DNA of 64,000 bases, from contig OU015566.1 in the NCBI GenBank assembly GCA_907165135.1, forward strand, positions 10,788,001-10,852,000, in the 5' to 3' direction. The number at the start of each line of letters is the position of its first letter. The first letter of the stretch is position 1. The DNA is from Oikopleura dioica (taxonomy: Eukaryota > Animalia > Chordata). This document shows, in pieces, positions 1 to 64,000 of this stretch. The translations under genes were made by a program, and so were the position numbers. The notes under the pieces were generated by a model that saw only the letters and a program-made list of their open reading frames with translations, searched no databases and was not told the DNA's origin.

Positions 1-678
1 GAGATTTGCACGCAATTCTCCATGCTCGCCCGTGGCCTCCATGGAGTCAGTTAGAAACTTCCTGCCAAGTTCACCCATCCATACTCTCTCAACTACATCC
101 GCTAACTCCGAGACGCTGCCATACACAGTTTTACCCAACTTTACTTACTACTTCTGTAATAAAAAAACAAAGACCAGCTTTGTCAAGACGAGACACAAAA
201 ACACTGCTCTAATAATAAAAGAAAAAAGTCCGATAAATAAAATAAAAAAGTCATCATCAATTAAATCAAAAATTGAATTAATTAGTTCCAGTTATGTTCT
301 GTAAAACAAGAATCACACTATTATCTAGCTAGAATTCTACTGTACTCTTTTCATTGAAAAGATAATCAACCAAACTTACACTCGTTTATGTTTGATGCAC
401 CAATTTGTATCAGTCTTCGATTCGTAGAAATTTAGCATCTTTGCATCAAAACAAGTTTCTTTCTAGTTCGTAGAGAATTACGCATATTTAGTTATTATTA
501 TTCTTCCAGTTGCCAGAAGACGATCTTTTCATTCTACTCTAAATTATTGTTCCTTTTTAAAAACGATTAGCTCTCTACTAAATCCACTGTTTCAAGAATC
601 TGAAAGTAACTGTGTGAAACAATGAAGAAAAAGCGAAAACTGATAGATTTATCTAATTAGATTCTGATTATTTCAGAA

Positions 679-3600
679 ATGGATGGTGAGATTCCTTCCG
701 CACCGAGGCTGTGCATATTCTGCAGGCAGCCTGGCCCGCAGTATTCCATCATCAATCACAAGAAAGACAAGAACAGATCAGAAGCACATATCAGCAAAGC
801 ATGGCTCTGTGACGCCTGTTTAGGTACGAACATTATTTTATTGATAACCACGGTATCAGAATAACAAAAATGTCTCAGAGACTTCCCACGAGTCTGAGGT
901 TGATCGAGTTCTTTCAATTTGAATTTTTTGTTCTTCATAAAAAAGATCTTTTCCTATACTCCAAAGTATACTTATCCTTATCTATAAGATCATAGCATCA
1001 AAAAGAAGCAATACTTGGAGGTATTGCGACTTTAACCGAAAAGCAAGTGAACAAAAAGCAACATGAAATATTGTGGAGATCGACGGCAGATATGGGTCTC
1101 GAAAGAACTCCATCTTACAAGTGGAAAGATAAATTCAAGGGCTTCTGTTAATTTTTACGGTAGCGATATCGGCGCTCCATCTCAACAACATTTTCATGTT
1201 GCCTTTTCTTCACTTACTTTTCTGTGAAAGTGACAAAAACTCAGGGTATTATACTTTTGCTTTTTGGGAAATCGGTTTCCAGATACCGGAGGACGTTATA
1301 TAATAATTCTAAAGAGAAGAATGTATCCTTAGATATAATTACGTTCAATTAGATGAACGAATTCAGCATCGCAATATTAATCCTCTCCGCTTCAGTTAGT
1401 TTTACTTTACTCAGTTCCTACTTGCTCTTCTCCGCCAAATTACTGAAAATGAGTTTAGAAAACAACAATTTCGACGGGATTGGAAATCTAACTGCGGACG
1501 GAGAAACGGACGAGCACGGCAGACTCATGCCAAAGCCACTCTATCTTCCTAACGACAAGAGCCACATCAAATCCTGCTGGACGAGGCTCAAACTCGCCTT
1601 GGACAGTTTATATCAGGTAAGAATATCCATCGTTCTATGGTTGTTTACAAGACCTTCAGAGAATATACGAAGACAGCGAAGATGGCCTCGTAGATGCGAT
1701 CGAAAATCTTGTTGTCAGTCAAGCCGAGCTTGTTAATTGCGCTCATATATGTGCGGATGAGGATTCTGTCCAGGTAATTTTCAATTCAAAATACCAAAAA
1801 ATAACGGTTTCTTCAGCTTCTGCAAAGAATCGACGCACAAGCTCAGAAATACGTTCTTCAATGTAAACAACGTCTCATAGGTTGGTTCCAAACTTCGTTT
1901 CCTCATTTATCAACCTTCATTTATTCCATTATATTTTGTAGTTTACCGTATACATATACTGTATACGTTAGGTAGCTAGATTATTATTTGAAATTTAATA
2001 TAATTGACGACTTTGTTCCGCAGTGCAATCTCTGAGCAAAGTTCGCAAATCGGGGCAGAATCGTTTGGGACTGTCATTAGTGAACCACGCCAAACTCCCC
2101 TGGTCGGACAGCACCTTTCTCCGCCAAGCGCTCGGCTACTGGGAAAAGTACATGCTCGTCTCGCGTGCAGCCTCCATTCTGCTCCGTCCGATGGAGGAGA
2201 TCTGCAGTGTTCATTGGCAAACGCAGTCGACGTGCATCTTCCATCGCGCGATTTACGCTCACATTGACATTCAAGAACGCTTGAGAACAATCTCCAACGC
2301 TGTCCAAGTTAGTCTGGTAAGAAACTATTTTGCGATACAACACACGGATTATTTTCCAGGGCGAAGTGGCACCAGTAGACGAGCTGGACAGCTGGAACGT
2401 TCGTGGAACAATGCGTCGTTATCGCAAATTCGAGGAAGAAATGAACAAGGCCGCGAACGACCGAGATCCAGAAAACTGCCGATACCTCGACGATGTTCCT
2501 ATAGGAACGTATGGGAGAAAATCAAATTACTTGTCCAACTTTCTCACTGAAGAGTGGCACTTTTACTCGGACGAAGAAAGCACGGACGCGGATGACGAAG
2601 AGGAATCCGACTATGAGGAGGAAGAAGAGGGAAATGAAAATTTGGGACGTAGTTAAAAATTGTTTAAAACATTTCTAGTATTAGATAACAACAAGGATCT
2701 TTCAGGACAACAATTTAATTAGCTAGAGAATTCAGCGCTTATCACAAGTAAGGTCGAAAATTGACGGTTTATCTTGTCATATCGTTAAAGATTCGCCCTA
2801 TAAGATGAGTGTAATGATCGAAGACGATGATTACATTGATATTCCGTGGGATGGGCCCGAGGAAGTTTTAGACGAATTATTTTTTAACTACCACAAGCTT
2901 TTGAACGACAGCAACAGCTCCGATTGCACAGATACCTTGTCCGACGTTCTATCAGAAGAAGAAGACGAAATAGAGGAAACTGACGAGGAAGAGTTTGAAG
3001 AGGATATGGAGTCCGTCGAGAGCGAGTTTAAAAGATGATGCTTGTGCACGAGGGCCTCTCTAGAGAAGTCAGCAAGTGCCTCGAAGAATACCGTGCCGCC
3101 CAGAGCAGTGATCCCAACAGCGATGACGAGCTCCTCCAGAAACATATCAAGAGGAAGCGGCGAAGAAAACAGCTCATCAGCCAGGGTCTCAATCCAGACG
3201 ACTACGAGACTTCCTCCACAGAAACTTCGCTTTCCACCGAATCAGAAGAGCCTTTCACTTCAAGCGAAGCAGATACTGACGAAGCTATCGAAATATGGGA
3301 TAGGCTTTTAAAATCTCTTTTAAATCATTTTAAATTTTGAAATAAAGAGATAGGCTAGCGTTTTATGTCAAATTGAGAGGCCTTTTAGAAGAAAGTGTTG
3401 GAGGAAAAGTTCGCAGCCTCTTCTGGCAAAAAGGAGGCCCGCAAAATTGATGCCAAGCACAAAAAGAAGCTTGGTCTAAGCCCCGCTCCTTCGGACATTC
3501 CTAATGAACTACTCAATAACTCCCCAAAGAAAAAAGTTGCCAGTCCTGAGAAATCGACAGGCGAACTTTTCAAGAATATCGTGGAGAAGAGCAAGCTCAA

Positions 3601-5468
3601 CAAGAGCACGCCCACCAAGGACAATGGCAAATGCAAGGACAAAGCGGCGCGTCCGGTTGCCGCTGCTAATAGTAATGGGAACACGACGGTAGGGAAAGAA
3701 TTGAACATTCAAAAATATGGTTTTTTAGCCCAAGAAGGAAAGTGCCAAAAGTGAGACACATGAGCATCACACTTGTATGTCTGGTAAGTTCTTATCAATG
3801 ATCGATGATCACTTGGCGACCGACCGGTATGCGGTATCAACTGATTCCAAAACAACAAGTTTACAAATAGTCGCAGACGAAATCCTGCTGGCTATCTTAC
3901 TTTATCAATTTCAGACCACGAGGACGGCGAGCACGGGCACGATCATTTCAGCGAGCATCACCCATGCCACTGGTAAATAAACTTGAAATAAGCGATTCGG
4001 ATCGGAACAAATTCCAGTCCTGGGAGAAGGACATTAGTGAGCACGATTTTAGTGTTCATTGTGAGTTGCTCGGGAATACGCCGAATCAGAGAGGAAACTT
4101 CAGAGATGAGCAAGCAAGGGCCAGACTCAGGAAAAAGCTCGAAAAGAGAAAACAGGCATCCGGGCAGTGTGTAGAGCCAAAATGCGAGAAGATTTGTTCG
4201 AACCCAAATAATGGTGAGTTTTCTGTGAAATCATAGAGGACTACAGAAGTTAGTTTATTATCATATTTTCGAGTCGTTTGGGTGTATAAGTGACATAAAT
4301 GATCTTCTTACTTTCGCAAAAAAGTTCAGCCCACAGTTCTTGGACAGAAACTGGACGCAACTAGACGTCACGTGGTGAAGAATTCACACCTTTTCCCATA
4401 AAGCTGCGCTAAGCTTTCCGAGACAATTGCACAAAAATTACAATATCTCTGTAACAGAGAGAATTCTAAAAAAATAAAGCATGGGCGCCTGGGTTTTCGA
4501 TGATCAATTTTTCTCGGATCTTTTGCGATCTACGGGTATAATTAATCCGTTCCACGTAAAACTCATTCAACTGGCGGGAATGAAATAAGTAATGATTATT
4601 TAGCGTCATCGAGACAGCAAGGGGATGAATCGTCATCACCGACGTTGAGCTCGAGATCGACCGTAAGCAGCCAGAAAGATAGTCGGACTGGGACGCCACA
4701 GGCAAAGACTGCGAAGAGAATGCCTTTCAGCTTCAGCACGGCCATGGATTTGCGGCCAGTTCGTAGTTCCACATCGTCCAAAAATATCGAAACATGCGTA
4801 AGAGTCGTGATTCTCAGACTTTTTGCTATCAGTTTCTTTAGGATGGCGACTATGACGGCAAACGCGAATGGATAGATTGCGCTTATGAAGATATTCTAAA
4901 CATGTGTCAAGAGAAAAAGCTGAAAAACACTCCGACAAATGCCTCCCTCAACTCAGTCCAGAGTTGGCTGCGTACGGCGATCAAAGATCGTCTCGACGCG
5001 CAGAAAGATGCGAAAGACAAAATGCCTGTGCACCAGATTATCGCAGAAGAAGTTATTGCTGCAGAGGAAGCTGAGAAAAAAGCGGAAGAGGCAAAAAGAT
5101 TGAAGAAAAAGAAGAAGAAACAAGCAGCAAAGCAGCGCAAAGAAGAACTGAAGAAGCAGGAAGAGGCGAAATTGGAAGCGGAACGAAGAGCGAAGCAAAA
5201 GATCGAAGAAGAAGAGGCCGAGCGCCGGGCACAAGAGAAGCGAGAGGAAGAAGAGATGGAAAATGTCTTCACTCCGGTCGACAACATCGAGGGGCTGGAC
5301 CCCGATGATAGAGATGTCGAGAGCTTCAAGAAATTCTGCCTAGGTGAGATCCTTTACATGTACATGATCTCTTTGCTAACTTTTCTTTCAGAATTCGTCC
5401 CAAAGTTCCCACGACTCAAGATTCCTCTTCAAAGTCTCAACCTCCCACCACTTGTCGTCCCACAATAG
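679..5468 (+). CDS. FAM193A: FAM193A-like protein (multi-exon)
   Basis: N-terminal CxxC...WLCxxC motif (LCIFCRQ...AWLCDAC). Helical block SCWTRLKLALDSLYQ / LLQRIDAQAQKYVLQCKQRLI / MRRYRKFEEEMNK. ARARLRKKLEKRK motif, Lys/Glu coiled coil, and C-terminal VFTPVDNIEGLDPDDRDVESFKKFCL matching the FAM193 C-terminal signature as recalled. Joining of the 679-1330 exons to the rest is uncertain, and there is a frame break at ~3031-3038. Confidence 0.7.
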
Positions 5469-6050
5469 GAAGACTCTTCTTTTCATGCCACCAGCAAAAT
5501 TCACCATCCATCTCAATTTCAAAATTCTGCTTTTCCATTTCTTTTTTTTTCTTTCAGTTACATTACAATTCCAAAATTTTCATCTTGACTACAGCACTTT
5601 CTTCTTCGATCTGAATATCTATTTATTCAAGCCTAACAGTATAAATGCGACTCGTACTCTAATATGCTAAGAGCGGTTAGACTATTCATCTATTAATTTG
5701 ATCAGTTTAGAATTAAAGAGACCAAAATTATTTATACAGTACTGATTGTCCAAATCAGTCAAGTACATTGCTAAGTTACACCATGTCCAAATGTAATATA
5801 TGCCCTACTGAAAGTGCTCAAGCTTCCTTATCTCCTTCAATTTAAACAAACAGTATGAATAAAAATTTTGAATACCTTCAATTAAAAGAAAAATAATGAG
5901 CGACAGTAAGTGACCCGAACAGTGAGTGTTAAATCGTGTTCATGTGCCTTACTGTGTGTTTTGCAACTTCAAAGTATTTTCTTTGCGATCATGAAAATAT
6001 TAATACCGAGAACTCAACTCAGGAATTATTGTTTCAGTAATGAGCTTGTA

Positions 6051-9000
6051 ATGGATCAACGAGCAGTTCAACAACTTTTGCTCCAGCAGCTTCAATCTAC
6101 TGGAGCTTCTGAAGAGGCGCAATCTGTTCCTCAACCAGAGCTCAACAGCCTGGCTCTCCAAGCGCGTCACTGGGCCGTAGCTCAGCAGCGAAAACAAGAA
6201 TACGATGAGCAACAGCGACAGCAGCAAGCGCAATGGGAAGCTCAAAAGCAGCGTCAGGAGTATCAGCGTCAAATGCAACTCCAACAGCAGCAGCAACAAC
6301 AAAGAAATCATCAAAATCGGGGTGGAATGTGGCCTAATCACCAGGACCAGCATCAGCAGTACCAGCCTCGAGGATTTAATGGCAACCATTCATATCAACA
6401 ACGCCCAAGACATGGAGGAAATCATCCCGGAAGAGGCAATTACCAGCAGAATCACCAGCAACAGAATCAGCCTCGCTTTCAAAATACCCCTCGCTTTGAG
6501 CCGCAATTCAATCCACAAAGACACAATGCTCCCACTCAGCGACGACCAAGTCATAATAACTCTTACTCTCAGAATCGCCCGACTCCGCAAAGAAATCAAA
6601 TTCCAAAGGATCTAACTGCCGATCCTGATCAGGCGAAAAACTTGCCCAAGTGGATGAAAGAAGAAATCGCACGAATTCAGTCGACAAAGCCAGTTGAGGA
6701 CCTAAAAGAAATGGAAACGCACCAAAACGAAGACCTTCAGAAGCTTGCTGACGCTAGTTCTGATGAAAATGAAGAAGAAGAGGAAGAAGATTGGAAAGAA
6801 GAAGTTCGAAAATTATCGAAAGATCAACAGGGTAACTTCATGAGAAGCATGAATGCTTTTTTAATTGATTTTTTAGAATCCGATCCAGAATTGTCTGACT
6901 CAGAAGATGTCCTCATTCGTAAGTTAACCCCGGAACAAATCCAGGATGTCAAGGTAACGTGAGTAACTGGTCGTTATCTTCCCTGTTGAATTACAGACTG
7001 ATATTCTACGCTCTTCTCTTCAAAACATTCTCCTTTCGGTAACGGATGATTTTATCGGTAAAATTTGTCGCAACGCTCTCAGCCGAGGTAGGTCATTTTT
7101 TCGTAGCAGCTGAGCTACTTGAATGATGGAGATGAAAGCTTGATTTCAGCCAGCTCGGGGCAAAACACCTCTAAAAGCCAAAATTCGGCAGGGTTAGGTG
7201 GACTGATGGGTTACGGTAAGTTCAAACCACCACTATTTCCATTTATCCACCAACAATCACCGAGTTTACGTTTTTGCGACTATCATCCTTATTGACTATT
7301 TTGTCTCGGCTCTTCTATGATGATTTTCTAGGCTCCGGCTCCTCGGATGACTCTGATGATGAGGAGTCTGATAAAAATGACTCCGACTGGTCCGTCGACT
7401 CTGAAAAAATCCGTAAAAAGCGCAAAATCTTTGATCGTGAGCAAAGAAAGCGACTTAAGCAATTCAACATAGGTAGGAGAGACTATCCAGAGTAGCATGT
7501 AAAACAGAGAGAGTGAGGGTTAACATGAACTTGTCTTGATCGACAATCAGTAGCAGTTCAGTACCCATAGGACGGAAAAAATCCAAATTTGAAAAAAACT
7601 TTTTTTTTGGAACTTCAATTTTTCATTGCTACCATCGAATTCCCCATATTTGAAAACCTAGAAAAAAATTATTTGTTTAGACAGGAGGTCTTCTAAATCT
7701 TTTCTAACTATTATTTAAAAGAGCAAAAATGCCCTTCAGGAAAAGCTTCTTTTGAGAGGGTTGCCGGATTTTTTCTTTTGATTTCTTTATTGGTTCATCA
7801 AGAGACAAATCTAGGACAGTCGGCAAACCAAAGAAAATAAGAAAGTTTCGATGTCTTCATGCTTAAAATAGGCATTTAAAAACGTGAAATTCGTCAAAAA
7901 CAACGAGAAACGTGAAAAAACGCTGGACGGTCAGTAATCGGCATTCTATTGAGCAAAAAAAGTCGAACAAGTCAAAGGGAAGATATTTCGATATAAATGC
8001 CTATCGAAATATATTTATATATATTAATCTTTTAGATCTCCTCTTTCAATATACACAGATTCGACTATTTCGCCTTTTTTCAATCAAATGAATTATCTAG
8101 GCTTCTTCGAAACCCAGCACGACTAATTTTTCAAGAAAATTATTATTTTTGAATGCTTAAAAATAACCATTTATTTCAAAGATGGTCAAAATCTTGGGGC
8201 CTCCAGTCTGATTTTTCTCGTGCTGGTTCAAATAGAGTCACTTATCATGTGCACAAAATTTCATGCGTTTTGAAGTGCAGCGCGACTATTAAAAGTATAA
8301 ATTATTAGATAAGCTTTTATCAGCGCTAGAATCTGATTTTTTCGAGCCTCCAAGCTAATTCCTCTTAACCGAAGTTTGGTTACTGTCAGGTACCCGCATG
8401 CAAAATTTCATACAATTCGAGACGCAGCGCGACCCTTTTTGACTTAATTGTATCGAAATTTTATAAAAATAGCCATTTATAAGTAAGTTTTGGCCCTAGA
8501 ATCCGATTTTTAAAGGCCTCCAATCTAATTTTTGGAAAGCGAAGTAAACTGAGTACATTCTATCATATTGCAAAATTTCAATCGATTTGAGGCGCAGCGC
8601 GACCATTTTTTTACAAAAAATTTAAAGAAATAGGCATTTATAATTTTATTTTGGCCCGAGGATCAAAATTTGGAGGGCCTCCAACCCAATTTCTCTCAAG
8701 CGTGGTAAAATGAGTGTTTTCTATCTGTCTACAAAATTTTAATCGATTTGAGACGCAGCGCGATCAATTTTCTTTGATAACTTACTTTATAGTGGTTATA
8801 ATTATTATTTTTTGTAAAAAAATGGTCGCGCTGCGCCTCAAATCGATTGAAATTTTGCAATATGATAGAATGTACTCAGTTTACTTCGCTTTCCAAAAAT
8901 TAGATTGGAGGCCTTTAAAAATCGGATTCTAGGGCCAAAACTTACTTATAAATGGCTATTTTTATAAAATTTCGATACAATTAAGTCAAAAAGGGTCGCG

Positions 9001-10363
9001 CTGCGTCTCGAATTGTATGAAATTTTGCATGCGGGTACCTGACAGTAACCAAACTTCGGTTAAGAGGAATTAGCTTGGAGGCTCGAAAAAATCAGATTCT
9101 AGCGCTGATAAAAGCTTATCTAATAATTTATACTTTTAATAGTCGCGCTGCACTTCAAAACGCATGAAATTTTGTGCACATGATAAGTGACTCTATTTGA
9201 ACCAGCACGAGAAAAATCAGACTGGAGGCCCCAAGATTTTGACCATCTTTGAAATAAATGGTTATTTTTAAGCATTCAAAAATAATAATTTTCTTGAAAA
9301 ATTAGTCGTGCTGGGTTTCGAAGAAGCCTAGATAATTCATTTGATTGAAAAAAGGCGAAATAGTCGAATCTGTGTATATTGAAAGAGGAGATCTAAAAGA
9401 TTAATATATATAAATATATTTCGATAGGCATTTATATCGAAATATCTTCCCTTTGACTTGTTCGACTTTTTTTGCTCAATAGAATGCCGATTACTGACCG
9501 TCCAGCGTTTTTTCACGTTTCTCGTTGTTTTTGACGAATTTCACGTTTTTAAATGCCTATTTTAAGCATGAAGACATCGAAACTTTCTTATTTTCTTTGG
9601 TTTGCCGACTGTCCTAGACTTGTCTCTTGATGAACCAATAAAGAAATCAAAAGAAAAAATCCGGCAACCCTCTCAAAAGAAGCTTTTCCTGAAGGGCATT
9701 TTTGCTCTTTTAAATAATAGTTAGAAAAGATTTAGAAGACCTCCTGTCTAAACAAATAATTTTTTTCTAGGTTTTCAAATATGGGGAATTCGATGGTAGC
9801 AATGAAAAATTGAAGTTCCAAAAAAAAAGTTTTTTTCAAATTTGGATTTTTTCCGTCCATATGACTGTCAGATGAGACAGAGGGTAGCAAGATTGAATTT
9901 TTTAACAGTTTTTGTAGGGTCGGAGGATAGCTCAAGTACAGACGATGAATCTCAGGAATGGTTTTTGGAAGATACGATAAGCATTTAAAAGATTATCAAC
10001 TTCAATGTGGTAAAGTTGGGATTCCACGTTAATTTCAACCAAAAACCGAGCAAAAGGAATCATCGAGGTACTCATCCCCGGCCCGTAGACGACAGCGCAC
10101 GCGTTCTCGCTCACGGTCGAGATCTCGTTCTAAAAAGAGCTCCAAAAAGGACCGCAAGCGCTCTAGGCGCAGTAGATCTCGCAGTAATTCGAGGTCTAAC
10201 CGCGATTACAGGGAGAAAAAGGCACGCGAGGCACTGGTTTCAATGTTTTCTAGAGTTTCTAGAGTATTATTTGTTAGTTAATTCGTGGAATTTCATGTCA
10301 TTAGTTTTAACGCAACAAATCGATTTTGAAACCGGAACTAAGAGAAAATCTCGGCGGCACTGA
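6051..10363 (+). CDS. PNISR: PNN-interacting serine/arginine-rich protein (PNISR/SFRS18)-like
   Basis: Q-rich N-terminus with WAVAQQRK. AKNLPKWMKEEIARI motif, GLGGLMGYG/SGSSDDSD block and C-terminal RSRSRSRS tract (~10050-10230). The intron 7473-9917 holds the palindromic element. The 3' end is approximate. Confidence 0.72.
7570..9858. mobile_element. Foldback-type non-autonomous DNA transposon, 2289 bp, with 1052-bp inverted arms
   Basis: 7570-8621 is the near-perfect reverse complement of 8807-9858 (termini GGACGGAAAAAATCC...GGATTTTTTCCGTCC). Spacer is 185 bp, and ATA flanks both ends (7567-7569, 9859-9861; putative 3-bp TSD). No transposase ORF. Confidence 0.9.
8150..8800 (+). repeat. Degenerate ~160-175 bp tandem subrepeats inside the foldback
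   Basis: The motif CAAAATTT(C/T)A...TGAG(A/G)CGCAGCGCGA recurs at ~8255, ~8400, ~8571 and ~8732, and is mirrored in the right arm. Confidence 0.75.
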
Positions 10364-10635
10364 ATTGGTAAAAATTCTTTTTTTGTAAAAAATACTGTTG
10401 GGCATTATTTATCCTAAGTCACTTCAAAAGTCAATTTTCAAAGTAAAAACGCGGCATTCTAAAGAATCATACAAAAATCACATTTTTCCTTTAGGATTTA
10501 TTCATTTTGGTAGAAATAATTTAATATCAACTTTCACCTGCTCACATGTAACTAAACTCAATTTACAGATCTTTAACAAAGTGTAACGATTTAACTGTTT
10601 TCAGATGGCTTGAATAAGACTCGAACAGGACGTAA

Positions 10636-13142
10636 ATGACAATATATGGCCAGGGTCCGCAGACTGTGAGAGTCGGCGGACACGTTTACGCCGTCAATAT
10701 CACCAAAAGCCAGATGGAAGCGCGGAATATCGACAGAGAGCGAGCGCGCCAGCTCAGGTAAGATAACTCAATTAGGAACGGGTTGTGATTGTGCTCTTTC
10801 TAGTCGGGAAACATCACGGAGGCGGCGCGCTTTGCAAGACCGCCGAGCTCAGATGGAAGCCAAAGAGGAAGCCGCCCGTAAATCTGAACTGCAAAAGCGT
10901 CGAGAACGCCAGCGTGATGTGACCGAGCGATACCAGCGTGGAATGATCCCCATGCGCCGTCGATTTGGTTCGCCGCTACTGCAGAAGAGCTACACCGCTC
11001 CGGAACTCAATGTACAGCAGAATTTACACAGTTTGTCTGACACCCGCTTCCAAAGTCCCTTTGCTTCTGGCCGAAAAGATTTAACAGAAGAAGATGCCAT
11101 CAAAGCTGCTCAATCGAGAAAAGCTTATTTCGACAATCTGACTAAGCGCGCTAGAACTCCTTCGGCGACGAAAAGAGAAGAGATCCCGAATCCGATGCCA
11201 AGCTCAAGACAAGCAGCAGTGCGACGAAGGCATTCACAAGAAGTTCAGGAGCTTTCTGATTTCGTTCCGAAGCCACCTCTCTATCCAAAGCCTAAATCAG
11301 CATGGAATGATTCCGATCGTCGCGTTCCACCAGAAGAAGATTCCTATAAAGATGCCTCGGTAGAAGATGAAATCGACGAGGTAGAGGATTCATCAGACGA
11401 TGATCAAGCAGAATCAATCGAGGATGAAACGATTCAAGAAACGAATGAAAACGAAACCTTTGATGTCGAGCCAGAAAAAGCTCACCTCGTTATCAACCGC
11501 TGCTCAACCCCAGAAGTGGAGGATGCGCCTGTGAAAATCGTCAAGCCAGCTCCACCAGTAACAGTGACAGCGACAGTTCAAGTCCCATCGCCTCCGAATG
11601 GAAGCAGACCTAACGCAGTCGATCCGAGGAAGCAAAATTTGTTGAAGAAGCTCTCTGACTCATCTATAAAGGCTGAATCAGTTATTGAATTCAACTCAAT
11701 GTCGAGGATCAACGAGACTGTTGAGGAGGTTCCGAAAGTGACAGCTATACAGCCAAAAGGTATTTCCTCCTTGTTTTCATCAGCTTGATTTTTTAGGAAT
11801 TCTGAAAAAGAAGAGGTCTCAGAGAAGAGTCGTTTCAGCAGCAGGAAATCGTGGCATCATCGCAGCATCAATTCGGGACTCATTGGAGATGTCGAAAAAA
11901 GCTGTCGAGGATGAAAAAGTGGAGGCTCCAAGAAACGTGCGATGGGACAAGCTGTATTACAACGTAAGTTCTTTCAGCTGAAACTATCAATAATGGCTTC
12001 AGGATAACACAACCGCTGAATTTGGTGCTGATGGTAAAGCAGTAACAGCCGAAGAAAAGACTAAGAAAAAGAATCCCCGTCGAGTCAAGCTGAAAAACTC
12101 GAAGAGTTCGATCGACAAGAAGAGCTCGACGAAATCAAGCTCGCCGAGTTCAAAAGCACCGTCAAAAGTGAAGAAAGCAAAGAAGGCGCCAAAAGTGACC
12201 GTTACTCCTCAACCGCCTCCATCGCAAATGCAATCTTATCATTCTGGTAACTCTTTATTACTGAAATTTTTGCTCATTTCGTTTAGCTTATTCAGTGACA
12301 CCGTTCCCATCATCAGGCACTCAGCTTAAAACTGACTATCCTCAGTACCAACCAGCACCTCCCAAAGTCCCTCGACCAGATCCAGTCTCGAGAACGCCAA
12401 TGCCACCGACAGTTCCTAAGCCGTTGATTTCAAGGACACAGATTTTGAGAACGAAGAAAACAGCCCCTGTGACGAATCCAGTTAAAGTCATGCACCCGAA
12501 GCAGTCCAGGCCTGATCAGCGAATGATGATTAACTCCAACAATCAGGTAAGAAAGTGGCTTGTCTTCCTTGATTTTCATTTGAATTTTAGACCAATATCA
12601 ATATCGGAAGTGTAGAAATCTCACCAGAACCTGCTCTCAACCGAACTCCAACTGATAATGTATGCTCTTTCATGTCTAAAAAGGCATTAAATTTTACTTT
12701 CAGGATATCAACTGGCTCTGGGAGCGAGTACGAGCCGTGCTAGAAAGTCAGCAACAAAAACGACCAAAGAGTTCAACGGTTTACCGACCAAAACCATCGA
12801 GTAATCCAACAATGTCCAAGACCCGTCCGCATTCTGGTAAGCATTAGATCTGAGAAACTTTTCTGTAGAACACTTTTCTAGCGCATGTTCTTGATTCCAA
12901 CCAAGCCTTCCTCGTAGCTGAGCATTTGGCGCAGCAGGGTATTCCCAACGATCGAATAATGACCGTGTTGAATCCAGCTACGACGACAATCTCGATGGAA
13001 GAAGCACAGATTGAGCAGTCGCTTCAGAGACTTGATGAAAGACTACATAACATCCAAGGTACAAAATCCTATAAAAACTTTCTCTAACAAAGCACTAGAA
13101 AACGTAGGATACAACGGTATCGTCTTCCACAATCGCCATTGA
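10636..13142 (+). CDS. CEP126: CEP126/KIAA1377-like coiled-coil protein (multi-exon)
   Basis: N-terminal ARQL...RRRALQDRRAQMEAKEE...RQRDVTERYQR coiled coil. GILKK and IRDSLEMSK...VRWD motifs, and C-terminal ISMEEAQIEQSLQRLDERL, all resembling CEP126 motifs as recalled. Confidence 0.55.
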
Positions 13143-13273
13143 ACCTGAATCTTTTGAAAAATGTCCCTTCAACAACAAAATGTGCCTTTTTTCTCAAATG
13201 CTTCCAATTCAACAAATAATGTTTATGTTTATAAGTTCTATTCTTCCCTCTGTCAATACGACAATCTTTATTT

Positions 13274-14237
13274 TTATACACACAGATTTTTAATAATAAT
13301 AAATTTATTTATTTTATAAAACCGAAAGTTATTTTTGTGAACGTTCGAAAATAGCTTGAGAAAATTGTTTCTCTTGTTGCAGGTCTCAATTATATACCAT
13401 GATTGCCAAGCGAAGCAGAAAAATATGGGGCCAAAATTAAAGCTCATGAAAGATTCTTGATCAAAGCGCTTGAGAAGCCTTAAAATGCTCAATTTGCGCT
13501 GCTCTGCCAGTTTTTATAGATTTACCATTCAATCCTAACCAGGAATTGTGCCAACAAAAAAATTTGAGTACCAAAAACATTTCGAAAAATCTAACTTGAG
13601 GGGCGGGAATGGTTGTTTGGATGGCTATGTAAAAATGTGAAAAATTTAACAAAGGCGTTGCGAAATAGCCGAAATATGGACCGGAAGGTGTTCGCATTTG
13701 TGTTTCCGTGAAGTCGGACATTCCGGCTTCGATTTCTTGTGGAACTTTTGGCGGCCATAGAAAGTTGTATATAAAGATGCCTAATATTCACGCTAGACAG
13801 ACAGGTGGGCCCAAAACCGAGATGAAACCAGGTGCTTGAGGAAACCAACGCCTTCCAAAATTGTATAATCGCTTCCGTTATTTCTCCCACAACCGGCGAA
13901 ATGATTTGCGCGTTTACAAATCCACGAAAATCGCGTAATTTCTGAATATGGCGCCCGCGATATAACTTTTCAAATCTCGCCTAAATCCATCCTGATCCTT
14001 GTCGTTTTCGAATAACGGGCGTCTTACGAATTGATGCCATATTTTTAATATTCAAATGCGAAGGAGGTAATTACAGTTCTTTCGGAACAGCCAAACATTC
14101 GCAAAGCTTCCCTAAATAAAGATAAGCGCTTCCAAAATCAAATCCAAATTTCCATGTCAAAACAAAGTACGCTTCTCGCGAACTTGGCAAGTGAAGATGA
14201 TTGTTGTTTTTGGTAGGCTCGAGATTTCCGAATTCAT
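13274..14237 (-). CDS. Hypothetical multi-exon protein, Cys-containing, family not recognised
   Basis: Short exons can be joined (some only through non-GT donors) into ...KLCECLAVPKELRPLFEND...ITRFSWICKRANHFAGCG...ECPTSRKHKCEHL. No known motif recognised. Confidence 0.22.
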
Positions 14238-14730
14238 TAACAAGTGCTCTTCCCAAAAATTTCAAGTTTCTCCAGTCTACCAGTCTACATTGACGAAATG
14301 ATAAAGCCCACTCGAAAGTGAAATTTCAAGTGCCGCGGAAAGCAGCCAGACAGGCTCCGAAATGCATATAATTAAATTCACTTGATTTTTATTCAAGAAG
14401 CCCGATCTTAAACCACTATTTAAATTCGATCCAAATCACTAGATTGCTTTCGAAAATCTTCCCTCACGGGATAGAGCCAGTAATGACCTTTAATTTTATT
14501 GCTCTGTAACTGCTTCTACAAAATTTCAGTAATTGTTTATTCTTTATAAATCAAGATTTTATCGACTACCTGTACAACTGTTTAACCTTTGAATCGGATA
14601 ATAGACTTTTGCCCTTATTCTTTTACCAATTTTGCAACACACTGAAATAGAGGAAACTCAAGAAATATTTTTTATCGACATTTATTCACAACAAAAATAG
14701 ACCGGCGCAGATAATTTCTTATAAACAATT

Positions 14731-16114
14731 TCATGCTATGGAGAGTCGTTTCTTGATCAAATTCGGGATCTTTGCGAAAACAGCGATTGCACTCCTGCGT
14801 CGCTTCATGCTCCTCTGACTTTTCTCAGCTATCAGCTGATCAGCGTTCGACAGGTCTTTCTGGCTGATGATGGATTCGGAGATGTCGGAGGCGCTCATTT
14901 CAGCGCTCGAGTTTCCGCTGGGCGTCATGCAGGAAGCACTTCGTTTTGTCCGGACTTGCAAGGCTGGCTCGGGCTTGGCCGGTTTGGATGGGAGAAAGGA
15001 GGGGTAGGAGGAAATGTTCTTAGGGCGGATCGATGTTTGTTGAAGAAGGCAGCCAAGCCAGCGTCGTCGCTCGGTTCGATCTTTGTATCTGAATTGGACT
15101 TTAGAAACAAAAATTTTTTGGGTAACTATTCGATGAAATATTTTAGCTTCAACTTTTTGATCAAATGATTGCTTACCTAAGGTAGTAGCAGGTGTTATCA
15201 CTCAGCGTGAGCTTCAAAACTCCCCGTCCTCGGTGTCTGACTTCTCTGACTTTCGCAATGGCCAAAGAGACCCGTGACTGAAGATGAAACGTCGTCGGAT
15301 CAGAGAGAGCTAGAATACCGTCTCCCACAACCAGGTGCACCCAGCGCCATTCCAGCTAAAATTTATAATCAATTGACAAGTCCTTGATTGAATCAAGCCC
15401 CGGAATGTTGCTTCACACGGCTTGATTATTTCCGAAATAAGTCCGTACATCTGTGATGTGGTTAAAAATCATCGTGGCGTAAACCCCGCCCGCTTTGCTT
15501 TTTATCTTTGCTGATACCAAAATCGCCCGGAAGTGCTCTAACAAGTTTTGGGTCCACTCTCCATCTCAGAGGAGTGAGTGCACTGGACCGAAAACGGACC
15601 GTGAAATAAATCAGAATCCAATTTTTGATCCGCCGACAAAAATGATAGATACAATAGCGCGATTCTGATGACAGGGATCAAAGTTTTGGATTTCTTACTT
15701 CTTTGAGCTGATTATCAACGGTCTCCAGCATCGTCAACTGTCGGCTGATCTGAGCCATTGTCGCAAGGGATCTGAATTTGGGATTAGGGATGTCTTTAAA
15801 AGTTGAATTTTTAGTTCAGTTTTCTTGTTTCTCATAATAATGCGATAAAAAGTACCTGATGAGTGGTTTTTTAGCTTTGGCACGAGTAATTTTTCGATTG
15901 AGCGAGCTTGAGCTGAATGTCATTTCTACATCGCTGATGACCTCAACAGACCCCTGACGGGCGAGATTTGACCTCAAGGGAGTAGCTAAAGAAATTGCTT
16001 AGATAATGCTAGAAAAGATGTTTTCTTACCGTATGAGACGATTTCGTTTTCAGGCTCTTTTGGAGCGGGCATCGAGGGAGTTCGAAAAGAAAGAGTTCTT
16101 CGAGTAAGCACCAT
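14731..16114 (-). CDS. PH-domain protein (multi-exon)
   Basis: Exon ~15180-15355 reads LEWRWVHLVVGDGILALSDP...VREV...VLKLTLSDNTCYYL and splices to RYKDRTERRRWLGCLLQQ, a PH-domain C-terminal helix with its Trp. The 5' exons are approximate. Confidence 0.5.
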
Positions 16115-17028
16115 GTTTTTCTATGATCAAGTTTCTCTCAAGATATTCAGAAGAGTCTTATAAAATTTGATTCTATTGGATTGTTGATTCGTAAAAGTAC
16201 GAGGTTTGGGTCTTCCCGTAAGTTTCTTTTTGAATTGCGCGCGCTTTCGAGCGCCCTAGTCGCCTGCTATGCAGCGCCCTCCATGGTCAGCCATCTGTGG
16301 CGCGAGCTGTCATGCTCGGCTCTATGACTTTATGGGGGATCGAAGGTAAATTTGCTTAGAACTCGTAAGTATCCCTGGGAAATTTGCTTAGAAATTAACG
16401 GGATGAGATTTTATGTTGCCATCCTGTTTTGGAAGGTTAAGAATTCGCAACATTGCACAAGACTTTTGTATACAATCATCTGTCACAATAAATCATCATG
16501 TGAATGTATGGCACGAATGTGTCAATATGCTTGTCAATTTCGCCCCAATCGCTCCTCCAAATCGTATTTTTCAGTCAATAATCGTCAAGTCGCGAACAAC
16601 ACGAATCTATCATCCCTTTTGTCAAACCCTTGAATGGACAAATAGGCGTTCTTTTTGGACCTACGAGGAAAAGGTTCTATTGATAGGCTCACTTTTGAGA
16701 AACCGACAATTCTGAAAGGAAACTGCGGTACAAAAGCGCAAGCGAGGACAAGAATTAAGGATCCGACGCTCTTAAATCTTTGAACTGGTTGTCAGCATTC
16801 TAAAATATTGAAGACATGTAAAAGAGAAAAGGCTTTTTCCTATTTTTTTCCCCAAAAAACGACCACTAAATATATAAAATTCCAAACAAAACTTGTGTTT
16901 TGCGGTTAGATTTGAAATATTTCTTGGCGAAGGTCATCGAGCGCTGACCGCGGCTTTTACCACAAAACAGCTGGTTTGGATATTTTGTGTTTTATTGTTC
17001 TTATAAACGAGTTTCCAAGTTTTCCAAG

Positions 17029-17322
17029 CTATTTGAAGAATTGCTCGAATGCTTGATCCCTGAAGTCGTGAGCAGCTTCGTCGCTTCTCAAAAGTTCCCA
17101 AAGAAGTGCAGAGTCAATAGATTCAGTGGCTAATTGCGACTTGAAAGAACTTTCTCCTTTCTTGTTAGAACTTTTTCTTTGCTTGTACTTCAAGAAGCTG
17201 TAAAGGCTGTCATCTGCGTCAAAAAATCTCCGTTTCTCAAGATTTTCGGGAGATCTTTCGGACTCAGCAAAGCTCTGATGGACAAAAAATAGGATGAACG
17301 ATCTGAGCCCCAACATTTTCAT
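17029..17322 (-). CDS. Small putative secreted peptide precursor (97 aa)
   Basis: Isolated single-exon ORF with a hydrophobic N-terminus (SFILFFVHQSFA) followed by KRR, RK and KK basic sites. No Cys. Confidence 0.4.
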   Translation of the reverse strand: MKMLGLRSFILFFVHQSFAESERSPENLEKRRFFDADDSLYSFLKYKQRKSSNKKGESSFKSQLATESIDSALLWELLRSDEAAHDFRDQAFEQFFK

Positions 17323-18918
17323 GATTTGCGTATAATTTTCGACATCAATGCTCTTTATTGTGCTCGTGTTTAATTAAGGATATTATCATAACAGGCGAAA
17401 AATTGAATTAATCAAGCTCAAGGTAATATTGCATCTACCAGCAGCAAGTTAAAGCATATTCGAGGAGATATAATTTTCTAAAATGTAAATACCCCTCTTC
17501 TCCGGAACTGACCGACTTCTGGCGGCTCTCCAAAACTCTGACCCGTCGGAATCCGCTCTCGCCCATTTCCGCCCTGGCTAACATGCATTCAAGCCCTATT
17601 CTACCGCCTGGGAAAATCTTTCAGAACCGCGAAATTCCGAATTTACCGTAATTAGACATCTCCATCAAAAATTCGCGAGGAATTCTTTCTCGTGGGTTTT
17701 TATCGGGCCTCCCCATCTTATAATCCTTATCGCGTGATTAAGGGCTGGGAAATAATGGGGGTACGGATAGTCACGTGATTATTTAATGCGAGAAATGATG
17801 AATTGACACGCTGAGAGGTGATAAGATGCATAAAGATGATATGCATTAATTCATGATTAGCTTCTATCTGGGGGTCAACTCAGAGCTTCTGGCGTAGGAG
17901 AATATTAAACAAGGAGAAGCATGGTGACACCCTACGATCCTTTGATCTTGACGCCTAAGAATTCAGGAACAAGAATGTATTTCTTGGGGTCCTTAAATTC
18001 CATAAATCCAAGTATTTCTTGTAAAATGTAGTCTTCGTGCTTTAGCGGCAGCATAAATTTGGCCCTTAGATAAACGAAGACTCAACTGATATAAAAATAG
18101 GTGGAGAACAAAATCAGCACCTGGATTCCTTCGTGCCCTCGCCCGAGCTGTGGGTTTTGTTTATCCGAGCATGAAAAGTCCTCTCCCATTAGATCTGGCC
18201 TTGATAACTAGAAATAATGAGGGATCACCTGCTTACTTTAATTATCTATCTTTTAAGAGGACCTTAGCAAAAGCCTCTGCGATTCGAATTTTTAAGAAAG
18301 TTTGCCTTGTTTAAATCTGTGCGCTGTTTTAAAAAATGTTTGCAAATATTTTCATCACCTCTACTTCCGCCGAATTTTTTTTTTCTTATCAGGTGCAGTT
18401 CGAAAACTCAGATTTGGATCAGTTGGCTTCCGCTCTCTTTGCCGAGAATAATCCGGGTCATTTAGCTCTGTTTTCACACAGCTTTTCCGGCTTTTTTGAT
18501 AAAGATCATCAAGGAAAAGGATTTTCTGCAGTTAGAAAGTCGAACATTTCCGGATCAAGGCTTCTTTATCAAAATTAAAAAGAAACTTACTTACTGGTCA
18601 CGAGAACCCTGTTCTTGATAAGTTAATTCATTCAACAAGACATTATTATATTTACAAATCTGTCAAACACCATCAATTTATCCCCTGTACCCGATTTACA
18701 CGAAGAAAATAGAATTAACAAACAAGCACGCTCCCAGGAGAAGAACACGAATTATTTTATTGCGTTGACCTTAGGAGGTCAATCGCAGCAACGCTTGTCA
18801 AACTAAATCAAATTAGGGGTAAAGAAATTTCATCAAAATTGAGGCACACAGTCGTTTTATCGGGATCATTTTCTGTATTGAAGAAGAACTTTCATATTTA
18901 CCAAAGCATTTCATGCTT

Positions 18919-19332
18919 TTATCGTTTTTCTGGTAATTTATTCAAAAACGCGTAATCATGTGATATGATACAAAGCACGTGTACAGATGTATACAGATGA
19001 TAAGGCACGTATAATGAGGATTTCTTTGATGATAGTACCTTCTGATAAATGCTAGCATCTATACGATAATGAAATTGATAAACCCTTATTATAATATTCT
19101 TGATCGAAACGAGCTGATCTATCTCCATTTCCAATCTCGCATTATTTGTTTTCCCAGGCAATACCGAGGCACTGAAAAATTCCTCTGCACGTGACGGATC
19201 ACGTGATGTATCTGACAGGTGCTTTTGCAGCATTTTCGCATGACAGAAAGTGTATTTCAGAATCAGTTGTGTTTTGAAACTAACAAAACATCCTCCCCTC
19301 GATTTTGTATTTTTCAAATAGTTCACTTGCAA
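18919..19332 (-). CDS. Hypothetical coding exon
   Basis: 137-codon open frame with protein-like composition from MLQKHL onward. No recognisable motif. Confidence 0.2.
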   Translation of the reverse strand: MQVNYLKNTKSRGGCFVSFKTQLILKYTFCHAKMLQKHLSDTSRDPSRAEEFFSASVLPGKTNNARLEMEIDQLVSIKNIIIRVYQFHYRIDASIYQKVLSSKKSSLYVPYHLYTSVHVLCIISHDYAFLNKLPEKR

Positions 19333-21037
19333 AATAGAAGGGATGAGAAGGTTTTGGGTATTCTGGAATTATGAGGGGAAGAATAATAAACACAGTTGTT
19401 TTGACCGGGATTTACTGTACTTCCGGATTAAGAGTGCAACCCCCTGCAATGTCCTGTTTTATATCTTTATGGTATTGTCTTAGTATTTCCGCTATAAACT
19501 CAATGATCCGCTCATAAACCTTCAAAAATCAAGCTAATTTGGTCCCTAACTCAGTTGGAGATGATCTCCCGCCGAGAGGAGAGATCAAAACGCGATTGCT
19601 GGAAAAACTTTCTTTGTTCGGAAATCGAAACCCGCCTCGGTTGGTGAGGAACATTATGGCCCCGTGACTTTGATCAGGTGCACGTGATTGATCAAAATTA
19701 AGGGGAGACGGAAGGTGCGGAAAATTGACGAAGATCAAAGGACAAGCCCGTATGTTGCAACAAGTACTTATCGATAGGACTAGAGCCTTTAAGAATTATG
19801 TATAGATTTCACCAACAAGATTGGCCACAATTCTGGCATCAACCTGTTTATATCATTTTACCGAAGAAAATAAAGCACTGAGAGATTTCCTTCATCCGAT
19901 TTCGCAACAAACCATCCTTTCCTCCTTTTCCAAACAGCGGGGCGGATAAAGGAGGAAAGTTTTGAAAAGGATGAAAGGACCACAATCGAGCACAGAGATC
20001 AGGGATAAGCTCGGGGTAAAGTAGAAATAAAGGAAGTGCTTGATCTTTGTGCAAAGTCATCGAGCGGACGGGTCAAAAGTTTCCGTTTCCGGAAAGGGAC
20101 TCGGAAGTAAGGGCATCCACTCAAACATGACTGAGAAGAAGTTAATTTGCGCAAGATTAATCCTTCGTCAAATTCTCCGAAGATCGACAAATCAAAGAAG
20201 AAAAATGCAGCAAAACATGGTCCGCAGCTCTTCGAGTTCGAATCCCGAAGACGAAACATGTTCTTTGGCATCGAATTTTCATAAAACCCTTGAGTGTTAT
20301 CTTGAACTTGAAAAGTGGAAAATGCGACAACTTCAAGGGGCTTTGACGCTTCTCATCCTCAAAATACTCGAGCTGATAATGTCACTCCTTCCGGTTCTGT
20401 CCTCTTTGCATAATTAAAATGTCTAGCTTTCGATAAAGGAAAAAAAAGTAACTTCAAAAAGAAATTTTTCAGTAACCTTCCCCGAATCGTACATAAACAA
20501 GTTAGAGGTCATGTTTTCTAAGAGCAAGCCTTTTTGTCACATCAAAGCCTTTAAACCGACAAAGGAGAAAATAAACAATAATAAAATTATTTACTCTAAC
20601 AATTATTTGAATAAAGCTTTATTGCTAAAAGACCTCTTCGTTTAGTAAAAGCCTATCAACTTATTTAACCTGTACTAATTATGCTCCAAAACAAAACGCA
20701 CCCACAACCTTTAACCTGTCAGCTGGCCGTGGGATGTTTTGGACAAGCAGGCTAATCTTTTTTGTTTACCTAAAAACGAGACTCTCATTAGGGAAGTTCG
20801 ATTAGCGAGGCGATTTTGAGCACAAAGCTGGCTAAATCTTATCAACATTGTCGTGTGGTTAAGGCCCTGGTCAATTTGGCACTTCTCGGCTTGACGATAA
20901 AGAAAATTTTCATTCCCAGCGTTTTTACTAGACAAATCTTACGTCGTTGGATAGTTATAAAACTCTGAGTTATCAATTTCCTGTTTACAGCACAAAATTA
21001 CTATCTAACCATCATCGTTTAAATTATTAGCATAAAA

Positions 21038-22071
21038 ATGGAAAACGGGAGATACAAAAGCGAGTTTGGCTACGAGTTAGAGACGTATAAATGGAAACCA
21101 GTCGGTGAAGCTAAATTTGTTCTCTACATAAGTCACGGATACGGCGGCCGTGGAGCAGAGCTCAGCTACACCCGAGAGTTAATTCCGAAGATGTTAGACT
21201 TGGGAGGAATAGTTTACAGGAAGAAGCTTGAAAGAAAGCATTTTCTTTTTCATTTCGTGAATCTGTAGATAGCTTGTTAAAGTCACGATCACTATGCTCA
21301 CGGGAAATCCGGACCCTTTGAAAGAACCCACCGGGATCGTTGTCAACTCAAGAGCTTCGATGAATCTGCGAGAGATCTTTTTGCGAGAATCGAGGCTTCT
21401 AAAGAGGAACATCCACAGCTACCAGTTATAGTGATGGGAACGTCTCTCGGTGGATTGCTGAGCCTGATTGCAATTAAAAATGATAATCTTAAAATCGATT
21501 GCCTTGTGCTTCTTGCTCCGGCTGTAGAGGTTTTAATGCTCGAATTTATTGTATTTTTATAAGAAATGAGGTTTCGAAAACAACTGCGCCTTCATGGCTA
21601 AGAGTTGTTGGAAGAATTGCGAGTTGCTGTTGTCCTTCATTAAAAACTCCGAAAGACCGTGATAATAATTTAGTCACGAGAAATAAGGTAGAATAGTTGG
21701 AGGAACCATTAGGATTCGTGTCATTTTAGATCCTCCAAAAAGCGATTGAAGAAGAAGACGCGGTTTATGGACCAAATGGAGGTTACAGTTTAGATTTTGG
21801 AGTTCGATTTCTCGATGCTCAAGAGGACGTCCGACGATGGATCAAAGCAGGATTGTTTCCAAAGAACATTTCGCTCGCGATTTTTACTGGAACAGATGAC
21901 CAAGTAATCACTCCCAAAGGGTCTTATTTCTTGGAGAAGTATATTGACGGAGCCAGATTGTACACTTATGAAGGAGCCTATCATTCGCTCGTCAACGAGT
22001 TGCCAGATACTACCGAGAAGTTTTACAAAGACTTTATCAATGTTATTAATTTGGCCATTGATAAACAATAA
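21038..22071 (+). CDS. Monoglyceride-lipase-like alpha/beta hydrolase (Hydrolase_4)
   Basis: SHGYGG, HDHYAHGKS, nucleophile elbow GTSLGG, VLLAPA, TGTDDQV (catalytic Asp) and YEGAYHSL (catalytic His). Includes a GA-AG intron at 21220-21282. Confidence 0.85.
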
Positions 22072-23472
22072 AGTTTTAGATTCAAAAAATGCCGCTAGAA
22101 ACAAGTGTCAAAGCAGATTAGTCAGGGCCCTCGCATGGGTGTTATGGGAATCTCGGAGAAGTGCTCTCAGCGCGCGCTGGATCTTTCAAGTGCTTCTAGC
22201 TGTCGAATGATCACGTGTTTGTTGCTGGGAGGGCGTTTGATCACTCGATGCGGATAATTGAGCGCATTACAAGAAGCTGTCACTTATCCGACATCTCTTA
22301 AACGGGATTAGACGATATTTAGATCGAATTAAGAAGTGTCACTCGGCGAGGTGAACCCTTAATTTCATTATAGGGATGCCGGTATATATAATCGGGATCA
22401 TAAGAAACAACCTTATCTATTGCATAAAAATTGGCCAGGGTAAATAGTTGAATCCAAGTTGATCTGTATATTTCTTCGGAAATCCGCACTAGAATCTCCT
22501 GCTGGTCACCAGCCAGCCCTTGAGCCGCCCATATCCCCGAAATTTCACGGTCGAAAATCTCCGACCTAGATAACCCTTATTCAAACAATCACAATTTCGC
22601 GAGTTTAGCTTTTTCGTGAAATCGAATGTTTTCGATCGAGTGTGCAATTTTCCCTCCCCTTGAGACTAATTTTCTGTTTTGTGTATTTGCGAATGAAGCA
22701 GTTTTGGAAGGACTTGGGCGAAAATGAGGATGAGGGATGAATAGCTGCTCGAATAAAGTGGGGATTGCGCGCTTTGTCAGAAGATTTGAGGGATTGGGAG
22801 AAAATAACAAAATATCGTAATTGTTTATTGAGGGGAAAAAGGAGAAAGGGTTCTTTTCGTTCTTGGCGTTTCTAAATTTCTGAATGAAGGATGCAGACTG
22901 TTTTTACGAAGTGTATTTGCTCTCCTAAAAGTTTATCAATCCGTCTTTCCCTGAAAATTTCGTAAAACGAATCTTACCTTGAATTCATCGCCGAGCACCC
23001 CAATTGATCACCTCTCGTTGCTTGCTTCCAAACCGACCTCGTCAGTTTTACAAAAATGATCATGAAGAAAATGAAAATAACAAAAGTAAAAACGAGTGCC
23101 AGAATAAAAAAGACTCTCGCTGTGTTCGATTTGAACATTCTCAAATGACCTTCGAATGGATTTTGCCGAGAGTTAACAAGGGCGAATATTGATTTAGAAA
23201 TAATTTTCTAAAGCTCTTGGCGTTGACCTGCTAATTGCTCAGTTATCTGGCGGCAGTTTCTTTTCGAATAATTATTTCAAAACTAAGTATCTATCGTCTC
23301 TGGCAGAATGAAATAGGAAGGATATCACGCTTTGATACAACCTTTGAAGTACCAGGCCTGGCTCCACTATCACTCCGTTCAGCCATGAAAAAGCGCTAGA
23401 GTTCCTCTTCTTTTCTATATCAATCAACAACGACGCAACAGAAGAGAGAACCGACCGAGATTTTAGTCATTC

Positions 23473-23885
23473 ATGGTGAATTTTTCGTTTCTAGGATCGC
23501 GCAATGCTCAACTCCTCAAATCGCAGCGCATTGCCGATCAAATTTGCAAAGAAATCGTTGGCTTCATTGGTTCTATCTTTCTTATTTTGATGTCCATGTC
23601 GGGCTGCTACCTGATGCTTCGGATGGTGGCTAGAAGAGCGTCTGAGTCGACTACAAACGTAAATTTCCCTGTTTCAATGATGATGCAGACAACAAGACAA
23701 ATGGGTAAAGAAAAGATCGAAAAGCTCAAGATTCAACAGTTTTAGAATGCATACAGAGCCCGTTCTCGAGTCCTTGCGCATCTTTCACGTACGAGAATGT
23801 TCTTAGTTTCCTGAATAAAACTACAGCAGACAATGACGAGTGTAGAAGCGCCTCCATTTTCACCTGGCCCGATTGCTTGAACTGA
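23473..23885 (+). CDS. Hypothetical small single-pass membrane protein (3' exons)
   Basis: Hydrophobic IVGFIGSIFLILMSMSGCYLML segment; a GT-AG intron joins it to CIQSPFSSPCASFTYENVLSF...CLN*. The 5' end is unknown. Confidence 0.28.
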
Positions 23886-23959
23886 AATCAATCGAAATCA
23901 TATCAGATGACTGTACATGAAAAGTTACTTAAAAAATAAATAAATAAAAGCAGAGAAGA

Positions 23960-26600
23960 CTAGTAACCATCAGCAATATCAGTATCTAGTAAGTCGTACT
24001 CGAAAAGTGATCGTGGAGACAGAACAACGAGGCACATGCACACTCCAAGTCCGACGATGTGAGCGCACTGCTGGAGTAACAGAATCTAAACGGGGGTTAG
24101 TTTGGAAGGAGCGTAAAGTTCAAAAGAGTACCTTTGCCCGTGAAAGTTTCGTCGATTGCTGGCAATTAGATTCAGCGGCATTTGCTTCACCGAGCACGGC
24201 TCCGAAAGCCACATATATTGTCAATCCAAGAGCAGCCGCAGCACAGTACTAATCAATAAGTTAACTCTGCGCATAGAATCACCTCCAAAATATGAAGACA
24301 ACAAGGAAAAGAAAGCTTTCAAACAACAAGAAAAGACAACTAAAGCATTAAAACACCAGCTTTAAACGTTAAACCAGCCACTTTTTGTCAAGCAAAAGCA
24401 ACTTACTTGGTGCACATGAGCCCTACTAAAACCCTAAAGATCATTATTTCTACATCCGATTTTAAATAAAAAAATAGAATAATACCTGCTCTGGATTATC
24501 ACAAACAAGTGGACCTTCATTGCCTCCTTCAATGCCCAAATCAACTTTGCACTCGTCTCCACCAAAGGAATGGCAGATGTCATCACAATCGTCTGCTCTG
24601 TGGATATTATGCAACAATAGTTCTCCAATGACGATTCCCAAAAAGATAGGAAGCGAGCTCAGCACATTAAATAGTAGTGCCTATTGATGGGCCCAACAAA
24701 TAATAAAATAATTGCGCTTGGCGCCTGGAAGGGCCCATTTCCTCATGCGTGTTCATGCCAGAGGCCATGACCATGGCGAAGTCATTAATTTTGTGGAGGA
24801 ATTCTTCGGCGCAAATAGCAATTGAGATGCCAATGCCAGCGGGAAACGAGGAATTATACGCGGCTGCTATGGCGATGCTGAAGTACAAAAAATTCACATC
24901 ACGCAGTTTTTAATTCGTTTTCTTACCCGTGGACGATGTTCTCGATCGAATCACCGACGATAATGACCCAAGCAGTACTGGAAATTTGTTTGATATTTTT
25001 CCAACTTATGCCGTGTTTATGAACTTCATCATCATTTTTTCCTGCAGACTCGTTCCAATACTGACCATTATCTTCTACGATTTCTAAAACGACTTCAACG
25101 GGACATGTCAAAATTTCATGTTACCGCTTGGTCTCTCTGTGATTCTAACAGACTTTCTCGTTTCTGCTTCAGTTTTTCTCAAAATCGTTGTTCTCGTCGT
25201 ATCGATAACTTTTGCTTTTTTCTGCTGATAGACTTCTTCATTGTGATTTTCGTCAAGTTCCTTCATTTCGTCCTCTTCGATCGCTAGGCTTGGGTTGAGA
25301 AATCCTCCTTGACTCGAATAGCCAGGACTGTCGGACACATCTAGGAAGCCTATCGTTTTGCGGGGCTTTTTCAGAACGCTTTTCCTCGAATTTATTTGTT
25401 TTGGCTGCTCTTTTGGCTTTGAGAAACTTGTGCCTTCGATTTTCTTTTCTTCCTTGATTTCTTCTTCTGGGACATCTACAGTCAGTGTGGCCACGGTCAT
25501 TCGACTCTTTGAAACGTCAGATTGAGCTCGACTTCTTTGCTCGTCAAAGTCCAAGCCAGATAAGATGGATTCTAAGTTGGAATGTTCAAGGAAATTTTAG
25601 TAAATCACCTCGCGCGCGATCTTTCAGGTGATCCATAAAATGACGGGCGCGGAGATCAAGAATGATTCCATAAATTCAAACTGACCTGCGTATGTGTGCC
25701 TTTCAGCGGGCTCCGCACCGAATACAGAGATGACTCTATCGATGGAATGAAAAAGCCAAAATGCCACGTACATTATCGAAGCGTGAACTGGCCAGTGAGG
25801 CCACATTGCTGACTCGCAAGAGTCCATTCCAATTGCAGCAGGGAGCAGTTCGAAGATTGACATGGAAATCTATTTGATAAGAAGTGAAAAATTGGGGTTT
25901 TCTTACCAGCAAAGTGAGCGTAAATGAAGAAAGGAAGACCCTAAAGACCGCATATCGCGGACTGAACAAAATTGGCAGGCAAGTGAGCGATGTGTAACTT
26001 TTGGAAAGGCATGAAGAAGGAACTCATTTCTTATGTCATAAATGGTAATGAAGGGAAGAGAGTAAATTTTAGACTTCCTTTATCGCGCGCCCGACCTTAT
26101 GAGAACGCCAACGATTGCGGAGAACATGGCGAGGATCCACTGCTGCTGCTCATTCAGTGCCGGCTTGTATCTAAGATCACAGCAGTCGCAGTTCCACGAG
26201 TCGCCGTCTTCGATATAACTGTTGTAGTAATCGCATGCTTCTTGGGTACAAAAAGAATGTTCTTGATTATCTCCACTTGCTACAACGCAAACGTCGTCTT
26301 GAATACAGTTGCCTTCATTTAATGTGCAGCAATAGTACAGTGTACTCTGCCTCAAGCCCATCTACAGATAATTACAGAGGTCTGCTTTTTTCCGCCTAAG
26401 CCGTCCTCAGAACCTTTATCGCTTCTTTAAAATCTCTTACAAAAATGAAAAAAAAGACTAGAAATTATGTGGATGTGTAAACGAATTTCGTTCGACAAAT
26501 GCGTTCTCTTTTACAAATGTCACCAAGGCGGGCGCAAATTTGTATTTCAAGGACAAGTTTGCAGCCGACAATTCAACTGCCAGACATTTTGTTCTGTCCG
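23960..26600 (-). CDS. LIV-1 subfamily ZIP (SLC39A8/14-like) metal transporter with divergent metal-site motifs
   Basis: FAPALV (PAL-like) motif, FELLPAAIG, a long TM3-TM4 loop, TM4 VIIVGDSIENIVHGIAIAAAY, TM5 ISIAICAEEFLHKINDFAMVM and GMNTHE|ALLFNVLSS. The 5' end is not resolved. Confidence 0.8.
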
Positions 26601-28789
26601 GTACAAGTGCCTACCGTGTCCCTCCTATATTGGTCAGCTTGAAATCAACAGGTGTACTTGTGAGAAACAGAGAGTAAAGTGTTGCTTCCGTTTATCTTAT
26701 AAAAGTCAATTTCGGTTCAAGTTGGAACATCAAAAAAAGAATCTAACTAGTCTAAAGCACTCGTCTTAGACGAGCAAGCATTCAAAAAGAAAAAAAAAAC
26801 GAAGAGTTCTTAACCCATTTTCGTCCTCCAGTAAAGAATTCGTCCTGACGGGGCGCCTGCAGGTCCTCCGTGAGAGAGCGCCTCCACCCAGCACTGACCG
26901 GCCCGAAATTCGCTAGAACACGCGTAGGCGGGCGTGACTTCTTTGAAGCGCCGCTCGCGATTGGCTCCAAAATCTCAGACTTTCGTTCGCACTTGACTGC
27001 CACAATTCAAGCTCATTACCAACTCGCCTGTTGAGAACAACAAGCTTTTACTTTTTTACGAAAATTGCTGTAGAGACATTTACTTCTGCTTTACAGACGA
27101 CCTTCCTTGATTTGACTTACAATTCACTGACCCTAATCTTTCATTTTCAGAGTTGAGAAATGTAAGTCGATAGAGTCGATCTATCGCATTTTAGCGCCTT
27201 GGAACGAAGGCAGAAGAGGAGGTAGATGGCTGCGAAGAGAGTAGCAGAGAATACTTTAGCAGGCCATTCTACAGAAGATGTCGCGGAGCGACGGCTTCAA
27301 TGGTATCGGAAAGTTTCTTCCAATGAAGAAACAAATCAAAAAGTCTAATCAATTCCAATTTACAACTGATAATCCAATTACTGATTCAAACATACACTAT
27401 TCTTACTTCGGGAGCTTTTTACTTTTGTAAAACTCTTCCATGTCTTCAATTTCGTTAATGCAGGATTTTCTTATCTTGGGTTGTTAGAACGAAGCAAGGA
27501 CTTTCAAACCAGCAGAACTAAGCACTTAGGGCCTAAGATTTTCTTATTCCAGGAGGCCGATTCAAGATGGCATGATCCTCAGTATACGGTATACCCCCTT
27601 ATTTATTCTATAAGGATAAACGAAAAGCTTAGTGGGGGATCTGTACATATTGAGATGCTTGAAAAGCAAATTATTTGCCCGCCCGTGATCAGCTTATTCG
27701 CCTTTCATCGCTAAAAATAATATTATGCTTCCAATTTCGCGCTTAGAAAATAAAAGGCCATTTCATTATCCAAACGCGCGCGCTAGAAAGAAAACAGGAG
27801 CGGAAATATTTAAATTTGACCGTGGCGTTGGAAGGGCTTCAAGGTGCCGCAGGTGGTGCCAGATTGCCGAGCGGTAAAAAACTTTTTCTCACTCGGCGCC
27901 AAAAATTAATCGGACTCGGCCTAACTTGGATTCTTCAAAACAAACAAGATTCGAAAAAGAGTTAAGAGATCTCAGACGGAAAGTTTATTGAAGAAGATTT
28001 TGAAATTAACAGCCGCAGAATGGCTTATATGACCAGGTAAGAAACTTAATAAATGATAAATTAATTAATAATTCTTTAAAATTATTTTTATATAAAAAAT
28101 ATGGGCTCTATCTTTGTTCTAATACTCAAAGACTGACAGTATCCAGTATAGAGTACTGAGGATTCTGACTCCCTTTCAGAAAAAACTTGCGAAATTGAAG
28201 AACTTCCTTGAACTCCTTGTTTTTGTTTGGTATTATCTCCTCAAGATTATGCTTTGTGGCAAAGTGGCAGTTCTTAAAATCAAAGATCTGAGTTTCGAAA
28301 TCTTGATAAATAAATCCCCTCGTCATAAAAAAAAGAAGAATGGGTCCACTTTACAATCGTGGCCATTATAATTGTAATCGATTAACTATCCAGTTCAACA
28401 AATAAAAAATTGAAAAAGGCTTCTTCGAGATAAAGATATTTTTCAATAATTAAGGTTGAGTAGATTAGCGGTACTGAATAAGTTAAGGAGCTCTGAGCTT
28501 CAAGATCAACGTCGATTTTTTGGCAGCAAATAGACCATGAACTGAGCACTGTTTTTTTCAAGATAACAAAGAAGAGTTAATAATATATTTTTTTTTCAAT
28601 GTTTGCACAACGAGCGGCAAAAAGAGACCTTCCAAAAAGGTAAGGCTTAGTGCCTTTATAAATTTAGGATAAGCCACAAGAGTAAGTTTTTTAAAAATCC
28701 GATTTTATGTCGAACAGTCAAGAAATTTTTTGTATAATTTATAATTTCTGTATGATAGATTTATACAGTATAAAAGCAATAATGGTTCT

Positions 28790-29461
28790 CTATGAGCAAT
28801 TATGCGAGGAAAAGCATTTGCAACTGATTGTGATCGCGTCTTCAAGCACAAAGTGTCGATTGATTCTCATATTGTACACTTTTATACCTAAAACTTTTTC
28901 GTAAAGTTTTAAAAGATTAGTATTCATACCTGCTGTTTGAGAAGCAGCGCAGGTCTTTATTTTGTTTCTCCGTAAACTAAGGGCTGATTTGTGAAAGCAG
29001 TGGCCAGAACAATTTCCCAAGTCTATTTGATCATCAAATTCTGCTCCGACTTCGACGATGCGCAGAAACTTGTGGTCAGAAGGAAAGAGGGCTTTCAAAA
29101 GACTCTTAGCATGAATTTATTGGAAATACTCTTTGATCCTCCACTTTACTTTTCCAGCAATTTTGAGCTCATCCCTTCGACAAGAAAGTCCACAACTTTG
29201 CTCTGTTTTTGAGCTCCAAAATTTCCATCGTTGATTTTTTAGCAGAACAGTTTCGTCAACTAATTCATCCATTGCAAAGCCAGCTGCTTTACATTTTCTA
29301 AAATCCCCAATCTCCTTTGCCTGAAACCTTTTTAACAAACAAAAAACGTCCGATTTTTTTACCAAAAGACATTGCTTCAAATCATCAAGCCCTGTATGTT
29401 CCAACGATTTTGCATTTTTGAGGAAGAAAAAAACAAGTAAAAGATTCTTGTGATTGTTCAT
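28790..29461 (-). CDS. Divergent cystine-knot (TGF-beta-superfamily-like) secreted ligand
   Basis: Signal-like MNNHKNLLLVFFFL. After removing short GT-AG introns the product reads CRRDELKI...DLGNCSGHC...KTCAASQTAVLGIKVY...VLEDAITISCKC, i.e. the C / CxGxC / C / CxC knot spacing. Confidence 0.55.
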
Positions 29462-31455
29462 TTTTGGTTCGAAAAATGAAAACTCACAACCTTTTATACC
29501 TTTTTTTTCATCCAAGCTCGGCCAAAAACTTGACAGGGTCGACCTTCTTTCTTTCCCACCTTTCTCATCATTCGTATGATTCATAATTTGATGGCATCTT
29601 GGTACGGTAAGGAATTTGTACCTAATGAAGGGCTAAGTTCAAAGAAATCAAAATTTGAAATTTATTGGATCATCGATTATTTGACCGAGCGTATTACAGT
29701 GGTAATTTGGCGCTAAATTTACAAGGGCCGTGTTAAAATGTTATAAATCCGCGGAGCAGGACATAGATTGAGATTCAATAATGCGCAGATGTCGTCGAAT
29801 CGAGCGATCCCTTATTCGGGAGGAAGATTAATTTCCTTGGACGCTTGCACAACCCGCATCCTTTTTTTTCTTCCTAATCAAGCGCAACTAAATTAACCCA
29901 ACACTTGACTCCAACTGACTGCAAAACAATCATCATAAGAAGCCTCAGAGATTTTCATAAGAAAAAATGTCCACAAGGTAAAGCTTACTATCTTTATTTT
30001 CAAGCCAATGTTGGTAGCTCAAAGTTGTTAAACAGGGGCATTTCTGTATCTTTGAGAATTTTTTTTTATTTAATCTTTTCAATTTTGTTCAAATATTCAT
30101 TTTCTTTCGCATGAAAATTGCTGGATTTGCAGCTGCAAGATTTGCAATTCTGAGTTTTATTTGACCCTTCATAAGAGGAAATTGGCATGCTTGAGCTTTT
30201 GTAGATATTCCTGGATAAAATTTAATCCGATCAGGACAGTGGGTAATCTGCACGAGTGCTTGATTAATTTTCAATTGAAAAACACATTGAAATACTCTAC
30301 TTTCTATTTGATTAGTTCCATAAATCACCGTTGTACTGTTTAACTGCTCAAGACGCAGTTGACAAAATGAAAGATTGGAAAGTTTGCTCTTGGTCCATAA
30401 ATCTGTGAAAACTAACGGATCTTGAGCCGTTACGGAAACTCCCTGTAGCAACGTTAACCGCTTTTAAATTTGGCGATATCATAAGCTTATGGAATCAAGA
30501 GATCGCTCAAGCCAAAAAGGGCGAGAACAAAACCTGCCGGAAGCGAGTTAACGCTTTTGAAAACAACTTCCAGGATGTCGAAATTTCCTGCGCGTCGTTT
30601 GAACTCGCCCGGGGCAAGGTCAATACTACTTTTGAAGAAAGAGTAGAGATCTGCGATTTTTTGAAAGAGGCTTATCCCGGCGCAAATGTCGTAATAGTAA
30701 AATGAGTGAGGGGCCAAGTCCAATATTTGCGATCGGCGAGCTGCATCACGAAGGAAATACTACTCAGCAGCCGTGTCCGGAGTCGCCTCAGGCCATTGCC
30801 CAAAGAGAATACTATCAACTTATTTTCATTATCAATTTCTTAGGACAGATATTCTAGCGCTGAAAAATGTGCTGAGCTTTATTTAAAAGTCCAAGTGGAA
30901 ATTTTGATAATGAGACTATTTAGCACTTGGCGCCGAGAGAGGCCTCTTTAGAGAATAACTTCCAGAAGGCACTTCAGATGCTTGGAAGTGGTTTTGTCAG
31001 AGTTTTTCTTTTTATTTTTATCAAAGAGGAAAGAGTAACTTTTCCGGTTCAGAATGGGCGGCGACTATCGGGCAGAGTTCTCCGACTACGGATCCGTCGC
31101 GGCGTCGGTGATAGATCAGGCACAGGTTCAAAGAGAAACATACAGTGACCTTCACAGCTACTTCGATTTTTGTATACTCCCGCAGCATGAGGCCCCTGTC
31201 AATCCTCACTAAAACCAACATCCCGCGGCTCATGATCACTCCCTCGCAAATCCATCATCAGCTGATGTTGGTCCTTAAAATTTTTTGATAGCTGATTATT
31301 TTTACCCCGTTTTCCAGATTTTTTTATTGCCGCGGAAAATCTAAATCCCGGAGTACTCGATTTAGATTTGCTCCAAGGCTCATAAAATCCGGATAGATTA
31401 GCTCCCGGAATCGAGATCGCAAATTATTTTTTGACAAAATCGAGGAAAACTAAAA

Positions 31456-32524
31456 ATGGAAACTTCGTGGAGTGACGAGGAATTTTTCGAGTTTTTTGAA
31501 CCTGAAGAGCAGCTGCCAATAGAAGAGATTTTGAAGAGAAACACACGAAAAACGACGCTAGAAACACTCAGATCGAATGGAATCATACTAGAAGATGACT
31601 TGGCAGAATTGACTGATACACAGCTAGAACTTATGGGAATCAACATGGTCGAAAGAAGAAAAGTTCTAGCGCAAACAGATTCAATCAGGTAAGCCCGAAT
31701 AGAGAGTCTGAAAAAGCGATAAACAGAAGCTGTCCCGGAAGCATTTTTGAAGTCTTATTCGACTGGACATATTTGAAGACCCCTTGACAGATAAACTGTC
31801 ACTTGAATTTACTGTAGCAATCTGGTGCTGCGCGAAAATTCGCGACAGGAGTGCACTTCTTTTTACGCCAAAACTCAATAGTATGCAAATATCTTGAATA
31901 ACTTTGAGTTACATTTTATGGGGTCGATTCGCGGTGCTTTCGATTTGATTTTGACTTCAATGTTTACAAGTTTTATTGTCACCTTATCGCTAAAAAGCAA
32001 GGTCACCCTTCTTATTGAAGTTAACCTGGTAATTACCCTCAATTTCAGGCGGCGAAAAAGACGGCTTTCTCAAATTCGCGAGCGCGTAGATATCAGCTGC
32101 CGGGAAACGCACAAACGAGCTTCGAAGATTTTCTTAGAGAATCCACTTGAAAATACGCCGAATCCGTCATTTGGTAAAATCCGCTACTCGACTTATGGGA
32201 AAGGCTGATAGATAGGTACTATAAAAATAAGAGGAAATTGAAATCATGGAGGAGAAGATCAGATCCGGATTAATCAGATTAATTTATTGCGTGTAAAAAT
32301 GTATCAGCCTGTACTGAAGATTGCTTTGTCTCCCTGATCAGAACGAAATGAGCCGCTTGAGAGGGGCAATAAATCCCACGAGCACGGACAAATCAACCGC
32401 ACTCAAGAGGACCACTTCTATGCCAACAGGAATCGTGGTTACAAAAATGCAAAGTCCAAAAATTCATAAAATTCAAATTCAAGACTCGAAATCCTCTCTT
32501 TTCTCAAGTGTCCCGGAAGTTTGA
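31456..32524 (+). CDS. SAM-domain protein (possibly the 5' part of the SWAP70-like gene)
   Basis: First exon TLETLRSNGIILEDDLAELTDTQLELMGINMVERRKVL matches SAM helices 2-5. A GT-AG intron joins it in frame to the exon at ~32049-32172. Confidence 0.5.
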
Positions 32525-33140
32525 AATGTCAACAAACGAACTGGTTTAGAAAACTATTGTTTCTCCTTCATTTCCTCTCGCGTTGCATCACTGTAAATCC
32601 CGCCTGGCATTATTTACCGCCAAATATTTAGTTCGGACGTTGCTCTAATCCCTTTTTTCATTTGGTGCACAAATAATAATTGGCGAGAGGGGGAAGGGCG
32701 AAAAGCTCCTGGGCCCAAAGTGGTGGATCAATCGAGGGTGCTCTTTCTGGGTCACCGAGATTTTTCGAAAATTTTGAAAAAATAGGAGGTTGCGCCCAAT
32801 TTCAGCGAGAAAATTAGAGACTGAAAGATTTTTTCTAAAGAATTTTCAATAGAGAGTTATAATAAGAAACATATTTTGCCACCACTAATCAAGCGAAACC
32901 AAGACGATTGCTGGAAAAGAAACACTCGGTCGACGAGAAGGAACAGGTCCTTATCGCGCGAATCAATCGCCTTAGCCCTCATTTATGAATTTTTCCTTCC
33001 CACTGGGCCAGAAATAACAATTTCGTGGCGCAGCGGGAGTCTGACAAAATCACATTCTCTTCTTTTCTCAAAAGGATAGAATTGGCAAAAAGCCACTGAC
33101 AGAGAATCAAAAATAGAAAAACTCAGAAATAGAAAGAAAT

Positions 33141-34661
33141 ATGATAGAGAACCTTTACCAGAATATGGACTCGAAATCTTTAGATTCTGTTGGAGGATTC
33201 ATAACAGATGGTGACTCGATTGGAACATCTGAGGAACATGATGGACCTCTCAGGTATTTTTTGATTTATTACTGTCAATTAGTCAGCATAAAACTTAGCT
33301 CAACGATCAAAGATGACGGCTTTGAAACAGAATCTAGTCAGGCACATTCGGAGCTTCCGATTCCTGACCTAGAAGGTAAAATATTCTTTCGTTCGAAAAT
33401 CAACGTTGTTAGGGTTGAAAAGAGAGCTGACAATAAAGCTCGCTCGTCCAGTTCCTATCCGGCCGAGACGAGAAGATTCTGCACCACAAACTCCAGCCGC
33501 CATAGCCACTTCTATCCGACTTATGGGCATCTGGCATGCTTTCCATATTCTTGACCGGGCAGCTTCTGGAAAGAGCATTGATATTATCGGTAAGCAACCG
33601 AATGAGACCAAAAATAATGAGCGACATAATATTTAGATTTGAGAAAATTGGTGCGTTTGGCATCAGCGCACTCTGGAGAAAAGAACCCGGAAACAATTCT
33701 TCGCGAGCTAGAGAGACGAGAGAACTCGACCAGAAACTTTGGATATGTCGACCTAAAAGATATGCTTGTCTCCCACTACAGGTAATTAAATATTCTCCGG
33801 TGAACTAAGTCTCAAAAAATAATAGCTCGAATCCACTTGGAATCGTTCCGGAAGCTCTTGAAACAGAAGTTTGGGAAGATTACTTCCAGGAAACTATCAG
33901 CAAAGTAGCGAACGAAAACGGAATCAGTCTGACAGTATGCTTCCTTCTCTGGCAGGTGTTCAATCGATTAGCCGACGAGTTCCACTACCCGCCGAGGCTA
34001 GAACGACCTGATATGCAAAAAATTCTTCAAAAGACAACGCGATTCTTTTCGAAAACGCACGCGCGATACGAATGTCTCAATGAACGAGACTACGAGCCTA
34101 TTCCTTTCCTAGACTTTCTGTTGATTCTCTACCGAGAAGCTAAGAACGAGGTAAAGTCATCAAAAGAAAATTGTTATCTAAAATTCACTCAAGAACATGA
34201 ACGGCAAGGACCCCTCGCTCGAGCTTGCAAAAGAGCTTCACACCGTGTTCGTTCTTGAAGAGCTCCGTGCTGGAAGCTTGTCAAAACGAGTCAACGCGCT
34301 AAAATGGAACAAACGGTTCTTCTCCGTCGTTCCATTTGAGCTTCGCTGGTGGCCAAATGCTAAGCGTGAGGGACAGCCTCGAACATTTCCACTTGATCAA
34401 AATACAAAAATCACCCAGAATGGAACCAAACTCGATGTTGTCAATGGAAAGCGCCGGCTTAGGCTGAAAGGATCTGATGACAAGTCCGTCATGCGTTGGA
34501 CAACGGCAATAAGCCTTGTCTACCGAGCTCATGCTACGACCTTGACTCCACGGTGAATAATCATCTTCAATTTTAGTTCTAAATCCTTTGATTTCAGCCA
34601 AAGCCAGCTCGTCGAGCGGCGCCAGGGCGGCTCATCCCCCAACCAAACGATCCACGTCTAA
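33141..34661 (+). CDS. SWAP70/DEF6-like protein (N-terminal EF-hand-like region plus PH domain)
   Basis: IWHAFHILDRAASGK resembles SWAP70 IWHAFTALDQDHSGK. PH domain LRAGSLSKRVNALKWNKRFFSV...VMRWTTAI. No C-terminal coiled coil seen. Confidence 0.6.
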
Positions 34662-35367
34662 CACGTCTTCCACGATTCACCATATTTAAACTTCACGCAA
34701 CAAAAAGAAACTGCCCACGACAGAAAACGAAAAAAACAATGTGCCATAAAACACGCACGGGCAAGTTTGTTCTGCCCGGAGGCGAGGAACCAAACACGCA
34801 AACATCAGTTTAGCAAAGTCTATCCAGCAAAGAAAACAAACACTATATATAAGTTCACCTACTGTTGATGTACATAAACCCTTATTTCTTCACCGTGATA
34901 CAAAAATAACGAAAAGGTTGACTATTCAGTCTTTCGAAAATACGCTTTGACACGTTCCAACTTTCACTCAACTTTCAACTTTGTCCTTGTCCACTTTTCC
35001 AACAAAAATACATACTTGTCCTGATTATGAAAACATGATTACAAAAAACTGATTATACCAAAGTAACTGGTGTCTGAAAATAAAGTTGTGTTTACACTCA
35101 ATTCACAGAAAAAGAGATAATTAAATTTAGCCGACTTGGACATCGGAAATCAAGATCGGCTAAAAATTGCTGTTGAGTTGCGTTTTTTTTTGCGATAATT
35201 GATAATAGCTTTTAATAAAACTTCGATTGAGCTAGACAGGAGATGAAGATTAGAGCAGGTTTAAGTCTAGGTCCACGTAAGGCATGATGTGAAGGAAGGG
35301 CTTTTTTATGGTTACGGATTTGAAGACCTGCGTTTTATGAGAGTCAGCAAGAATCTAGGTCAAATTC

Positions 35368-38300
35368 TCACAGACAAAAAAACGAGTATTTGGACTTGAA
35401 AATGACCCTACTCAATATTGATAAGTTGGCATATAGATTCATTTCAATAAGTAACCATTCCTCGGTGCCTTCGGGCTCAAGTGAAATCTCATCGTGCCAC
35501 CTGTGGAAATTCCCTTGTATGTCTCGGACGCCGGACACGCCTGCCCATTCTGTATCCTCTAAAATTGATATAAGAATGGGTTTCGTATTTAGGAGACGTA
35601 CCGTTGGCCGCTTTTTCGACATCCTCTTCTTGCGGTGCGGATGTGTCATCATCTGTTTTGGGCGGAGGGTCATTATCGGATATACTCACAGAAGGGATAA
35701 AACGTGGCTGGTCGGAGAACTGCGGCGTGGTTGACTGGAAAAGGTGAGAAGAGAACGGGTTGAGGGGAGCTTACCTCATTTGAGTTTTGCTTTGAATTCG
35801 AGCTAGGATTGGCAGTAGAAGGCACCCTCGCCTCATCCTCCACTCTAGCTATACTCGGTGGCTGGTGCGGATGACTAGAAGTAATTTCTGGCGGCGTTGA
35901 CGACGGGGTTGAGTTTGATTCAGAATACTCGAGTTTGGATAAGTTTGATAGGTTTGATAAGTTAGGAGTGTTGGAGCGGGACTTGGGACGCTTTCGCACC
36001 GGCGAGCTGGGAGCCGAGTCGTGCGGGGTCAGCCGCCCGCCGCCAGTGGAATCGCGATCCACCGTGTCGAGCAGCGGCAAGTTGATCATCGGACTCCGCG
36101 AGCGCGAGCCATTCGTCGGCGACCCGCGAGGGGAGGATTTTATGCTTTCGTCTTTCAGCTCGTCGGTTCGCTTTTTGGCTTTTCGCTTCGCCGAAGTTTT
36201 CTTTTTCTGTTGCAAAGTTTCTCATCTCGAATAAATATGCAAAATAACGAGGCAGATTGAAGAGAATCTTCGCTACAGAAAGATCTGCAAGCAAAAAGCC
36301 TTCGCTTAAAATTTTGTAGCTTATCTCCTAAATGAGGAACTATTCCTGAACGATGTTCGCAGAGTCCCCATTTTCAAGAATCACGTTTCCATTTCCATTC
36401 GTCGCCTTTCCGTTTGGCATCACTGGCGAGTTGCTCTTCATGAGCCGCATTCTCAACTCCTCTTCCCTTTTCCTCGCCTGCTCAAGAGTGTGCCCGTTAG
36501 CCTGTGAGATTAACTTGCTGAGTATTTTACTTCCTGTGCGGCGGACGGCGGCGCCTGGTTCTGGTCAGTAGCGATCGTTCCATTCGTTCCGTCGTCCTGA
36601 CCCATCATCACTTTCTGCCACTTCTGGACAAGGCTGCGCATTCGCTTTTTTACTAAAAAGAGAAAGAGTCAGATTCGAAAATCGACTCTTCTTCAATCGC
36701 TCACAATCACTGTCATCTTTCTTCAACTTGCGGCGGACGTTGTTCACCAATTGCCCAATTCTGAGCTGGATCAGCGTCTTCAGGTCGATTTCAGCCTTTT
36801 CTAAAGCGTCGATCGCGTTCTCTACAGCTACTCGGTCCTTGATCTGAAAGAGAATTTTTAAGGAAAGTACTCATAAAGCGGAAAATGCATTGTTGAGGTC
36901 AAAAATGAGCGCAGCGAAAATTTCTTGCTGAAAATCTGAATACAGTCGACTCTGGCAATTACGAGTAGCAGAATTACGAGTATTTTGACAAAAACCCGCC
37001 AATTTTGAAAACGAGGGATCATCGACCGAAACTAATTTTTTTCGAAAAAATTGAGAATGCTTGATTTTAATCATTAAGGGTGTCAACAACGATCCAATAA
37101 GGGTCTGTCTTATGATTCGACCAATTAATATCTTTTTATTCAGCCTTTGAGGATTCCAAATCTTTTTTTAGATCTGGAATATCTCATCTGGGTCAGGAGA
37201 TACGCAACATTCTATAGGCGCGCTAATGCATTAGCGCTCAGTAAAAATGCACTATTAGAAAGGCCATTTTTCAACTTTCCTTTTTATATATCAAACAGTA
37301 TATTTTCTGAAAGCTTAAAAATTTCCTTTTCAATGATACCCATATCGATAAGATCAGGCAAGTTTTTCAAGGTCAAACAGTGCGGCAAAAGTCGCAAAGA
37401 CCTGCACTTTAGCGCCGGAAAAGGGGATAAAGGGATTAATCAGTACCCAATCTTTGCGCTTCGGGAGATTGTGAAGGGATCAAACAATGATCTCTGCGAA
37501 AATGAAAAAAATCGATCTGCAGAAACTGCACTAGAATCGACTTCAAAATTTGGATAAATCTTACTTCAAGATAATGCATACAAAAAGATGCATGCAGTGA
37601 AGTTTTCAGAAATCCCTCAAATTTACTTTGTACAAAATTGTTTAAGCTTTCATATCGTGAAAAAATAATTGAAATTGAATTACGGGAAAGTACCTAAACT
37701 AATGTTACAAGTTTGGCGAAATCCTACATATGGAGTTTCTTTGAAGCCGCGGTGGGGATTATGGGATTAGTATTTCAAAATTTCGTCAAATTTACTTTGT
37801 AGATTAGGGTTCAATAAAACAAATGAGAGGAAAAACGAATCAAAAGCGAATCAGGAAGTAACTCAAACTATTGTTACAAATATGACCAGAATCGTTGTTG
37901 ACACCCTTAACCCGCTAACAGGGTGGTCGATTTTGCCTACGCTTTTGCCTGTCTGTGATTGAGTGAAAACATGGATCCGGGCATGCGATTGGCTACTCAT
38001 TTCCACGCGTGGCCGTGAGACGGCCACGCGCCTGTTACCGGGTTAAATCTTTGGCTTAAGAGTCTCCGGCTCTTCAGATGGTTTTAAAGCAGCTTCAACA
38101 GATTGAAAATTTGCATTATTTTTTTTTATGAAAGTCTCTGAATATTATTTAAATTTTTCGTTGACAAAAAACTTTCCAAAGGGGTGCGGTGGTAGCTTAG
38201 AGCCTTAGCTCTCTCCTGAAAAAAATTAAGGGTTTCCCTCAGCTTAAATCCCTGAAAAAGCTTGATCCTATCAACCTGATCTTTAACGGCCTGTATATCA

Positions 38301-41300
38301 TTGAGGAGGTAGAACTAGATTTTTTGAACAACCGTGATTTTCGGGATCATCATAAGGGAAGCGGTTGTAGTCGAGTGTTAAATTCGAGTTCCAATTAAAT
38401 TAAGGGTGTAAATAAGATAGCTTCGGAGAAATACTAGCTCCAAGGAGGCCCATTTTCGCAATTCTTGATGGGGGGTCCTTAAAAATGAAATCGAGAGAAA
38501 ATCGAGCAAAATTTTCCAACTCGGAGAATTACGAGTATTTCACGAAATTCCCGACAAAAAAAGGCTCGTAATTGCCAGAGTCGACTGTAATAATTTTCAA
38601 TCTAGAATGCTGGGATTCGCTTCGCTCATCTTCTACCTCAACAACATGCTCATTAAGGATATAGCCTGTAAAATTCAACTTTCGTAGCGGCTAAACGCGA
38701 GGTCGGATCTTTTTCATTTCAAAAGCAATCCTACCTAAAAATGCACAAAAAACTCAATTCTGGTATATTTTTTAAAATTTTCACCTAAATTTTTCTCTGT
38801 AGAGCGACTTGAAATCTTACGATCGCGATTTCTCAAAATTTTTCCACTAATTCGCTAAAACTAAACCGTGTTCTCTGTTGTCATAATGCTAAGCTAAAAA
38901 ATTGAGGGAATAAAATTCTCAAACTCGGTCATATTTTCATTCTAGTATTCTCCTCTTTCTTGCTCTTGCTTTTCTTCCCTGCGCGCTTTATCGCGTGTAG
39001 CCAATCAGAGCGCTCGAAAAAAGACGCACGCTCTCCCGGAAAATAGGAGGCGAGAGAGCGAGCACCGAGCGCAGCGCTTTTCATAGCTTCTGCGCGCTGA
39101 GTTAGCCTCATGGAAATGGCTGTAAAATCGGTTTCTTTCGGATTTAGAGAAAACTAAACCGTCAATTTTGTAGATAAAGGTCTAAAGAACCTATCTATCG
39201 GAAAAACTCGACCGATTTAGTGAAAAATTTTCGAGGAATCGCGATCGTAAGATTTCAAATCGCTCTAGAGAGAAAAATTCAAGTAAAATTTTTTAAAAAA
39301 GTACCAAAATTGAATTCTCCGTCCATTTTTAGGTAGGATTGCACTTGAAATGAAAAAGATCCGACTTCGCGTTTAGCCGCTACGAAAGTTGAATTTTACA
39401 GGCTATATCTAGGGACCGCACGCAAAAAAGGGTCGGATCAGTGCGCTCAATTTTTTCAAAAAACGGCAACGATAGGATGATAGAGCAACTCAAACTGAAT
39501 ATTTTTCACATTGAAAGTTTTTCACCACCACTGACTTTTCTGCCGGAAATGATCAGGTTTAACACCGGAAATCGGTACTTTTTCACGTTTCTGGCCGGCT
39601 CACCTTGATCTCATCGTGATAAGATATTGATAAGGGGCTCAAAAGAAAGCTCGTCGTCTGAGCTTTCTATTGGTACCAAAAAAAAGTAGTCACTTAGTTG
39701 AAATTTTTGGCGCTAGAAGCGATTGAAGGTGCTCAGGGAGCCCAAAAATTGCTCGAAATCACCGGAACTAGCCGGTTTCGCTCTAAAACCTCATGTAAAC
39801 CCTTACATATGGATATCTTTCGATAGGATTTTTCTCTTTTGACAAAATATTGACCGGTTAAGAGCTCAACCAACCGGTTCTCAAGCCAAAACCAGCCGGT
39901 TTCGGCCGGAGGACCTCTCTGGTGGAAGACCATCCGCTGGAAGACCAGTATTTAAAATTTTTAATATATGGCTATGCTCGGTCAACATATGGCCACTTAT
40001 GGTCAACATTGGTCAAGTTTGGCCGGAGGACCCTCGGAGGACCTTCCTGGTGGAAGAACATCAGCTGGAAGACCAAAATTAAAAAATGAAATAAAATGCC
40101 TTGCTGGGCTAAGAATCAACACTTTCGGCCAGCTTTGGTCACATTTTGCCGGAGGACCCCCGGAGGACCCCTTCTGTCGGAAGCCAATCTACTGGAAGAC
40201 CATTATTTAAAAAAATTAAAATCAATAACAGTCAACTCAGTGATTAAAGGGGCATCGCAGACCAACTTTGTGGCCATATAATTAAGTGAGTGACAAGAAA
40301 AAGCCGTCAAAAAGAGAAGTGAACGCCCATTAATTCGACCCGAAGGTAAGGCCACGCCAAGGTATCCTTTTGAATCAGACTAAGGGCGAAGCCGACCCGA
40401 AGGGGAGGCCACGCCCGTTTATTCCATTCAATCAGAGTCAGGGCGAAGCCGACCCGAAAGGGAGGCCACGCCCGTTCATTCTTTATAATCAAGGTCAGGG
40501 CGAAGCCGACCCGAAAGGGAGGCAGCGCCCGTTCATTCTTTTAATCAGGGCCAGGGCGAAGCCGACCCGAAGGGGAGGCCACGCCCGTTTATTCCATTCA
40601 ATCAGAGTCAGGGCGAAACCGACCCGAAGGAGAGGCCACGCCGTTCATTCCATTCAAGCAGAGTCAGGGCGGAGCGGACCCGAAGAGTATGCCACGCAGT
40701 TCATTATTTTCAATCGAGGTCAGGGCGAAGCCGACGCGAAGGGGAGGCCACGCCCGTTCATTCATTACAATCAGGGTCAGGGCGAAGCCGACCCGAAGGG
40801 GGAGGCCACGCCCGTTCATTCTTTTCAATCAGGGTCAGGGCGAAGCCGACCCGAAGGGGAGGCCAAGCCCGTTCATCCTTTTCAATCAGGGTCAGGGCAA
40901 AGCCGACCCGAAGGGGAGGCCAAGCCCGTACATTCTTTTCAATCAGGGTCAGGGCAAAACCGACCCGATTGGGAGGCTACGCTGGCTCATTCCATTCAAT
41001 CAGAGTCGGGACGGAGCCGACCCGAAGGGGAGGCCACGCCCGTTCATTCTATCTAATCAGAGTCAGGGCGGAGCCGACCCGAAGGCCCCGTCTGTTCGTC
41101 TTAGTCTGGATCGGGGCAAAGCCGACACGAAAGGGAGGCGAGCCACGTTTATTCAATACGGTCTTGATCGGAGCGAAGCTGACCCGAAAGTTAGGCCATC
41201 CCGATAAATTTAATTCAGTCTTGATCGGGACACTGCCCAATCAGAGAGAAAGTCTTTTTCCATGACTCAGCGCGTGAAAATTCCAACGAAAGGCGTTAAA

Positions 41301-44300
41301 TCACTTCTTGATTCTTACAACCCCGAACAACACTCAGCGCGAGCGCTTTACTCGCTCTTGATCATCTTTATGTTACAGTGTAAACCCAAAAATTGCCGAC
41401 CCATAATTTGGCCGCTTTATGTCAAAATCCACCTTTTTTTGGAACCTAAAATTAACCCAAAATTTGGCCGCTTTTTCAAAATTTAAAAATTTTGCATCAG
41501 AATTGTGCCCAAATGATGCTATTTCTGATAATTTTTAGGTTTTTTCAAGCTTTTCTCAAGTGTTTTTATCATTAAAAATCACTTAAATCAAATAGGAATG
41601 TCTTAAGGATGTAGTCCCTGCTTTTTGCGATCTTGGCACTTTTTGAACAGCGCCCACAGAAATTTGGGAAAGTTGAAGGATAAAATTTATATCGGTAGAA
41701 AGATCGAACGCTGTTCTAAAGTTGCCATCTCCCAAAAAATATTTTTTTTCGAGTGCTCGAGGAGCTTCGGTGCCATATTCTAACCTAGCCCGAGCAAAAT
41801 CGCCATTTTCGCCTATTTTCAATTACGCATAGAGCCCTTAAAATTTTGAAATAAATTAAAACCAAATATTTTTTTAACAAGTTTATTCCTTCGTCTAAAG
41901 TTGCCATACAACGAAATATAGAAACGAATATGCAATTATAATATGCATTAATAAGAAATAAATGCAATCCACCTGCAGTATTCCGCATAAAAAAAAGCCA
42001 TTTTACACTGGTGACGATCAAGACTTGAACACCGGGCCGTCCTCCCCTTCCGGTCGGCTTGGCCCTAATTAAGACTGAATTAAAAAGACGAAACTGGCCC
42101 CCACTTCGGATTTGCTTTGCCCCGATCCACACTAAATTGAATAGACGGGGCTGGCTTCCCCTTCGGGTCGGCTTGGCCCCGATCAAAACTGAAGTGAAAA
42201 GACGGCACTGGCCTTCCCTTTGGATCAGCTTCGCCCTGACTCTGCTTGAATGGAATAAACGGGCGTGGCCTCCCTTTCGGGTCGGCTTCGCCCTGACTCT
42301 GATTGAATGGAACAAACGGGCGTGGCCTTCCCTTCGGGTCGGCTTCGCCCTGACCCTAATTGAAAAGAATACACGGGCGTGGCCTCCCCTTCGGGTCGGC
42401 TTCGCCCTGACTCTGATTGAAAATAATGAACGGGCGTGGCCTCCCCTTCGGTTCGGCTTCACCCTGACTCTGATTGAATAAAATGAACGTGCGTTGCATC
42501 CCCTTCCGGTCGGTTCCGCCCTGACTCTGCTTGAATGGAATGAACGGGCGTGGCCTCCCCTTCGAGTCGGCTTCGCCCTGACCCTGATTGAAAAGAATGA
42601 ACGGGCGTGGCCTCCCTTTCGGGTCGGCTTCGCCCAGACTCTGATTGAATGGAATAAATGAGCATGGCCTCCCCTTCGGGTCGGCTTCGCCCTTACTCTG
42701 ATTGAATAGAATGATCGGGCGTTGCCTCCCTTTCGGGTCGGCTTCGCCCTGACGCTCATTGAAAAGAATGAACGGGCGTGGCCTCCCCTTCGGGTCGGCT
42801 TCGCCCTGACCTTGATTGAAAAGAATAGACGGACGTGGCCTCCCCTTCGGTTCGGCTTCACCCTGACTCTGATTGAATAGAATGAACGTGCTTGGCCTCC
42901 CCTTCGGGTCGGCTTCGCCTTGACTCTGATTGAATGGAATAAACGGGCTTGGCCTCCCCTTCGGGTCGGCTTCGCCCTTACTCTGATTGAAAAGAATGAT
43001 CGGGCGTTGCCTCCCCTTCGGGTCGGCTTTGCCCTGACCCTGATTCAAAAGGATACCTTGGCGTGGCGTTGCCTTCGGGTCGAATTAATGGGCGTTCCCT
43101 TCTCTTCTTGACGGCTTTTTCTTGTCACTCACTTAATTATGTGGCCACAAAGTTGGTCTGCGATGCCCCTTTAATCACTGAGTTGACTGTACAGTGGGTT
43201 GCGCAGTTGGTTGCCCCTTTGCGATTGCAGCTTTGGTTGCCCCTTTGCCCGCGCTTTTTCTATTGTTTCTTTCTAGACTCGCTCAAAGTGATTGCAGGAT
43301 TGGTTGACCCTTCACCCGCTCTTTTGGGGGCAACTACCTGCGCAACCCACTGTAATTGATTTTAATTTTTTTAAATAATGGTCTTCCAGTAGATTGGCTT
43401 CCGACAGAAGGGGTCCTCCGGGGGTCCTCCGGCAAAATGTGACCAAAGCTGGCCGAAAGTGTTGATTCTTAGCCCAGCAAGGCATTTTATTTCATTTTTT
43501 AATTTTGGTCTTCCAGCTGATGTTCTTCCACCAGGAAGGTCCTCCGAGGGTCCTCCGGCCAAACTTGACCAATGTTGACCATAAGTGGCCATATGTTGAC
43601 CGAGCATAGCCATATATTAAAAATTTTAAATACTGGTCTTCCAGCGGATGGTCTTCCACCAGGGAGGTCCTCCGGCCGAACTCGACCAAAGTTGATCTTT
43701 TAGCCGGCTTCGAACCGGTTAATTTGTACTCAAAAAAGAAAAACCTTTCGATAGATATCCATATCTAATAGAAAACACGTGGTTTTAGAGAGAAACCGGC
43801 TGGTTTTGGCTTGAGAACCGGTTGGTTGAGCTCTTAACCGGTCAATATTTTGTCAAAAGAGAAAAATCCTATCGAAAGATATCCATATGTAAGGGTTTAC
43901 ATGAGGTTTTAGAGCGAAACCGGCTAGTTCCGGTGATTTCGAGCAATTTTTGGGCTCCCTGACCACCTTCAATCGCTTCTAGCGCCAAAAATTTCAACTA
44001 AGTGACTACTTTTTTGGTACCAAGAGAAAGCTCAGACGACGAGCTTTCTTTTGAGCCCCTTATCAATATCTTATCACGATGAGATCAAGGTGAGCCGGCC
44101 AGAAACGTGAAAAAGTACCGATTTCCGGTGTTAAACCTGATCATTTCCGGCAGAAAAGTCAGTGGTGGTGAAAAACTTTCAATATGAAAAATATTCAGTT
44201 TGAGTTGCTCTATCATCCTATCGTTGCCGTTTTTTGAAAATCAAGAGATTTCAGGTGGTCGATTTTTGCGTGCGGACCCTAGCTATATCCTTAATTCTTA

Positions 44301-44355
44301 CCGTGTACTGATCTCGATGATTTTCCGTGGTGTTGACGGCCCTTTCGAGCATCAT
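35368..44355 (-). CDS. MED26: Mediator subunit 26 (multi-exon; intron 1 filled with transposons)
   Basis: TFIIS-N-like domain DLNN|IKDRVAVENAIDALEK...LRIGQLVNNVRRK...KRMRSLVQKWQKV. C-terminal WAGVSGVRDIQGNFHRWHDEISLEP. Inferred exon 1 at 44355-44302 (phase-0 GTAAGA donor) joins 36927-36889. The 3' end is approximate. Confidence 0.8.
36943..38587. mobile_element. Non-autonomous Tc1/mariner (pogo-like) element, 1645 bp
   Basis: Perfect 23-bp TIR CAGTCGACTCTGGCAATTACGAG, TA on both sides, subterminal AATTACGAG repeats. No transposase ORF recognised. Confidence 0.85.
37911..38042. mobile_element. piggyBac-like MITE, 132 bp, nested in the Tc1-like element
   Basis: TTAA|CCCGCTAACAGG...CCTGTTACCGGG|TTAA (12-bp TIR with 1 mismatch). 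Internal hairpin CGCGTGGCCGT-GAG-ACGGCCACGCG. Confidence 0.72.
40330..41240 (+). repeat. 57-bp minisatellite array, left arm (~15-16 units)
   Basis: Consensus GGGCGAAGCCGACCCGAAGGGGAGGCCACGCCCGTTCATTCTTTTCAATCAGGGTCA. The 19-aa periodicity in the ORF track (NQGQGEADPKGRPRPFILF) confirms the unit length. Confidence 0.92.
42030..43085 (-). repeat. 57-bp minisatellite array, right arm, inverted (~18-19 units)
   Basis: Reverse complement of the left-arm unit, with more copies and degenerate inner units. Confidence 0.92.
43192..43352. mobile_element. Tc1/mariner-type MITE, 161 bp, nested in the right arm of the hAT foldback
   Basis: TA|CAGTGGGTTGCGCAG...CTGCGCAACCCACTG|TA. It is absent from the corresponding left-arm position (~40226-40232), which shows the empty site. 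Confidence 0.88.
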
Positions 44356-45099
44356 TTGTATTTCTCTAGCCCTCATGTCCGTCACGTGATGGAGATGGTG
44401 CAGAGATTAAGAAAATATTCTGTTCTACGGTTATCCAGTACAGTTCCCATTTCCAGAGTCTTTTTTTTCCTTGGATAACCAGCCTTAACAGTTGATCATA
44501 GTTTTCTTTGTTCTCGATTGTCGAAATTGACGCCCGATCACATAACTTTCAATCTAAAAAATCGGGGTTGTTTGAGGTCAACTGTTGCTTTTCCTTGAAC
44601 TGGAATAGACAAGGGGGAATCAATTACCACTGGGAGCCAATGAAATTAATGAAAAATTAGAATTCTGCAACAAAATCACGAATTAATGTCGAGTACTGAA
44701 GAAAATGATAGTGGCACACTAAAAGCTAGGTGTAAAATCTGGTGTAAAAGAGTCGGTCACCAAAAACAGATATTTGGCTGTTTCAAATCCGCGAAATTCT
44801 CAATTGAAATGGAGGTTAAAAAAAGTCAATAAAGAAAACGCGTCTTATAGACAAGAATTTGAAAAAAGCGGGTCGCTAAGACAAATTATCTGACAAGAAT
44901 GTATTGTGCAAGATAGAAGATTATCAATTATAGAGATTGGTGGCATTTTTATTATTTTTGCTTATGAACATCTCTTATTCTATTGCAATTGTTTATTATC
45001 TGAAAATGAGTTGATCTCTTCTGCTTGCCATAATGCATAAATCTCCAATTTCCATTGATTTCTTCTTCTAATTTCGGTAATTTCTGACGAGCGATGAAA

Positions 45100-45300
45100 T
45101 ATCTCCTAATCAATCACTCATTGAACTTTTTTCTTTTTGGGAGTTCGTTCTTTCCCGTTCGAAGATCCCAGAGGGGAAGTTGGAAATTCCGAAAAAAGAA
45201 TGAGCGAGTGTGTGAGCTGGGTCTTCATGGCCCCGCTGCGGGATGAGCCAATCAGCGCGCGGATAAGCGCAAGGCAGCGCCCAATCGGACAGCAAGGACA
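45100..45300. promoter_or_regulatory. Candidate bidirectional promoter between MED26 (-) and ZNF622 (+)
   Basis: GC-richer island with two CCAAT boxes (45248-45252, 45281-45285) between divergently oriented genes. Confidence 0.35.
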
Positions 45301-45689
45301 AATTGAAGATTTCCATTCTCGCCACATTTCCATTGATGATTCATCACGTAGTGGCATTTATGGTCACTCACGTACAATAACCAGAGATGAGAACATTTTC
45401 TTTCTACTACTGATATCTCCATAAAATGAGCCAACAGCACATCGTATCATTGATGATGGAGTAATATTTCTTGTTCATTCGACTTGGCAGAGAATGATTC
45501 CTTTTTTAATACAAATACTTGTCTCTGAAAACTGTGAATATCAATAAAATGAACTCATCAAATCTAAGATCATATGTTACGCCGTTTCGACATCTATCTA
45601 TAGCAATGATCAGCAATCTATCAATCACATATTATGATCTTAATAATGTTCAAGCATTGACTACCTGTAATTTAATTCATTCAGTGAAA

Positions 45690-46981
45690 ATGGGATTCAC
45701 ATGCAATGGTTGTCGCGTGCAATTCCTCACAATCGGTGAGCACAAAAGTCACTACCAGGTACCGATATCCTTCTTTCTCCTCCCTGTTTACCTCATTTCT
45801 AGTCAGAGTGGCACTGCTACAATCTCAAACGAAAAGTAGCAGCCCTTCCTCCACTGACCCTTGACGACTTTGAGCAACGAAAAGCTGTGGCAGATGCAGA
45901 CAAGGCGAAGTTGGACACAAAGGAGAAAAAGAAAAATCATCACAAGGAAAAGAAAGCCAAAAAATTAAAGAAAAAGGAAGAAGAGATGGAGACAGAAGAA
46001 GTTCTTGAATCAAAATGGAAAAATGGGGACAACCCAAGGTAAGATAATTTTTGAGGGGAAGAGCCTTTGAATATTTTATCCAAAGATACCGTTGGTTTAT
46101 GGAACGTTCTGCGGAGCTCGACGCAGCCGAGGATGATGAAGAATGGGAAGACATGTCGGACGGGGATGATGAAGATTTTGAAGAAGTCCTCGAAGAAGAC
46201 GAAATCACCAAAGAGCCCGTCGTGTGCATCGAAGATGGAAAGCACCAGCGCGAAATTCCAGTCAACGAATGTCTCTTCTCCGGCCATATTTCGAAAAATA
46301 TCGACGCCAATTTGAAATACATGAATCTTCACTACGGCTTTTTCATCCCGATGGCGGAAGATCTCGAGGACAAAAAAGGGCTGATGCGATATTTGGGAAG
46401 AAAGATCGGCGTTGGCAATATTTGTATGACTTGCAACGAGAAAGGGAAAGCGTTTTACTCGCTTCAAGCTGTTCGGGATCACATGATTAGTAAGAGAGGA
46501 TAAAAGAATTCGGAAATAACAGAGTTTTGTAGAAATGGGCCACACGAGTTTGGAAATGAATGGAGAAAAGGCGCTGGAGTACTCAGATTTCTACGATTTC
46601 GAAGATTCGGACTTGGAAGAAGAGCAGAATACAGATGAAAATGTTGTTGGAGAGTTGGTTTTGGCAGATGGAAGCGTTATCGGACACAGAAGCTTGTGGA
46701 GATATTACAAGCAGAGTTTCGATCCAAGAATGGCGCTCGTTCCGAGCAAGAGAGCTAATCAGATTAATAAATACAGGTAAAAAGAGGGGAAAAGATAGGA
46801 AAATGAGGCGACTTTCAGAGCGATTGGTTGGTATGGAGATTGTTCGAATCAGCAGGCGCAAATCAACGAGTTCAAGAAAGTCGCCAAGTTCAAACGAAAG
46901 ATGAATCTGCGAATCGGACTACGAAACAACATGAACGATAATATGAAGCATTTCAAGAGACGAGATGGTTTCTGTATGTAG
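45690..46981 (+). CDS. ZNF622: Zinc finger protein 622 (Rei1-like 60S maturation factor)
   Basis: FTCNGC...HY|QSEWHCYNLKRKVAALPP, CLFSGH, NLKYMNLHYGFFIP, GLMRYLGRKIGVGNICMTCN, YSDFYDF, ELVLADGSVIGHRSLWRYYKQ. Confidence 0.92.
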
Positions 46982-47203
46982 TCTGTTCTTGAATAAAGTA
47001 TTCTAAATGGAATCGCAAAAAAATCTATTTATTGGAAGGCGCTTTCTCCTAAGAATGATGATGAGCGAAGCGAATGATTGCTAAAATATTTGTTACTTGA
47101 GATTCGCTTCACTCGTTTTCAAATTCAACAAGCATACTCTGGAACCGTTGCTTACGTACGAGTGTAGTAGACTGAAAGAAATCGTGACTCGGATGAAAAG
47201 AAA

Positions 47204-50200
47204 ATGTCCGAAGATCACGGCTTCATAAACAACAACCATGCGTCAGAAGCACTGCAGATGATGGACCAATTTTTGCGCAACAAGCAACTATGCGACGTAA
47301 CTTTAATTTGCGGCAAGCGTCGTATGGCTGCGCACAAGCTCGTGCTCAGCTCGCTTTCGTCCTATTTCGCCGCCATGTTCACTCACAACCTCTGCGAAAA
47401 GGATCAAGATGAGGTGGAGATCAAGGAGGTGAATCCTGACGCGCTGATGTGGATCATCAGATATATGTACACGAGCCACATTGATATTAGAGAGGATAAC
47501 GTCGAAGATCTTTTGATCACAGGTTCAATTATTAAATTTTACAATTGTTTCACTTGATCTATATTATTTTTTCTGGACTTAGCTTGGCAACCTGTGTAGA
47601 AAATCTAAGACCAGGTTCTGAAAGAAGTTTAATAGATAAAAACCGCGAAGCCAGAAATTTTCTACGTGGCTATAAATTCAACATCTTCCAGGACCCTGTC
47701 TTAGCTTCTCTTCACAGGTTACGGAGCCCGGATTCTTGAACGATCTGAATTTATATTCGAAAATTAGCTCGTCTTCTGCAAATCGAAAAAATCGTCTTTG
47801 CTTGCTGCGAATTTCTCCGAAAACAGCTCCACCCTTCAAATTGCCTCGGCATCGCGAAGTTCGCCGAATCCCAAGCTTGTCCGGAACTGTTCTCTGCATC
47901 GCTCGATTTCATCAAGAAGAACTCATTGAATTTGCTCGGCGAACAAGAATTTTTGGAATTAAAGCTCGAAGATGTTATTCGTTTGTTGAAATACGATGAT
48001 TTGGTTGTTCCAAATGAGGAAAGTGTGTTCCAAATTGTCACGGCGTGGGTAGAGCACGATCTTGATGCGAGAAAATCAAGTGTTGGTAAGTAGGATCAGA
48101 ATATTCTCGTTATTTTTAATCTAGTCGCAAAGTTTGCGCAAAAACAACATAATTCGATCGAAAATGACTGTTGTTGAACTAAGAACTTCATAACTGTAAT
48201 GCATTGTATCCAATTATAATGATGCGAACACTCGATGGGAATAGATAAAAATAGGAAGTATGGACCGGTGCACCTTCGAATAGAATATATTGATTGTATT
48301 GAATCATCATTTGCGGATAAAAATATCTTGGAAACTCCCTTATTGAATTGTATTTTTGTATAATTTCTAGATGGACTCTCTTTACTAAGAATCGTCCAAG
48401 AAAAATCTAAGTTTTGAGAATCTTTTCAAAGATTCTGCAAACCTGCACCGCACTATAATCTATTGGGATATCAACAATAAATATATTCTCTTTAGAACAA
48501 TTAGACTTTTCCTAATGTAAGTCTTACTATACAATCACTTTCAGGAGCACTTCTCGCAACAATGCGACTCTGCCACATTTCCGCCGAATTCCTTGCAGAA
48601 ACGATCGAACCCCATCATCTCGTACGAGAAAGTTCATCAGCGCATGAGATTGTTATTGACATGATGAAGCTGCATATAACCAAAAAACTTGATCCGAGAC
48701 AGGAGCCTTCAAGAAAGTCTACTTTAGGTAAACTCAATTATTCTTCTTGACAGCAATCAAATCGCGGCACTCTATTTTCAAGAAAATCTAAAGAAACTTA
48801 TGAATGAGCTCAGAGTTCATTAGATTGAGCGAACAGAATCGCACGTAAGGTACTTGTACGTGGTCTTATTATAACAAAACCACTCCCATTGGACCAAAAA
48901 TAATTCAATCGAAGCTAAAGCACAAAAATTTAAAGTAACTTGCCATAAATGATGATAGTATTTGATCATGGACAATACCCGAAAAAAAAACATTTTTTGT
49001 GAGAATAAACGACGCTTAGGTAAACTTGATGAAAAATGAGCTCTTTTTAGAGCTTATAAATCAGGGAATATAATACAGTTTTAGAATCCTCAGAAGCTGG
49101 GGATCATTTTGACTATTCATACTTGGGGGTTTTGCTCATGCCCTGAGGGGTTTTGGGCCTTCCAAAGTCCCGAAATTTGGCCAATCTGAGTTAGGGGCTC
49201 ATAACTTTTCTTCTCCCCATTTCTGGAGAAAGCCAACTATATGAGCTTGTAGAGGAGGCTCTAACGGTTCAGAATATGTCTTATATGAATCAGTACTTTT
49301 TTACGAAAATGGAGTAAAAGTGCAATATTTTCATCGGAAATCGTTAGAAAAACATTTAAATGACTTTCTTACGTACAAAATTTAGTCTGGGGTCCTCCCG
49401 GGGAGAGTTCTTACGAAATTCAATTTTTTCTCACAATATGACCCCACGTGACCTCAAATGACCCAAGAGTAAATTTTGTGCGTCAGAATGTCATTAAAAA
49501 CGTTTTTCTAACGATTTCCGATGAAAATATTGCACTTTTACTCTATTTTCGTAAAAAAGTACTGATTTTTCAGTGACTTCCTCAACTTCCGGGCCTTCTA
49601 GAGGCTCTAGAATGGGGGGTGTCCGGTGGTTTTCTATACATATTCTGAACCGTTAGAGCCTCCTCTACAAGCTCATTTAGTGGGCTTTCTCCAGAAGTGG
49701 GGAGAAGAAAAGTTATGAGCCCCTAACCTAGATTGGCCAAATTTCGGGACTTTGGAAGGCCTAAAACCCCTCAGGGCATGAGCAAAACCCCGAAGTATGA
49801 ATAGTCAAAATGATCCCCAGCTTCTGAGGAATCTAAAACTGTATTATATTCCCTGATTTAGATGCTCTAAAAAGAGCACATTTTTCATCAAGTTTACCTA
49901 ACGATGCTTAGGTTATCTAATGTGTATCGGCGGAATGGACAACCAGAAAGGAATCAATAACGTTGAGCTTCTGGACCCTCTGGCGCCCGAACAGTGGAGC
50001 GAATGCGGCCAAATCGTCAAGCACAAGAGAGTTCAGTTCGGTAGCGCCGTGATTGACAATAAACTGCTCGTCGTCGGTGGAAGAGATGGATATAAAACCT
50101 TGAATTCGGTCGAGTGCTATGACTTCGCTACGAAGAGTTGGAAATCGATGCCGCCGCTTTCGACGCACAGGTAAAATTTTTCTCATAAAAAATTTACTCA

Positions 50201-51019
50201 ATCATAAATAGCGTCGTAAAATGATGATTAAGACACGGCGTTGGCATCGTTTTGCTCGATGGCCCTTTGTACGCAGTGGGAGGAAACGACGGCTGGTCAT
50301 TTTTAAACACGGTCGAGCGATGGGATCCGCAGTTTCGCTCGTGGAATTTTGTTGCGCCGATGAATACGCCGCGGAGCACGCATGGTGTCGTAGCTTTTAA
50401 TTCGAAGATTTTCGCTGTCGGCGGAAGAGACGTCTCTTCATGTCTACGATCTGTGGAATGCTTCGATCCGCATTTTAACCGGTGGACGCAAATGGCGAAT
50501 CTAAACAAGCGGCGGGGAATGCCAGGCGTAGCGGTCTTTCAAGATTCGATTTTCGCCGTGGGTGGGCATGATACTCCAGGAACAGTTCCAATAGGTTCGA
50601 TTTTGAGAGAAATCGATGAGAAACAGAAATTTCGGAACTTTTTGAAGGTGCTCCGAAGCCAGCAGAGTCTGCTGAGAAATATTGCTTGGAAACAAATCAA
50701 TGGACATTGATAGGTTCGCTGAAGATTCCAAGAGAAGGAGCAGGCTGTGCGGTTCTTGGAGATACGCTTTATGCTGTTGGTGGTTTCGATGGAAAGGTAG
50801 GGAGGGCTTATGATAGCAGGAGAACATTTACTCCTTCAGAAATATCTAAAATCCATCGAATACTTACGCCCAAACGCGTCTGAAGAAGACTGGACTCTGG
50901 AAGGAACTCTCCAACATGCCCGATCCGCCTGCGCTGTCCTCCATGTTTCTGAAAAAGTGCATTTTGCCGACGTCTCAACATCTGCTGAAAACTCTCGCAA
51001 TCCTTCAACCTCCGACTGA
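47204..51019 (+). CDS. Kelch-like BTB-BACK-Kelch protein (KLHL1/4/5 group)
   Basis: BTB LCDVTLICG...AHKLVLSSLSSYFAAMF, QLHPSNCLGI, and kelch repeats LYAVGGNDGWSFLNTVERWDP and IFAVGGRDVSSCLRSVECFDPHFNRW. Confidence 0.87.
49019..49898. mobile_element. MITE with ~340-bp imperfect inverted arms in a KLHL intron, 880 bp
   Basis: GGTAAACTTGATGAAAAATG...CATTTTTCATCAAGTTTACC. Arms align over ~340 bp, with a ~70-bp extra block in the right arm. TSD is ambiguous (TA, or a degenerate 11-12 bp repeat). Confidence 0.8.
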
Positions 51020-51197
51020 TAAAATTTTTTCATCGCTCCATTTTCTTTCATTACTCTTTTCAAATAAGGCAGGTCCTTCTTTTCGCTTTCTTCATATTTC
51101 TGTATGACCCGTTCTTCCAAAATATTAATTCAAAATTATGTTCGCAATATTCAGTGAATTATTATTCGACGAATTTTAGAATGATGATGCCAATAAA

Positions 51198-52976
51198 ATG
51201 ACTGATTTTCTTCACGAAGATTTGAGGGCTGAGCCGACTCAGGAAGTCCCCTTTGAAACGCTCAAGCCAGATAAACTCAAGGCAAAAGTCCGTCAGGGCC
51301 TTCCATTAGCGGTGAAAGAGAAAGAAAAATTTTATAAGAGAGTGATTCTTCAAGGAAAGCCACTGTTGGGTGTTGAATTTGAGAGCATCGACAATGCACT
51401 CAATGAAGTTTGGAACTGCACGAAATTTGATAGAAGGAAAGGGATCATTTTTCTTATGGTAAGTAGCAAAAATTAACTAAAGGTGATCGCTGATGAAGAT
51501 TATTCCGATTTGAATGGCTCAGCGAAAGTGGTCAACAACTCGTCGGAGAGGTGATGGCGCGAATTCATCGAAGCCAACCTCAAATAACCTTTTGTCCACT
51601 CATCGGCATCGTCGTCGGTGTTCTAGTGACATTCATCGATGACCGTGGAAAGATCTGGCAGATGATCGAGCATCTCATTCAATCAGAAAGCTGTCCTATT
51701 GCTCGTTCAAGCACGCAGGCAGATGCTGATGATTTAACAATAAGAGATCTTGGTCTTCTCAAGCTAAAGGGCAAACTTAAACCGTGGCTTCTTCAAATCT
51801 CTTCTTCAGGCTCTGGTTTAGTATTTGGCATATTTTGGGAGGTTTTCAACGTTTCGTTTCATTTATTTTTACCCGAGAAAAGCAATAAACTGGCGATTCT
51901 TCCTCTGCTCTTTGTCGTACGAATCATGTGTCCGTTTCGTCGATTGTCTTCTATTGGAAGGGGCAAAGGTTAAATTCCGCTTTGCCCTGGCATTCCTCAA
52001 TTTCTGTTCCTCTCAAGGCCGATGCGTGATCATTGATGGAAGTCCTGACGAAATCGACGATGATTTGATTTTACAAATGATCGAAGATAATCCTTCTGAT
52101 GTCGAAAAGATCTTGAAGAAAGGATTTGACATACGAAATCTGCAAATGGCTATTGTCAAGCAACTGGTCAACAGGCATAAAATGCTTCTCGATCTCAGAG
52201 CAGGTTCGGTCCTCTCGAACAGCAATTTTTTGAAAGAATTCTCTTTAGACGGACTAGAAGCCCAAATGTCTCGACTTTCGCAAAAACATGCCGGCGAATT
52301 TTACGCACAAGCAAAGCACGCAAGTTCCTCTCTTATCTCCATAAATTCCATGTCGCGACTCTTCGCAATTCTGCCTCCTCGATTTTCAGTTCAAAATTTG
52401 GAAAAGATTTTTTCTACTACTACTGATGGATACGCTTACCAAACAGGTACATTTGCAATTCTGGTAAATCTGACTTATTTTAAAGCCTTACGAAAACTGG
52501 CCGATGAGCCAGCATGTGTCATCCTCATGAAAACCGACTTCTCCCCCGACGTCTCTATCGGAGCCGTTCTCTGCGGCATGAAATCGCCAAAAACCGGCCT
52601 TATCGGAAATGGTGAGAGCTTCGTTTTCCGAGTTGAGTGCGAAGTAGAAAGTTGGTTTTGGCACAGTGAGATGCCAACTCAATTCGCTCATTTTTCACCC
52701 GGAAATTTGAATATTGGAAATGGCGCATTGACGATCAATGATGATTTGAAAAATTGGAACGGTTAAATTATAGAATTTATTGTTTGATATTCAAAAACAT
52801 TGAGTGATTTATAAATTATAATCATAAAGCTTGTCATCCTACAACCGTTTTAAAGCTCCACTTGTTCAAGCGAAGTCTTTTCATCGCCCAATTTACTGAG
52901 CCGTGATGGAAGTTTCAATCGATTTCAAGTTATTCAGATGGAAATATTTGCTTTTAGCAGCTTCGAATCTATCTAA
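51198..52976 (+). CDS. TBC1D24: TBC1D24/Skywalker-like (TBC plus TLDc domains)
   Basis: LKAKVRQG, PQITFCPLI, FVDCLLLEGAKVKFRFALAFL (TBC). IFSTTTDGY...IGAVL...GNGESFVFR and LTINDDL (TLDc). The 5' end may extend upstream. Confidence 0.78.
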
Positions 52977-53504
52977 ATCTTTGTTCGGAAGATCTTTCCT
53001 TTTTGTTTTTGGCCATTCCAGATTTCAGACATATTTTGATTTTCAGAGACGTCTGAAAACCTTTGCAGCGTGATTTTTGCCTATTGAAAGAAAAAAACTA
53101 ATGATAGAGAAGCTGAATAATTTTATTTGTTTCATTATATTTTATATGTGATTATATAACTTTGCGTCTTGTTGTGATAACGCATTACACTCATTATGCT
53201 TTATTATTTTATACATGACTTGACCGATAAACTATCTTCACCACACTTCAATACTCAAACTAATTTGTGTGCAAATATACTATCACCACCCATCAAATAC
53301 CTACAGAGCCACAATGAGAGATTATTTCTTATGACATGCCGTGCAATTTTCCTTTTATTATCCAAGCACTCTTTTATATTTAAAAGAAAAACGTATATAT
53401 ATCCCACCCTCATCTTCAAAGTATTCATTCCAGGAAATTTGATTTCAAAGAAATGGATGGCGATCTATTTTTCATTTTTTTACGCTTCAGAGAATAGAAT
53501 CGAA

Positions 53505-55276
53505 ATGCCAGAAGACACAGAACCGCTCGTTGGGGAAGAGATACCTTGCTGCAGTACGAATCCTAGAAGGTAATAAGGCGGGAAAGAAAACAAGTGAGCA
53601 AAGTGCTGCTTTTCTAGCACGGCGTACAAAGTAATCGGATGCTGCTTTCTATGTCTTCTGAGTTTCGGCAGCTACTTCTGTTACGACAATCCCGCAGCCT
53701 TACACTCCCAATTCACCGATCCAAACGTCATGGGCTTGACAGAATCCCAATATATGGGCCTCTACTCGTGGTACTCCTGGCCAAACGTGGTACTCTCTTT
53801 TGTTGGCGGCTATCTCATCGATAAGGTACGCGCATCAATGAGCGAGCGAATGAGAGAAATTTAGTGCGTAATACCTCAATTTACGTATTTTTAATTGTAG
53901 GTCTTTGGGGTTCGTTTGGGCGCTGGCATTTTTTCCCTCTTTGTAATTTGCGGCCAATTTGTTTTCGCCGCGGGGGTGTTCTCCGATCTCCTCTGGCTTT
54001 GCTACGTCGGACGCTTCATTTTTGGAATTGGAGGCGAATCCCTAGCTGTAGCGCAGAATACCTACACTTGTCGATGGTTCTCTGGCTCTACTCTCAATCT
54101 TGGTACAGTTTTTTACAAGAGAAAGATAGAGAAATTATTTTAAGTCTTCGGTCTCCAGCTGTCGATGGCTCGTGTGGGAAGTACTGTCAATATGAACGTC
54201 ATGGTGCCGCTGTACAACAAGTGCATGGAATTCATGACGTACGGCAATCGAACCCTTGGCATGGCGCTGCTTATCGCTGCTAGTACTTGTGTGTTTTCAT
54301 TTATTTGCACTGCCATAATTGCTGCTATGGATCGTAATGCTGAGAAACAAGGAGCTCTAGGAAAGGGATTAATATCGATATATTCCTTGAGGATATTCGA
54401 CTGAGAAGGTATGAGAATATTTGTGAAGGTTTGGACTTGAGATAAACCCTATAAAAGCGCAAAAAGAGGTAAATGAAGACGGAGAAGAGGAGGAAGAAGC
54501 GAAGGTTTCGCTCTTAGACGTATTCAAATTCCCGGCGCAATTCTGGCTTGTCACTATCATTTGCGTTTTGTTCTATGCCTCGGTCTTTCCATTCGTGGCA
54601 ATTGCTTTACCTTACTATCAGTCTGTCTTTGGATTAAGCCCTGCTGAAGCGGCAGCCTTGAACTCCATTATATATATTATGTCTGCTCCATTAGGTAAGC
54701 TCTTCGAGGTTCTATATTATTCAATTGTTCTTCAGCACCTATCTTTGGTCTTATCATCGATATCGTCGGTTTCAACGCGTCTTGGGTCTTCCTCGCGAAT
54801 GTGATTGTTCTCTCTTGTCATCTTCTTCTCGGCTATGTAACAAGCCTCACCCCCTGGGTTGGTGTTGTCGGCATTGGCATCGGGTACTCTATGCTTGCAT
54901 CATCTCTTTGGCCGATGGTCTCTCTCCTTGTCGAGAAACACCAGCTTGGAACCGCCTATGGTTTCATGCAATCCTGGCAGAATCTCGGCTTGGCTCTTGT
55001 GTCAATCGCTATTGGCGCGATTGCCAAGAATCAAATTTGGAAGCAAATCGAGGGATTCTTTTTTGCCTCAGTGGCCGTCTCTGCGATTGCTGCTCTGGCG
55101 CTGATTATTTTAGATAAAGTCAGAAATGGAAAATGCAATGTGAACAAAATCAAAATGAGGTTGGCTTGTTTTTATGCGCGAAGGCGGATTAGACTGACAT
55201 TTTTAGACGTTTGGAAAGAGAGGCGGCCGATCAGGACCTCTTAGACGGCGAGGACAACCCGGCATACGAAGAGTAA
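53505..55276 (+). CDS. MFSD1: Major facilitator superfamily domain-containing protein 1 (lysosomal MFS transporter)
   Basis: FGSYFCYDNPAAL, LYSWYSWPNVVLSFVGGYLID, GRFIFGIGGESLAVAQNTY, LWPMVSLLVEKHQLGTAYGFMQSWQNLGLA. Confidence 0.92.
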
Positions 55277-55696
55277 ATGCCAAAAAACAAACAGCCAGTA
55301 GAATTTTCAAGTCTTCAACTCAATTTTTTTGCGAGTGGTACCACTGTCGTACCATTCGTGATTACTGTATCGATTCAAAGTATTTTTTCTTATCTCGTAC
55401 GTTTTCAAGTCTTATGTGCTCCACTATTTCCATGTATTACCACAAATATCTGTGCCTACCTGTATTATTCTATTGTCCTGAAACTTATATTTTCTTTTGC
55501 TATTTTTCATCCTATTCTTCATCGCAAGGTGCCTCCAAAAAGTCCCCAACTAAGGTCATTGAATGATTTAGGGGCGATTCGAAAAATTCATCTTTCAATT
55601 CACGAAATCTTAATTTTGCACGATTTAGAGCTGCGAAATGAGAAGGCCTTCCCTAAATCGAAGTCAGAAAAGAATGTCCTGAAAATAAATCACTTC

Positions 55697-57154
55697 ATGA
55701 TCAATTGGGCCTGTCTGCCAGACTGGCTCAGGTAAGAAATTAATTGCTAAAACAAGGAGACGAGAAGGTTTCAGGTCGATTGTTCCATGCCACGAAGATG
55801 AAAACGAACGAGCTATTCGCAAGCGCAATGAAGAAATCGACAAGGCTTTGCGAAAGGAAAAAAGTCGACTGAGAAAACAAGTCCGGATTCTACTGCTTGG
55901 AACGGGCGAAAGTGGAAAGAGTACGTTTTTGAAACAGATGAGAATCGTCCATGCGGATGGATTTACAACGCTAGAGAGGTTGAATTTTCGCTCCGTTGTG
56001 TATATGAATATTATAAGGAGCATGAAAGTTCTGATCGACGCACTTGAGGTAGGAATCTCTTCCTAGCTAGTTTTCATATTGTTCAGTCGTTTGCCATCAC
56101 TCTTGAGAAGGAATCCAATGCGAACTATAAAGCAAAGATTCAAGATTGGGACAAAAGCAAGGAGCTCAATCCTGCCACATTTTCCAATTACAGCTCTGGC
56201 CTACTTGAATTATGGGCGGACAAGGCGATCCAGGAGGTGTTCTCGATGAGGTCACAGTTTCAGCTCGGCGAGTCAATTAGATATTACATGGCCGAGGAGA
56301 ATATTGAGCGAATAATGCAGCATGATTATCATCCGAACTCGGTACAAGTTCCTTTCTCTTTCCCGATCCTAACCCCTTGATTAGTCTGACATCTTATGGG
56401 CGCGTAGACGAACCGATGTCGTCTCCGAAACCGAAGTGACCATCAAAAAAGTGCCATTTGCTTTCATCGACGTCGGAGGCCAAAGGACGCAGCGACAAAA
56501 GTGGTTTCAGTGTTTTCAAAACTCGATCAACACTGTTCTTTTTTTCGTAGCCGTATCTGAATTTGATCAGACACTCGTTGAAGATAAAAATACAAATAGA
56601 GTGATAGAATCTCTCAAAGTAAGTGGCGCTTTTTTGGCTCCCCGGGAAAATTTTCTTAGGTCTTCAAATATATTCTCGAGCAAAAAGCCTTCCGAGATCG
56701 AGACATCATTATTTTCTTCAACAAATGCGACTTGCTCGAAGAAAAAATCAAGGAGGGAATCAAAGTGACGGACTACTTCGCGACGCCCTTCAAAGGCGAT
56801 CCCCTCAATGTCAAAGATGTTCAGGTTTCTTTCTTGTTCCTTGTTCAGCGAACAATACTGATTCAGAATTTCTTCCGCGACTTGTTCTATGCCACCGCTC
56901 AGTGCAGATTAGAAACACCCGACGAGCAAGGAAACTTTCGCGATGATCTGGGTCTTTACCATCATTTTACAGTTGCAATCGACACCGAGAATATAAAGAA
57001 GGTTTTCGAAGCCGTCAAAGATATGGAGCAAGGGTTTACAATCTCTACAATTTTTTATCCTTACACAGGAATATTTTTTATCAGATCTTGTGTCAAAATA
57101 AATGAACCCTTATCAGTTCTCAAAGAAAACATGGCCCAGCTAATGCTCGAATAA
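55697..57154 (+). CDS. GNA12: Heterotrimeric G protein alpha subunit, G12/13 class
   Basis: [35 protein letters not shown] (G12-type switch II), [21 protein letters not shown] and C-terminal LMLE. GNA12 versus GNA13 cannot be separated. Confidence 0.88.
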
Positions 57155-57561
57155 AGTCCACTCTGACCGAAATCATATCCCTTCGCCGCCATAAACATAA
57201 TTATACCTGTACATATTGAACATATTTATATTAATACCCTTATCAAAGAAAATAACAGATAAACTTCGAAATAACATGATATCAAACTTCTTGCCTTATT
57301 ACTTCCTCAGCTTCTGACAGTTCTTTCCAGTTTTCAAACTCGACTCTAACAAGACATTTTTAAACATTGTGCAATACAAGAATAACCTCGATACTTCCAC
57401 GAATCATTTTTTACTTCTGATACTACTTTAGTGATTAATCAAACCAATTTTTAAAAGCTGCAGCATTTTGTCATCCACTCAGGTGTCGTTTTCCTTCTTC
57501 TTCCGTTCTCGTAGAATGTCTCGAATCTAAAAGAAACGTTGATAAAGCTTCAAAAATTAGA

Positions 57562-59613
57562 ATGTTCAATTTTGGGAAGTCGACAACGACCGCCAGTGGC
57601 TCGACTGGCGGTTCTCTTCCTACTCCTTCTTTCTCTTTCGGTGGTGCTAGTTCAACTCCAGCGACGAACACCACTTCTTCTACGGGAGGATTTTCTTTCG
57701 GTGGCGCAGCGGCTAGTTCCACGCCCGCTCCAGCAGCAAAAACAGGCGGATTTTCATTCGGTGGAGCTTCGACGGCTGCTCCTACCACGACAGCTCCAAC
57801 TCTCTCTTTTGGTGGAGCAGCAGCTGCAACTACAACAGCATCGACGCTTTCGTTCGGTGCAAGTACAACTTCTGCACCAAGTTCTGGTTTTTCTCTTGGC
57901 GGTTCAACAGCTCCTAAAACCACCGCCTCTGGTTTTTCTCTCGGTGGAGCCACTGCTACGACAAGTGCTGCTCCTGCTACGTTAGGAGGCACTTCTGGCT
58001 TTTCTTTCGGCGGTGCATCTGCTTCTACAGCGACAACTTCCACTGCAGCAACTTCTACTGCCCCTTCTCTCTTCTCCGGCACAACAACAACTGCTCCATC
58101 GCTTTTTGGAGGCGCAAAACCAGGTGGCCTTAGCTTCGGGGCGACTTCCACTGCGGCCACAACGGCGCCTACTCCGCTAACTACAACGACTACCTCGGCG
58201 CCAATCGGTCTTGGCGGTGCTGGATACAACGACAAAAAAGAAGCCGAAAAAGCAGCCACGCCAGCAGCAAAGCCGATCAAAGACCAGCACGTGAATCCTG
58301 AAATTGTAACACTCGTCACTGCGTTGGAGAGCCACATCAAAAAGGAAAAAGAGGAGTCTTCTGAAGTCGCCAAATTCAGTCAAAGACAGTTGATGAAAAT
58401 CAAGGAGAATACAGCGAGCTTGGAACTGATGGTTCGTGCGCTCAAAACGAGCCTGCAAAAGGATGAAACTTCAGTTGGTCTCATCTCCGCGAAAGCATCT
58501 GAATTGCAGAATCATATTGAAATGGCTCAAAGGTAAGTTTCTATTCGATCCTTTTACTTATGATCCAAGAACAAATGATACCCATCCATCGCATCAATAC
58601 GAGAATCACCTTCCCACGAAATACTTTCACGATCTCGCGATCGAGTTCGAGCGCAAACTCATGATCTACAGAAGTCAAATCGACCAGTTAGAGGCTCATC
58701 TCGCTGTTGGAGGCGAAACAGGTACAGAATCCAATTAAATACGACCTTCCATCGTTGTTTTCAGCTTTATCTGAATTGCCGATGGCGTTAGAAAAAATTC
58801 ACCAAACATATATCGCCCTAGCAGCTGGTGTTCAAATTATAATCACAGCGTTAGAAAAAGTCAAGCAGAAGTACCTCAATTACAGGTAATATCAACGACT
58901 GAACTAAAACAAAACATAAAATTTAAGGAGACAAGTTCGAGGAGATACTTCAGATCCTTTTCTTGATAAAAATAAGCCAAAAGGTAATTCATTTATACTA
59001 CTCCCAATCTGCAAGTTAAATTTTAGTCGTTGAAAAGACCGGTCCATCTGCCTTCGCTGATTTATCGAATCTGTCTGTTCTCGCGCTAGCTCAATTATCA
59101 GTTCAAAATCAACAAGCCCAAAACCAACCTCCGAACACTGGATTTACAAGCACTGCCAACACAGGTAAAATAAGCCATTGTGCCACGACTAATCACTCTC
59201 TAGGAGGAGGATTGTTCAGCAACACGAACAACACGAATTCTGGTGGCGGTCTTTTCGGCAATACAACCTCTACTGGCGGCGGTTTGTTTGGAAACACAGC
59301 GAGCAAGCCTGGTGGTCTGTTTGGCAATACGAGCACAAATACTGGAGGTAGTCTCTTTGGGAACACAACTACGAGCAGCACTGGTGGGAGTCTGTTTGGG
59401 AACACCAGCACGAACAACACTGGCGGAGGCCTTTTCGGGAACACAGCCAACAAAGTCGTAACATGTCTGTGTTAGTCATTTTTCCATGATTCTATCTAGG
59501 GCACCAGCAGCTTTTCCTTTGGTAACAACACGAGTACGCCAGCGTCCGGAAGCCTCTTTGGAGGCGCCTCCACGACCTCTGCCAAAAGTGGTGGCTTCTC
59601 CTTTGGGAAGTAA
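57562..59613 (+). CDS. NUP58: Nucleoporin p58/p45 (FG repeats plus coiled coil)
   Basis: N-terminal FSFG/FSLG repeats, coiled coil IKDQHVNPEIV...HIEMAQR, PTKYFHDLAIEFERKLMIYRSQIDQLEAHL, and C-terminal GGLFGN repeats. Confidence 0.86.
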
Positions 59614-59826
59614 AAATACCAAGCCAACCCTGACTGCCACACACTCCCTTCCTTAGGCTAATTTGTAAGTTCAACTAGACTTTTTTCCCTTCTTCACAAA
59701 TGAACAAGAATAAAATGAAATCACGAATAGAAGTCCTGAAACACAGTAATGAATCATTAGTTGATCATTATTGAAAATCGTAGTTTATATACAGATTAAA
59801 GTAAAAATAGGCTTGCAGGAATTCCC

Positions 59827-62319
59827 TCAAATTGGCATGTTTTCGTTGTTATTTTCGAAGTCGGTCTCAGCTTGATCAGATTTTCTGACCTCTTTGTCGT
59901 CTGATTCTTCGTCCTCCAGTTCTGGACAGTCTTCTATAATCTTGATTACACAACTTTGTCGGATAAGCTCTTACTTACCTATTGGAAGACTATCTTCTCG
60001 GTCCTGATTAGGCGCTTCTGCAAGCAATTCGAAGATTCCCGCTGCTTTCAGTTTTTCCATCACTTTGTCGTCCATGTTGCCTTCTACGGAGACAGCAAGA
60101 TCTTTTTTGATCAGTGATTCAATCGTCTTCTTGACACTTTGAGATGCAGCAGAATCTATTCTTTCGACTTTCGTAAAGTCCAATTTGATAACCTTCGGCA
60201 GCATTTAGTACTATTTCATGAGGAGAAACTAACCTGAGATTTATACAGCTCTTGAAAGAGAATGGTTTGGTCAGAAATCTTCTCGGCAGATGGAAAATAA
60301 AGATCACTTTCAAATGAGATCGTTAGAACTCCATTTTCGTCGACAGAATCAGACATGTTCGGGTAGGCATATTTGAAGAGCAGGATAATGAGATGCATCG
60401 CAACACCAATCAAGATCCCATCGGCAGTATCAAAAAGACATCCAATGAAAGTAACAGCGAGAACGACAAAGTCAAGCTTCGAGATGCGCCAGATCTCGAC
60501 GCACCCAGCATAATCGAACATTTGAGACGCCGCCATGATTATAACTTGCCAAAGTTTAACTCTTAATCAGCATGAGCTCAATGCAATACCTGCCCCAAGA
60601 CAAGCCGCAGGAATGTACTCAAAAGCTGGAGTCAAGAAGGCAAGCGCTAAAATTACTAAAACTCCGACCATGATTCCACCAGCTGGTGTCGAAACATTCG
60701 ATTGATTGTTGACTGAGCTTCGGGAAAAAGAACCAGTGACTGGGTAAGAACTGACGAATGCGCCAGCGAAATTGGACATGCCGATGGCAACGAGTTCTTG
60801 TGAAGTCGAAATCCTAGTAATGAAATAACTGAATTTCATGTGCGATTCTACCTGTAGTCGTTCTTCTGAGCAAAGCCTTTAGCGATTGAGATTGATTCCA
60901 AGTATGCCATCATTGGTATTATAGCAAAAGAGCTTCCAAGAGCAGAAACAACCCTTCCAAGAGTCACATGATAATGTCCGTCGTGTGAGCATGCATCAGT
61001 TGGATCCTTCGGATCGCATTTGTAGTAGTAATCCCAAGTAGGGAGGGCAAACCGAGGAAGGGTGGCATTTTTATTGATTTTCGTCAGCGTGAATACTGTG
61101 CAGTTTGCCTTTCCGGGAGATGAATCAGGGCAACCTTCTTCCCAGTACTGAGATTTTAAATTTATCACGGATTTTTGAATCAAGCACCTGGATGAGATTG
61201 TGGTTTACGATGTATGAGATAACTGCAAAACTGATAACGATGATAGCATTTCGAGCAGTTCCGAAAAACCAAAAAATCTTACGCAGCCATTTTGGTTTGT
61301 TCTCATCGTCAGCGAATTTTGTTTTCGCCAATTTCATCAGAAAGATGAGAATCATGGAAGAAAAGCCGACGAGAAAATCGAAAATGTTCGTGTGTTTGAT
61401 GTTTTTGAAAATTTCCCATATTTCTACGAAGAATTCGGAGGTTGTCAGATGAAGACCGAAAAGCTTTTTGACTTGACCCAGGGTTCGGTAATTTGAGCTC
61501 ACGCTAAAACTCAAGGAAACAAAGCTTGAGACTCACGTTTTTTAATTTGAGTTTTGAGAACTCAGAGATGAGAGCTCGCGTCAGAAATCAATTCTGGCGA
61601 TCCATGAGCCAATCAAGGAAGCGCTCGCTTAATTTGAGTTTTGAAAACTCAAAACTCTCAAATCTCCCAAAAACTCAGAACTCTCAAAACTCTCAAATCT
61701 TCTCAAAATGATTTCTCAAGTCACTTTGAGTTCTCAATTTGAGGATATTTGAGCGTCTAGCCAAAATGAGTTTTAGCTTGAGCTCAAATTACCGAACCCT
61801 GACTTGACCAGTAGAAATGGTAACCGACGCGGCGCAGATGAAACCAGTAATTACTGGGTGGGAGATGAAGTTGACGATGAATCCAAGTCTAGCAAGGCCG
61901 AGGGCGACTAGAATGATTCCCACGAAGAATGAAAGAGTTACGGCGATATTCGGATCTGAGATGTGATCCATCGGATGATTTAGCTCTGCTGGCCATGTTC
62001 TTGGTCTTGCACAAGCGGCTGCAACCAAAGCAGACATGATCGCAGTTGGTCCAAGAGAAATGTCTTTGCTCGTTCCAAAAATACAGTAAATCATCGGTCC
62101 CATGAATGCCGAATATAAGCCAAAGGCAGCAGGAAGCCTAGCAATAGAAGCATATGCCAAGCCCTGTGGAATAACAGTAAGTCCAACAGCTGTGCCAGCG
62201 ATAAAATCATTTAGCGCAAAAGCGAAGGTATATTTTCGAAGCCATTGAATAATTGGAAGCAATTCTAGCAAGAATGTCTTCACTTTTCCTCCACTGCATC
62301 TGTTTCTGAAAAAAGGCAT
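59827..62319 (-). CDS. SLC26A11: SLC26A11-like sulfate/anion transporter, interrupted by an exonic MITE
   Basis: LPIIQWL, DFIAGTAVGLTVIPQGLAYA, FGTSKDISLGPTAIMS, FISHPVITGF, YPVTGSFSRSSVN and a STAS domain. The 5' and 3' ends are approximate. Confidence 0.87.
61479..61801. mobile_element. hAT-type MITE, 323 bp, inserted in an SLC26A11 coding exon
   Basis: Perfect 23-bp TIR CAGGGTTCGGTAATTTGAGCTCA and perfect 8-bp TSD ACTTGACC (61471-61478, 61802-61809). Many GAGTTTT/AAAACTC subterminal repeats. Confidence 0.93.
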
Positions 62320-62785
62320 TTCTCTTTTACGGCCAAAAAATGGAGTGAAACGCTGATTTGTTTGGAGTTAGCACATTGACCTCGATTCGTGCTCGGAGGG
62401 AGATCTGTCCTGTCTCCGGGTGAAAAACGCTGATTGGCAATTCAGTCCTCTTTTCAGAATAACAAGTTCAAGTCAAACCATGCGGACTATAATTAAACAA
62501 TTACTGTACTTTTATTTCTAAAAGCAATTTCTTCTTCAATATGAATCTCTTAGAAAGGTACTTCTGATAGCCATCATAAAATTATTTCACGGTAGAGTTC
62601 TAGCGATCGCCATCACGCTCTAAATCTCATTTTTACACTCGGACGATTAACCCGGAACGTGCCAAATTCTGGGCCACCTGTGATCAGTGTACCAAATCGC
62701 ATTTCGTATAAAAACCAACCGCTCCGTTCATTTTCATTATCAATCGCACTCAGACTAAAAAAAAAGAGAAACCAAAAAAGAGAAA

Positions 62786-63738
62786 ATGAAGTTTTTGCCG
62801 ATTCTTTTCGCCGGCCTCGCCCAAGGGATGAACATGGCACAGCACTACCTCGTCAACAATTTCGGTGACGATCACTCTGACAAACTCATGGTTTTGATGA
62901 ACCCTGCTTTCAAAGACGCTTCGTTCGACCAGGCTGAGCAGATGAAGATGATTCTTCCGATGCTTCTTATGGATGCTAAGACTAACGAAAACATCAAGCT
63001 CTTGATGATGATGATGATGCAAGATCCCCAGTTCATCGAGAAAGCTGAAAATCAGCAGCTTGTTTCTTACCTGATGAACGCTGAAGATGACGACGTCGAC
63101 TACAAAACTCTGATGTTGATGACAAACATGTTCCGAAAAGACTGCAACAACATGGGTGCCCAAAGAATGAACAGTCTCATGCCAATGCTTCTAAAAAAGA
63201 CCGAAGCTGCCCACAACGCCACCCAAGACGCTGATGACCAGTTGGATATCCAGAGCATTCTGACAATCATGACCTTCATGGCCTCTGGAGAAAGCGGACT
63301 CGACACCTCTTCGATGCTTCCTTTGCTCATGGAAGAAATGGTCTTCGAGGATGGTCAGTTTGATCACGACAAGAAACTTCTTTTCTGGGTTATGATGTCC
63401 ATGATGACTTCTGATGCGCAAGATGTCAATGCATTCAACAACAACTTCAATATGCTCCTTCCTCTCGTCATGCGAGATTGCAACGACGACGCCTGCGAGA
63501 AACAGAAACGAGATCTTATGACTGTGATGATCGCTATGCAAGCTAATGTAAGTTAATATCTTTTAAAGCCCCTTATCAATTTCATTACTAGGCTCCGAAT
63601 ACTGCATTCGGACCCGACATGATGATTCCCCTTATGCTCTTGGGCAACACTGACAACAACCAAGAACTCATCTTCTTCATGATGACCCAGATGAACAACA
63701 AAGCTTGCGATGCCGAACCTTACTACGCTATTCACTAA
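62786..63738 (+). CDS. Methionine-rich secreted repeat protein (2 exons)
   Basis: Signal peptide MKFLPILFAGLAQG; 36 Met in the first 256 codons; recurring xLPLLM and KLLxxxMM motifs. A GT-AG intron joins the second exon, which ends PYYAIH*. Confidence 0.72.
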
Positions 63739-64000
63739 TTTTATTGATAATCCAATTGGTGGATTCATTCTCTCCTTCATTATTTCTTTCGCTAATTTAT
63801 TTCAATAAATATGCATAACTAAATGATCTTTGCGTATGTACAAATATATTTCAGCCTTTAAAAAGAAGCGCAAATTCGTTCAGAGATAGTTTCTGCCAGG
63901 GATCTTATCTCCCTGAATTCAGTCAACAAAATTATGTCGTTTTTATCTTTCACACTTTGAAAGATATCTTCATTTCTTCTGTTTCTTGTCGAAATTGTTA

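Follow-up and report, generated by a model that had tools for sequence, protein, structure and literature searches.

The window, by which we mean the whole 64-kb stretch of Oikopleura dioica DNA analysed here, contains a minus-strand gene resembling SLC26A11. Its product has a Sulfate_transp domain followed by a C-terminal STAS domain, the order that defines the SulP/SLC26 family, and homologous proteins are annotated as sodium-independent sulfate anion transporter 11. The Sulfate_transp profile (PF00916) matches three exon pieces, while the STAS profile (PF01740) matches the last with E = 3.6e-4, slightly below the curated cut-off.

The first coding exon of this gene is split in two. The upstream part (61810-62319, minus strand) runs from an ATG whose Met is shared with the homologues and matches PF00916 over profile positions 3-130 (E = 2.8e-40). 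The downstream part (61188-61470, minus strand) extends to the next donor, matches profile positions 130-211 and is covered by an RNA contig over 61188-61468. The rest of the gene (59934-61187, minus strand) contains five GT-AG introns, each verified by joints in RNA run X26 that appear as CT..AC on the plus strand: 61148-61187, 60813-60850, 60545-60589, 60193-60233 and 59934-59978, all on the minus strand and 38-45 nt long. When the 172-residue exon piece was searched against proteins, the best match reached 86%, and none was near-identical.

Two neighbouring features lie on the plus strand. The adjoining gene encodes an FG-repeat nucleoporin (57562-58536 and 59212-59475; Nucleoporin_FG2, E = 1.8e-8) followed by GLFGNT repeats, and a 256-residue Met-rich open reading frame (MMMMMQDPQF..., 62786-63556) is without a Pfam match.

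A transposable element interrupts a conserved coding motif

Between the two exon parts lies a 323-bp element with no coding capacity (61479-61801 in plus-strand coordinates). Several lines of evidence place it within an exon. The Sulfate_transp profile stops at position 130 upstream of the element and resumes at position 130 downstream. Fifteen homologues are continuous across the site (e.g., ...SASQIKKLFGI...), and so is the genomic coding DNA of a related appendicularian locus from Tara metagenomes (L001-L004; ...SAGQLPKVFG...). Finally, an X26 mRNA contig joins the two exon halves exactly. Taken together, the profile, the homologues, the relative's DNA and the mRNA show that the insertion is exonic, not intronic, as the earlier note on this DNA had proposed for the 323-bp element and its 8-bp duplication.

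The site falls within a conserved ...ISTGQVKKLFG... motif of the first coding exon, and at least 90% of homologues retain the Gln of GQV. Read through without splicing, the frame terminates at ...STGQVRVR* (open reading frame 61789-62319), with the stop six codons into the duplication and element. The early stop predicted for the unspliced transcript was thus found.

The element is a young hAT-like MITE of a multi-copy family

The element is bounded by terminal inverted repeats and a target-site duplication. The left repeat (61479-61513, plus strand) begins CAGGG and is 97% complementary over its 35 nt to the right repeat (61767-61801, minus strand), the two differing by one mismatch. Direct-repeat analysis placed copies of the duplication ACTTGACC (sense strand: GGTCAAGT) at 61471-61478 and 61802-61809. 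The direct repeat around the element measures 10 nt, comprising the 8-bp duplication and two coincidentally matching bases.

In hAT elements the inverted ends are short and carry the terminal motif YARNG. Here, ACTTGACC forms an 8-bp duplication at both flanks, and the element ends begin CAGGG; these two features agree, so that on sequence grounds the element fits a hAT-like, non-autonomous MITE. Another element in the window begins TAGGG.

Several observations indicate that this MITE belongs to a family of near-identical copies outside the window. Within the 64-kb window we found no second copy or relative of the MITE and no transposase or autonomous partner, and its terminal 23-nt motif occurred only twice, at the two element ends (0 expected from 100 shuffles). 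Nevertheless, word depth in DNA run X25 was 4,700-22,000 inside the element compared with 213-259 in the flanks. This 20- to 100-fold excess implies tens to about 100 related copies in the genome. Metatranscriptome X1 contained one other copy, identical at 272 of 278 nt (~98%); the SLC26A11-like insertion locus was absent from that dataset, and this other copy was the only one present. Separately, RNA contigs from X26 carried at least three other family copies in which the element end runs straight into different flanks of 97-220 nt. Such direct joints indicate that family members remain unspliced in some transcripts. JGI metagenome contigs yielded neither a 21-nt element end nor a 26-nt empty-site junction; the lineage is evidently missing there, and these blanks are uninformative.

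The perfect duplication, the single mismatch between the ends and the ~98% likeness of family copies support a young insertion, in keeping with the recent event that had been suggested from the duplication and ends.

Genomic DNA of run X25 contains only the insertion allele

We asked what genomic DNA contains at the site. X25 is genomic DNA: its 11.7-kb and 9.1-kb contigs retain all introns and show zero differences from the window. From each flank, the contigs extend 27-28 nt into the inverted ends, at depths of 213 and 259. They lack both an empty-site joint and a second allele at the sites polymorphic elsewhere. The absence of both means that this animal carries the insertion allele only. 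The X25 animal is probably the assembled reference animal, and the reference animal is homozygous or hemizygous for the insertion.

These data also bear on whether the insertion is misplaced by the assembly, or whether uninterrupted RNA derives from a duplicate gene. Neither account is at all probable, and we reject both. Contigs of short reads span the two junctions at full depth, which argues against an assembly artefact, albeit with the reservation that X25 may come from the assembled animal and so is not fully independent. A paralogue identical over 431 nt would have given an empty-site contig in X25, and there is none.

Messenger RNAs join the exon halves exactly, on other haplotypes

Transcripts at the site came from X26. 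Although labelled "DNA?", this run is an RNA library, since its contigs skip all five GT-AG introns; X27 and X28, from the same study, may be RNA too. An X26 contig of 431 nt (depth 19.1, 0 mismatches) crosses the insertion site and then splices the intron at 61148-61187. It joins 61468 to 61800 and lacks the 331 nt at 61469-61799 (minus strand), equal to the element and one duplication copy. Ten ambiguous bases at this joint allow 11 registers, which on the sense strand read GG..TG, GT..GG, TC..GG, CA..GT, AA..TC, AG..CA, GT..AA, TC..AG, CA..GT, AG..TC and GG..CA. The GT..AA register corresponds to 61803 to 61473.

The X26 transcripts derive from a pool, with at least four haplotypes at 61013-61053. 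At 62011, 62017 and 62028, some 200-230 nt upstream of the insertion, X26 has the non-window base only (25/25), whereas X25 has the window base only; the same holds at 60474 (24.6/24.6 in X26). The three upstream changes are all synonymous. RNA editing was rejected as the source of the X26 differences: the fixed changes are synonymous and, in sense-strand terms, comprise T>C as well as C>T. Because each mRNA covers both the variant sites and the junction, the exact-junction molecules lie on non-window haplotypes, and they are best read as transcripts of empty-site chromosomes rather than as splicing products. A young insertion should still be linked to the haplotype on which it arose. X26 RNA lacks the window haplotype, suggesting that this haplotype is either rare in the pool or gives an unstable transcript. 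On this evidence the insertion is very probably polymorphic, as the earlier note had suspected.

Elsewhere in the gene, one X26 contig carries five variants within 37 nt (60264-60300; depth 15.8 of 46) in a segment adjoining the intron at 60193-60233. These variants are a divergent second haplotype. A further set of raw RNA reads (X5, 2026) contributed two poor reads at the locus, probably reflecting another lineage or a gene barely expressed there. The published Okinawan O. dioica assembly used one male for DNA and three pooled culture samples for RNA (PMC8008620). We would guess that runs X25-X28 fit that design.

Frame-keeping GT-AG pairs exist but are expected by chance

Could the insertion-allele pre-mRNA nonetheless be spliced? 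Two GT-AG pairs around the element, both on the minus strand, had been proposed to restore the frame. The first, option (a), is a possible 289-nt intron from 61792 to 61504 (GTAATT...TTTTAG) that leaves 42 nt, or 14 extra residues. The second, option (b), is a possible 337-nt intron from 61808 to 61472 that uses both duplication copies and removes 6 nt, encoding Gly-Gln. On this account the element would be a nascent, imprecise intron, and the allele, with 14 residues gained or Gly-Gln lost, would make a possibly functional protein. We regard this as unlikely, yet it has substance. The sites are present as described and their products are open. The donor G|GTAATT and acceptor TTTTAG| of option (a) look as good as those of the gene's five verified introns. 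Both fall within the inverted ends and are thus offered in either insertion orientation, and the 42-nt leftover (9 + 25 + 8) is always in frame, although a leftover would be in frame one time in three anyway. Introners that add or take away a few codons are on record (PMC9860276), and the reference animal has the insertion allele only.

The significance attached to these pairs did not survive comparison with shuffled sequence. Around the element there are 27 in-frame, stop-free GN-AG pairs, of which 13 are GT-AG. In the terminal 45-nt windows the real element offers 4 GT-AG solutions, compared with a mean of 4.4 in dinucleotide-shuffled elements, and 500 of 500 shuffles offered at least one. 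Shuffled elements thus equal the real one, and frame-restoring GT-AG pairs are to be expected by chance.

Other observations also weigh against splicing at these pairs. Both products would disturb the conserved motif, option (b) by deleting the Gln present in at least 90% of homologues and option (a) by inserting 14 residues. The predicted pre-mRNA fold pairs the element ends in a full 35-bp stem (MFE -139.4 kcal/mol, z = -9.3) that buries both the donor and the acceptor of option (a). The gene's other introns are 38-45 nt long, compared with 289-337 nt here. In X26, where contigs at depth 3.9 were kept, neither a 289-nt nor a 337-nt joint was found; contigs drop rare variants, so the absence of either option, or of the retained element, is weak evidence. 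Examining RNA junctions across the site was the check that had been put forward for the intron proposal. In X26 it returned the exact 331-nt skip alone, with the insertion haplotype below detection. The interpretation as an exonic, recent and polymorphic insertion is supported, while its intron part is so far without support.

Exact removal would require a non-canonical intron

The 331-nt skip could itself be a splicing product. The spliceosome of O. dioica would then excise the hAT MITE together with one duplication copy, cutting exactly and using a non-GT-AG register (for instance GT..AA, 61803 to 61473), helped by the 35-bp terminal stem. Removal would be silent in the protein, as for the MITE introns of Fritillaria borealis. 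The exact skip is the sole junction in the RNA, and pairing of the inverted ends in the predicted fold places the two duplication copies close to each other. About 11% of O. dioica introns are non-GT/AG (PMC8008620), and annotation of this species accepts hinted GA-AG, GC-AG, GG-AG, GT-CG and GT-AA introns (PMC11067885), so that GT-AA is among the allowed non-canonical classes.

We nevertheless consider exact removal improbable, somewhat more so than splicing at the GT-AG pairs, and this applies equally to the general mechanism and to its action here. The exact-junction mRNAs are on non-window haplotypes, where an empty allele explains them without a new mechanism. GN-AG ends occur in none of the 11 registers, nor do the AG-AC or AG-AT ends of Fritillaria, and the gene's other five introns are all plain GT-AG. 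ADAR editing of the AA acceptor was rejected as an aid to such splicing, as the AA bases lie outside the predicted stem. If exact removal did occur, exonic MITE insertions would be silent, and could be a source of part of the non-canonical introns and of intron turnover.

A segregating exonic insertion is the best explanation

Combining these observations, we propose that the locus carries a segregating exonic insertion allele, null or weakened, a reading to which we assign a probability of roughly 60%. In this model, a young hAT-like MITE of a multi-copy family has inserted in the first coding exon of the SLC26A11-like gene. In other animals of the same stock the gene would lack the interruption, and those chromosomes would be the source of every mRNA seen. 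A read-through transcript of the insertion allele is expected to stop at GQVRVR*, with five introns downstream. By the standard rules, a stop that is followed by downstream introns makes a transcript unstable, and the insertion-allele transcript is predicted to be so. The nearby GT-AG pairs, if used, would yield an altered protein. With exact-junction mRNA on other haplotypes, the simplest reading is that those chromosomes never had the element. We infer an empty allele, and not splicing, as the origin of the exact junction, and a loss or weakening of function for the insertion allele.

Counting toward the segregating-allele reading are the uninterrupted genomic DNA of the relative, splice pairs at chance level and the conservation of the interrupted motif. 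Other findings count against it. The empty-site allele is read from RNA, and the sole DNA run probably represents the reference animal itself. Moreover, exact removal has a GT..AA register, and O. dioica annotators accept introns of this class (PMC11067885). Against a null allele in particular, the reference male was viable with the insertion allele only.

Comparison with introners and other insertions

Introners, or transposon-derived introns, are described in Micromonas, Aureococcus, dinoflagellates and copepods (Huff 2016; Gozashti 2022, PMC9860276; PMC11282704). The element shares with them the form of a short non-autonomous DNA transposon with inverted ends, a target duplication and a position in coding sequence. 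It also shares their many near-identical copies, as seen here in X25 depth and the X1 contig, and has possible splice sites in the element end and duplication. Unlike introners, the window copy shows no junction at those sites in X26, where the insertion haplotype is below detection, and its pairs are no better than chance.

In Fritillaria borealis, which has duplicated U2AF genes, MITE introns are removed exactly, mostly with AG-AC or AG-AT ends after a TAC duplication (Henriet 2019; PMC11282704; PMC13326754). The present case is likewise an appendicularian with a duplication-flanked MITE in coding sequence and an mRNA lacking exactly the element and one duplication copy. It differs in that none of the 11 registers has AG-AC or AG-AT ends, the rest of the gene uses GT-AG, and an empty allele explains the junction better.

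The insertion also resembles an ordinary exon-disrupting polymorphism: it is recent, has a perfect duplication, creates a premature stop, represents one animal's allele and is matched by uninterrupted transcripts on other haplotypes. Unlike the ordinary case, the reference animal has the insertion allele only, in a genome for which transposon-derived intron gain has been proposed.

Genomes of the Oikopleura type are a classic instance of massive intron turnover, and the insertion of transposons is a long-standing proposal for one of its sources. For Oikopleura it is listed as such on indirect evidence (Denoeud 2010, in the account given by PMC3443670). The present case, in which the reference animal is homozygous or hemizygous for a young MITE in an exon, offers a clean test of intron birth. 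Exact or near-exact mRNA from homozygous carriers would mean that intron birth has been caught in the act; otherwise this is a plain knockout allele.

The locus also shows how RNA from a polymorphic stock, aligned to one animal's genome, can mislead. Duplication-flanked exonic presence/absence variants mimic non-canonical introns, here a 331-nt segment that is readable as GT-AA. Such variants may inflate the GT-AA and GT-CG intron classes in O. dioica annotations (PMC11067885).

The related appendicularian locus adds an observation on intron position. L001 contains an intron of ~218 nt (3892-4109) at first-exon residues 114-118 that is absent from the window gene, with no obvious inverted ends or duplication at that intron. 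It is a case of intron-position turnover within the same gene.
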